Positions 1 through 64,000 of a DNA stretch of 64,000 bases are shown here, piece by piece (positions within the stretch are counted from its first letter, which is position 1; each line of letters starts with the position of its first letter). This DNA comes from Rhina ancylostomus (taxonomy: Eukaryota). The notes under the pieces were generated by a model. It saw nothing but the letters and a program-made list of their open reading frames with translations, was not told where the DNA came from and did no database searches. Location: assembly GCA_030265395.1 (NCBI GenBank), contig JARFYF010000053.1:16331690-16395689 (forward strand), in the 5' to 3' direction. Both the position numbers and the translations under genes were made by a program.

Positions 1-62
1 ATGACAAAAGATGATGTGCTGGAGGTGGAGACTAGTGGAGTGAAAGGTGTAAACTGGAGGAC

Positions 63-452
63 ACTTGAGAGCAGATGTGGTGGAGATAGTAAAACTGGGG
101 ACAGGGATTACATCCTTACAAGAGCAATACACACAAAGTGCTGGAGGGACTCAGTAGGTCAGGCAGCGTCAATGGAGTGAAATAAACAGTCAGCGTTTCG
201 GGCTGAGCCCCTTCATCGATGCTGCCTGACCTGCTGAGTTCCTCCAGCACTCTTTGTGTATTGGTCTAGATTCCAGCATCTGCAGATTTTTTTGTGACAT
301 CCTTACAAGAGACAGGGTGGGAAGAGTTGTAGTCCAGGTAGCTGTGGGAGTCAGAGGGTTTATAATAAATGTCAGTGGATAGTTTGTCTCCTGAGACAAA
401 GAAATCCGGAAAAGGGAGAGATGTGTTGGAAATGGTCTAAGTGAATTTGAAC
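63..452 (-). mobile_element. Penelope-like element RT/thumb fragment, interrupted by an insertion at 125-296
   Basis: The minus strand reads KFT*TISNTSLPF..SGDKLSTDIYYKPSDSHSYLDYNSSHPVSCKDVIP, the PLE RT C-terminal motif (PFLD...YxKPT..YL..xSxHP), with frameshifts. Confidence 0.75.
125..296. mobile_element. Palindromic short element with a hammerhead-like core and a 15-bp TSD
   Basis: Inverted arms at 125-170 and 218-263. ACATCCTTACAAGAG is repeated exactly at 110-124 and 297-311. The minus strand carries GATGAAGGGGCTCAGCCCGAAACGCTGACTG. Confidence 0.8.
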
Positions 453-3400
453 TTTCCCAAACCATATTAGTGTGGTTATCATATATAGGCCAGAGCAGGT
501 AGAAGGGCAGATTTCCTGCCTTAAAGCATATTATTGAAATGGATGTTTTTGCAACAATTCAGAAGTTTCATGACCAGCATTACTGACTCTCCCTTATTAG
601 TTCTTCTTTGTCACTGAACACAATCAAGGCTATGCTTCAATTCTCCACCTTGAATCATAGCCCTTGACACACTTACCCAAGAGAAATCCATCAGCCTCAG
701 ATCTGAAGGCATCATTTTGTCAGAGACCAATGACAGACATGATCTCAAAGTAGAGAAATGGTAGATTAGGAATAAATTCCCACCCCACCATGGCTCTGCC
801 TTTCTCTGCCCCTTTTCCTGGTCCTTTCCTTGAAAATTGCCCCTTTTCATGAGTTGAGTAGTACATAACCAACAGTTATAAATCAATTTGAAGTCGCCAA
901 TGCAATAAAAGTGTTCAGGAAATGTCATGAAGCTGTATAGTGGATTTCAGTTTACCTCTGAACATCATTTGAACTCAATGGCTGGATTTGTGACTTACGT
1001 TTACTTGCTCTTTGATGTGGCTGCTGTTTGAAGATGAAAGCATTGCCTGGTTATGTAGGGGAACAGATATTTCCCATTAGCACTCCCTGAAGATTAGTCC
1101 CTTAGCACTATGGGGCATAAATTTATCTTGGACAACAGCAAATCAGACATCCACTTGCACTAATGCCGGAGATAAGTTTCACCCTCCACATCATGCACAT
1201 AGATCAAATAGTTCACAAACAGCAATTGACACTGGATGAATGGTGATTTTTCAATCTGAAATAATGTATTTTCGTTAAGCAAAGGTATGGGGAGAAGGTG
1301 ATTATGTGGAGTTAGGTCACAGCTCATCCAATGATCTCATTAATTGGCAGAATAGGCTTGAAGGGCCAAATAGACCTCTGCTATTCATACATTCCTAAAC
1401 TAACATGTATAAATAGAGCAACTTGTTCATTTGCTGAAATATCATAATATGTGGCAAAAGACGATTTCTTTCCAAAAGCTCAGCAGGTAAGATATATTTA
1501 AATTATTTCTTTACTTATGTTCTTCATTTCCCCAATGTAATTCTTTGACATGTCTCTTGGAGTACCGGGATTAAGGGATGTTTGGGGTGCTGTTCGACTG
1601 GCACTGGGAGACTCTCAGAAAGGGGCCCAAATTGTCATCTCATATCTGTGCCCTTAGTTCCTGCCTTACAGCACAATATGCAGCATCAGAAGTCAATACT
1701 CTTTGGCTCCATTTATAAAGACCTATTTTATTTTAAGTATCAGAAGGGTTGCATTAATACACAATCCACAAGCTGATGCTGCATCTCCATTTGAACAGAA
1801 ACTGTCTATTCCATGGTCAATGTTTGTTTCCTGTTTTCCTTTGGATTTGAAAAACTGGGGAGGATGTTTTCCACACAGGACCCTGCCATGTAGAAATGAT
1901 CCAGGCAGGGAATAGATAAAGAGCCTTCATTTGTCAATTTCCACACATCGACAGAGCTCCCATCAGTTTTAAGCAGGTAGAGCAGGCTAAGGAAAAAAAA
2001 GGAGTGACGCTCACATTAGAGTTTGAAGGTTTGCTACACTCACTGATAACTGGTTATGTGCTCAAGTAATAACATCAAAAACCAACCCAACCATGGTCAG
2101 TCCAAACCATAGTTGAGCCTGAGCACCTGATGTTGTTCATATTCAATTCAACTATTACTGTAAATGCTATTTTCCAGAGAATCCAGACCTAGCTACTTGT
2201 GCTCGTTCTGCCAAGCATTGCAGGCAGCTGAAAAAAACACTTGCTAAACTGTGGTTAGTGCACTAGAGCACAGGAACATACTGAACCGACCTGGACTAAC
2301 CTGACTCAACAGCAAGGACAATTAACTTTTATTATGCACAACCTGAAGCAATCCTGATCTAGTCAGGTGTGAGTCAGGTCACCAGGTTCTGTGTGAATAC
2401 CTCCTCTCCCATCTGCCCCATTTTCCATTACAATTAATATAAGGCCTCTTGTCTCTGTTTGCTGTCATTTCCTTAACTCTTTCTAAACCACTTTCTATTT
2501 TCTGTCTCTTTCTTTTCATACTTCTTTCCTTTCCATCTCTGCTTTCATTCTCTCTCTCACTTTCCTGGCCAACAACACCAACCTGGCATTATATAACANN
2601 NNNNNNNNNNNNNNNNNNNNNNNNNAACTTGCTCCAGTGTTTACTCTAAGCTCTACTCAGTCTATTAAACCAGTGTAACAGTTGTTTTTATTTTGCAGTG
2701 ATTTATGAAGTTTTGGTGTCTAATTGCATTCATCTAACTCCATCCCAAAGATGTTCCTATTTAAATGTATTATAGCTGTGTTGTTGTGTTGTGTTTTAGC
2801 ATAATTGAACCACAAGAAAATTTGCAGACTCTGCCATCACCTCCAGTTTCTCTCAATTTGTCCCCTTTTCCATGAGTGCCAACTCTCAGCACCCACTCTA
2901 ATGCCCCTCTTGTGACTGAAGCCAGACAGTATAGAATGGCATTCACACTAAAGCAACATCCAAGAGCAATCAGAAGTTCCCAGTGAAGGAAACTTAGGAA
3001 TGTCTTGTTTTCCTGACCCATTCCTTCACCGCGAATGACATTTGTACTAACACAGAATACAGGAACGTAGGAGGAACCCTTCTTCTTGGTTCTGCTCATT
3101 ATGCGATCTTATTATGAACAAGACAAAGAATATGTTAACTATACTGAGAACATTCAGCTTTGCTATAAGGCAATTTAACAGACGAATCACTTTAGGGTTG
3201 CAGGGCTGCCGGTTAAAGGGGGTCCACTTTGAATTAAAGCTCTTTCTGTTTCCTGATTTGACAAATCTTTTCCAGCGACCTCCTACTGACCTCATTCAGG
3301 AAGTCATTACTACTGCTCCTGAGTGACCTAGTGAAGGAGCCTGCTTCTCTCTCTAATCAGTGACATGAGAGAAATAGATAAACACACAGCCTCTGTCCAT

Positions 3401-3889
3401 TAGAAACCTACTTATCACATCACAAAAGTCATGATTCCTTCAGCTTTTTATTTCCAATTAGTTGACTATCACTCTTGAACTGCTAAACGTTTACTCTTTC
3501 ACTTCCTTTGGATTGGTGGCCAGCCTTAACATCCACCTCAAATAAAAAGAGGATCTGGTCTTCAATACATTCTTATAAATAATGGAAAGATGATAATATA
3601 GCAAATACTAGCAAAACATCTGCTCAAAATATAACAGGTATTAACAGTTGTGTTTTAAAATGACAAGGTATAAAAACAGGAAAGCGTCTGTGTCTAAACT
3701 AAAAGGTTGATATATTATTGCAAGAACTATAAGGAGTCAAATAAGTAAACTAGAAGTCCAATCAGCTTACGAAATAATTCATCATTTTATCTTTTAATTC
3801 TGATAATAGGACAGGAGAGCAATAAAACAGCAGAATCAAAAAAGAATCAAGTGAAGGATTAATTGGATTTAACATTGAATTCTAGAACC

Positions 3890-4560
3890 TTAGTTAAGCA
3901 GCACAGAAGGAGGCCATTCAGACCACTGAGTCTACACTAGTTTTCTTTAAGAGAAGTGCAGTTCATCCCATTCCCCTGCTCTTTACCCAACTCTAAGCAA
4001 TTTTATTCCTCAAGTATTTATCTCATTCCATTTCTGAAGGCTATTGTTAAATCCATTCACTTCCCCATCTGACAGTCTATTTCTAATCCTACCCATTTCT
4101 TTAAAAATAGCTTTTCCTCAAGGTACCTCCTATACTTTTAAGAATCATATTAATCTGGATCCTCCAGATATTGTTTCCAGGGGTTGAAGGGCCAATCTCT
4201 CGTTGTTTATTCTCTCTAAAGCCTTCATGATTTAAGCACTTCTACCAAATCTTGTCTCAGCCTTCTCCAATGAGAATAACTCCATCTTCCCAGTCCATCC
4301 GCATAATTGTCATCCCTCTGTCCTTAAACTATTCTAAAAATGTTTTCTGCACCTCTCCAAAGCTTACACCTCTTTCCCAAAGTATGGTGCCCAGAATTAA
4401 ACATAATGCTTCAACCGTGATTGGGCTGATGTCTAAGTGGACTTAGCATAACTTGTGACTTTTGAACTCTATGCCTGTAGTTGTAAAGGTTACTATTGTT
4501 CAGTTTGCTAACTTGCCCTGTCAGCTTCAGAGATTCATGCAAAAGCACTCTAGATATCTC
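3890..4560 (-). mobile_element. Decayed CR1 LINE
   Basis: GCACAGAAGGAGGCCATTCAG reverse tail and TGCCCAGAATTAAACATAATGC. Confidence 0.6.
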
Positions 4561-4579
4561 TGTTTGGGTGCTCTATTTA

Positions 4580-5680
4580 AGTGGGCTGAACTGATATAAA
4601 TGGAAGTTAGTGTGGAAAAGTGTGATGTCATCTACTTTGGACCTTAAAGATAGATCAAGGCATGGTTCAAATAGTGAGAGCATTGGAATGGCGGAGAAGC
4701 AGAGTGGTTTTGAGATTCATGTACAAAACTTACTAAATGCTTGTGAATAGGTGCAACAGGTAATTTCATAAGAGACCTCAGATGCTGAAATCTAGAGCAA
4801 AAATTGAATTGCTGAAGGAACTCAGCGAGTCGAGCAGCACTTGTGGAGGGAAAGGAATTATCATCGTTTCAGGTTGTAGCAAAGTCCTGATGCAAGGTCT
4901 CAAGCCGAAATGTTGGCACTTCCTTTTCCTCCACAGATGCTGCTTGACCCACTGACTTCCTCCAGCAACTTGTTTTTTTACAATTGATTTGATGGCCTAG
5001 TGATTTATTTTTCCTTTTCCCTCCTGCAAGCCAAATATAAAAGAATGAGTGAAATGTTACAAGTTTATGGGCCTGTTTTTATACGAAANNNNNNNNNNNN
5101 NNNNNNNNNNNNNNNNNNNNNNNNNNNNNNNNNNNNNNNNNNNNNNNNNNNNNNNNNNNNNNNNNNNNNNNNNNNNNNNNNNNNNNNNTGTGGAGTTTTG
5201 CATTCAGTTCTGGGCTGCAGACTGTGGAAATGGTACATTGGACCTGGAGGAGATGTAGCACAGATTCACGAACGGGGAACGGGTTCACAATGTGTATTCC
5301 CCTTAAACATAAAAAATTAATGGTTAATCTAATTGAGGAGTTTAAGATGTTCATAGAAATTAGTGAAATGGATTAAGAGAAAAATTTTCCTCTGACGGGA
5401 GAATCTAGAACAAAGGGCATGATCTTATATGTTGAATTAAGCTGCTTAAAATTGATCCAGGGAGCACTTCTTTATACAAAATAGTAGAAATCTTTTCCTC
5501 CAGAAGTTAAAGGCTGAAGTTTGATTGACAGTCTCAAACTTATGACTGATAATGCTTTTGCTAGTTTTGAGGGTATTAAATGGCCTTAAAACTGAGGTGA
5601 GCAAATGGCGTTAGAGTACAGTCATCCATGGTCAATTTGAATAGTGCTGGGGTGCTGAAAGGCTTACAGCTGTTCCTATG
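4580..5680 (+). mobile_element. Decayed CR1 LINE (contains the palindromic insert)
   Basis: GAAAAGTGTGATGTCATCTACTTTGG, GGAGTTTTGCATTCAGTTCTGGGC (EYCVQFW) and a CR1 3' UTR. Confidence 0.65.
4772..4980. mobile_element. Palindromic short element with a degenerate hammerhead core, nested in CR1
   Basis: Inverted arms at about 4797-4876 and 4900-4979. The + strand core GTC-CTGATGC-AAGGTCTCAAGCC-GAAA-TG-TT-GGC is at 4884-4917. Confidence 0.7.
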
Positions 5681-6239
5681 ATGAAGAAGGATACGAGATA
5701 GACAATAGCTGATAGAAAAAATAATTGGTTGGTCTTTCAGAGATGAAATTTCTAAATGCTTGTGAATAGGTGCAACAAGTAATTTCATAATCCCAACTGA
5801 GATGTTCTGATTTTCCTAACTCTCCTAATAAACTTCTGGGATAATATCTCATATAGCAAACCTTTCCAGGACTGCTCTTGAGTGTGAATTGTAGAGGTTA
5901 TGAGCTTGTTCCTTGGGGACACATGGTAATCTGCATAGAACACAATATAAAAATCGGCCATTGAGATCAAATAGTTGGTGCTAGTGGTTATACTCTGCAT
6001 AAGCCTCCTTTTATCTTAACAGAGTATGACCATGTTAGATTAAAGCATACAGAAGCTAGAAGTGTAAGATAATGTGATCTTTTAATATGAAATGTTTTAA
6101 AATCAAACATCTGCTATCCCAATCCAAGTTTAACTGCAAAATTGATGCCTTCATGAAAATCAAGGACAAGGAAAGTTCTCTAAAATGCATTAAGAATTTG
6201 TGTATAATATAATCAAACTTATATAGTTAGGGTCTGAGT

Positions 6240-6975
6240 AGGATTACACAGCATTAATGTAGGATCTTATGATTAGTACAGCATCTTTGGATTAATACTG
6301 AAGCATTGGATTCGTGCATAATCATTGATAAAAATGAGATCATTTGTTCAATCATGTTCATTGGATCTATAGAGGATCGTTGGATCAATCCTGAGTAATT
6401 GTATCTGTATAAATCTATTGGCCCAAAATATATTCTTTAATCTTTACAGAGTCATCAGATGAACACAGAATCATTGAATGATCATTGGATCTATACAGAA
6501 TCATAAAATCAATGTGACATTATTAGGCCAAAACAGGATTACTGGATCAGTCAGTGATAGAACATAGAACAGTACAGCACAGAACAGGCCCTTCGGTCCA
6601 TAATGTGGTGCCAACGTACCAAATCCCTCCTACCTACAGAATGCCCATATCCCTCCATTTTCATCGCATTCATGTGCCCATCATTGCGTCAATGTATACT
6701 CATTAGGTTAATAAAGAATAACAGGATCAAGTCAACATTATTAGACAAATGCAACCTCATTGGAGCAATACTGTATATTTAGATCAAAGCAAGATCAATA
6801 CTGGATCATAATATTTGTATTAAAGCAAGATTATTGTGTCAATGTAAAGTCAATGAATCAATACTGGACCAAAGAAGATCATTGGACAAATATAAAATCA
6901 TTGAATCTCTGAGCTCATTGATTTGATGTGGGATCAACAAATTAATGGTGACTTATTGGATCATTGAAGGAAGGT
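6240..6975. repeat. Ancient degenerate minisatellite, unit about 19 bp (ATCATTGGATCAATACAGG-like), interrupted by a CR1 tail at about 6557-6680
   Basis: Recurrent CATTGGATC/ATCATTG motifs at roughly 19-20-nt spacing on both sides of the CR1 fragment. Confidence 0.7.
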
Positions 6976-9900
6976 TGAATCATTTTTGAATTTCTAAAAT
7001 GTTAGAGTATCTGCAGATGTTATAAGGTCCATGTTACAGCATTTAATGAAATTGGGGAAGAGTAGAAAGAGAGAAAGTGGAGGAGGGGGAGAGGAGATTT
7101 GAGACAGTAAAACATATTCTGCTTCCCACAGGAGTATTTCATTTCATTTTCAGTCGGAATGCCAAGACAGGCAGTTAGGCTGAAAGCCAGTCAGAGGTCA
7201 ATTCAATTACCTCTAGAGCTCAAAGACTGCAGACAGTTAATTCAATGCTGGATTATTTTTGTGGCATTGCACAGTATCTTTCCATCAGAGGGAACCATGC
7301 TTGTTATGGTTCAGTCTGACTGGCAGATGTTAGCCTAAGGGGTCATGAGGGAAGAAGGCAACATTGGAAGTAGTTAAATGAAAAAAATAATTCTGAGGCA
7401 GGCCTTTGACTGACAAGGCATGAGCATACTGAATTACTGTGGTAAGGCTCAGTACTGACCTCTCGGTGGTCAATGGGTCAATGCTGCTCTCACCACAGTC
7501 AGACACAGGTTAGAAAGAAGTGCAGGCACATTTTATGATATCCAGTGTTGCATTTCCCACACTAGTATATTTGAGAATATTTATGTACAGTTCAAGATTC
7601 CCTCCACATGTCACTTTCCCTGTATTGAAGTTTATGGGAATACAATTTAAATATTGCTGCATATTAGAGCAGAGGCCATATGGTGTAGCTTGATAGATGG
7701 CAGCTTATATATTGGAGTACATTAGAGCACAGACTTTATATTGTGTTCTTTTTAGAAAACTGTCTGCATATTGTAGTTTCCTAAAGCAAAATCTGCAAAT
7801 TGTTTATTAGATAACAGTTCACATATTGCTGCGTAAAAGGTCACAGCCTAAATAATGTTGCATCACAGCACATATTTTTATGATTGCACTGTCTATATGN
7901 NNNNNNNNNNNNNNNNNNNNNNNNNNNNNNNNNNNNNNNNNNNNNNNNNNNNNNNNNNNNNNNNNNNNNNNNNNNNNNNNNNNNNNNNNNNNNNNNNNNN
8001 NNNNNNNNNNNNNNNNNNNNNNNNNNNNNNNNNNNNNNNNNNNNNNNNNNNNNNNNNNNNNNNNNNNNNNNNNNNNNNGTTCTCTGTCAAAGAATAGCCT
8101 AAATACTCAGTCAAATAGAGCACAGTTTGCTTATTGCAGCGAATTTCAGAAAGAGAAATCATTTGACACCCAACCTTGTTCCAGACATATACCGTAAATC
8201 ATGTTGCTCATGGAAGATAATAAAATGTTTTAATTTAACAATTAACCACAACTGCTAATTATATGGCATTTTAACGAGGAAAAAATATGTTCCCGTATTA
8301 CTTTCAGCCAAAATACATTTGAGGTTCAGCCAGAATTGTTAGAAAGGAAACATTCCAACCAGTTTTCACAAATATAATTGAGACACTTAATCTGTTTAAA
8401 TTACATCAAACAAGGCATTAATCTTGGCCTCAGATACCAGGAAAACCTCACCTAATCCTGTTCCAAATTTTGGGCATGGGATCTTTAATATCAAGCTAGG
8501 GGGACATGCAGGGCGATGGTTTACCATTACATCAGAAAGGTGGCACAGGTAATGTGCTTGTGCTTCTGGAGTGGGACTCAAGCCCAGACCTACTGGCTCA
8601 GCAGCTACCATCTGAACCAAGTCCAAAATTGTAAAAAGTATCTCAAGACACTTCATGGATAAACATATGGAAAACATATGCTGAGCCAGGAAATGAGAGA
8701 TGAGGAGGGAATTCCAGTAGCTTAGTCCAAATGATATCTGAGGGTTTTTTTAAGACATCTAAGAATTAGAGAAGAGTTGGATTTGAGAAAAAGATCTCAG
8801 GCAACAGAAAACACTGCCACTAATTTTGAGGCACAACTTGGAATGGTGGTCCAATAGCTAGTTTAGGAAGAACAAAGAGTTTGGGGTGGATGTTGTAGGG
8901 TAAAGGGGAGTTGTGGTGAATTCCATGGAAATGTTTAAACTCCACATGTTGGGGAATGGAGAGCAAATAACTCAACAGAACCTGGCTGATACTGAATGCA
9001 ACCAGCCTGTGAAAAAAGTATGTATGTGACCAGGCTATGTATGTGACCTGCAGTGTGACAGTTGTTCTCAGTTAGGGTTGGTGATGAAGAATCTATCAGT
9101 GGATCCAATTCCCTTGGGACAGAGAAGGAATACAATCAGCCAGGGATATTGCCTGTGATTGCTGTCCATTGAGTCTACTTAAAAGTGAGCATTGACTGGG
9201 GATAAGATGCTATAATGGCCTGCAAGGTTAATCAGCCTCTTTTTATTTCAGTTCAATCTGGTATATGAGCCCTATTGGCAAGCCTTACTTTAGATGCCCA
9301 TTACATTGATAAGGTGCTAATGAGTCTTATTCCTGTACAATTGCAATCCAAGTGGTGTAGTTGCTTCACAATTCCACAATGCATCTAGATAGAGAGTTAA
9401 GTATTTTGACCCAGCTACAATAAACAGTGGTATATCTCCAAGTCAACATGATGACCATGCCTTTGAGAGCAACTAGTGGATGACAGTATTCTCATACATC
9501 TGCAGTCCTTGCCTTGCTGGTTGGTGCAGTTTAGTGTTTCAGGAGATGCTATTGAAAAAGCTTTGGTGAGAAGTTACAGTGCATCTGTATATAGTACACA
9601 TTGCACATGTGGGAGAGTCTAGCAAATGCTGAGATTCAGTAAGGGCATTTCAAGCTGGCAAAGGAATTCACAGGATGAAGCACAGGTGTAAATCTTGCCT
9701 ATGTGAATGTGCCTATGAGCCTATATGCTCTGGAGCATTTAATACATTGGAAGTCTTCTTCTGCTGACTGCCAACTCCCACTATGAAGCGAACAAAAATC
9801 CAGGAAAGAAGGCATCCAGATGTGTGTGGGACAGCACTGTGTGTGTCAATGGTCATCCACGTTAAATGTATGCTTTAAATTGGAATGAAAAGTGCAAGCT

Positions 9901-11178
9901 TTGCTATGTCCCTGATATCTATTCACCTTTTAATTCTATGGAAATTGTATCATGCAGTGCAGAAATCTATCATGTTAAATGATCTTTTTCTTGGTAATTA
10001 TGTGTGAAGGTATNNNNNNNNNNTATGTGTATGTTTTTGTAAATGTGAATATCCATGTGCATGGACATGTTTCTCTGTAAGGATATGTTTGGATGTGTAT
10101 GGGAGTGTGTTTTGTTCTTTTGCTTGTGGATGTGTAAGAATATGTGCCTGGGTGCAGGTGTGTTTGTGTTTGTGTGGGAATGTTTGAATAACTACTTTGG
10201 TCCTCCTGCAGTTAAGAATTCTTTTTACACTGGTTGTAACTAATGATATTTAATAAAGATAGGATTGAGTTCCAACCACATTATTTGCATGCTGGTGGAT
10301 TGATTTTTCTGTTGCACTTTGCCAGTATAAATGGTGCCCCCAAACTTTAAAACTCATAAAACTTATCTAAATACCTAGTCTTAACTATATTGCTGCATAT
10401 ATTTTTCAGAAATCAAATTATGGTTGATTGGCACCAGAGTGTGGTGACTCGTTGTAAGCTGCTCTCTGCAGATGTACTCATTATTTCTACTATAGTCATT
10501 CTCTGTTATTGTTTTTACCCTGTACTACCTCAATGCAATGTGCAATGAATTGATCTATACGAACAGAATGCAAGACAAGTTTTTCACTGTACCTCAGTGA
10601 CAATAATAAACCAATACCCATACCAAAACCAAATTACAACTTTGTGAGTGTAATACCATCTTATAACAAACCACATGTATGCTGTCGTACACTAACTTTC
10701 TTTGCTTCTTCAATTTGTCTTTAAAACTGTCAATAGAAACAAGTCATGAGACTCAATGATCATCTAATGTCTTAAATGGAGAATAATATTCAAAGGAGAA
10801 CCAAGCCCTGCATTTAATTTATAAGCACAGGCTCTTTCCAGAGGATACAACGGGAAGGATTGCTGTCATTACTTAGGGAAGAATTTTGCCAAACCAACAA
10901 TAGAGATATCTTGTTTTCCTCAATGATGTCATTGGCACCTCCAGATCAGCTAGTGACTGGACAATTGATAGGAGTCATGGCCAGGAAAAGAAAATTAGTG
11001 TTTGCTTTCCCATATGAAAGCTAAAAAAAGAGAGAAACGTCAAGCGGAGAAAGCAGATCAAATCTGCCAAATGTTTGGAAACAAGTTTTGAGGTAGGTTG
11101 AAATGAATAAGCTTTTCATATAGAAATACAGGTTCAAATAATTTGAGTACACTGTGCAGCTTTAAAGTACCCCAGGTT

Positions 11179-11870
11179 CATAGAACATAGAACAGTTCAG
11201 CACAGGAACAGCCCACGATGTCTATGCCAACCATAATGCTAATTTAAACTACACATCTGCCTACACGTGGTCTCTATCCATTCCCTGCCTGTCCATGTGT
11301 TTATCTGGATGCATCATAAGTGTTGCTATCATATCTATTTCCACCAATTCCCCTGGAAGTGCATTCCAGGCACCGAACACTCTCTAGGTAAAAAACTTGT
11401 CACACAAATCTCCCTTAAACTTTCACTTTAAACTTTTACCTTAAAACTATGCCCTCTAGTATTTGACATTTTCACCCTAGGAAAGAGACTCTGACTCCCT
11501 ACCCTGTCAATGACTCTCATCATTTTATATACTTATGTCAGGTCACCCCTCAGCCTCTGATACTCCAGTGAAAACTACCCAAGTTTGTCATACCTCTCCT
11601 TATAGCTAATATTCTCCATTCCAAGCAACATTCTGCTTCACCTCTTCTGCACCCTCTCCAAAGCCTCCACATCCTCCCTGTAAACCAGTGACCAGAATAG
11701 CACAAAGTATTCCACATGTGGTCTAACTAAACTTTTATGCAGCCACAATACGATTTCCCGACTTTTATACACAACACCCTGATCAATAAAGGCAAGCATA
11801 CTCTATGCTTTCTTTATCACACTATCTACTTTCAGGGGGCTATGGACTTGCATCCCAATGCTCCTTCAAG
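11179..11870 (-). mobile_element. CR1 LINE 3' portion
   Basis: Starts with the (CATAGAA)2 reverse tail, then typical CR1 ORF2 C-terminal sequence (TGCATTCCAGGCACC, GCCCTCTAGT, AGGTCACCCCTCAGCCTC, ACCCTCTCCAAAGCC). Confidence 0.85.
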
Positions 11871-13264
11871 AGTTTTGAAATTTCCCACAACCCATTAGTT
11901 CCCACTGGTTTCAGAATCAGAATTATTATCACTGACATATGCCATGAAGTTTGTTGTTTTGCAGCAGCAGTACAGAGCAAAGACATAAAAATCTGTAAAT
12001 TACAAAATTAAATAACTAGTGCAAAAAGCAGGAATAATGAGGCAGTGAAACAACAACTTCCATGTATATATCACCATAAACTTAGTAATTTATACCAAGA
12101 CACTTTGCAGATGCATTATCTGATCAAAGTTGCAGCATCAATAATTTCCTTCGGAATACAGTGTCCATGCTTTCAGGTTGAGGAGATCTTATGTATTGGG
12201 TGCAGTTGTGAAGATCAGGTGATGCAAAGTGGATCATTTGTATACAGTCCAGAAGTGGCATACAGTGATTTTTTTGCAACTTGGAATTTACTTTCAACAT
12301 TTTCTCAACATTCATTTGTTACCTACAGCCTCCCACATGATCAGTGATGATGATCATTGAACACTCCTATCCCCCATTCACATCAGCATCTCAAGAGCAG
12401 TGTTAATGATTCTCAAGTGCAGGATGGAGTAAAGGAAAGTCAGGCATACATGTGGGATTGGATAGAAATTGTATCATGCAGTGTAGAAAAATATCATGTC
12501 ATGTAATCTTAATTCTTGGTAATTATACATGATGGTATATGTTATTTGGCTAGTAATCCAGCCTGTGAGAGTTTAAAAGTCACCAAGAGAGTAAAGTTGT
12601 GGTCAGGAACTCGGAAAAGGGACAGACTCGATGCCGCAACATGTTTAATGATGTGGTTTGGGCCAACAGCCAGATGTCAAGAAGGAGAATTAAGAAACGT
12701 AACAGACGAAACTAAAAGGTAGGAATTTATTCTTGGTTGAAAGCACTATATGTGCAACATAGTACTGGCTGTAGAAATTTGTCCTTGGTGGTTTGTGCTA
12801 TATGTATGTTTCTGAAATTTTGTTCCACTGAAGAAAATTCCGGTATGGAATTCCAGAATTCTGTTCCATTGTTCTCAGTGAAACGGAATTTCAGAAGCAA
12901 AATAAAACTCAGCACCCCTACCACACTGCACAAAAAGCACAGGCAACCAAAGGCACATTTTTACCCATTCAGTAAGGTTTAATTGTGACCTTTTCTCATC
13001 ATTATGTGCCCAGCCTACATGTATTTCAACGCTCAAGTCAGTCAGCTCAGCCTTTTCATTGTATCAATCTGGACTATTAAAGCCACAGATTCTTGCAGAC
13101 TGTGTAACTGAACACTGCATTCTCAGTCCAGGACTATCTGCTTGAAATCCCTCTGCTTCACCCTCCCACCAGTGTAACTGCAAAGCAAGCATTACAAGAC
13201 ACCAGGATGTAAATTCATAATTCCCTTTGAACTGAGAGGCTCTTTCAGAGAATAAACTGCATTG

Positions 13265-13465
13265 ATGGGTCTGGAGTTAGATACATCGATATGTTTATTA
13301 AGGAAGGCAGATTTCTTTCCCTGAAGTACATTAATGAACCAGATGGGTTTAATATGTTAATATTAGTAAATTTCCAATAACCACAGTGGGATTTGAACTC
13401 ACATCACCAGGTCAATAGCCCAGACCTTCAGATATTAATCCAGAAACTCAGCCAATGCACTAATG
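13265..13465 (-). mobile_element. tRNA-headed SINE relic (family uncertain)
   Basis: GGCAGATTTCTTTCCCTGAAGTACATTAATGAACCAGATGGG plus GGGATTTGAACTC (B-box reverse). A related relic lies at about 478-590. Confidence 0.5.
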
Positions 13466-13479
13466 TATCAAATAAGCAA

Positions 13480-13725
13480 TTAGTTAATCAATCTTACAAC
13501 GTCAGTGACCTGGGTTCAATTCCGTTGATGTCTGTAAAGAGTTTGTATGTTCTCCCTGTGTCTGCGTGGGTTTCCTCCAGGAGCTCCGGTTTCCTCCCAC
13601 ATTCCAAAGATGTATGGGTTAGGAAGTTGTGGGCATGCTATGTTGGTGCCGGAAGTGTGGCGACACTTGCGGGCTGNNNNNNNNNNNNNNNNNNNNNNNN
13701 NNNNNNNNNNNNNNCAACAAGGCAT
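13480..13725 (+). mobile_element. V-SINE copy (partly N)
   Basis: Near-identical head and V-domain to 52078-52362. Confidence 0.8.
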
Positions 13726-14399
13726 TAATGGAGCCAAATTGAGGGCCAGAACTCAGAACCATGACACTATCTTAATTTATGTTGACTATATGTCAATGTA
13801 GTACATTTTGGACACTGAGCCAAAATCAAAATGATCCACAATGTCCTAACAGAAAAATACCACCTCTTTGTCTATCACTTCTTCACTATTCTGTTATCTT
13901 ACGTACAAGGTGCTCTTCATGCATGGAGCTCCACTTCGCTTGATTAAAGACCAACCCTCAGTCAGTAGTGTGCTGAAAAACAAGGCTGATTTAAAATAGT
14001 GTACATGGACCTGAATGCCAATAATCCCTGCCTCCATCCACCTGAAGGTGAAAATCCACTCAGAATTAGATAATAGATTGCCTGTGCTATTGCTGTAAAT
14101 TATGATGAGCAATAAACACTTATGTCTCAATGCACATAAAGAAAGAAAAATGCCTAGAAGGTGGCCTAAATCTTTAGCATTAACTGTGTGTATAGTAGCC
14201 TCAAAGTGTTATATTCTGCTTTTGAAATTTATTTTGTTGACTTCAGAGGGAGAATATGATGCAGTGAACCTGCTTACCCAGAAAAAAACCTTAGATCTTA
14301 ACTGGAAATATCATATAAAACACAAACCTTTCTGTCAAGTACCTGTTCCCTGCTGCATGAGATGCCCCATTGTGAGGGAGCATGTAAGAAAACTAAGTG

Positions 14400-15110
14400 G
14401 TTCTATAGCCAACAGATCAGATCAAAGCTCTGCTATATCTAGTTGTGAATGGTTGTGGACAATTAAACACCTAAGAGCATTCACTTCCTCAGTGATGGCA
14501 GGGACCAGCTTCCGAATTTTAAAGACAAAAACAAAGCATTCACATCCATGTTCAACCAAGATTGCCAAGTGGATGATTCATTTCAGCTTCCTGCTGAGGA
14601 CCCATCTCTGCAGAAGCCAATCTTCAGCCAATTTGATTCACTGCATATGGTATCAAGAAACAGATGAAAACACTGGATACAGCAAAGACTGTGGAACCAG
14701 GCAACATTGCAGATGGAGTAGTGGAAACCTGCACTTCAGATGCAGCCCACCACTCACCAAGCTATTCCTATTGCAACATTGGTGTCCACCTGACCATGTG
14801 AGAAATTGCACAGATATGCTATTAAAAAAAAGCAGGGCAAATCCAATCCAGCTAAGTAGTGCTAAATCAGCTAACATTGAATCATTAGCAAAGTGATGAA
14901 GGGTGTTAATTACAGTGTTATCAAGTGGCACCTATTTTCCAATAACATGCTTGCTGAACCTCAGTCTAGGCTTTGCCAGGAACATTCTGCTCCAGACTTT
15001 ATCGCAGTCTTGGTCTAAGCATGGACCAAAGAGCTGAATTCCAGAGATGAGGTGACAATGACTGCCCTTGACATCAAGACAGCATTTTACTAACTGTGAC
15101 ATCAAGAAGC
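14400..15110 (+). mobile_element. Decayed CR1/L2-group LINE RT fragment
   Basis: About 14960-15110 translates GFxxEHSAPDFIAVLV*AWTKELNSRDEVTMTALDIKTAF, the RT GFR..S..D...ALDIKAAFD motif. The upstream extent is approximate. Confidence 0.6.
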
Positions 15111-16019
15111 CACACAAGTACCACACAAAGAAGCTAATACTATCATCTGCAAAAACAAAGAACAAATCTCAGAATGAATTTTGCTGAACCTCACTGTTTT
15201 CTGCAAGTGATCATTTACCACTCAAGAGTGCAGTTAAGAAATTTATACTGTCAAAACATCCACAAGCAATATTAGGTCCACTTCTGTGTTTAGAAGCTTT
15301 TGAGCAGATTCAAAGACAGTCTAGAAATGAAGCATACAGCACAGGTATTTGGTCTGCAATATGCAATCCAAGTCCAATATAAAATAAAAATCAAATACAA
15401 CTGAAAATAAGGGCCAGTAGGACAAAGTCTGCATCTTTTGCTCACGGTTCAAAGGGCATCAAACAGATTAATTTACAGTGATACTAACAACATGTAATGT
15501 GCACACAACACAACATGCAGAATTTTCAATTATACCCATATGACCCAAATCATTCACTGGTTATTCATTCAGAAGCAGGCTTTCCCAGTCCCTGGGAGGT
15601 TTGCTTCTCCATGAGGAACTNNNNNNNNNNNNNNNNNNNNCAGTTCTGAAAATTCTTACCAAGTAGGTCCTCCTGATGATAGTTAATTACCAGGCTCTTC
15701 CCTAGTGCCCCCAACACCTCACTATCCACTAACCCCACCTCCACACTCTTCAGTTCCAGAACATGACAAAGAAAGGCCTGTCCAATAGCACATGATGCCT
15801 TTGGGCTCCTGCACTATTGAAATTCTAATGATTATCCCAGGAAAAGAGATTTATGCACCTGAAGCAAACTATCTGGAAAAAGTGCCATTTAAAGGTGTTG
15901 ACCAATTTCTGCCAAGGTTTATTTGAACTCCTACTTGCACAATGTCACAAAAGCTTTACAGTCATTAAACTACCTTTGAAGTGTAGTCACAGTTGAAATA
16001 TAGGAAACATGGTGGAAAA

Positions 16020-16240
16020 GTGAAGGACCATTCTGGATGGAACTGTGAATCTCAAGTCAATGCANNNNNNNNNNAGCACACAGAAGTGGAAAGAGCACAG
16101 TTACTCCCAAACTACCTACCAACAAATCCTCCCAACCTGCTCCTGCACTCCTGTGGCAAAATGTGCAGGTCCCACATTTGTCTCATCAGTCATCTCAGGG
16201 AGTGGAATCAAGTCAGCTGCAATCGCAAGGGACCACTAGA
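16020..16240 (+). mobile_element. RTE-clade LINE 3' end with a C-terminal C2H2 zinc finger
   Basis: SCGKMCRSHICLISHLR matches the RTE terminal CxxCGRxCxSRIGLxSHxR motif, followed by GAGTGGAATCAAGTCA...GGGACC. Confidence 0.6.
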
Positions 16241-17129
16241 GAAGAAGGAAATCTTTCCAATAGTCTCACATGAAAGACTACGATAAAATGAAATGTAAGA
16301 TTCATGGCAAAATGTAGGAAAGGGTAAGAAATTGCCTGAAGGATAGAAAATAAAGTTTATTCGCTAAGGGTTTCATGTCAGGATGGGGAGCTAGTTCCAG
16401 CAGCCACTATTTCGGCCACCTACAGGAAAAGAACAGCAGAAGCATTCCCCTCCAAGTCATACACATATCCCAGTTCCACAAGGAATGCAGCAGTTCAAGA
16501 AGGCTCACCACCTGCTTCTCAGGGATAACAAGGAATGCACCATGGACCACATCACAAAGATTTATATATTTTTTAAAAAGCTCTGAATATTGTGCCAATA
16601 TTGTGTTGATTGAAGTGTCATTTATCTTTATCCAAAATGTACTTTCAAGGACTACAAATGATTAATGACTTACATACTTTATTCATCGAGCATTGATTCA
16701 ATCCACAACATGCACTCCCCATGAGATTGACACTAAAAGTAATGGATACAATGCATAGAGCAAGTCTAGTACCTGGTCCCGCCAGCTTGAGCAAGACCAG
16801 AGAGAAGTCCCTAAGGGAGTTTTGGTGCACTGTGTTAATTCTGTTTTCCTAATGTGAAGCCATTATATCAACACGTGAAATGAATACTGCATGTGTTTAC
16901 TCAAATCCTCAATATATTAAGTGGCTTTCCTACAGTATTCTCTCCCGTCCATGCAATTTCGTCGATTTCTCTTCCATGTTCTCCCTACATGACTTGCACT
17001 ATTATCTCCGATATATTTCACAGCAAGATTTATTATCACTTAAAGCTTTGTCCGTGCTATCTGGCAGCACATCTGTTTATTATCTTATGCATATAAACAG
17101 ATTCTTTAGTACTGAATTGCCAGAGATTC

Positions 17130-17410
17130 TGTCTTTCAGGTAACTTGTTGAACCGACGTCCCTGTTGATTTCTCTGGTGAATGTGAAAGATACTGTGGCA
17201 ACATTCAAAGAAAAGCAGTAGAATTACCCCCAAGTGTCCTGGCCAACGTTTAGTGCTCAACCTACATCACTAATAAAAACAGCTTATAATATCATTAATT
17301 GCATTGCTGTGAATAAATTAGCTGCCAAATTCACTAACCTTATGGAGGTGTCCACATATTAGCTGGACACTTAACTGCTCTGGGGTGTTGTGAAATGTGA
17401 ATGCAAAATT
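17130..17410 (+). mobile_element. DeuSINE-like SINE relic
   Basis: AAAGATACTGTGGCAACATTCAAAGAAAAGCAG..CCCCAAGTGTCCTGGCCAAC resembles the Deu domain. Similar relics occur at about 8470-8620 (-), 47600-47830 and 59500-59720. Confidence 0.5.
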
Positions 17411-19594
17411 TTTAAGGAAATGGAAAAGGGTATATCTAGAAAACTACCTTAGATTGAAAAAATATCTTAATAAAAGATAAATTTGGGATTGCCATCACTT
17501 AAAGTGAACATACAGAAACTCTGGAGGAATAAAGCAAAGAATCGTTTAAGGATGAGTTTGAAGCTGTAACAGTGAGACTGAGGTCTCTCGTCATTGACCT
17601 TCCTCATTGTAAATACATGGTGATCTTGTAAAACAAAATGCCGGTGTATCTGAATCCTAAAACTGATCTTTCTTCTTTCTGTTCTTTTTCCAATTTCAAG
17701 AGCACGTGTGTTCAGCAGGGAACAGCAGATGCAAATCCTCCCAGAAGTGAGATGTCTGAATCCCGAATCCTATCACTTTTCATCCACCTTCATTCGTCGA
17801 ATAAAAAAGCAAACTTCAGAATGCGCGAAATTAATGCATTAAATAAACTCACACTGTTGCTGTAATCTATTACTGTTTTTAATCCCAATTTTTTGCTGTC
17901 AGCAAGACGAAGATAATTTGCATTCATATCTTCCTTTGAGTTAACGAAATATTGGAAAGATTAAACTGACAAGATTTTCATTTTCTACTTTTTCTCCAAA
18001 AGGGATTGACTACGGCCACATTTGTTGGAAGTACCTTCCATAGTTTATATGGGGGGAAACCCCTAATCTATAAAGCAGAGCGGTGTCAGGTATTAAAACT
18101 GAAGCGTTTGAACGTGCAAAGCCGAGCCCCTGGTCATGGCATCCAAACCTCAGGCATTAACTGCTCGGTTCAGATGATCGGGACCTGTTTTGCATTTTCC
18201 AACAATTTCCCTTCCTACAGAATTTTAAACGAATTAAATGGAGACAAATGTCAGACACAGATATACCGTGATCCTCCCGTTGAAAGTGGAAATCTGAAAA
18301 GAGATACATGCAGCAGGATGAGTCCAGAAGAAACTTCGAATTAACTCCACAATACCAACTCAATTCAATAAATGATTAAACACATGGCCAGGCATGAAAT
18401 GAAGCTTCTTTAATTGTTTTTCGACCGTTCCAGGTTCAACCAGATTCCATCGGATTTACTCTGTATCACATCCTTCCCAAGATCTTACAGATCGTAATTG
18501 TTAAGAGGAAACCAGTAGAAAATATCAAAGTAAGTAGGAATTTAAGTCATGCGATAAGTTTTAACTCTAACCTTGATTCACAAAGTAAAATTTACAGAAA
18601 ATACCTAAAAAATACGCCAACATTTTATAATCCCGTTTAAATAGTATGCCTTGGAATTTGCCACAAGTGTCAACGTGCTCTGTTGGGACTCTCGAATTAA
18701 ACTGACCTGCGGAAATTGTTTTACTGCTTTGATAATGAGATTGAGTCCTTGAATTTTGCCTAAATTAATTGGCGGGAAATTTAAGAAGTGAGGTGAGCGG
18801 ATTAGTGACGAGATACAACGCGTTCAATTAACGGATTGAACATGCTCTCTTCGCCTGCACGGTTTAAATACAAGTTAATATATTGCCTGGCCACAATTAA
18901 GATTTGCTTCAATTGAAAACCTTTTTCTAAGTTAAACCCAAATAAAGTTACGCTGTTTTTCTTCTAGGATAATTTGGTGTTGAATATCGTGTCTTGCTCA
19001 TCACCCTGAAATACCTCTAAAAAAATCGATTATTTTTTTGTGGCGATTTCGCGAGGGTTTTGGTTCAGACTTGATGCCACGCTCAAACTTCATGTTTATT
19101 TAATTCATTTTATAATCCCGATACTTTGGGGAGTATTAATGACGATATAACCTAAACAAGAATTATCTGATAGGGGTAAATAAGTTAAAAAGCTCCAATC
19201 CAACAATGATATTTATCAACTGAAATTTTAAGTATTTTTTGTTAATGAATGAATGAATGCGTTCCATTGTTAGATATTGGATCATATCAATGCTCAGGTT
19301 GCGTGGCTTATATCTAAATCTTAAGAGTTTAAAACGTGCAAGAAATCTTGCGTCTTAATGAAAGCAAAATATAAATGCTCCTAACCTGTTTGGCTGCGCA
19401 TTTGTCCATGAACTGGGTCTGATCAGACAATGAATAAAATGTCCTAAACTCTACTGGTTAATTTCAGCGGATCCCTGGAACAATGTCGAAATCGCTCTTC
19501 AAAATGTCAGATATGGGTTCCTAATAACAGGGGCCTCGGTGTTTTATTGGTTCTCTGTAGCGAAGTGCCTTTTTTTCCTGCTCATTATCGAATA

Positions 19595-19717
19595 TGGCGG
19601 ATGCTTAGAAATGTGAAATAAACGCAGAAAATGCTGGGAACACTCAGCAGGTCAGGTACCATCTGTGGAGAGAGAAACACAGTTAACCTTTCGGGTTAAT
19701 AACCTTTCATCAGAACT
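19595..19717 (-). mobile_element. Single-arm short element of the same family with a hammerhead motif
   Basis: The minus strand reads AGTT-CTGATGA-AA-GGTT-ATT-AACC-C-GAAA-GG-TT-AACT, followed by the family tail CTCCACAGATG..CCTGACCTGCTGAGTGTTCCCAGCATTTTCTG. Confidence 0.75.
19681..19717 (-). ncRNA. Minimal type I hammerhead ribozyme motif (best-preserved copy)
   Basis: Core CUGAUGA and GAAA are intact. Stem I is AGUU/AACU, stem II is GGUU/AACC, the cleavage site is UU and helix III is essentially absent. Activity is untested. Confidence 0.6.
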
Positions 19718-22700
19718 TTGAACAGAAAATATTTTACAACTAACAAGACGTTCTAGTAAAAATGTGTAATATTTTCGGGTGCACTCATTGACCTTAACCT
19801 TCAAGCCCAGAACGTGACTGCTTTTCTGGAACGGCAGAGGTGCGTTAGTCATCAGTACAACAGTAACAACTGCAATTAACATTTATATCGCGAACGGACC
19901 AAGGCAGTTCTAGTGTTTTCTGGCGGCAACTCCTTCTAATTGACGTTGATCTTAATTTACAATGTATCTTCAAGGTGTTTCTATGTTTAATTGAAACACA
20001 TTTGTGCTCCACGTCAGATGAAACGTCAAATGACGAGACCCAAGACAGTTTACAAGGAACATAATTGCCCCCATAAAATGACCCAGATTACACATTGTTT
20101 AAACAATTAATCTGTCGGTTTGTTCGGCACAATTGTAAAATCTTAAAATCTTGCAAATTTTTCATTTACATAAAGTCTTTCACAACCTCGGGAGCTGTCA
20201 AAGCTGCTGGAAAACATATTATGAACCCTAGTCATCATTCTAACACGACATTAAATGTGCCAGTTTGATCGGGACGTAATAAAAGTCAAAGATAAGTAAT
20301 GGTAGTCTGTCCCCTCCCTCTCTCCCAGAACTCCCGTTCTGGCATCCAGCGAAATTTCGACCTTTCCGGTTGTATTTTCTCTCAAATTTATCTCCCATTT
20401 GAGAGTTCCAAGATGTTTGTATTTTATAAAGCAAGATCTCATTATCAGGATTTAACTGAGTCAAGGGTATTGAACAGTGTGCAGTTCCCACTGAACCATT
20501 GTTCCCATTAACCTCAGTCCCCACACTCCCTCTGCGAAATCGGAACCTGTTACCCATTTCCAAATTCTGCAGCGATTTTAAAATTAAATCATGCCCTTTC
20601 TCTTTCTCTATCCCGCTCCGAAATATTTATTTGGTATAAACGTGGTACCATTTTCCATTAAAAGGATGTATTTATATATTTCTAGCTGCAGCCTCGTCTC
20701 TTCAGATTTAAAATTAAAATCGAATTATGTCTAAAGAAGTGCCAGATTTATTTCTAAACTAAAGCACGAATACTTTACATTAAAATGTCCATCTTGAGTT
20801 ATTCGCAATTATTTGTAGTTTGCAAATACAAGCTAACATTTTGCCGGACAGGTTAAACCTTAGCGAACACTTGAACCCTCGTTAACAATGCTCCCTTGAT
20901 CCGAATGAAGCCAATGTCGCCCATCTACATCCCCACCCAGCCGAATAATGTCTCCAGTATTTTCAAATATTAAGAAATCCTGAACGCGCGGGTAAAAATA
21001 TTTTGTAGACGTAAATGCATGAATACTTAAATGGTAAATGTATCCTAACAATTGATAGAAGAGGCAATAGTATGTGTGGAATCAATATTTTTGAAACCGG
21101 ATATCTGGATCAAATACGTTCGGAATAGTCCGAGGAATTAACCGGATATGTAAATTCAATAAAATGTATCAAGTTCAGTTTTTATAGAACAAGGGGTATC
21201 AGCAGTTGAATGGAACCGGAATGAACAACTGAAGTCATGCAGTTCAAATGTACCAAACAACGGGACGGATTGGAATAGTTGCACTTGATACTTTGCTGAG
21301 TAATTGTAATCCGTGAAAAAATGGGAAAAAAAGTAATTTTACTCTAGTTCACCCCATCCGCAGGAATGAAATCCCCCTCTAACGGCGTTAATCCCCCTCG
21401 TACTGGTCTTTAATAGATAAACCTTTCAACTTTCGCTGGATGTTACTCATTCAGCTATATCTAGGAATTTAGCGGAGTTTGGGCAATGTCAGTCACCATT
21501 GGTATTCTATCAAGTATCGCTTTGCTTTCGTTTTAAGGTTATTGCTAATATAGGGTTAATTCTGGTTCCGTTTTCTGAAACGAAGATTTGGTTTAGTAAC
21601 TGGCTGTCATCCTGGGGGGAGTTATCATAAAAGTAGAGCTGGAGGGGAGGAGGACGTTAAGCTCCTGCAGTCTATGTCTGCTGCTTCCAAGAGAAATCTA
21701 TCCTCTCTTCTTTCTATATGAATCCACATTCTTCCCCTTTCAAATTTTTGTGCAATGTTTGTTGAGGGGGAAACTGTTTCCATCATCTTCACTCATCACT
21801 GCATTCATAATCCTAATCATTCATGAGCTACAGTACTTCACCTCTTTCACAGTCCCTCCTATTCCATTACAAACCACCCTAAAACTGTACCTTCTGGCAT
21901 TTAATTTTAAAAAATGTCCTATAATATGCTAGTTAGCAAAATTGAAACCCATACAATAAAAAAGTCAGTCGTGTCAATGACACAAAATAGGCTGGAATAG
22001 GAAAGATTTAGGTTTCATCCACTGCAAACGTTTCTCTTTATTAATTCTGTTTTGTTTGCTAGCCCTCTCTGGTCAAAGAAAACAGACCCCAGCCTCTCCA
22101 AATTAACCACAGAAATGTAGTTTCATTTCTGGAACCATTTTAGAAAATCTCTTTTTTATGTTCCCCAAAGCCTTTCTGAAGACTGATATTCAGAAATAGA
22201 GACTACTCTCTCTGCAACCTATGCAGTCTTTTGGTTTTATCTGCCTTTGGCACCTGTTGGCTCTATTTATGAAGCCTGTAATTTCATATATATTTAGGAA
22301 TATCAAACACTTGTGGGGAACAACCCTCAATCTTACTCTTCTTGGATCTTTAAACTATTTAAAGCTATTCAATTTACCCATTAAAACTATTCAATTTATA
22401 CCCTTTAAGACTACTCGATTTAATTCATACTGTCTCTCTTCATTTTTTCTACTACATGTTTCACTGTAAACCTTACAATGGTGAATCTCATCTGCAATAT
22501 ATCCACCCATCCCACCAGCTCTCCCAGGTCAATATTATTTTTCCCCACTGTTCAATACACTTCTGAGCAAAGCTTCTCCATATTTCAAAATTGTACTTTA
22601 TACCTACTCTCTCTGCAACCTATGCAGTCTTTCAGTTTTATCTGCCTTTGGCACCTGTTGGGTCTATTTATGAAGCCTTTATAAAGTCCAATTGACTATG

Positions 22701-24469
22701 GTTTACAAAATGTTTTACATGATTCGATCTCCAGCCAGTCTGCAAAAGCCCTTCAGTCATGTGTTCTATCCCAGTCAGTTTTGTGTCATTTGCTCTTTTA
22801 TTGCAAGGGCTCCAGTTTAGATAACTGGCACCTTTTATGGCATTTTATCAAACATCATTTAGAAGATTTTTAGCATCAACAGTTTCAGTTAAGTATTAAA
22901 ATTGCTTATGCAAATATAATTAAGAAAACGAGTCAAACGCCAAACTACAACCCCGATTAACCTTGCAGTGTCTTTGTTGTTAAACTACAAGCCCAGCAAA
23001 CCATTTGGGAAGCCTATTATTTGTAAGCTACAACTTATGTTTCATTGAATGTCTATTATCACCAGACAGATCTTACACTATCGTTAGTGCTGTGCCACAT
23101 GCATGTGTATTGCCTATTTAGAAAGATATTAATGAGATAAACAGCATTTTAGTCATTAAGAAACTATTCATATTCCATCATGAAACACAAAAGAACAAAA
23201 ATTGTTCATTTTTAAATAAATGAACATCTGCATCTCATATAATAACTAACTAGTTATGTTAATAAATTATCTATTTATGTGTGCTGTGCTCAGATATATA
23301 AAGAAGAGGTTAATGCTAAATGTAGTTTTAAGGAATTATTAGGGAGAATCAGGTGAACCTATTGGGTCAAATGGTCTGTTTTTGTAGAGAAACACTATGT
23401 TAACTACAAAATGAGGCAATGTTTCTCAGCTGGATCCCTCATGGATACTGTGACAAGGATCTGACTCCTAAACAAGAGGAGTATGTCCACAATAATTCAT
23501 CATAAAAGCAAATTAGCCAGTGACCAAAAATATATAACTTTTGGATTCAACTGGGAGATCCGATTACTTGGATTGTAAATTATGTAGATTGGAAAGAAGA
23601 TGAATCATTCATAGACTGATGCATCCCAGAAGGAGACCACTGAGCCAATTATGTTTCTGTCTGCTTTTTGAAAGAGTTTTTCAGATAATCCCACTCTATG
23701 TTCCCTTTCCCATTGTCTTGTATTTTTCCTTTGCATGTGAATGTATAATCATTTTATTATTGATTGTGTTTCCCTATCTCTTAAGCAGTGCATTCCAAAG
23801 CACATTGACATGCTAAGTCAAATTTTCTCTTCATCTGTGTGTCTAATTACCAACTCTTCTACAAGTGGAGAGGGTATTTTTCCCATTTACAATACCTAAA
23901 GACTTCATAATTTTAAACTCTATCAAATCTCACTTTAACCCAAGGAGAAAAATAATACAATCTCCATTCTACGGATATAAATGAATTAACTCATTTCTGA
24001 TTCCATTCTGGCAAATCTCATCAAAGTATTGAACAATAATTTGAAACTGTTGTGCCCAGAATTAGATACAATATTCTGAAAAAGGCCTAACTAATGATTA
24101 GTAAAATTTTACTTTAATTCATACAGTGATATTCAATGTACAGCACAATAATTGTCTATTCAGCACTGTTTATCATACTCTGCAAATCTCCCAAAATCTT
24201 TTATCTCATCTCCTCTTACCAACTTCTATTTGTTTTTCTCTCATGAACTCTTCTAGGTACTTTTTAAAAGTATCTAATCCATTCCCTTCAACCATTCTCT
24301 GTGATTGGTGCCATTTTCTAATTAATTTATATCAGTATTTACACTAAAAGGTATCATCACCAACATCGTGGGTAACTGATGCTAAATCTGAATGAACATA
24401 TAAAAAGAACAATGATGAAATAACACTAACATGAATAACGATGAAAAATTCACCAAAAGAAAACCATTT

Positions 24470-25700
24470 CCCTTCCAAAATTTTGAAGGAAGTGTGTGAG
24501 GATATTACAGATGTTCTAACTACAATCTTCCAAAATTATCCTAATTCATACATGGTTTCTTTAGATTAGAGAATTGAGCACATCATCTGCCTCTTAAGAA
24601 AAGTAAGTTGTAATTCAACAAAAAGTAAGTTGCAGCTTACAAATAATAGGCTTCCCAAATGGTTTGCTGGGCTTGTAGTTAAAAAACAAAGACACCACAA
24701 GGTTACATTATAAAATGTAGCATAAAATCTATTAATGGGAAATTACCAGAGTGTATAGTTTTGGGTAGATTGTCTGAATACATGAAAATGTTCAGCTGAT
24801 CTGAAGGAACCAGCATAGATTTGTAAAAGAATAGGTCATGCCTGAAAAAATTGAGTTTTCAAGTAGTAACTAAGTTGGTAGAAAGGCAGAATCTATGATT
24901 GTCATGTATGTAGACTTTTATGCAGCCATTTGATAAAGTCCCTATGAATACAGGCAAATGTGTGGTTTTTGAATTTGGACTAAAAAAGGATAGAGCAAAA
25001 TAGTTTCTAATGAGGGAAAAGTTGGAAGTTATGGAGTTCCAAAGAAATTTGGGTACTTGTACATGATTATTTTAATGCCATGGACAAGGATAGAAGATAA
25101 TCAAAAGGCCAAATAGACAGAAGTACAAGAGCATAGGATAAAATAAAAATGCTGGAAATACTCAACAGGTCAGGCTACATATGTAGGAAGAGAAACAAAG
25201 TTAATGTTTCAGGTCAATGACCCCTCTATCAGCAGTACTTAGCATTATACCTTGGGAAATATTTTAGTCTTGGAGGTATGTGACAAAGATTTACTAAAAT
25301 GCCTCCTGAATGGCAATGGTTATGTAATGAGCAGTGTTTATACAATCTATATCTGCATTCCCTGGGATTTAGAATGTAAAGAACTGAGGAATTGATGGAT
25401 TGGGTGGAGAGAAATTATTCCCTCCACCTGGGATGCCTGGAACCAGCTAGCATAGCCTAAATAAGGCCTAAGGTTTTCAAGAGTGAAATTCATAAACAGT
25501 TCTACAAACAGGAGATGGTTAAAAGTATGAAACTCTCCTCCAGTAACTGGGAAGAATGATGTCAATTGTTAATTTTAAACCTGAGATTGATAACGTTCTT
25601 GTCAACCAAAAATATTGCATTAATGTATGTCATGGATCAATGATGATCTCATTAAGTAATAGAAGATCAAAGACTCAATTCCTGTTCTATGTTCTTATGT
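24470..25700 (+). mobile_element. Decayed CR1 LINE fragments
   Basis: ILKEV..TIFQN, QH..RSC, YVDF..FDKVP-like segments, followed by a CR1-type 3' end. Confidence 0.6.
25140..25233 (-). mobile_element. Degenerate copy of the hammerhead-bearing short element
   Basis: AAAATGCTGGAAATACTCAACAGGTCAGGC...GTTAATGTTTCAGGTCAATGACCCCTCTATCAG. Confidence 0.65.
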
Positions 25701-27149
25701 AAGCATTGTATGAGAAGAAACTTTTCCTTGTTTCCCTTTAGATTTATTAATAACAATCTTATTGTTGGTCCTTGGACATAAAAGTAATCTCTCTGTATTT
25801 TTCAAACACAGTTTTAATTTTGAAAACCTCTATTAGGTCACCCTTTAGTTTCCTCCTTCTGTTTAGTCTTTCGCAATAATTATAATTTCAGTCTGGGACA
25901 GTCCTGTAAATTTTTTGTACTTCAGCAGTTTTTTTTGGCCTTTTTTATGACACAAAGGCAGATTTCATGTGTATTTTTAACAGCTGTATCCACTTGTCCT
26001 GCCAGCTTCAAAGAATTGCAGCTATGAAGTCCATGTTTCTCTTTTGCTTCATTGTGTTTACATGGCTTACACTGCTTTTCCTTCGAAAGTTTGTCACTTC
26101 AGGGTTAGCCGTCATTCTACCTTTTCTCGGGCCTGTAACCATCCTTCTTTCTGATAACTATACTTTCTAGCTTTGTGTCATACTTTGAAATTATGGCCTG
26201 TACATCAAGTGCAGGCCACGAACTCATCCCAAACAGAAAAATACGGGCTCCTCACGAACTACAGGTATACCTCCCCCCAGTCTCATTCACCATTCACTGC
26301 TCCCATCTTTAACTAGTATTGCATCCGTTCCACCATTGCCTCTTTAGTCACATGGGATTTAGTTTTGCTATCAATTTGCCGTTATTGTTTGTTTGTTGAT
26401 TTGCCTATTTATTCGTTTTCCATCTATTTGTTATTACTTCAATTCGTTAAAACGCTCCCGCTTTGGTTTTACTTAGTTACCATTAAACTATTCACAGAAC
26501 TGAACGTCTTGAAGCAAATCTAATTTGTCCAAAATACCAGCATTCCGTTTTCATTTAAGGTCACATTTTTTGAACATTAAGGCAAACGGGGGTGTACTTG
26601 GGGAAAATGCAATCTCAGTGCCTGAATGTAATTTAAATGTTATAAAATGTAGCAGGTCGCCCGATAGAAGTTTCGTGTTGGGGCTGAAGTTTTCTATGCA
26701 CATCTCCTGTCCGAGGTTGTACTTCAGTTATATATTTATAATTCTTTCAAGAACAATAACTTTAAAGAAATGCACAATACTCCAAAATAAGAGGCTTCAA
26801 TCACTATGTTTTTTTTCGGGGTTGGAGGAGGAAATGTGTGACTGTGAGGAGCGGAGATTAACACTCGCTACCGGGAGACTGAAGTAGCTTCGATCCATCA
26901 ACAGCTTCCCAATATCAGGTAAACAAACACTAAATTACTCACGGGCACATTCATTCACGGTCCCACTTGACCGGGCGTTTCAAAGCCACATCAAAAATAA
27001 TTGAACATAATCCATTAAAATTAGGTCAAAACTAGGAACTGAATTTACCTAGCCGCTGATGTTTTATTCAAATAGTTTTCCCATGATACCGGCAGACGAT
27101 CTTGCTTCTTGGCAAGTTTCGGGTGTCGGAAAACAAAATTACGCTGAAT

Positions 27150-27590
27150 CAATTGTACTCCGAAACCTCGCGGAATATTCAGCGGACTTCTCGTGTTGTA
27201 ACTCAAAATGTAACGAGGGGCATTTTTCAAATGATATTATTCAGTGGATCCGGCAATCTGGTATTGTTGTATTTATCATTACCGAGTGTACTGTTTACTC
27301 TGTGAGCTTCATACGACCAGGGAATTTCAATTTTTATTATCCAGATTGGTCCGGTGTATTGTTCACGTTTTTCTCGGAATGTTCATGGTGCTATTACGCG
27401 GGGTAGTACTTGCGATATTGCTCAGAATTTTTCATAATATATTTATTACTCAAGACACTGTGCGGGAAATACTCGGGATATTGTTCAGGATACCGTTCGT
27501 ATCAAAATCCAGATATCATTGTAGGTATTACTCTGCATACTGTGGGGATAATGCTGGAGATATTGTTCGGAATGTTACAGAGCGGACTAA
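27150..27590. repeat. Degenerate minisatellite, unit about 12 bp (TATTGCTCGGGA-like), upstream of exon 1
   Basis: TATTACGCGGGT, TATTGCTCAGAA, TATTACTCAAGA, CACTGTGCGGGA, AATACTCGGGA, TATTGTTCAGGA and TATTGTTCGGAA. Confidence 0.6.
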
Positions 27591-27719
27591 AAAACTTCCA
27601 GCATGTGACTGGATATCTAACTCATTTTAAAAAAATCTCCCTTAAAATACCTTCACGTTAAAGGTTCGTGAGCATGCCGAGATATTCGAATTTGACTGCT
27701 GCCCTTGGACCATTGGGAT

Positions 27720-27901
27720 GTGAAAGAGTTAATTGAGGTGGCAAGTCTTCCACGTGATTGAATTTTTTGGCGGTTATGTCACAAATATCTGAACCCTCTT
27801 GCCCCAAAAGGTCTTATTGTCTTATTTAGTAAACAACCCGCCCATTTCAGTAATAGGGTGAAGGGAAAGAGGGAAGAGAGAGGGAGAGCCCAGAGTTTAA
27901 T
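27720..27901 (+). promoter_or_regulatory. Candidate proximal promoter/5' UTR of the Alx gene
   Basis: E-box CACGTG at 27751-27756, GC box CCGCCC at 27838-27843 and a purine (GA) tract at about 27855-27887, directly upstream of the ATG inside a CpG-retaining domain. Confidence 0.5.
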
Positions 27902-28223
27902 ATGAAACATCAGCACGACAGTGGCGAACTGATCATGGAGTCCCGGGTCTGTTTACCGTTCCGCACCTCTTCCAGCCAGTCTCACGCAGACCCGGAGCCC
28001 GATGTTATGGCCTTTTATCCCCGTGACAAACTTCACAGCGCGGCCGGCAGCCGGAGCATCTGCGGCAACTCCCGAGCCGACAGAGTTCCAGGGGCCCGTT
28101 GCGATTACTTGTACGTCGATGGCCATCGCAGGTCGGCAGCGGGGAACCCACCCAAGTACTTGGAGAGTGTCGAAGGACATCGGCCCGGGTCGTTAAATGG
28201 GGAGGTGAATGCCAGCCCCGAGG
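27902..28223 (+). CDS. ALX3: Alx homeobox gene, coding exon 1 (start at ATG 27902 or, more likely, ATG 27935)
   Basis: GC/CpG-rich ORF MKHQHDSGELIMESRVCLPFR...PPKYLESVEGHRPGSLNGEVNASPE ends at a consensus donor GAGG|GTGAGT (intron starts 28224, phase 1). MESRVCLPFR and PPKYLE..SLNG resemble the human ALX3 N-terminal motifs MDPEHCAPFR and PPAKYLQD..ALNG (from memory). The phase matches exon 2. Confidence 0.8.
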
Positions 28224-31113
28224 GTGAGTGTTGCCTACGGAAAAAGTTTGCGCTGAGAGCTTCTCGTCGTAGGTGAATTATAATTGATGTAAAACGAAAT
28301 TCTGAATTCCGCTGCGGATGCTAGAAGTCTGGAGGTCGACTGGGCACACTGGAAATTGCCAGACAGTTATGATTAGTTAGACCAGTACCAGATTCAAATT
28401 CAGATTAGTTTATTGTTATATACAGCAGGGTGCAATGAAATTCCTTGCTGGCGTAAAGCTCACCGAGTAAAGAGTGTACATGGTAATAATAAATACTGCA
28501 GTGCCGGATTCATTAAAGATTGGCTGCATCAGTTGTGAAAACAAGGAAATCGCTGTTGCAGGAGCATGGATCCGAGCGTTAATTTCGTTTGTTTACAAAC
28601 TGTGCGTCCAGTCGAACTGTGGTCCTGGTTCTGTCATTCACCCGAATGCAAACTGGAGTAGGTGGACGAGGATATTTCTTAAACGTAGAAATAGTATTTC
28701 TTTATGTTTGAGGTTGCAACCATTAGCCGAAAGCATTTTCCCCCTGGGACTGAGGTGATTAATTCCTGTTCCCGAGAGGAAGAGTTGCGTTGGACCGCTT
28801 ATGTCACTCGGGAATCGTCAATCCATAACTCTAATGTGCCAGGTCTAGAACTTCACCCTGACTCAATGCAGTTTCAAACTTAAACAAACATATTTGATTT
28901 TGCAGAGATTGCGTTCATTATGTCGGTTTTTACATTGGAGCCGATGCTTTATGAATACAATCACGACGCACATCATCCGACCATGATCTCTCATCACAGA
29001 TGCCATTCGGCCAACGTGCCTGCCCTCGCCCATTGGCAGAGGCATCCATCTGGGATCTTTTGCATCCCGCCGCCAAGGGAGCGGGTTCCGGCCTTTTGCT
29101 CTTTGGTTTGGTTTTCAATCAGATTGAATATCTCATAGTTTACAAAATCGATTACTCCGTAAAGTTGAATTCTTGTTTTAAACCCCTGCCCGAGGTCCAT
29201 TTGGGGTTACGGTGTGATCAAAGGTCGCAGCACGGAGTCACCGACCAAAAACTGGGACAGCAAGAGTGAAGTTTTTACCTGTTTTGAATCATTGTGCGCA
29301 AACATAACACGGAGCGGAAAAATGTTAACGAGAGAGGTTTTCGCATATAACCGTGGAACCAATATTGTGTTCATATCTATTCTCTCCCAGTTGAGGATTA
29401 TTTCTTCCTCACTCTTTTGCCGGCGGGAACAGCAGGGAGTTTTATCTCAATCTTTGTTCCAATGTGCTCTGTAGAAAATAATCCCATCCTGTTAAATTAG
29501 CATGATCAGAAAGGCAAGGGAAATAAACGGTTGGGTTCCAATTCATCGGGTAGATCCACGTTAGCATTGCCACATTTAGTGTTTTACCTCAAATCACTAC
29601 ATCCATACATCCCTCTCCTCCCCCCACTGTGGTTTAGTATGGAGAAAATTACTTGGTTTGCAATAAATAAGAATTTTTGTAAGAATTCATTCGGCGTTTA
29701 CCGCTGGCATCTGTTATTTCAAAAGCAGTATTCCGTCTTGACCCAGTTTTCGGGCTCATTGGATTTGTCGAGAGTACAGTACACACTCCAAGGCGGAACA
29801 GGAGGGAAAATGTAGGTGTGGAAGATTTAACAATCAGGGCATGAAAAATCCAGGATTGTTTAGGATGAGGATATTAATTCTCGTGATATAAAGAACATTT
29901 ATTCCTATGGATTTGCGCGGACTATTTCCAAGAGCACTTACATTAATCCCATTTCCCTGTTCTCCTCCCCACTCACCACCAGTTTCCTGCAATTGTTTTC
30001 TCCAGTATTTATCCAAGCTACTGTTGAATCTACATCTATCGCCCTCTGAGGCAATGCGTTGTAAATCCTAACCATTCCCGGTGGAAAACGTGCTTCCACC
30101 TGTCACCAGTCATTTTTTTTGGGGAAACTATTTCCCTTTTTCCATGATTTTCAATGCCCCAACAAATCTTACTTTTTTTATCTCCCTAAGGAGAACAATC
30201 CCAACGTCGGTTAACTATAATTCACCTTTCTTGGGGCCATTCTAGATTATTTTCAAATCTTCTCAAAAGCCAGAAGATCCTTCCTAAATATGGTATCTAG
30301 AATTGGGCAAGATTCTGCAACAAGGGCTAGAGTATTATTTTGAGTGGATTTGCCAAAGTATCCTGTCTTTTGTACTCAGTGCTTCTAGTTATGCCAACCT
30401 GATCCACTAACTTCCTAGTGCTTCCTAGTTTTCTAGCTTCTAATTATATGTATTAGAAATATGGCCTCTCTTCATTCTACCTTCCAAATGTATCACCCTG
30501 CACTTTCTGATGTTGAATATCATCTATCATGTGTCTGTCTGTGTTGATAACACCTGATTATGAAGTCTATTACTGTATTCCTCACCATTTCCTGCACTTC
30601 CAACTATTATTGGCATGGGGAATGCAAGCCACAAATTTCAAAATTTACATCCCATGTCATTAATGTATTTCAAAAGTGCAATGGTCCTAATTCAGGAAGT
30701 TCACTCTATCTACTCCCAGTTGAAAGAAAATTCATCCATTTACAGAAGTTATTTGTCTTCTATTTCTTATATCATTTTGTAAGTCTGTTGCTATTTCATC
30801 TTTTATTTCATTGGTTTTAATTTTGCAAACAAGCCTAAAATGTGTAACTTTTGAACGTCCATTAACACTGCAAACCCTTTCCGCTATATCATCAGAAAAA
30901 TCAATCAAGTTGGATAACATTGACAACTGTTTCATTTTTTGCAAATTGGTTGTTCCTTTCTATTTTAATTTATATTTCAAATTGTTCCTTCTAATTTTGA
31001 TCCTACTGTCAATTTTTAAAGCTGTTGTTATTATGACAATTTTGATGTGCTCCCTAGCATGAACATTCATCCACCTTCCCCTTGCTGCAATTTTAAACAT
31101 GCGAGTGTTCTTA

Positions 31114-31250
31114 CTTTATCAGTTCTGATGAAGGGTCATTAACCTGAAGTGTCAGCTCTGTTTCTCGCTCACCCAACCACCACCACCTCCCCACCCCAGG
31201 TGCTGCCTGACCTGCTGAGCACTCTAGCATCATCAGTTTTTTGTTCTTAT
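31114..31250 (+). mobile_element. Hammerhead-bearing short element in sense orientation in intron 1
   Basis: AGTT-CTGATGA-A-GGGTCATTAACCT-GAAG-TG-TC-AGCT at 31121-31157, then TGCTGCCTGACCTGCTGAGCACTCTAGCA. A short palindrome remnant CTTTATCAG-TT-CTGATGAAG is present. Confidence 0.7.
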
Positions 31251-32529
31251 TCTGCTGGTCCTCTTTTATTAGTCTATGCTTGTCCACATCACTGTTCATT
31301 ATCTTTGGGATTATTGTTTCTCAAACAACATCATTTCTGATGATAGACCAGCTGGCCTGTCATTGTCAGGTTATTGGTTCACTACCTTTTTGAACAAGGT
31401 GAAGTATTTTTAATTCTCCAATCCCCAGGTTCCACCCATGTATTTAAAAAAAATTGGAAAATTGAGAGCATCTATACTTTCATCAAGAAACAAAATGTAT
31501 CACATTCAAACCTGGCAATTTAATTATTTTAAGCACCATCAACCTATCTCCAATTAGTTTCATTGCCAGTAGCCTCTTTATTTGGCAAAGTCCTCTTGGT
31601 AAAGACTGATGCAAAATGCTCCAATACCATAGGTGGCTTCTGCCTCTATTAATCTACATTTTGATTCCTGTTCAGTCCCAGTGCTCCTCTAACTATCCCT
31701 TTCACTGTTAATATGCACAGGGAAGATCTTTACCTTCCCTGCTACAGTTAAACCAACTTGTTCTCATCCAATCTATTTAATATTCTTAATCCTTCNNNNN
31801 NNNNNNNNNNNNNNNNNNNNNNNNNNNNNNNNNNNNNNNNNNNNNNNNNNNNNNNNNNNNNNNNNNNNNNNNNNNNNNNNNNNNNNNNNNNNNNNTCCTT
31901 ACTTCCCTGTGTATTTTTTGGATATTCCAACTAGTTATTTTTTCTTATCTTCAGGATTTTATCCATCAATGCCTTCCTTTTTATTGGACGGAAAGCATAC
32001 TGATCCTGAACACAGCAAAAAATTCATCCCATATCTACCTACAGCACAATCACTGCCTATATTCAGCATCAAAATTATTGTTACTACTTTATTATTATTT
32101 TCCCTGTAATTTATTAATCAATTAGCTTCTCAATTTCCTTTCTATTCAGTAATGTATAAAATACACTCTGGCCTTGAGGTGTCTCTACTTTCAAGCTCAT
32201 ACCATTCCTTCTGAGATTGTGACTGGTTTATATCATATATAGAAATATCTGTTGCATAAAATTTCATCACACAGAAAGGAGACATTTCAGCCAAATGCCT
32301 CATGCTTATGTTCATGTGAATCTACTCCTATAATAACTCACCTGGTTCCATCAACATATTCTTCTAGTCCCTTATGCACTTCCTGTTTATAACTAATTGC
32401 AACTGCACTATTCTCCTTGGCAAATGAATCTTTAAAAAAATCTGCAGCTACTAGAATTTTGCATTAAACTCCACTTGTTGTGTTACTGCCCAGTTCACCA
32501 CCCAGCCATGTCATTGTCTCAAAAGCAAA

Positions 32530-32626
32530 TAAAAACTGGAAATCTGACATAGAACAGAAAATGCTGGAAGTGCTCAGCAGTTCAGGCAGCATCTGTGGAG
32601 AGAGAAACAGAGTCAAAGACCCTTCG
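32530..32626 (-). mobile_element. Same family, hammerhead mostly deleted
   Basis: CAGAAAATGCTGGAAGTGCTCAGCAGTTCAGGCAGCATCTGTGGAGAGAGAAACAGAGT..GACCCTTC. Confidence 0.65.
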
Positions 32627-33014
32627 TAAACAACCTAATTCCAGGCACAGTTATGCAGTTGTTCTCAGCCAGCACAGACAATAAGTTGATTTTTTCTTGA
32701 CCTTTCAAGACATTCCCTCTTTCCGCACAATAATATTATCCATATTCAAAACAGCTACCCCTCTTTTTTTTATTCCTTCCCATTCCTGAATAACACTTCC
32801 TCTTTTTTTCTGAGATAGGTCCCTGTTATCACCATTATGCTACACCTTACTTTATATTACAGTAAAATCAGCACAAAGTAGAGCTGATGGACAATGGTAT
32901 CAAGAGACTGAAGAGAAGATGGATAAATAGATGTGATATATAGATTGGGCTTGATCTAACTGAATGAAAGAGCAAGCTAGAAGGGTCTATGGGCTGTGCC
33001 TGTTGCTGTACAAG

Positions 33015-33605
33015 GCACACAAGAAAACAGGAGAAGCAGTAGGTTACCTGGCCCCTCAAGCTTGCTCTTCCATTTAATAGGATCACAGTTGATCTGTCCA
33101 GGTCTCAACTCCTGTTCGTGTTCCCAAAGCCTCAAACTCAATCTTTCAAAATATATCTAGCTGCCCTTTAAATACCTTCAATGATACCCCCAAACCTCCA
33201 GAGAATTCTAGAGATTTAACATGCCCTGAGAAAAGAATTCCTACACACCTCAATTTTAAATGACTGCCCTCTTATGTTATAACTATGCCCTCTTATTCAA
33301 GGCTCTCCCACTAGTGGAAATATGTCAAAATATAACCTCTTTTATGTTTAAATAAGATCACCCTCCTTCTAAACTCCAAAAAATACAGATCCCACTTTCT
33401 AGCTGCTTGGGATAGAACAAACCTCTCATTCCAGGAATTAGCCTGGTGACTCTTCTTTGGACTGGTTCTAATGCTTGTGTATTCTTTCTTAAGAAAGGGC
33501 AGCAAAACTGTTCACAATACTCCAGGTGTGGACTCACCAACCCCTGTAAAGTGTAACAGGATTTCCCTATATTGAAGCTACAACCCCTTTATAATAAAGG
33601 CCAAT
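33015..33605 (-). mobile_element. CR1 LINE 3' portion
   Basis: Minus ORF LVSPHLEYCEQF..LEPVQRRVTRLIPGMRGL (the RPHLEYC..LERVQRRFT motif). Confidence 0.85.
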
Positions 33606-34253
33606 AGCAAGACAGATAGATGAAGTCTGGTTTAAAGGAGATGTTCCTTATCAAAGGAAGACAATCAATATTTCCAAGCTCATACCATTCCTTCCAAGAT
33701 CTGTTTGGTTAATTTTTATCAATTGCGGTGATTTTTTTTACAAAGAAGTTCACAGCTCAGAAATTTTATCTAATTTGCCCTTTGTTTATACTCCAAAAAT
33801 ACCAATTCTTACCCAACTTCATCTCAACCCACCCCCAGGCTCTTCAAATCCCTCATTTACTTACTATTGTCACAATGTTGATCCAGAGCAAACTCACAGA
33901 GAACCCAAATGCGGCACACCAATACAAGACTGGAGTCAGGANNNNNNNNNNNNNNNNNNNNNNNNNNNNNNNNNNNNNNNNNNNNNNNNNNNNNNNNNNN
34001 NNNNNNNNNNNNNNNNNNNNNNNNNNNNNNNNNNNNNNNNNNNNNNNNNNNNNNNNNNNNNNNNNNNNNNNNNNNNNNNNNNNNNNNNNNNNNNNNNNNN
34101 NNNNNNNNNNNNNNNNNNNNNNNNNNNNNNNNNNNNNNNNNNNNNNNNNNNNNNNNNNNNNNNNNNNNNNNNNNNNNNNNNNNNNNNNNNNNNNNNNNNN
34201 NNNNNNNNNNNNNNNNNNNNNNNNNNNNNNNNNNNNNNNNNNNNNNNNNNNNN

Positions 34254-34398
34254 TCTTTGGAATGTGGGAGGAAACCGGAGCACCCGGAAGGAAACCCACG
34301 CAGACACAGGAGAACGTTCAAACTCCTTACAGGCAGGGGCGGGTATCGAACCTGTGTCACGGGTGCTGTAATAGCGTCGTGCTAGCCACTATACTACC
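34254..34398 (-). mobile_element. V-SINE 5' part
   Basis: TCTTTGGAATGTGGGAGGAAACCGGAGCACCCGGAAGGAAACCCACGCAGACAC is the reverse complement of the V-domain. Confidence 0.8.
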
Positions 34399-36366
34399 AG
34401 ATGTGTTCAGGGCCATCACTTCTCTAAAGTAATATGTTAAAAGAAGTAAATAACATTTTAACTTTAATTTCAAGAGGGATTGAAATTTAAAAATAAGGCC
34501 CATTAATGCTTAACTCTAACCTAAAGCAAAAACAGAAGAAATTGAAGCAGGGTCGATCATTCCACCCCTCAAGTCTGCTCCACTATCAAAAAGATTATGG
34601 GTGATCTTTTGTCTCAACACCACATTCCTATATTAAATCTACATCCCTTAATCAATATCTGAACACCAACTGATGTCCCCACTCATTTCTAGGAATTACA
34701 CCCGGAAAGAATAAGATGGGCTAGAACCTGCCAGTGGTTCCATAGAGAACCTCTGACATCCTCTACACAGACCAACTTCAATTTGACGGTTGTGCCTCTG
34801 GAACCTAAAGGCAAACTTGAGACCATTTGATCTCCCACACCACTACTGCATTCAGCATTTTGCACCCAGCCCCTCAGCTTTATACTGGAGGTTGAATCGA
34901 ATGGAATCCTGCTCCTTAATTAAAATTGTAATGAATGTGGATACTTTGCTTATTTTTCTTTATTTATTCTTCAGGCCATTTATTAATTTCTGGCAGTTTA
35001 ATCTGTTTTTAAGTTATCTTATTGCATTTTTAAAATTATTTAGATCCAAATGACCAATGTTTAAATGTCTCATTATCAGAAACATTTAAAATAGTTTAAA
35101 AGACCTTTGACAGCAGTGAGCTGTCAAAAAGCAATCAGTTTATTCTGAGGCCGGGCCTCAGGATCTTTTGCCTGGGACCTAGTTGCTATCAATAGCCTGG
35201 CTCTGTCAACTAGGGGTCAGTCTTATTTGGAACCACAGACAGTGGGAAAAGCTCATGGGCTGGGGGAGAGAGGGTGGGGTCACTGTAGGTGTGGGTATGT
35301 GGCAGGTACAATTAGGTGTTGGGCTGGATAGAGCAAAAACAAGATAAATTCAAGATTATCCAGGATGGTAACAAGGCTAACTGGTTAAATTATAAAGAAG
35401 GGTTGCTTCAAAGATGATCTAAACTGATTGGTTGCTTCAAAAGTGATCTAATTGAAATTAATACTTTGCAAGGATTTGTCTGGGTTGATTGTAAGAAAAT
35501 AATCCTGGTAGTATTTGGTACCCTGAACAAGAGACAGAACATATTTCAAGGTCGGCTGTTAGGAGGCAATATTTGTTTTAGAAATCTGGAGCTTTCTATT
35601 CCAAAAAAAAACACTTCCTCAAAATAATGTGAAGATGATACAGCCAGAAGTGGAGTGTGTAACCCAGCTGGTCAATGCCAGGGTTTATGTGCCACATGGA
35701 CTTCCTCCAACAGCCTTCCTTCTCCATCAGATAAGCATCCATCTTACTGACGATTGCTCATCCACACAGTTCTCCTTTATGACTCCTTGGGTGGCAGTGA
35801 GTTACAGATTCTAACTATTCTCTGAGTAAAATTTACATTGAACAGGGAATTCTGAAGAAACCAATGAGTGGTGAGATTGTGGAACTCACCAGTATAGGAA
35901 GTGGTTGAGATGAATTGTACAGATGCCTTAGAGGCAAGGATGTATTGGAGGAGGAACAGGGGGTTACACTTGTTTGAATGAGGAAAGGTCGATTGGACTG
36001 AATGTTCCGTCTCTGCATCTTATGTCCCATGTAAGCCTGTATCATCCCAGTTTTCAACTACTTCCCATCCAAAGAGTAACTGGTGATGGGGGGGGGGGGT
36101 GAATTCTGGAATGTGGTAATAAATTAGATGCTTACAAAGTTCCAACAAGGAAAATATAGGACGAAGGCCTGATGCACAGTGACATAAATACTTTCAATTC
36201 AGCACTGGAAAATGCTTCTGTTTGCCTGCAAATGCATTTGTCACCTTTGTTCTTCCAATTGTCAACCCTCCAAGAGACTCAGAGTCTTGAACTATAACAG
36301 GGTTGTTATTGTTGGATCTGTTGTTTAGTCAGTATTGTCACTGCCTTAGGTTCATTTACAGAACTA

Positions 36367-36640
36367 GAATTGGTTTATTATTATCACATGTTCCGAGATA
36401 CAGTGAAAAGGTTTGGCTTCCCTGCCATCCGAACAGATCGTTCCATACCTAAGTACATCGAGATAGTAAAAAGGAAAACAAGATGCCAGAATATAGTGTT
36501 ACAGTTACAGAAAATGCAGTGCAGGTAAACAAATAAATTGCAAGGTCCACATCGAGGTAGATTAGGAGATCAAGAGTTCAACTTTTAGAAGTCTGACAGC
36601 AGCGGAATCTAAGCTGTCCTTAAGCCTGCGGGTACCTGTT
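36367..36640 (-). mobile_element. LINE 3' end (Rex1/Babar-like, tentative)
   Basis: ATTGGTTTATTATTATCACATGTTCCGAGATACAGTGAAAA is the reverse complement of the 3' end at 10580-10625. Related ends occur at about 11905-12050 and 28390-28460. Confidence 0.45.
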
Positions 36641-39307
36641 GTACCCTGTAGTAAAGTGTTGCTGTAGAATTTAAGAGCGCAAATTTGCACCCAGCCCCTC
36701 GGCTCTACACTGCAGATTTGTTTCAATGGGATCACTGTGCTTGATTAAAATGGTAAGGACGAGTGGATACTTTGTTATTTCCCCCTTTATTCCTTTTTTT
36801 TTGTTTTATTGCTGAAACCATGATATGTTCTGGTCTTGCTACTGACTTTCCACCTTTCAGTTACGTGAATAATTGCCGCCGGTATTGTCCCCGATCCCCA
36901 TTTTAATAGCGTGGGAGAATTCAAATTATGCAATTGTACGTCAGAGTGATATTATTGACCGCAGATATACTCCACAAAATGAATCACATAAAATATGAAA
37001 AATGATTTTTTAATGATGCATATACTACGAAATGGTAACTTCTGTAGGTGAAAGTTGGAAATGTGAACCCTGGATTGTGAGTCCTGTGAATTTGCCCTAA
37101 CATTCCATGCAGAATCTGCCCCGAAGTCTTGGGATATAGTGTATGCCTTGGAGAATTCTTAATAATTTACAGCTTTAGAGCATACGTGAAGCTTTATTAA
37201 CATTAGTCAAATTCCTTTATCCCCGGATTTAGAAAATCCGTTTTAAAGACGAGAAATTCAATCTGTCCTGGATTCACGAATCCCGGCCTACAGGGTTAGT
37301 CCCAGTCCTGGTTTCCCGAATGCCGCACTCCGTGGTCTTAAAATCTCAGTTCCCGAGCTCCGGAGCTTCAGTCTTTGTCCTGAGTCCCGGGATCACCAGT
37401 CCCGGGTCGCCAGTGGTTTCCGAATAACTCACTTCGAAGAAAAAGTGCACATCTGAAAATAAAGCTTCCCGGTACTTTTCCGTGCGTTCCAAGGGGCCGA
37501 TGTAATCACTACAAATATTGCACCAATGTATCATTCATTCGAGTTAATTAATTCCTCTCTATCTGGGATGGTATTGACTATGATTATTATTTTGTTTGCA
37601 ATGATTGTCCAGTTTTAGGTAACATGAATATCTTTGTAGCAAATTTTTACAGCTGATATTTAAGATTTCCCCATTTCATTGGCAATTCCCTTCACCCAAT
37701 CCCTCAAAGTAAAATGCGCAATCTACTAATTGGCTTTGGTTTGGGAATGCAACAAAGCGCCTCTTGTATTTTCGGCAACAACATTTATTACTTAAAAACC
37801 AACAGAAAATTAATTAAGCATCAATCTGTTGCCCGTTAATAGAAATCAACTTAGAGCACTGCTGAGTTTGTTACCGTACTTCCTAACAAAAAGAAACACA
37901 TAAAACATCTTCTCAAAATTAACGCTACGCATTATAGTGACTGTTCTGCACAACCTTGGGTAGACTCTGCCTTTAAAGTTGTATTCCAACCAAAGCCCGC
38001 CACCTTCCGCTAGAGAAACGATTCATGGATGTTTGAGCAGATTGTTCACAAACTTGCTTTAAGAATGAGCGATTTAAATGTTCTTGAAACAAGTTGAAAG
38101 ATATTTTGACGGTGAATCCAATTGGGAGACTTCTGTGAAAAGAGATCGGCTTACTAAATTAAATAATTCTCCAAAAATCTAATATAAATTAATAACATTG
38201 AATAAATTTCTTTCAGCTGAATTTCTCTACTCAGACTCCTAGTTATTTTCCGTAGACACTTCGACTTATTTTCCTCTCTCTTTTCTACCTCAGCCCCTTG
38301 TTACTTGTGTAAGTGTCTCCCATTCTCACGGCAGAATTGCCAGTAATCCAAGTCAGACCTGGTTTAAATTAGATCTAATTTTATTTACAAGAAGTAAAGA
38401 TTAAAGTGCAAGGCCCCACTCAGGACAAATCTCTGGTTAGTTTCTTCAGTGAAAGGGCGCCCTGTGTTGTGGGCGGTGAAAGATATACACAGCGGAAATT
38501 TGGATAGATTCATTACAATTCTGGGGCAGAGAGAAACCAGCAAGACCCGAAGAGAATTGCCGGTCGCCTGGTACTCCTGCATTCTGTGCATATTTACCGA
38601 CCTGAATATGACAGGATATGATCAGATTTATTTCTCATTCTGTTTAGATATCTGTCCCTAAAAGACTGGAAGGTACATTGAATAATTCTGCGATAAAATG
38701 ACATATCCGTTAACGTGGCCTCTTTAAAAAGGTAAACTGCTGTCAATTATCCTAAATAAGCCCGACTCACTGAGCGGGCGTGCTTCAGCACAACACTGGT
38801 GCGTGAAGCCTTCACATTTTCTTGACGTTTTAATATTGAGGTTGTCTCTGAGAGCAGAGTCTGTCTAGTACATTGGGTAGAAATGCCAATTCAATTATCT
38901 TCCTCTGGCCTTTCTATATGTCTTGCGCACAGACTGGGTAGAATGGATCCGGGAGTTTCAATCCGGCTGGAAATCTTTTGTGCCCGGATCAGTTTAATTT
39001 CGGTTTTCTTGGCCATGTATTCCAAAACATAATCGGGCTCCAATCTGTTAGACGGATGTTTCTTTCTTTTAGTCTCAAACAATGATGCTGACTCTCGTTG
39101 GCAAGAAAGTGTTAATCCGGATTATCGCTTTAGATTCCAGTAAACATCGCGAGTTCCACTTAATATGATATTAACTTTTAATATTCAAATTCGATGTCGT
39201 TAAACGATACTGTCAAGTTCTTTTCTCGTCACGTCCCTTTATGAAACTACTTAAAATGTTCTTAAGGTTTTGATTTACTTACACGTTTTAAAATATTGTT
39301 TAAACTA

Positions 39308-39725
39308 CGAGGACAGAGTGGATAGACAGGACTGGTTTTCTTTGGACTTCAGAAGGTTGAGGGGTGACTTGATTGACGAATACAAAATTATGAAAAATAT
39401 AGATAGGACAGATAGTGAGACACTCTTCCTCGTAGCGGAGGTGTCTACAACCAGAGGACATACATTTAATGTAAGGGGTAAGAGATTGAGACAGTGTTTA
39501 TTCACACAGAAGGTAGTTGAAATCTGGAACGCACTGCCTGCCGAGCTGGTGGAGACAAGAACTCCCACTACATTTGAGAGGTACTGAGATAAGTACATGA
39601 ATTGCCACGGCATGGAAGGGTAGAGTCAGAGTGATGGAAAATGGGTTTGGTTTAAATAGGTATTTGATGGCCAGCATAGACAGTGGGCCGAATGGCCCGT
39701 TTCCTTGCTGTATAATTCTATGGCT
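39308..39725 (+). mobile_element. CR1 LINE 3' end
   Basis: YEDRVDR..FSLDFRRLRGDLIDEYKIM..TRGH..FTQKVVEIWNALP plus the 3' UTR GGGCCGAATGGCCCGTTTCCTTGCTGTATAATTCTATG. Confidence 0.9.
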
Positions 39726-41689
39726 TTATGATAAAATAAACTTATTAAGAACAAATTGAATGAAGTGTTAACGAGTGTGGTCATTTGAAGAAGAGTTATG
39801 TTTTCTCCCCCCAAGGGGAAACGTCATATTAGGACATGTAGGACAGTAGCACCGCAGAGAAGGAGGACACTGTGGCTGTGTCAGTTCTTCAAAAGTACTG
39901 GCCAATGGACTCTATTTTCTGCTCTTTCCCAACAGCCCCACGGACCTTTCCCACTTGTCAGTATTAGCGCAATTACATTCTGAAGTGAGAGTGCTGCAGT
40001 CACCTTTCACACCATGTCCCAGTTCGTAAACACTCAACGTATGAAGATCGTTGTGCTCATGTTGCCTGGGGTTCTTCTGTTTCCTTAAATGTGCATCGCC
40101 AAGGCTATCCAGCTTCCTGCCATTAGAAGTTGAATAAATAAGAAAGAATTGCTGCCATTTATGTTTGAGCACCTTTGTTAAATTTCTCCTCAATCTTTTA
40201 CGCTCATGGAAAGCTTTCCAAAGTCTTTCAATCTCTGCACTTAACCGAAGTCCTTTATCACGGGCACCTATCTTGTAAATCTCTTTTTCTACCTCTTCAA
40301 AACCTTGCCATCCACCTTAAAGTGTGATGCCCAGAATGAAACGCAACATTTTAGCTGAGGCTTAATATTTCAATGTTCCAGCGTGAAATGCAATTAGAAG
40401 AGATGGAAAATTGAGAACGGAGAGGGAAAACCGGGGCTACTAAGGGACTATTAAGGGAGAGACAGAGGGAAGGGAGTATAGAAACAAGAAAGGAAAAAAA
40501 AGAGAACCGAGAATGGAAGGTAAACTCAGGAGAAAGGGGTGCGTGACAAATGGGGCATGTAAAGAAAAGATCTAATGAGGGCAAATGTGGGGATGTGAAA
40601 CAGAATGTGGAGAGGCATCCACAGGAAGCGAGGGAGGGAGGAAAGAGAATGAAAAAGAGAGAGGAGGTGAGAGAAGGAACACAGAGACATCCTTTGGTTA
40701 GTGCCATTAACAAAACTCTAAATCTGGATTTGCAATAAGTATGTCAAAGTCACAGGTTTTAATCTCTTTCCTGGGTTATAAGGAGCTTAAACTCAAGTGA
40801 ATCCACATGATTCGCTGCAGTTCAACTGGTTAAAATCTCTTTGCTTTTGATGAAGTTCATGCAATGTATTAATAATTAGTTTAAAATAGCGGCATGAAAT
40901 GGACAGGAGAGGAACATATTAAGACAGGAACAACTTTAATCCACAACCACAGAAATGATCTGTGCATGATCAAAAGACTGATTATACTATGTACATGTGT
41001 TAATAATATTAGTAGAATATATGAACGTAGCCTGGAAGCCCAATCTGTCTCATGATCATCAAATATTTTTCAGTGATTTCATTTCAGTAAATATGAGGTG
41101 TTAATCAACTTTGCATTGGATTCTATCGAATAATGTGAAACGATCGCCACCATTGTTTAGTTATTGTTACAGCTCGGAATTGAATTTCTTTGCACTTTTA
41201 ATATTAAAGAATGCACTTGCAAAATGGGAACGCTGTTTAATTCTTGATCATCCAAATCTTCTAAATGTATCCGTGTACCAGCATTATCATTGAATGTCGA
41301 ATTTTCTGCGGAATATTCAATATCAATTTACAACCAAAAATATGAAGGGCATTTCAAGAGCGTGCGATGCAATCATATCTGAAATTTCCGGTTTGGTAAT
41401 AATTAAGGATGATGCGTGATTCTAGGCACCATTGTGGCCATTAATAATCCATTTCTTATTTAGTGTAGTTGTTCCTTCTTTGTTATTTGAACTATCCTCA
41501 TTCTGCTTATGTTTGGGCTAAATCCATTAGAATCGATTAACAGCACTTGATATTTCAACTGATTATGTAGATTCCAGGTAAGCACGCACCTTTAATAATG
41601 TGTCGGTCTGGTCTTCAAACTGTGAACGAGCGTACTTGCGATAGAGGGATTGCAATGAAAGTTTCCTCGGATGCGGGGTGAGTGTTAGG

Positions 41690-42060
41690 CAGGGGTTTTC
41701 CCATGAAGGAAGATTAGGCAACTGGGCCTGTACTCTCAAGCGCTTAGAAGAAAGGGAGGGAATTTCATTCTTATAGGACTTGACAGGGCTGGTATTTCCC
41801 TGGCAGCGTTGTCTAGAACCAAGTGTCACAGTCCCAACAAAAGTCATTTCTTCACTCGGGAGATAAGCCTTTGGAATCCTCTATCTGGAGGGCCGGGGAC
41901 ACTGGGTCGCTGAATATGTTTAAGTCAGGGATCGATAGATTTTAGTTACACTGGGAATCCTAGGATATGGGGTTAATAAAGGTGGCGCTTAGCAATGATC
42001 TCAAATAACGCTGCAGTCATGAGGGGCCGAATTGCCTGCCCTTGCCTCGATTTCTGACTT
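41690..42060 (+). mobile_element. CR1 LINE 3' end
   Basis: EGRLGNWACTL-like segment and AGGGGCCGAATTGCCTGCCCTTGC tail. Confidence 0.6.
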
Positions 42061-43127
42061 CTTGAAGTAGTTGTCTGTGCAATAAGAAAACCTACAAACT
42101 GCTGGTAAGCAGGATGGAATTCAGTTCATGCCCGCGACGCCCACATCTCACCAATGAATAAAAAAAAGCCTTAAAATAATTACTTTTTATTTTGATAAAA
42201 ATTATTAACGCAATACTGGTGCTGGTGGAAATCTATATTCCATCCCTCGAGATCTGTTCGTTTGAAATGTTAGATTAACCCGTCTCGTATTTGAAATGAA
42301 ATCGCTCTTTCTTCAGGTCGCCTAGTGCCAAACTTGGAATGTCTGCTTTAAATGGGAGTATTTTCAGCCCCAGGATAAAAGCAGTTCAATGTTCCGCCAG
42401 GGTAACTCATCTTCCGACTGTATAATCAACATGAGAACGCAGATATTGTTTCTCAATGATATATGAATGAAGGTGATATTTGCCGCAAATACAGTCATGT
42501 TCTGGATTATTTTCTTTTTTCAAATTGGATGCCAATTTAATGCACAGCAACTCGCCTGGTGAACGATAAAAGGCTGCAAACTTAAAAGCATGGCTATGGG
42601 ATGAGTAAGAGACAAGAACTGGAGGGACAGGGGGAGACACACACTGGTTCCTGGAAAGGACAGTTGATCAAAGTCCGACTTGACAATATTCATCTGTTGA
42701 GCTTTAGTTTTATTAAGGAGTGGTTTGGAATTAGCTGCTGTTCTTGTTTTGGGACATTTGATGATCACTTTGATTGATGAAACTGCAATAAATTATTTTC
42801 TGTTCCAAAGCATTGATCTCATGACTATTATTTCCATTCACCAACTGGCATGAGTTCCAAGATGGTACAGCTTCAGCAACAAAGACCTCATGGGTTGATG
42901 GGTTCATTGGCTATTGTAAATTGTACCTGCTGTGTGAGTGAGTGGTAGAATCTGGGGGGAACTGATAGGAATGTGGGGAGCATACATTACAGTGAAACTT
43001 AGTGGGGAATGGGATTGCTGAGCTGGCATAGTCTCAATGGACCAAAGTGAGGGAGTATGTTGTGATTATGACAATTAGGTGCGCTGACATTTTGACCCAC
43101 ACACGAACAGTGTATAAACAAATTTAA

Positions 43128-43245
43128 CATAGAAACAGGAAATACTGGAAACACTCAGCAGATCAGGCAGCATCTGTGGAAAGAGAAACTGTTTCAGGCC
43201 TGGGTCCCCTCAGCACATTTGCATATGCAGTTTGTTTTCTGATTT
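43128..43245 (-). mobile_element. Same family, degenerate copy
   Basis: AAATACTGGAAACACTCAGCAGATCAGGCAGCATCTGTGGAAAGAGAAACTGTTTCAGGCC. Confidence 0.6.
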
Positions 43246-44504
43246 TNNNNNNNNNNNNNNNNNNNNNNNNNNNNNNNNNNNNNNNNNNNNNNNNNNNNNN
43301 NNNNNNNNNNNNNNNNNNNNNNNNNNNNNNNNNNNNNNNNNNNNNNNNNNNNNNNNNNNNNNNNNNNNNNNNNNNNNNNNNNNNNNNNNNNNNNNNNNNN
43401 NNNNNNNNNNNNNNNNNNNNNNNNNNNNNNNAGGAAAATAACTGTATGCCAGCTTTATGGGGTAACTCAGCATAGTTCCTTGCAGACAAAGGGTACAAAA
43501 CTACCCCTTAATCAATAATACCAGAGGCATACACAAGGTTAAAATATTATGTACACAATGGGTAAGAGTGACCAAGGAAATTACAAGCTGCTTAATGTGC
43601 ATTGGCAGATGAGCCACAGAGTTGAAGCAGAGGTGATAAAGATTTCCTCTGCATCTAACTCTCTGATTCTTTCCTTGGTGGTGTCTGAACAGGCCTGAAA
43701 TGAAAGTCAATCCATTCTCTGCTGATGGCTTTCAAATCAAAAGTTGTTACCTCGCTCTACAGTGAGATAGAACATTAGGGTAAAACATTAGCAACGTTTT
43801 CAATGTTAGTCAGAGGAAGTCAATTAAAAAAGCATAAAGGAATGAATAAAGAACTGAATAAAAATAGGAAACAATGAATATTATATTTGACAATATGACT
43901 GGATCAAATGATCCATGAAAATAGGTAAGTACCATTAACAAACTGAATAAAAGCGACACTTTAATATATCACAGGGGAAAAACAGGCTAATGGGAGCAGA
44001 GATAATAAGAGAAGGGGAAAAAAAGTACAATTAAATAAAGAATAAAAATTAATTGAGCAGACTGACAAGTGGGAGTAATTGAAGTTTACAGGGTGGAGGC
44101 TATTTCATTAGATGGAACATTGTCAGCTTCTGAGTAGTTCTGTGATTATTGGCATCCTTTTGTTTTCAGCCTAATGAAACTCCAGACACTCTGCCACCTC
44201 ACTCACACTGAGGATCATTTGGAATAGTATCATAAAATGGATGAAATTGATTTTTGCACCTATGTGGCCTAATTGATATCACCCAATCACCCAAAATCAA
44301 GTGCACCCCACTCTATACCAAGAGAAAAGGGAAGCAACTTCATTACAATTAGCCAATAAGTCTGCAGATGAATGGATAAATGCATAGCTCAAAAGGGTAA
44401 TGAACTATATTAGTCATTAAAGTATGATGTTTTAGTCATAGTGTGTGGTGACTTTATCCCTTTTATACAGAACAGTAGGGTCTGCTTAGGTGGGATAAAT
44501 AAAG

Positions 44505-44780
44505 CTGGGGGCCTTGACAGAGATCTTTGTATCCTCTTTAGCCACAGGTAAGGTCCCAGAGGACTTGAGCATAGCCGATCTTGTCTCTTTATTTAGGAAG
44601 GGCAATAGAGACAAACCAGGAAATTATAGGCCGATGAGCCTTACATCAGTGGTAGGAAAATTATTGGGGGAGATTCTTATGCATAGGATCTACTTGCATC
44701 TGGAAAAGTGTAGACTTATTAGGGATAGTCAGCATGGCTTTGCATGAAGGAGGTCCTGTCTTACAAACTTGATTGAGTTT
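44505..44780 (+). mobile_element. CR1 LINE ORF2 RT fragment
   Basis: EIFVSSLATGKVPED..LFRKGNRDKPGNYRPMSLTSVVGKLL..IRDSQHGFA*RRSCLTNLIEF. Confidence 0.9.
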
Positions 44781-44999
44781 NNNNNNNNNNNNNNNNNNNN
44801 NNNNNNNNNNNNNNNNNNNNNNNNNNNNNNNNNNNNNNNNNNNNNNNNNNNNNNNNNNNNNNNNNNNNNNNNNNNNNNNNTTTGCCCAGTATTCTTGATA
44901 TATAATCAATATAGTTAATATATATATTGATTGCTATCCTGTATTGATTTTTATTCCCACGTGTGTTTATGTGTGTTTAGGCTTTGAGTGTTGAAATCC

Positions 45000-45900
45000 T
45001 ATTTGAAAACTATACGGAGTAATTTAGCCTCATGAGAGAATCGTGATAGTTTGTGGAAGTGGTGGGGATTTATCGTGCTCAGGTGTCAGAAATGCAAAAC
45101 AGATTCACATTTATGTGCTTCTTATGATCTTGAAACTTTTTTTCTCCACTTTATATCTCTGCAAAGTAATTTCTTTATAAGCCCTCGTCCCTCATAATCC
45201 TGAACCCCCTTCCAAAATACTCGTGTGCCGCTCAACTTCATCGGTGTACATTTCCTCTTTCTTTCCAATAGCCCGCCCCTTCTTCGGCCTTCCCCCCAAT
45301 GATCTTGTGTCTTCGCTGTTCCGGAGCCTTGGGTTGTCACTCTCGCCACACCGAAGCGTCTTCTCCCTCCTTCTCTTCTCGTAGACCCTGTTCTTCTATC
45401 TATGTATAAGAAAGTGCTGGGAACGCAGGTCACATCAAATCGGTCAGTTGATGAAGAATTAAGGGTTGGTGTTTCGTGTACTTTGATGTTGGACCGACCA
45501 ACATGTACCGTTTAGACGTTGTTTGTGCATTCTACCGGTTCTACAGAAGATCTGGGCAGTCAGTATTCCAGGTGACGCCATATATTTTTCTCTCTGTGAT
45601 TTTCCAGAATAACATCATAAATGGGAGGTGAATTATTTCTGTTTCCTATAGGATTAAAAAAACTTTGATGAATGCGTAGTTGAAATTTGAGACACGTATA
45701 AACTACTTGGAGTGAGACCTCTATTCATTAGAAAACATTGGTTTGCAGTTCCCGCTGCGAGTCCGGTGGGCAATCGCATCGCTCACATCAACACCCAAAA
45801 GACATTTCCTTTACAGCCCGTATGACAAAATACGGTCATTTCACGATTACATTTCTTCATTTTTTTATGATTCCAATTCCGAGTCAATGCATTAAAAAGG
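45000..45900. promoter_or_regulatory. Small intronic CpG-retaining domain with a GC box
   Basis: CG-rich island with GCCCGCCCC at about 45271-45279. Confidence 0.45.
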
Positions 45901-46419
45901 GCCATTGTACATAGTTGAAACTGATTTTGTAGACTTATTTTGTGATAAATTACTTGGTTACCTTTCACCTTTTTTGAAACTCTCTGGGTTCAAAAGCCAA
46001 CACTGACATCAACACATCAGTGAAATGATTCTCAATGTATAGCATCATTCAATAAATCAGGCACTTCCCCCATGTTCTGCTGCTCCCCCATTCTATCCAA
46101 AATGGTCATCTTCTCTCCCATTCTTTCTATTGATNNNNNNNNNNTCTCCTGCTTTATCCAAACTAACCAGCTGTTCCTAATCCCTAATTGCTATGTCCCT
46201 CTCCATGTGCAGCTTCTCCCCATCCTCCTCATGACCTCTGACTCCATTCCCACTTTTTCCCATTCTCCAGCTGTTTCCCTGTTCACTCTCCATCTCCTCT
46301 TTCATTCCCTCCCCCTGTCAATGACCAGATGGTCCCTCCTTGTCCAATCTGCAATTCCTCGCCCATTCTTCCCCCTCAAAAAGGGGGAGAAACAGAGGGA
46401 TGTGCAAGTTGCAAAAAAA

Positions 46420-47000
46420 CTAGAACAAGTATATTCAAAGCTTTGGTTTTAATGAGAATGGAACAGGGCATCAATTGTGGAAGTAACGGTTAATTTAAAT
46501 CACTAGTTGGGTATCAACTGGAATTTTGTATCTACTTTTGAGCATCATATTTTAGGGGGATGCTGAGGCTTCAGAAAGGGAGCAGAGGAGATTTACCAGA
46601 GTGAAATCAAGGATGAGGGATGTAGAGAAAATGCAGAAGCTATGTTTTAGCAGAGATGATTAAGACATTTGGTGGACATGTTCAATATAATGAATGGAAA
46701 CAGATTCTCCTCTCAAAGCCAATGCCAGAAAGGTGGACAACCAGAGAATACAAGCTTAAGGTGACTGGTGGTGAATTAGAGGTAATATTAATTTGTTGTA
46801 ATCTGGAATGCTATGTCTGAAAATTAGGGGAAGTAAATTCAATGATAACATTTAAAATAGAATTGGATAAGTATTTTAAGTGGAAAAATGCAAAACAATG
46901 GGAAAAGATCATGAAGGGGTTAATTGAATATTTCTACAAAGAGCTTGCAAGATGGTTCAAAGGGACCTTATCTCTGCTGTCTCTATCATTCTACAGTTTT
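46420..47000 (+). mobile_element. Decayed CR1 LINE 3' portion
   Basis: CAACTGGAATTTTGT, GCAGAGGAGATTTACCAG and ATCTGGAATGC motifs. Confidence 0.6.
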
Positions 47001-48879
47001 AACAGATTTGAGGAACTGAATAGACTATTCCTAGTACTAAATATTCTGTATTCTATCCACTTGTGATAAGATCACATCAATCATACAATAGGAAGTGGTC
47101 CTGTCCATTATTTATGAGCAGTTCTAGCTCTTTAACTGGATTTTTTCTATAAAACCTATGTTACGGACTAGGTTACAATTAGTGAGGTTCCTTTANNNNN
47201 NNNNNNNNNNNNNNNNNNNNNNNNNNNNNNNNNNNNNNNNNNNNNNNNNNNNNNNNNNNNNNNNNNNNNNNNNNNNNNNNNNNNNNNNNNNNNNNTAAGT
47301 AGTTATTAATAAAGTAGTTTTTAACACTTATACATGTCTCAGTGTGTTTCTGTTGTTGCTGGTACGTAACAAATATCAAATGACTTATTTCCAGTTCAAG
47401 TGAGTTTTAATTAACACTTAAATAACTCCGTCATCTTCTCCTAAGTGGTTCATGAGAAAAGGAAATCTGCAGTGGTGCACTCACCTGTGTGTTAATAGGT
47501 CAGTACAGGATTTGAGCACATAATCCAGGCTGACTTGATTGGCTTGATGAATAGCTGCAGAAGTGTTGCAGGTATAGTCTTTTCAATTAATCATTAAGTA
47601 AAGGTTGAGTGTCATCCAGGTCAGGGTAAAAGATGTCATTTTATACTTCAAAGAAAATTTATGGGAGTTCATGTGGTGATCAGGAAAACACTTACTTATT
47701 TCTGAAGAGACCTCACCAGAATTGTCTCATTTGCTGTCATGACACCTGTGTAGGTAAATTCGTTGTCATTTTCCCTACATAATACATCACTTCAAAAGTA
47801 GTTCAGCACTTCAGAATATTCTGGGGGATTTAAAGATTTTAAATAAATAGATTTCCTTTTGTTGCTTTTGTTTCCAAAATGTACTATTTTAGATTTTCCA
47901 CTCCCCAGCAATCTTTTGTGTTGTTCCTCACAATTTACTGATCCATTTTAATTTCACATCTTAGCAGTGCCTAGACCTCTGAATAATAGTATCTATCTAT
48001 GCACATTTGCACATTTCAATAGGAATTATTGGATAATGACCAGTGGCATTCTTTCCACTCCTGCCACCACCCCACACCACCCAATATTATCAATCCAAAA
48101 GAATTGAGAACAATTTTATTGCTCTGTCAATGCTTTAACTGCCTTCAGCTTTCTGACTGAATGAAATTTTTTTAAAAAGCAAGATATTGCTAAAGCTTGA
48201 AATGTGAAAGAAGAAATGACTGGAAATTTTCAATCATTCAGACCATGCCTGTGAAAGGCAGGAATGTTGCTATTTTAGGCACAGCCCTGGCTTGCTGAGT
48301 GTTTGCTGCATTGTTTGAATTTCCGTACTGACTCAGCTGAGTTCTCAATTTACGCTGGAAGGCAGTTTAATTTCACAATGTCTGATTTTATTGTCTGGTG
48401 TATGTTTGCTTCAAGTCAGGATTCTTTTTACTAATCAGAAGTTATAAACCTAATTTTACTTGAAAAATAATCAAGTAACTTGATTATTTACTTAATGCTA
48501 TTTTTTCTATATCTACTTGATGCTTTTTCTTTCTATAGCATCATGGAATTGTTATGATGCAGAAGGAAGCCAAATGGGCCATCAAGTCTATGTGGCAATT
48601 TGTAGAGCGATCCAGTCAATCCTATTCTCTGCTCTTTCACCAGAGCTCTGTAAATTTTATTATCTGAAATGTGCTTCTAATTCCCTTCTGAATGTCCTGA
48701 TTAACTCTATTTACACTGTCCTTACAGGCAGAGATTTGCAGAACAATTACCCATTGCGTAAAACATTTTATTCCTCATATCCCTCCTATATCTTTTGTCA
48801 TCACTTTAAACCTGTGTTGCCCATTTTGTGAACCATCCATAAATAGGAAAAGCTCCTATTTGCCCTATTTAAACTCTCG

Positions 48880-51045
48880 TATAGAATCAGGGGACAAGTA
48901 ACAGAATGGATAGCTAGAAGGTTTCATGACAGAAAGCAGACAGAGGAAGTAAGGGGTAGCTCTACTTCCCTCTTGGGCAGTCCCTTGGACTCGAGGATGA
49001 CTTGCTTTCACTCATGTTCCAGGGGTTTTGAGGAGACTGATGAGGGATTCACAGACTCTGGCATTGGTGGGGCAGGGGGTGCTTGGTGAGGTGGGCAGAT
49101 GGGAAGTGGTGTATTCCTTCCGCATTCTTTGTTGGGCTTCTGTGTGCACCATACAAAGAGGTTGAAGCTTCTCAGCATCATCCTAAATGTTTCTTCTCCT
49201 TTTGATCAGTCACAGGTTAGGGATTCCCATGAATCAGTGAAGATGTTACACTTTATTTTCCCCTAAGAACCCGCTTGAAGTGTTTCCTCTGTCCTCCAAG
49301 TAATCTGTTGCCATGATGGAGCTTGAAGTAGACTGACTGCTTTCAGAATCTAGTGCTGGGCATGTGAACAACCTGAGCTGCCCAGTGAAGCCAGTTAAGT
49401 GTAACTAGAGCTGGGGATGTTGGCTTGATAGAGGGCACTAACAGTGCTTTGCTTATCCAGCTTGTGGATTTGGAGACAGATTTAGTAGGGACTGCATCAT
49501 TGGTACTTCTCCAATGCTACGGTTGCCTGTTGGTAAGTTGAGCATGTCTCAGAAGTGATCAGGAGGGTGGCGATCTTTGCCGTCAAATAGAACATGAGCT
49601 TTGTGCTGGTTTGAGGTCTTGATCTTTCTACACAGTTTTTCTGAGATGCAAAGGCTGTGCCAGGATACTGGGGGTAGTGATGAATTTCATCATGTGAAGT
49701 GGCTCCCAGAATATGGAAAGTGTTCTACATTTTCCAGGGTCTCTCCCTGTATACTTATTGTTTGGCAGAAGATTGTTAGAGAGTCGTTGTTATGTAGATA
49801 TTCAATGTGAGGATCACTTTGTCAGACATTTTGGTGAAGAAGTTAGAGCTTGACCTCTGAATGTTTCTTACAGAAGCATTGTCTATTACCTCTCGATAGT
49901 CAGGTTGGAATGACCTTGGTTCTGGAATGGAAGTTACACAGGTTGAACAGTTTCTCATTCATCCTGTAGATTGGCTATATTCCAGTGGGAAGCATTTTGG
50001 AGATGGGGTACAATATTGTGGCGAGTAAGATCAGGAAAAGGACTGTGGTCATGGTGGAGGCTTCCTTAACTCCACGCTGTACAGGCATTCACATTAGAAG
50101 GTAGGCAGTGGTGTTCCACAAAGGTTCACCACTCTTCATAACTTACGCTAATAATTTAGACTTTGGAATCAAAAGTACAATTTCTAAGCTTGTTGATGAT
50201 ACAGAAGTTAGGTTTGAGGGCGAGGGGCAGTGGTGGGAATTGATAGTTAATACTGAGGATAACTGCAACAAGTTTCAAAGGACGTTAATAAACTTACAGA
50301 ATAACTGGCAAGAGAAATTCAACACAGCTAAATATGTTTCAGCAGGAGGAATAGGGAGGCCATATTTCTTGAAGATGTGAGTTTGAGTAGATGATCAAAG
50401 GAATCTCTGAGTATAAATACAGAAATAACTAAAAATTGTGTCACTGGTTAATAATGCCACAAAAAAGCAAACCACGAACTTGTGTTTAATTCTATGGGTT
50501 TAGAAATTGGAAAGTTAGGAAGTTACTCTAAACCTGCATCAATCCTTAGTTAGACCACACTTAAAGCACCACATACCGTCCTGATTGCCACATTAGTAAT
50601 GAGATATAGAGACCTTGAAGAGGGCGCAGAAAAATCTTTCAATGATGATATCAGAAATGTGAGGTAATAAATATCAGGAGAGGGTGAAGAGTCTGTATTG
50701 AGAAAAGAAGGCCATGGGGGTGCAAAGTCCTGTTTAAAATCATGAAAACTTTTGATGGAATGGATACAGAGAGAATGTTTCCAGGATGAAAATAACTGGA
50801 GGCCATCAATATAAGATAATTGCCCAGAAGTCCTATAGGGAATTCAGAAGAAAGTTCTTTGCTGAAAGAACATGAAATGTTCTGCCACAGGGAGAGGAGA
50901 TGAACCATACAGATGCATTTAAGGAGGGCTGGACAAGCATATGAAGGACAAGAAATAGAAATTAGATGAGGGAACTCAAGTGGGCCATAAATACTGGCAT
51001 GGACAGATTGGGCTGCAAGGCCTGTTTCTGTGCTGTATTTCATGT
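48880..51045 (+). mobile_element. CR1 LINE RT to 3' end, split by an RTE insertion
   Basis: GVPQG-like and ISKLVDDT motifs (50100-50200), VRPHL (50550) and the 3' tail GGCCTGTTTCTGTGCTGTATTTC. Confidence 0.75.
48970..50050 (-). mobile_element. RTE-clade LINE 3' portion nested in a CR1
   Basis: GGCAGTCCCTTGGACTCGAGGATGACTTGCTTTCACTC is the reverse complement of the 3' end seen at 16200-16235. CR1 RT sequence stops at about 48965 and resumes at about 50095. Confidence 0.6.
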
Positions 51046-51713
51046 GTAATCCAATGTATTCTTAATCTTGTACATCTCTTCTAAATAATGCAAGTGGTCA
51101 GGGTTGATACTTGTGCATTTTATTCTAACAGTGCAATTCTCTGGGATTTCTATTATGGTAAAACTAATTCTTGCAGTGCATAAAATGATGGTAAAGCCAT
51201 AACAGACTGATCACTGTAATCCTGGAGCACAGTATTAACTGTTAAACAGTGACTCCAGAGGAAGGCAGCCAGATGGGAAAAAATATAGCTTCAGGATACA
51301 AGTTGTTACTGAAGATGTACAGAGGGACAGCAGTAATGTGAGAGTCAACAGTTACTGGAACATGCATGTGTCTTTCCACTAAAGGTCAGGAAAGGCTTGG
51401 GTGTGTCCCACATGGAGCAAGGAGACTGATTTCCAAAAGATGTTTGAGAGCAAGTCTGGAGTATGGTAAATTCAAAATCACCTTGACTGTCATGAGCTAG
51501 TCAGTGCAGGAATAGCACCTGCCAACGTGGTAACTCTCTGTGGCTCTTTGATGCAAAGAACTATTGCCAGTGCATTATGATTGTTAGGTTCTCCTTTAAC
51601 TACTAAGGTCATCGTTTCATACATTTTGCAAACACCAGCCTAGGAAATGGATTTCACTTTCTTTTGGTGTGCTAAAACATCATTGTATCCTGTATGACCG
51701 CACACCCCCTCCA

Positions 51714-51790
<77 letters not shown>
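51714..51790. repeat. (CT)n(CA)n microsatellite running into an N block
   Basis: Directly visible. Confidence 0.97.
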
Positions 51791-52077
51791 NNNNNNNNNN
51801 NNNNNNNNNNNNNNNNNNNNNNNNNNNNNNNNNNNNNNNNNNNNNNNNNNNNNNNNNNNNNNNNNNNNNNNNNNNNNNNNNNNNNNNNNNNNNNNNNNNN
51901 NNNNNNNNNNNNNNNNNNNNNNNNNNNNNNNNNNNNNNNNNNNNNNNNNNNNNNNNNNNNNNNNNNNNNNNNNNNNNNNNNNNNNNNNNNNNNNNNNNNN
52001 NNAAAGGCATTGATACTGAAAGAACATTTCAGGAGGATGAGCCACATATCTCCCACATCTGACAGTTAAGTATTTAG

Positions 52078-52362
52078 GGCAGGCACGGTAGTATGGTGGT
52101 TAGTGTTGCGCTATTACAGCACCAGCGATGCAGGTTCAATTCTGTCCTCTTTCTTTAAGGAGTTTTTACGTTCTCCCCGTGTCTGCGTGGGCTTCCTCCG
52201 GGTGCTCCGGTTTCGTCCCACATTCCAAAGGCATGTGGGTTAGGAAGTTGTGGGCATGTTATGTTGGCACTGGAATCATGGTGACACTTGCAGGTTGCCC
52301 CCAGAACACTCTACACAAAAGATGCATTTCACTGTGTGTTTCGACATATATGTGACCTATAC
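52078..52362 (+). mobile_element. Full-length tRNA-headed V-SINE
   Basis: Head with A-box TAGTATGGTGG and B-box GGTTCAATTC; V-domain TTCTCCCCGTGTCTGCGTGGGCTTCCTCCGGGTGCTCCGGTTTCGTCCCACATTCCAAAG; tail CATTTCACTGTGTGTTTCGACATATATGTGAC. Confidence 0.8.
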
Positions 52363-52396
52363 ATTATCTCTGACACCTAGCCCCCCCGCCCCCTCC

Positions 52397-52409
52397 CCAC
52401 ACACACACT

Positions 52410-52454
<45 letters not shown>
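52397..52454. repeat. (CA)n microsatellite
   Basis: Directly visible. Confidence 0.95.
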
Positions 52455-52455
<1 letters not shown>

Positions 52456-53599
52456 AAACTTCTACCCACCTTCTATAAACCCTAATCTCTGCATTTCACA
52501 TCATCCACAGAAAATTACCATTAACACATAGAAGAATACCATAAATGTATATTAAATATGTTATTTACTTCATATGCTCCAATGAGGCAGAAACTGCTAG
52601 GAAGGGGAGGAATACTACATGGACTGGAAGGAGGTCTCTCAAGCACAGATCCTACTCGAACAAAGGAGAGGGCCCCCCCTCTTCTCAGAGGAACCACTAA
52701 GGCACACATGAAATGAGTTCTCTATGTAGTATCCAGGTTGCCTGTTTGACTACGGTGTGAAGTGTTGGACAAATTGACCAAGCTCCAAGAGCTCCAATGA
52801 ACATGATAGTTTCCTGCCTGACTCTGGAGGTTTCACAAATAGTGGTCAAACAGGACATCCTGATCATTGCTATGCTCATGAAATGGAGGGAAGCCACACA
52901 GCAGAATATAAGTAATCATACTAGCAGCCCAGATATCCACCATATCCAGTTTCTGCAACCTGACAGCAACCTGACACCAAAAGAGGTGGCAGGTAGTTGA
53001 CTGCTATTCTATGAACCCAGATGCAATAAGAAAAACTCAATTAATGGTTGCCCCTGTGCTCATTGCCAATGAAGAGGAGGACGCCGTCCTTCAGCCTGGT
53101 GATCTTCAGCCTGATCTCCCTTCTGACTACATGTCCTGTTTCAAATTCCTGTCTCTCAGTGGAGGATATAAACCAAGTCACCTAAGTAATCAATTCTTGC
53201 ACAAAATATGTCAGCAGTGGTGACCTCAGAAAAGTACGAGGGAGCTTTAGAGTAGTAAAAAAAACGCAAGGGAGATTATAGTGAACCTGATATGGGCTAG
53301 TCAGTCAACATCCAGAATAGATGCAAGAGAAACGTCAGTCATACTGGCACCACTGAAAAGATCCCAGAGATTGAGAAACCCTTTGCTGTAGCTAAACATA
53401 TAAATTAGTAAATGTGTATATGTTTGTAACATTTCCTTTGTGTAAAGAGAAACTGTGCAATACATGCAGCATTGGCTGTAAAAAGGTATTTGTTGCCTCA
53501 TTGGGTATCATGTAGAAATAGCAAATGATCTATATGAAATATGTCAACTGTCAACTTTCAGCAAGTAACTCTTAGCTCCATATACATTAACGTCTTCTC

Positions 53600-56500
53600 C
53601 CAAATCCTATTTGAATGTCTATGAGTGGCCAAGAAATCTAAGCACTGACATCTTGTGACGCATACAAAATTATTTTTCTTTTTGTATTGTTTGGAAATGT
53701 CACCTTGGACTCCACTTCTCCCCTCTTTGTTTGGTTGCATTCAGCTTAACCTTGTTCTGAACCAATATTTCAGCCAACATGTACCCAGTGGTAGAGTGGG
53801 ATGTTGTCCTATACATCAGTTGGAAGATTGCAGTTCCGTGCTGCCTGGACCTGTCCAGTTTAATGTCAATTAGCTGTTTCCTTAAATTCTCCTTTACATT
53901 CCATACAGGCTATTCTGTTTCTCCATCTGATGCAGGTGATATGGAAACATTGGACTGTTTTGTGCCATTACTGCACATAAACTTAGTAAATTAGTTGGAA
54001 CTGAAGGTTGGGCTATTGTTTGATGTTTGGTCTTTAGGTCACCTATAAGCCATGAAGATTGACCATAGTACATCAGTGGTCTTTATTTTGTGATGGATGA
54101 TCTCACTTGTCACATTTCCCACTGCTTAAAGTTGCTATCTGCAAATATAAGGAAGTTGTGTCATCTCATCTGACAGAAGTCAACATGGATCCTTTGGAAC
54201 GGACTTCTATATCTGAACTTGCATCCACAGAGGCTGAGCACTAAAAACTTGGCAAGTTAACTATGTTAATTATGTCTTCCCTATCTTGGTCCACTCCAGG
54301 CCAATGAATAAACAGATGTGTCATATTCACCATGCCAAAACACTGGTAATGGAACTCACTTAAGATTCATCCTTGAAGTGCCCTAGGAATAATCATCTGG
54401 ATTCCTCAAGTGACACACTCTTGGTTTGTAGACAATTCATGTCATCTGTTGTAGCAAGATCAGATGTACTCAGTGTTACCAACATCAGAATTGTTTCACC
54501 TGGTAAGAGTACGTTCATATAACTACCACAGAGCAGCAGCTTTTTGAATGCATTGCCTTGCAATTTCTTCAGTTGTGACTGGGAAACCATAATCAACAGC
54601 TTGTAGGATGTAACTGTTATAGTCATTTTAAAAGTGTATTTGATGCCTTGATGTTGTCAATGTGAGGATGACTGACTTCAGCCCAAAAATGGCCCCAAGT
54701 ATTTGCAGTCCGAGACAAGTATGACAGGCTCTTTTAAAAATGGAGTAACACTGAAATAATAGCTAATGTCTTGTTTTCAATCTGTCTGCTTGCTTTCTCT
54801 CATCATATGAGAAGCATATACTCTGGCCTCTATCTAAACATGAGCAAGAACACCCTTAATTGGAGGCATCACAGAAAAGTCTCACTGGCCTTTCTGTGTT
54901 ATCACCTTACACTTAACACTTTTTGTTGCTCTTCATCCCAATTTGAGAGTTCATCCTTCCTCAGTAACCAGTGGAGCTGTATTACTTTGGGGCAAACTGT
55001 GGTAAGAAATTGGCACACCAAGGAAGGACATGAGCTTGGTGATGTTTTCTGCCCTGTGGGAATTTTGTTGTACTGCCAGGGTGCAGTACATTCTCATTTG
55101 TCATTGGCCCGAGATACATTGACCTCCTTTTGAAGAAAAACTGATCTTTTCTTTGCAATTTGATATTTTTCCTATTAAGCCTGAGTAAAATGTCTTCAAA
55201 TACTCTAATATCCTCTTCCTTCATTGCTATGGCACTCAATGTCCTCTGGATTACAGAGAAAACAAAGAAAATCCTGTCACATCTAATCCATGACAGTCTG
55301 GAAGATCTTGACTTTATGGTAACATTTTGTGTGCGTACAAGCCTTTTATAAGCATTCACCTTCAAACAGCTTTGGCTCACAGGATTAGATTGAACTGGGA
55401 CTATNNNNNNNNNNNNNNAGTTTGCTTAAAAAGAAATCTTTGGCCCTGTCAACTTTGCATACAAATCCTGGAATATAGGCAGCAGATACTGTTCATCATC
55501 TATTACTCTGTTCAGAGTGACCTTAAAGTCACTAGAGAGAAAGTTTTATCAAACTTTGGAATCAGGTCTATTGGTTTTCCCCAGTCACTCTAGCACAATT
55601 TTACCTTGGAGTTCCAAGTCCTTTAGCTCCTCTGCTTAGCTCTTAGCATTTGGTCTATGTTGACAGGACTTTGGTTTTCCATCTTGCTGGATGGACAATA
55701 TGCTCCATGACAATATGCTGGATGGATAATACTTGAGAATCTTGTCCACCCAGGATGTGCTGAGTTAAGACTTTTTATCTGTGTCCAGTTAAGCTTAGGT
55801 ATTTTCACTCCCTGCATTGCAATTTTGGTCTATAGATATAGTCTGCCACAATCAGATGTAATTTGATACACTGACTTTGTTAAGAACAATATACATCAGT
55901 TTTCCACCCAGTGTTTTTCAGTCTTTCAAATGAATATGTACATTGTTCCATACAGCTAGTTAGTCAAACTATATGTGTTGCATCTTCTAACTAAGCAGTC
56001 TCATATCGACATTGATTTCTAGGTTTTATGATTCTGATAACTTTCTTGAAATTTCTTTTGTGTTGTTGCTTTCTGTGATGTAAATGTTGTTTAAAGACCA
56101 TTCCTCATAGTTTTGATTCACTTCAAAATTCTGTGGAGTAGCTGACTGTGATTGTTTCATAAGTTGAATTCTTTGGTGTTTAAGTACTGATGGACTGATG
56201 TTTTCTCTGTTCATTGTGTTTTGTCTATCCTTGCGAATTCATATTATGTCTTCCAGATTGTAACAACTGAAACATGAATGTGTACAGTTAAACTGAATGG
56301 TTGCCCTGACATTGATCACAGGGTTTCCTGCCTTTTGTATCCAAGTTCTAATGAAGAAGATGCCACTATTACTGCATACATCAGATTACACACAGCATCA
56401 ACATACACATCTTCCTCCTCCACTGACAGGAACCCTCTTGCTTCCTTTAACAGCATTGTCACAGCAATAACAATCTTACCTGAATGTACTCATCTGTAAG
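53600..56500 (-). mobile_element. Highly decayed Ty3/Gypsy LTR-retrotransposon gag-pol relic
   Basis: Minus-strand peptides occur in Gypsy order. RT: SDWGKPI..SDFKVTLN (about 55510-55600), LPIFQDLYAKLTG (about 55440-55480), EDILLRLNRKNIKLQRKDQFFFKRRSMYLG. RNase H: DAS..GVLAH..YAS (about 54800-54870). Integrase: GMV..FIHWPGVDQDREDII and PFQRIHVDF (about 54170-54340). LTRs were not identified. Confidence 0.75.
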
Positions 56501-57799
56501 TCTGAAGGCAAACTGAACTCTCAGTGCTTAGCCTAGGAAAAATCTGAAATTACTGTACCACCACAATTTCTTTAACCCAATGGTGCAACTTCCAATCACT
56601 TCTTCAGATTTTTGACCGCAGTATGGAAATGATAGCTTTCAATAAATTCTGAGGGTGTTGGAATCAAGTGCCTCCACAATAATTCCACAACCTTATTGAA
56701 TGATATATTGATTGTTTTAATAAATTAACTAGTATTGCATAGGTACCCAACTCTATTTCTATTTTTAAAAAGTGTTATTCTGGTTGCAGCTGGCTTTGTT
56801 CTGTTTGTTATCACTTATTTCTGCTTCTTATATAAGATTGTTAGTGCACAAAAAATCCCCTTTCCCCCCAAACTTCTCAATGTTCAAAATTACTATTCAA
56901 TTTTCCAATATATTCAGCTTGACTCTGGTCTGCCATTTTTCCAAACTCTGTTTGCACTCACTGGCCCCCACACTGAAGCTGAGACCTGCCTTTAGACTTG
57001 TGTTTTTTTTTTGACTCACTCAGTTTCACTTCTTATAATTTAGATTTTCACAGCCTCACATTTATGTTCCACTGTGGTATCTGTGTTCTATGTTTGATTA
57101 CAGGGTGAAGTGTAGAACATATTTGCCAAGACCCAGGAGCTCTAACAAACCTTCCTGTTTACCACACTAGCTCCTCCAGACTGACTTTGGAAGCTTTTGC
57201 AGACAATATAGTAATCTATAGAGAGCAGTCATGCTGTGTAAAGAGATGGCACCCATAAAGCATCAATTATTATTTTACAACCAATGCTGCATATACTACA
57301 CCTCCATTGTTAGATTCTCCAAAAAGTACTCTTTGCCAGTTTGAGCACACTCTGAGCATTTCTGGAGGTCAATGGGCACTTTCCAGTGAGTCTCAGAACT
57401 ACCTTGTAAAGTGTCCCATTTTGAACTGAGTGGTCTATTAAATGATAATGCAGATGTGCTCCTTGTTATTTTGTGGTTGCCAAGGGTCACCTTCTGCATC
57501 TGAGAGCTCCAGTTTATGTCAGGAAGATGTATTAGGTGCACATCTGACACTGAGAATCTCAGCGATGGATACCAACCCCAACTGTCAGACCAATTTTGTG
57601 ATTGGTGTGATTTTATCCAGAAATGATCGCTAATGCAGATGATTCTGCTTTATATCAGCATGCATCAGATAGTGTTTAGAAAAAGCACAATGCAATTCAA
57701 TTTCCAGGTAACAGTTCCTGCAATTTCACTAACCTGATTAAATAATTACCATTTTTTTTCCAAAAGATCTCAATTTATACTCACTTTATTTTTCATTAG

Positions 57800-58089
57800 C
57801 ACTGAATATCAAGGTTTCAAAATCCATTACCTATCAACTTATGGAATCTGATCGCCAAGATCCGCTGAAAATCTGTGGAAAACTGAAAGAGCCCCCAGGA
57901 AATGAGATTCCCAGTGAGAGGAGCGAGGGAGATACCGGCAGCAAAAACAAGAAGCGGCGGAACAGAACCACGTTCACTAGCTATCAGTTGGAGGAGCTGG
58001 AGAAAGTCTTTCAGAAAACACACTATCCAGATGTGTATGCTCGAGAACAGCTGGCTCTGGGCACTGAGCTCACTGAGGCCAGAGTTCAG
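57800..58089 (+). CDS. ALX3: Alx homeobox gene, coding exon 2 (linker plus homeodomain residues 1-46)
   Basis: Polypyrimidine acceptor TTTATTTTTCATTAG|C. G from exon 1 plus CA gives Ala, then an open frame [18 protein letters not shown]...[49 protein letters not shown]. The donor CAG|GTACGG falls at the canonical PRD-class intron between Q46 and V47. Alx family is near-certain; the paralog (ALX3 vs ALX4) is less so. Confidence 0.93.
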
Positions 58090-58376
58090 GTACGGTTGGA
58101 TGAAAGGTGATGCTTGAGGTTAGAGGCCGTAGTATACTTGGCCAACTCTTCTTAATAATCGCCACTGAGCTCTGTTTGGTGACAGGCAGCACATTGAGGC
58201 AGATATTTACTTAGATTGCTCGTGGTCTGTTGGCCAAAATTATACCAAAGTGACAACAGTGATTTGTAAACTTTTTTGTGTAGAAATCCCTGTGAAGAAC
58301 AGCAAAGTAAGAGATATTTTAATTTGTGAAGTATGGTGCCATATGCCTAAAGAAACAAGTGCTACTGGAGAAAGAT

Positions 58377-58598
58377 GGAGACACAAGAAAGACTGTAGAT
58401 GCTGGAGATCTGGAACACACAAAGCACTGGAGGAACTCAGCAAGTCAGGCAGCATCTATGGAGGGAAATGGACAGTCGATGTATCAGGCTGAGACCCTTC
58501 ATCAGTCCTGTTGAAGGGTCTTGGCCTGAAACGTCAATTGTTCATCTCCCTCCATAGATTCTGCCTGACATGCTGAGTTCCTCCAGCATTTTGTGTGT
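58377..58598. mobile_element. Near-complete palindromic double-hammerhead short element with an approximately 17-bp TSD, in intron 2
   Basis: 92-nt inverted arms at 58414-58505 and 58508-58599 with a 2-nt loop. Flanking direct repeat TGCTACTGGAGAAAGAT (58360-58376) / TGCTGTTGGAGAAAGAT (58599-58615). Confidence 0.85.
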
Positions 58599-60194
58599 TG
58601 CTGTTGGAGAAAGATCACAGGTAATGCAAGAAACTGATGAGCCAGGAATCTCATGAGATGGTCTCACAAATTCCCAAGTTTATACCCAGGTGGAATGAAC
58701 AAAGGGTATAATATAGAAGGAAGATGTTCAGCTTACCGTGACACTACTGGATCTCTGAAAGAACTCTCCAACTCCCACACATTAACATATAAAGCCACAC
58801 ATGTGGAAACCTATACAACAAGATATGGGTAGAGAAAAAGGCACATGTACAGTGCATGCAGAGAAACAGAAATATATACATCTCATACTAACACAACATG
58901 TACTGTATCAGATGCACTTGCTGGGACAGATGCAAACACATACATGTATAGAGACATGTGGTAAATGCATAGGAACAGGCACATTTAGAAATGGGCACAC
59001 CTGCATGTTTGAAGATAAATACATTCCTTCATAGGTAGGGGGATATATACACTGATGCTGCAAGGAGACAGACATATAACTTCTGCAGAGGTGAACCACT
59101 ATATGGACAAACATACATACTTTGATTCACACATTCATAAGCATAAAAGCAGATAAGAATTCCAGATACAATATCTCTTGCATTTAGTGGTGATCCATTC
59201 AGGATCTCACATTCACCCATTTGACAACCTTAGCTGTTTATCTACAGCTTTTGTGCTCTTATTGAAGTTACCCTGACAAATGGGAGAATGTCACGGAACC
59301 ACAGGACCACAGCACTCACTACTTTGTAGTACTTCTTTTGGTCAGTTGGTAACTGACCCAGTGAACTCTGAGCCAGAAATACATGTGCTGAAACTCCAGA
59401 ATTCAGACACATGGTCCAGTTTAACATTCGTTACAGAGTGGAGGAAGAGCTGACATTGTCCCTTGGATGAAAAATTAAACAATTGCTTTAACTGAGTGGC
59501 ACTGATTGCTGTGAAAGACACTGTGAAAAAAATTAGTAGAATATTCTCCTGATTTCCAAATCAATGCTTCTCCCTCAAAAAAGCCAAATTAAAATACAAG
59601 ATATCTCACTGTTAATTTTTGGGATATTGCTGATATTCAAAATGGGTGTCGTAGTTAACACCAGTAATGGATTGATATAATGGAATGCATGTGAATGACT
59701 TTGATGCATTTCAGAACGACTTTATGCTGTTAAATAAATACAATATATTTCACTTTTCAGCTGAGTTAATAATTTCTCTGGAAATGCCAGAGGAAACATT
59801 GTGGCACATCTGTGAAATCTGTACTCTGAGGCAAAAGTGATTTCCATCCCATCTGCACCTACTTTGCATCTACTTTGCACCTTGACATGAATATTTGAGT
59901 CATTCAACAAATCCAAATCACTTGAGAAATTTAGAATGCCTTTGTTATTGAGTTACAGAGTTATGTTGGGAATTGGTTTAATGAGTCTTGGTTTGTAATG
60001 ACAGATAAAACAATTCTTACTGCTGGCACCAATTGAAGGGAAAAAATAGATTTATGTACAACTATTCATGATTAATGAATACTGCTTCACTATAGTCACT
60101 ATTCTAAGGTAGTTAAATTCAGAGAGAGCAAAACCACACAAAACAGCATTAGGATTAGGAGAAATCTGTTTCTGTGCTCCCTTGGTATTGATCC

Positions 60195-60374
60195 TCCAAT
60201 AGTGCAGCACATCCCCAGCACTAATTCTCCAAAGGTATAGCAGTTCTTCAGTACCAGCTGTTCAAAGTGCAGCGCTTCCTCAGTGGTGACACTCCTACAT
60301 ATAGCAATCCATAATATTCACCCTCCGACCTGGCAACACTCAATACTGGCTTTCTGACATTGCAGCACTTCCTC
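60195..60374. repeat. Degenerate tandem repeat, unit about 32 bp (AGTGCAGCACTCCCTCAGTAC-like)
   Basis: About six units starting near 60201, 60234, 60266, 60299, 60329 and 60359. Confidence 0.55.
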
Positions 60375-62689
60375 NNNNNNNNNTTTGTAAACCTCTATCA
60401 AATCTCCCCTCATGCTTCTATGCTAGTTTGTGTTCTTGATGAGCAATTTCCTAAAGGATGGTTCAGGTGTCATCTTTTTCATTCTAAATAAAGTCCTAAC
60501 CTGTTCAATCTTACCCTGTAACTCAATTCCTGAAGACCCGACAACATTCTAGTAAATCTCCTCTGTCTTTCAATCTTACTGATATCCTTCCTATAGTTAG
60601 GTGACCAGAACTGCACACAATTTTGGGTATTTTTGGGTATTTTGTCATTTGAATACTTTCAATTTCTAAACCATTCTAAACCATTATTGTTTTTGTGTAC
60701 AGTTGAATTTAGTTACTCATATGTTTCATTTATTACATTATGTACTTCATTATATGCCTAAATTGGCTGCTTCATTTTCTGGAGAGGGTCTAAATTCCCT
60801 ATCCCACAGCCTCAGCTAATAGCTTCACATAGCTGAGCTCACTGATGTGAAACTCACACAGAGTGCAGATTAAGTTGCCACAGTCAATTTGTCAAATCAA
60901 ACTATCAGACACTAGTCTGAGTGGTTAGATTTAAGACTTTAATAGAAAGAGCAATCTGAGACAAATTCTAGGGCCATCAGCTAAAGTCTCCCTCTGATCA
61001 CACTTGGTCATCCTTTCTGTGACTATTTATATTCACTCAGTAACTCTGCCAAAGCAAAGAGCACAAACAACTGGAATCATCAACCTGCCTGGATCTGGTG
61101 CCAGAGGACAAAGGCCAGTCTATTAAACTTTCTCCATCGTTGTCACTAATCCCTATATTTTGTTTCATTAATTAGGTTTGGTTTNNNNNNNNNNNNNNNN
61201 NNNNNNNNNNNNNNNNNNNNNNNNNNNNNNNNNNNNNNNNNNNNNNNNNNNNNNNNNNNNNNNNNNNNNNNNNNNNNNNNNNNNTTCAAAACAGAAGAGC
61301 AAAATGGAGGAAACGAGAACGATATGGAAAATTTCATGAAGTTAGAAACCACTTTGCTGCAGCATATGACATCTCGATCTTCCCGAGACCAGAAAATTAT
61401 CCTCAGGTACAGCATTCTGGCATGGACTGGTACATTTAAATAGTAGAAAATTAATTGTGAATATACCATTTGAACAGATTATATGGTCAAGCCCCATGCC
61501 TATTAATTGTAAAGAGATTCAAATATATTTCTTGAGGTACTTTAAATGAAGGGCCTCAGCTGTTCCTATTTTATTGTTTAAATGTATTTCTTATTATACA
61601 TATATTTACAACCCCAATTGCCAAGTAACCTGATTTTAGATTCAAATAGCTTTTCCAGATTTTTTCATCTTGTGCGGGAATCATTTCAAGTAGGTGATTT
61701 ACCAGTCTATGTGAGTGCTATGTTACTCCCTCTGGGTACTGCAATCATTCCATGTAGGTGTCAGAAAAGGGAATAATTTGTCAGCTAATATTCATGTTCC
61801 TGTATACAACTTTACCTGCTCTACCCTACATTCACACAGTTGAACCTTGCCAAAGATGATCCCATGGCCAGCTAACCTCACCTGAACCCAACTAATGTAC
61901 CTATTATATCTTTAATAACTAGCTTCAGATCAGCTGATTATAATACATCATCAGGATGTTCAACAATAGACACCTGTTCATATTATGCTGTAATAAACCA
62001 TTGTCCAAAAGATCTGTTAACAAACTCAATGATATCAGTAAAGATAGGACCAATTTGTGAAATATTTCAGTTGTGCAAGATCCCTTTCCAATCCTGTTTC
62101 CCCTATGTTTTGATGTCGTGAATAAGAAGAAATTGTTTTGATGGGCAGGAGACTAAAAGAGAGATTTAAGGTTAGTTGGTAAAGGAAGAATGGAGAAGAT
62201 GAAATATATATTTTTATGCAGCAAATTGTTATAATCTGGAATGCTCTCAGAGTAAATGCAGATTCATTAATAACTTTCAAAAGGGAATTAAAAGAGTACT
62301 TCAAGTTCAGAAATTTTCAGAGTGCTGAGGAAAGAGCAGAGGAATGGAATGAAATGAAATGGGTGTTTTTTTTTTCAGAGCCAGCATAAGTACAATGGAT
62401 TGAATGTCTTCCAACGGGGCTGTATAATTCTCTTGTTCTGAAAACACATGAATATTATTTCTTCCTCTCCATCTTAATGAAATCATTGGATTTTACAGGA
62501 CAGAAGTTAATTTAGGCCCTCAGCCCACTGTTGGGTCTTTGAAATTGCTGCCCAATTTTATCCCAGCTTTTACCTCACAACCTTGCAAATTAATTCAAGT
62601 ACTTGACCATCGTGTCTGGCGCAGATATTGTGGCCCGAAGGGCCTGTTCGTGTGCTGTGCTGTTCTATGTTCTATGATGTCACTGTAGT

Positions 62690-63128
62690 TAAAGGGAGAG
62701 ATTGGATAGGCTGGGTTTATTCTCAGTGGAACATAGGAGGTTGAGGGGNNNNNNNNNNNAGAGGTTTATAAAATTATGAGGGTCATAGATAGGATAGATA
62801 GTCAGTGAACTTTTCCCATGGCAAGAGAGTATAGAACTAGAGGGTACAGGTTTAAGGTGAGAAGGGTGACATTTAAAGTAGGTCTGAGGGAAAAGTTTTT
62901 TTACCCAGAGGGTGGTGGTTATCTGGAATGACCTACCAGAAGAGGTGATGCAGGCAGATACAAATGCACCATTTAAAAAGCGTTTGGACAGGCACTTGGA
63001 AGGGAAAGGCATAGTGGGATATGGGCCTAATGCAGGCAAATGGAATTAGCACAGACAGACATCACAGTCAGCATGGATGAAGTGAGCTGACAGGCCTGTT
63101 TCTGTGCTAAATGTTTCTATGATTCTAA
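62690..63128 (+). mobile_element. CR1 LINE 3' end
   Basis: ERLDRLGLFSVEHRRLRG..RGYRFKVR..FTQRVVVIWNDLP with a GGCCTGTTTCTGTGCT..TTCTATGATTCTA tail. Confidence 0.9.
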
Positions 63129-63774
63129 GGTAAACTTGTATAGAATTACTCCAGGAATTTTTTCCCTTTGAGCCTTAATTTCCTCAGAAGATCAGTGCAA
63201 ACCACAGAGACGCAGTTTTTCATTTGATCCTGCAGATCGTACCCCTACCTTACTAGAAAGGTCCCGAAGAATCTCAAAGGAAATTAACGCTGACTGATTT
63301 GTCAATAATTGTCTATCAGAGCCTGAAACTCTTGAGTGGAGAGCAATTTTAGATTCTTCGGATGTGTAGTATCTGCATGTGTCAGTATCCAAGCTCTGAA
63401 TCTTCATTTCTGATTATATCAGCTATCGCAATACCAATACCTAGTAGAGTATTGATTTACTCCCAAAGAGACTTTTATTTTTCAGACATTCTCAACATTC
63501 ACAGAGTTCATCAATGTGGCAGTTTTCTCTGAAGATCTTAATATCATTGTACTGATTTCAAATATTGAGAACATTTTTGAAGATTGACTGAATTGCATCA
63601 TAATTTATTTATAACAGTAATTTAAAGTTTCCATAGTTGCATTACAGCAGTGAAATACCAGTCTTGAGTCTGCACTCAAAACTCTCAACAATACAGAAAG
63701 ACTGGGGAGCATGTTAACCTACCTACTAATTTAGATCAATATTACATCTATGTTTCTTTATTTTGAAATTACCT

Positions 63775-63932
63775 GTAAATTAAAAGACAATTGGACAGGT
63801 ACATAGAAAGGAAAGGTTTAGAAGGTTATGGGCCAACTGCTGGCAAATGGGACTAGCTTGGATGGGCATCTTGGTCAGCATGGTCTGGCTGGGCCGAAGG
63901 GTGTTTCTGTGCTGTATGACACTATGACTCTC
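63775..63932 (+). mobile_element. CR1 3' UTR fragment
   Basis: TTGGACAGGTACATAGA..GGGCCGAAGGG..TTTCTGTGCTGTATGACACTATGACTCT. Confidence 0.75.
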
Positions 63933-64000
63933 TGCATGCTCTTAAAGATATTTGTTTTATTTCAGATACACAACAACCTCTGGACGAGCAATGCAACCAA

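Follow-up and report, generated by a model that had tools for sequence, protein, structure and literature searches.

A decayed head-to-head pair of Penelope-like element 3' ends in ALX3 intron 2 of Rhina ancylostomus, and the junctions of such pairs

Host gene and architecture of the unit

The window (the whole 64,000-nt stretch of Rhina ancylostomus contig JARFYF010000053.1 that was analysed) includes an exon encoding part of an aristaless-like homeodomain, the closest named relatives of which are ALX3 of rays (98% and 94%) and of a skate (88%). Mapping of ray ALX3 on the window gave three exons (27902-28225, about 57799-58089 and about 61287-61409), with an intron 1 of about 29.6 kb (28225-57799), an intron 2 of about 3.2 kb, and exon 4 outside the window. 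Because ray ALX3 maps to exons on both sides, the mirror-image unit described below sits in ALX3 intron 2; its direct repeat starts 270 nt, and the element itself 287 nt, downstream of the donor GT at 58090. The ALX3 homeodomain has Gly at window 58060, compared with Arg in ALX4 and in the paralog at locus L325 (LALG vs LAMR/LALR); the same Gly occurs in the closest ray protein (P0002), and the difference is thus lineage-wide.

The first-pass annotation described a palindrome with two 92-nt arms, flanked by a 17-bp direct repeat with 2 mismatches, and both descriptions hold: 58414-58505 and 58508-58599 are complementary at 78 of 92 positions (85%) with a spacing of 2 nt, and 58360-58376 and 58599-58615 are identical at 15 of 17. 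The left arm is, however, 37 nt longer than described; 58377-58413 is the tail of the element rather than flank, as identified by the alignment of 30 fetched loci. Family positions are numbered from the C of CAGTC in helix I (+1).

57799-58089 (start approximate), + strand: ALX3 exon 2, with the donor GT at 58090
58360-58376, + strand: target-site duplication, left copy; original target DNA, single in the empty site of organism K
58377-58505, - strand: left arm, the element 3' end; family +6 to about +137, tailed
58377-58413, - strand: Penelope "tail", a 37-nt optional 3' extension; on the left arm only, conserved across family copies
58474-58505, - strand: minimal hammerhead remnant; CUGAUGA intact, GAAA changed to GAUA, ACGU to ACAU, helix I 5' strand missing
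58503-58505, no strand: microhomology CAG (3 nt), common to both arms at the centre in the arm alignment
58503-58539, + strand (the pre-mRNA strand): minimal hammerhead remnant; core CUGAUGA changed to CUGUUGA (A to U), helix I 3' strand changed at 2 of 5 bases
58503-58602, + strand: right arm; family +1 to +102, without tail
58599-58615, + strand: target-site duplication (TSD), right copy, which overlaps the arm end by 4 nt at its start

Family numbering puts the start of the right arm at +1 and that of the left arm at +6, with CAG in common; the arms differ from the family consensus at 9 of 100 and 13 of 127 aligned positions, respectively. The first four nucleotides of the right repeat copy (TGCT) are also the consensus end of the arm and could belong to it, so the true duplication is 13-17 bp. 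The RNA of 58340-58640 is predicted to fold as a single long hairpin (-157.2 kcal/mol, z -13.7; none of 100 shuffles was equally stable). A contig from run X1 crosses the centre (58456-58586, with 50 and 78 letters on the two sides) with zero differences; because it reads through unchanged, an assembly error is an unlikely source of the palindrome, though X1 may be the source sample.

The proposal that the unit arrived in a single event is borne out by organism K, a distant relative that has an empty site with one repeat copy. Its contig matches 58293-58377 at 65 of 85 letters and continues with 30 letters of far flank, which align by eye with window 58617-58649 (24/30, one 3-nt gap). Contigs of organisms B, C, D and E pass from unique flank into the element for 12-27 nt, which fits filled sites at an overlap below the 31-letter bar for bridging; those of runs X14 and X18 gave no alignment near the site and do not bear on it. 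The insertion appears to be common to several related species; it is old, and its arms have since decayed by about 10% each.

A Penelope-like element family

The retroelement origin first suggested for the unit is supported, in that its arms are the 3' end of a Penelope-like element. There are 7071 candidate matches to the unit in the genome, of which the best 40 were scored and 30 loci fetched; all 30 are family copies, nearly all with the same two arms and tail, and the best 40 are only 80-88% identical to the ALX3 unit. In long copies, the arm is contiguous with a frame in which a CX4CxxC linker is accompanied by a GIY-YIG-like nuclease, two cysteines lying between the nuclease motifs (read in copy L032 and in the consensus of 20 long copies), and upstream of lone arms lies a pyrimidine-rich region followed by a decayed frame with a GIY-YIG-like nuclease. 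Endonuclease-bearing Penelope-like elements encode a telomerase-related reverse transcriptase (RT) upstream of the nuclease; the long-copy consensus covers the C-terminal part of the frame, with candidate RT and thumb motifs. Pfam gave no family in two decayed coding fragments, the nuclease region included. An inverted arm lies upstream of the nuclease region in 7 of 30 long loci (L112, L122, L126, L128, L138, L139 and L140). The linker reads C-X4-C-X2-C in the long-copy consensus and falls within the CX2-5CxxC pattern between RT and nuclease that defines Neptune/Nematis (PMC8557442); judged from the linker alone, the element would be of the Neptune type. We found no work on palindromic Neptune Penelope-like units of cartilaginous fishes in the openly accessible literature; the family may already be catalogued in Repbase or Dfam.

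Family density was estimated by sampling large scaffolds at round coordinates, in 140 stretches of 10 kb that amount to 1.225 Mb once N is left out. This sample held 242 arm matches and 27 head-to-head pairs vs 2 tail-to-tail pairs and 4 direct neighbours, or about 198 arms and 22 head-to-head pairs per Mb; provided that it is representative, the genome would hold roughly 400,000 arms and 50,000 pairs. The 3' ends of the arms are bimodal (near +85-105 and +120-140), and the tail is present on exactly one arm in 22 of the 27 pairs (both 3, neither 2; p 0.0015 vs one half). A TSD of 12-19 bp was called in 8 of the 27 pairs vs 1 of 206 shuffled flank pairs. Endonuclease-bearing Penelope-like elements characteristically insert with an inverted 5'-truncated pLTR, an optional 30-40-bp tail and a variable TSD (PMC8557442; PMC3846280), and the ray family shows the nuclease, the inverted 5'-truncated copy, the tail at one end and the variable TSD. 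That the ALX3 unit is a Penelope-like retroelement insertion is almost certain. It is an unexceptional insertion, in which two short 3'-end pieces of a very common Penelope-type element have decayed.

Other family members occur in the window. A second head-to-head unit of the same family (122-300) has a tailed right arm from about +46 and is flanked by a 15-bp repeat, as seen by eye; element coding fragments lie at 297-451 and 65-122. A third head-to-head unit (4765-4976) belongs to an older subfamily and has a tailed left arm. Five lone arms of older subfamilies lie at 19596-19721, 25146-25232, 31077-31231, 32536-32627 and 43131-43210.

Hammerhead motifs

Rfam, run on the whole window at E<=1, found no hammerhead and returned only chance microRNA-hairpin matches far below the gathering score, including a match to MIR6457 that stems from the third head-to-head unit; the minimal hammerheads were identified by hand reading. 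The family consensus is a minimal type I hammerhead, with CUGANGA, helix II, GAAA, a palindromic ACGU, the UH site and helix I. The claim that each strand of the unit carries a hammerhead motif stands insofar as both are genuine family motifs; neither is intact in the ALX3 copy, in which both ribozymes are mutated and predicted to be disabled. Sequestration of the ribozyme by the hairpin, also proposed in the first pass, is moot because the core is mutated. Both cores are kept in 8 of the 27 sampled pairs, as judged by eye. Single minimal hammerheads showed no in vitro cleavage even when intact, and in metazoan Penelope-like elements hammerheads occur in pairs 100-700 bp apart, on opposite strands in this description (PMC4209133).

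Where copying ends

Among 76 lone copies, the start lies at -2 to +7 in 32 and at +9 to +24 in 8, and the other 36 are spread across 1,500 nt upstream; an inverted stub escaped detection in at least 3 of the 32 boundary copies, and the calls for old subfamilies may be wrong. The pile-up of 5' ends near helix I is thus not specific to palindromes. No lone copy (0/76) starts at the predicted cleavage site (+33) or anywhere from +25 to +40, and ribozyme cleavage is rejected as the origin of the 5' ends. A set of 90 younger copies, selected on the core alone, comprised 14 that were masked, 36 in which the element extends further upstream, 27 classed as ending at the boundary (about 6 of which resemble short carry-overs) and 13 joined to an inverted arm.

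A hand count of the 100 copies listed, of 234 with purines upstream, found agreement with the element at the three bases ahead of TCC in 44, 66 and 81 copies, and the 5' ends consequently fall across +1 to +4. Ahead of the boundary, the sequence resembles a splice acceptor (CTTAT, its A at -27 in 24 of 36 copies, then a pyrimidine tract and CAG), and it also reads as an initiator (YYANWYY). In a subfamily that includes L193, L087 and L080, TATAT stands about 30 nt upstream of helix I, compared with CTTAT in the main family; this variant could help to separate the promoter reading from the branch-point reading. The bases before TCC also resemble exon ends (AG 56, G 81 and A 66 of the same 100 listed copies of 234, counted by hand), and a splice-related cause of the 5' ends may apply. 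A cap-templated G is weakly suggested (GAG 12, AAG 9, TAG 3, CAG 32) and is not claimed here. The pile-up may reflect a transcript start, a splice-related end or a polymerase stop; the promoter and intron of Penelope are treated in PMC2377424. Splicing to a shared upstream exon was considered and rejected, as no common sequence was found upstream of the boundary and target DNA adjoins the boundary in the TSD-anchored copies (L242, L259, L265, L279 and L312).

Junctions and the origin of the palindrome

The expectation that junctions are non-random holds: in 19 of the 27 sampled pairs, an arm starts within -5 to +7 of helix I. An exact search with the 24-nt junction of the ALX3 unit found only 3 loci, too few for statistics, and a shorter search was used, in which the junction recurs at 192 loci (at most 1 mismatch in 20) vs 1 for the reversed control. 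From this junction, 30 loci were fetched by junction alone, and 9 were dropped (an arm shorter than 60 nt, masked, or at a contig end). The remaining 21, which have the same junction and both arms of at least 60 nt, carry the tail on the left in 9, on the right in 9, on both sides in 1 and on neither in 2.

These counts bear on the fold-back first proposed for this unit, in which one strand would fold at its centre (CAG-TC-CTG, or CAG-GA-CTG on the other strand) and copy itself. Self-priming on an antisense template was proposed earlier by Arkhipova et al. 2013 (PMC3846280), the only literature that we found on head-to-head self-priming. On the strand with TC at the centre, fold-back would need the longer, tailed arm on the right, because the folding strand reads CAG-GA-CTG and its self-copy can be no longer than the strand itself. 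The recurrence of this junction at 192 loci is what fold-back would give, and 9 of the 18 one-tail loci have the predicted orientation; however, in the other 9, and in the ALX3 unit with its tail on the left, the longer arm is on the side that self-copying cannot reach, so the 9:9 split speaks against fold-back at this point in general and the ALX3 tail against it here. The junction of the ALX3 unit also occurs in just 1 of the 27 sampled pairs, the others joining at many positions from -18 to +64 (by eye), and folding of so short a hairpin (3-bp stem, 2-nt loop) is not predicted (the 17-nt centre as DNA has no predicted fold, 0 kcal/mol). Arms within a locus share derived bases slightly more than arms of different loci do (2.0% vs 1.1%, permutation p 0.0015), an excess that fits copying of one arm from the other but also a single source RNA. 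Three dropped loci (L204, L210 and L220) have a 15-16-nt stub on the side predicted by fold-back, and one (L209) has it on the other side; some fold-back may occur, given these loci. As the general origin of the pairs, self-priming fold-back is nonetheless improbable.

Whole-unit copying of the palindrome as a non-autonomous mini-element (MITE- or retrozyme-like) would account for the many loci that are alike in overall shape and for the recurrence of the same junction, but junctions, arm lengths and the side of the tail differ among loci, the 80-88% identity of the best 40 loci is no closer than decay from a common arm predicts, and long nuclease-bearing copies show the same architecture; we regard it as very unlikely. 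The uniform size, uniform junction and fixed TSD length of a MITE were not found, since junctions, arm lengths and TSD lengths vary. Nor were the tandem direct monomers of a non-LTR retrozyme, the unit being inverted, with 4 direct neighbours among 267 matches. Retrozymes are treated in bioRxiv 10.64898/2026.07.22.740005.

Two groups of loci are recorded as side observations. L204, L210, L220 and L209, in which one arm is a 14-16-nt stub at a centre near 1500, are candidates for fold-back or for an aborted second cDNA. In L071 (2053-2292) and L106 (1265-1465), the arms are separated by additional short duplications of core sequence, which suggests repeated priming before joining.

Proposed joining of two cDNAs

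We consider it probable that the palindrome arose from two cDNAs, one for each nick in the target, that ended near helix I and annealed by microhomology; this is the simplest account because of the 9:9 split in tail side, the one-tail rule and the properties of the Anolis protein. A lizard (Anolis) Penelope-like protein cuts and extends both strands in vitro, has two internal start sites with a spacing equal to the tail and with no start-site difference between strands, probably dimerizes according to prediction, and remains active when the ribozyme is dead (PMC11167929). The enzyme of the ray element would nick both target strands, and RNA would be copied from each nick. The tailed cDNA would begin at about +137, the outer initiation site, and its partner at about +102, the inner one; synthesis of both would stop near helix I. 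Pairing could then occur between the 3' CAG of the top-strand cDNA and the 3' CTG of the bottom-strand cDNA; the palindrome would result from fill-in, and the 13-17-bp duplication from the stagger of the nicks. In this account, the ribozyme would mark the end of copying, without a role in cutting or fold-back.

The joining of two cDNAs is itself a reconstruction, and fold-back from a short arm followed by a switch back to the RNA could also yield a left tail. We lean slightly towards a more specific form of the two-cDNA account, namely that a dimeric enzyme makes one cDNA per start site and strand, that these end at the 5' edge of helix I, set by a transcript start or a splice acceptor and not by the cleavage site, and are joined by microhomology, and that tens of thousands of ray insertions record this step. 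The Anolis data, being free of a start-site difference between strands, do not explain the preference for one tail.

Function and significance of the ALX3 copy

It is extremely unlikely that the hairpin has been retained for a function in ALX3 splicing or editing. Although the predicted hairpin is stable and lies 324 nt from the donor, one pair near a donor is unremarkable at about 22 pairs per Mb; and although the insertion appears common to several related species, organism K lacks the unit. The two arms differ at 9 of 67 non-CpG sites (13%), as much as is average in the family (14%), and selection for pairing is thus not apparent. In its favour, Penelope repeats are heavily edited in a lizard, with palindromic frog repeats likewise compared (PMC5625713), and use of the intronic hairpin by ADAR or Dicer, or its editing, is plausible, if not special at this density of pairs. 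No genomic A-to-G scar was seen in the sense-strand spectrum of 22 units (C>T 79, G>A 37, T>C 37, A>G 34). The ALX3 copy is likely to be inert except for forming an intronic RNA hairpin.

As a locus, the unit is ordinary, since a representative sample would imply roughly 50,000 such pairs; its main value is the junction statistic, which bears on Penelope-like integration. The origin of head-to-head repeats and one-sided tails in Penelope-like elements is stated to be unresolved in PMC8557442, and abundant short units allow a purely computational test of self-priming vs the joining of two cDNAs. If true, the more specific form of the two-cDNA account would supersede self-priming as the published model and would also explain why one tail is the rule. 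The many intronic hairpins that such units supply may underlie some of the RNA editing in rays, and the presence or absence of a unit can serve as a marker in ray phylogeny.

Comparison with known systems

The family consensus resembles the minimal type I hammerheads of PMC4209133, which have a 5-bp helix I, a helix II with an unpaired 5' base, and nothing in helix III beyond the palindromic ACGU. Unlike those hammerheads, both cores of the ALX3 copy are mutated, and its two motifs are on opposite strands, so no dimer can form within one RNA. The acceptor-like sequence upstream of the boundary is as in Drosophila virilis, in which the intron ends at the 5' edge of helix I (PMC4209133).

Published Penelope-like insertions are alike in being head-to-head, with a tail at one end, a short variable TSD and overlap at the junction, and in having a hammerhead in the pLTR with intron or promoter-like signals beside it (PMC8557442; PMC3846280); the 37-nt tail of the ALX3 unit matches the 30-40-bp tail of PMC8557442 and PMC11167929. 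Unlike published insertions, the ray unit comprises the last 100-137 nt on each side, without coding sequence and at very high copy number, and in contrast to the published idea of self-priming, the ray junction statistics argue against it.

L1 twin priming likewise involves two primers from the two target strands, an inversion and microhomology at the joint. L1 inverts a different part of the RNA, whereas the ray arms copy the same short segment, which gives a palindrome. Judged by title, the literature held no related work linking Penelope with twin priming.

A further likeness is to Poseidon of Anolis carolinensis, with its two tail-defining start sites, an ATG beside the ribozyme core, both strands cut and extended, and cleavage dispensable (PMC11167929). 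Anolis Poseidon, for which we saw no inverted products reported, belongs to the Penelope/Poseidon clade, whereas the ray element has the CX2-5CxxC linker of Neptune/Nematis.
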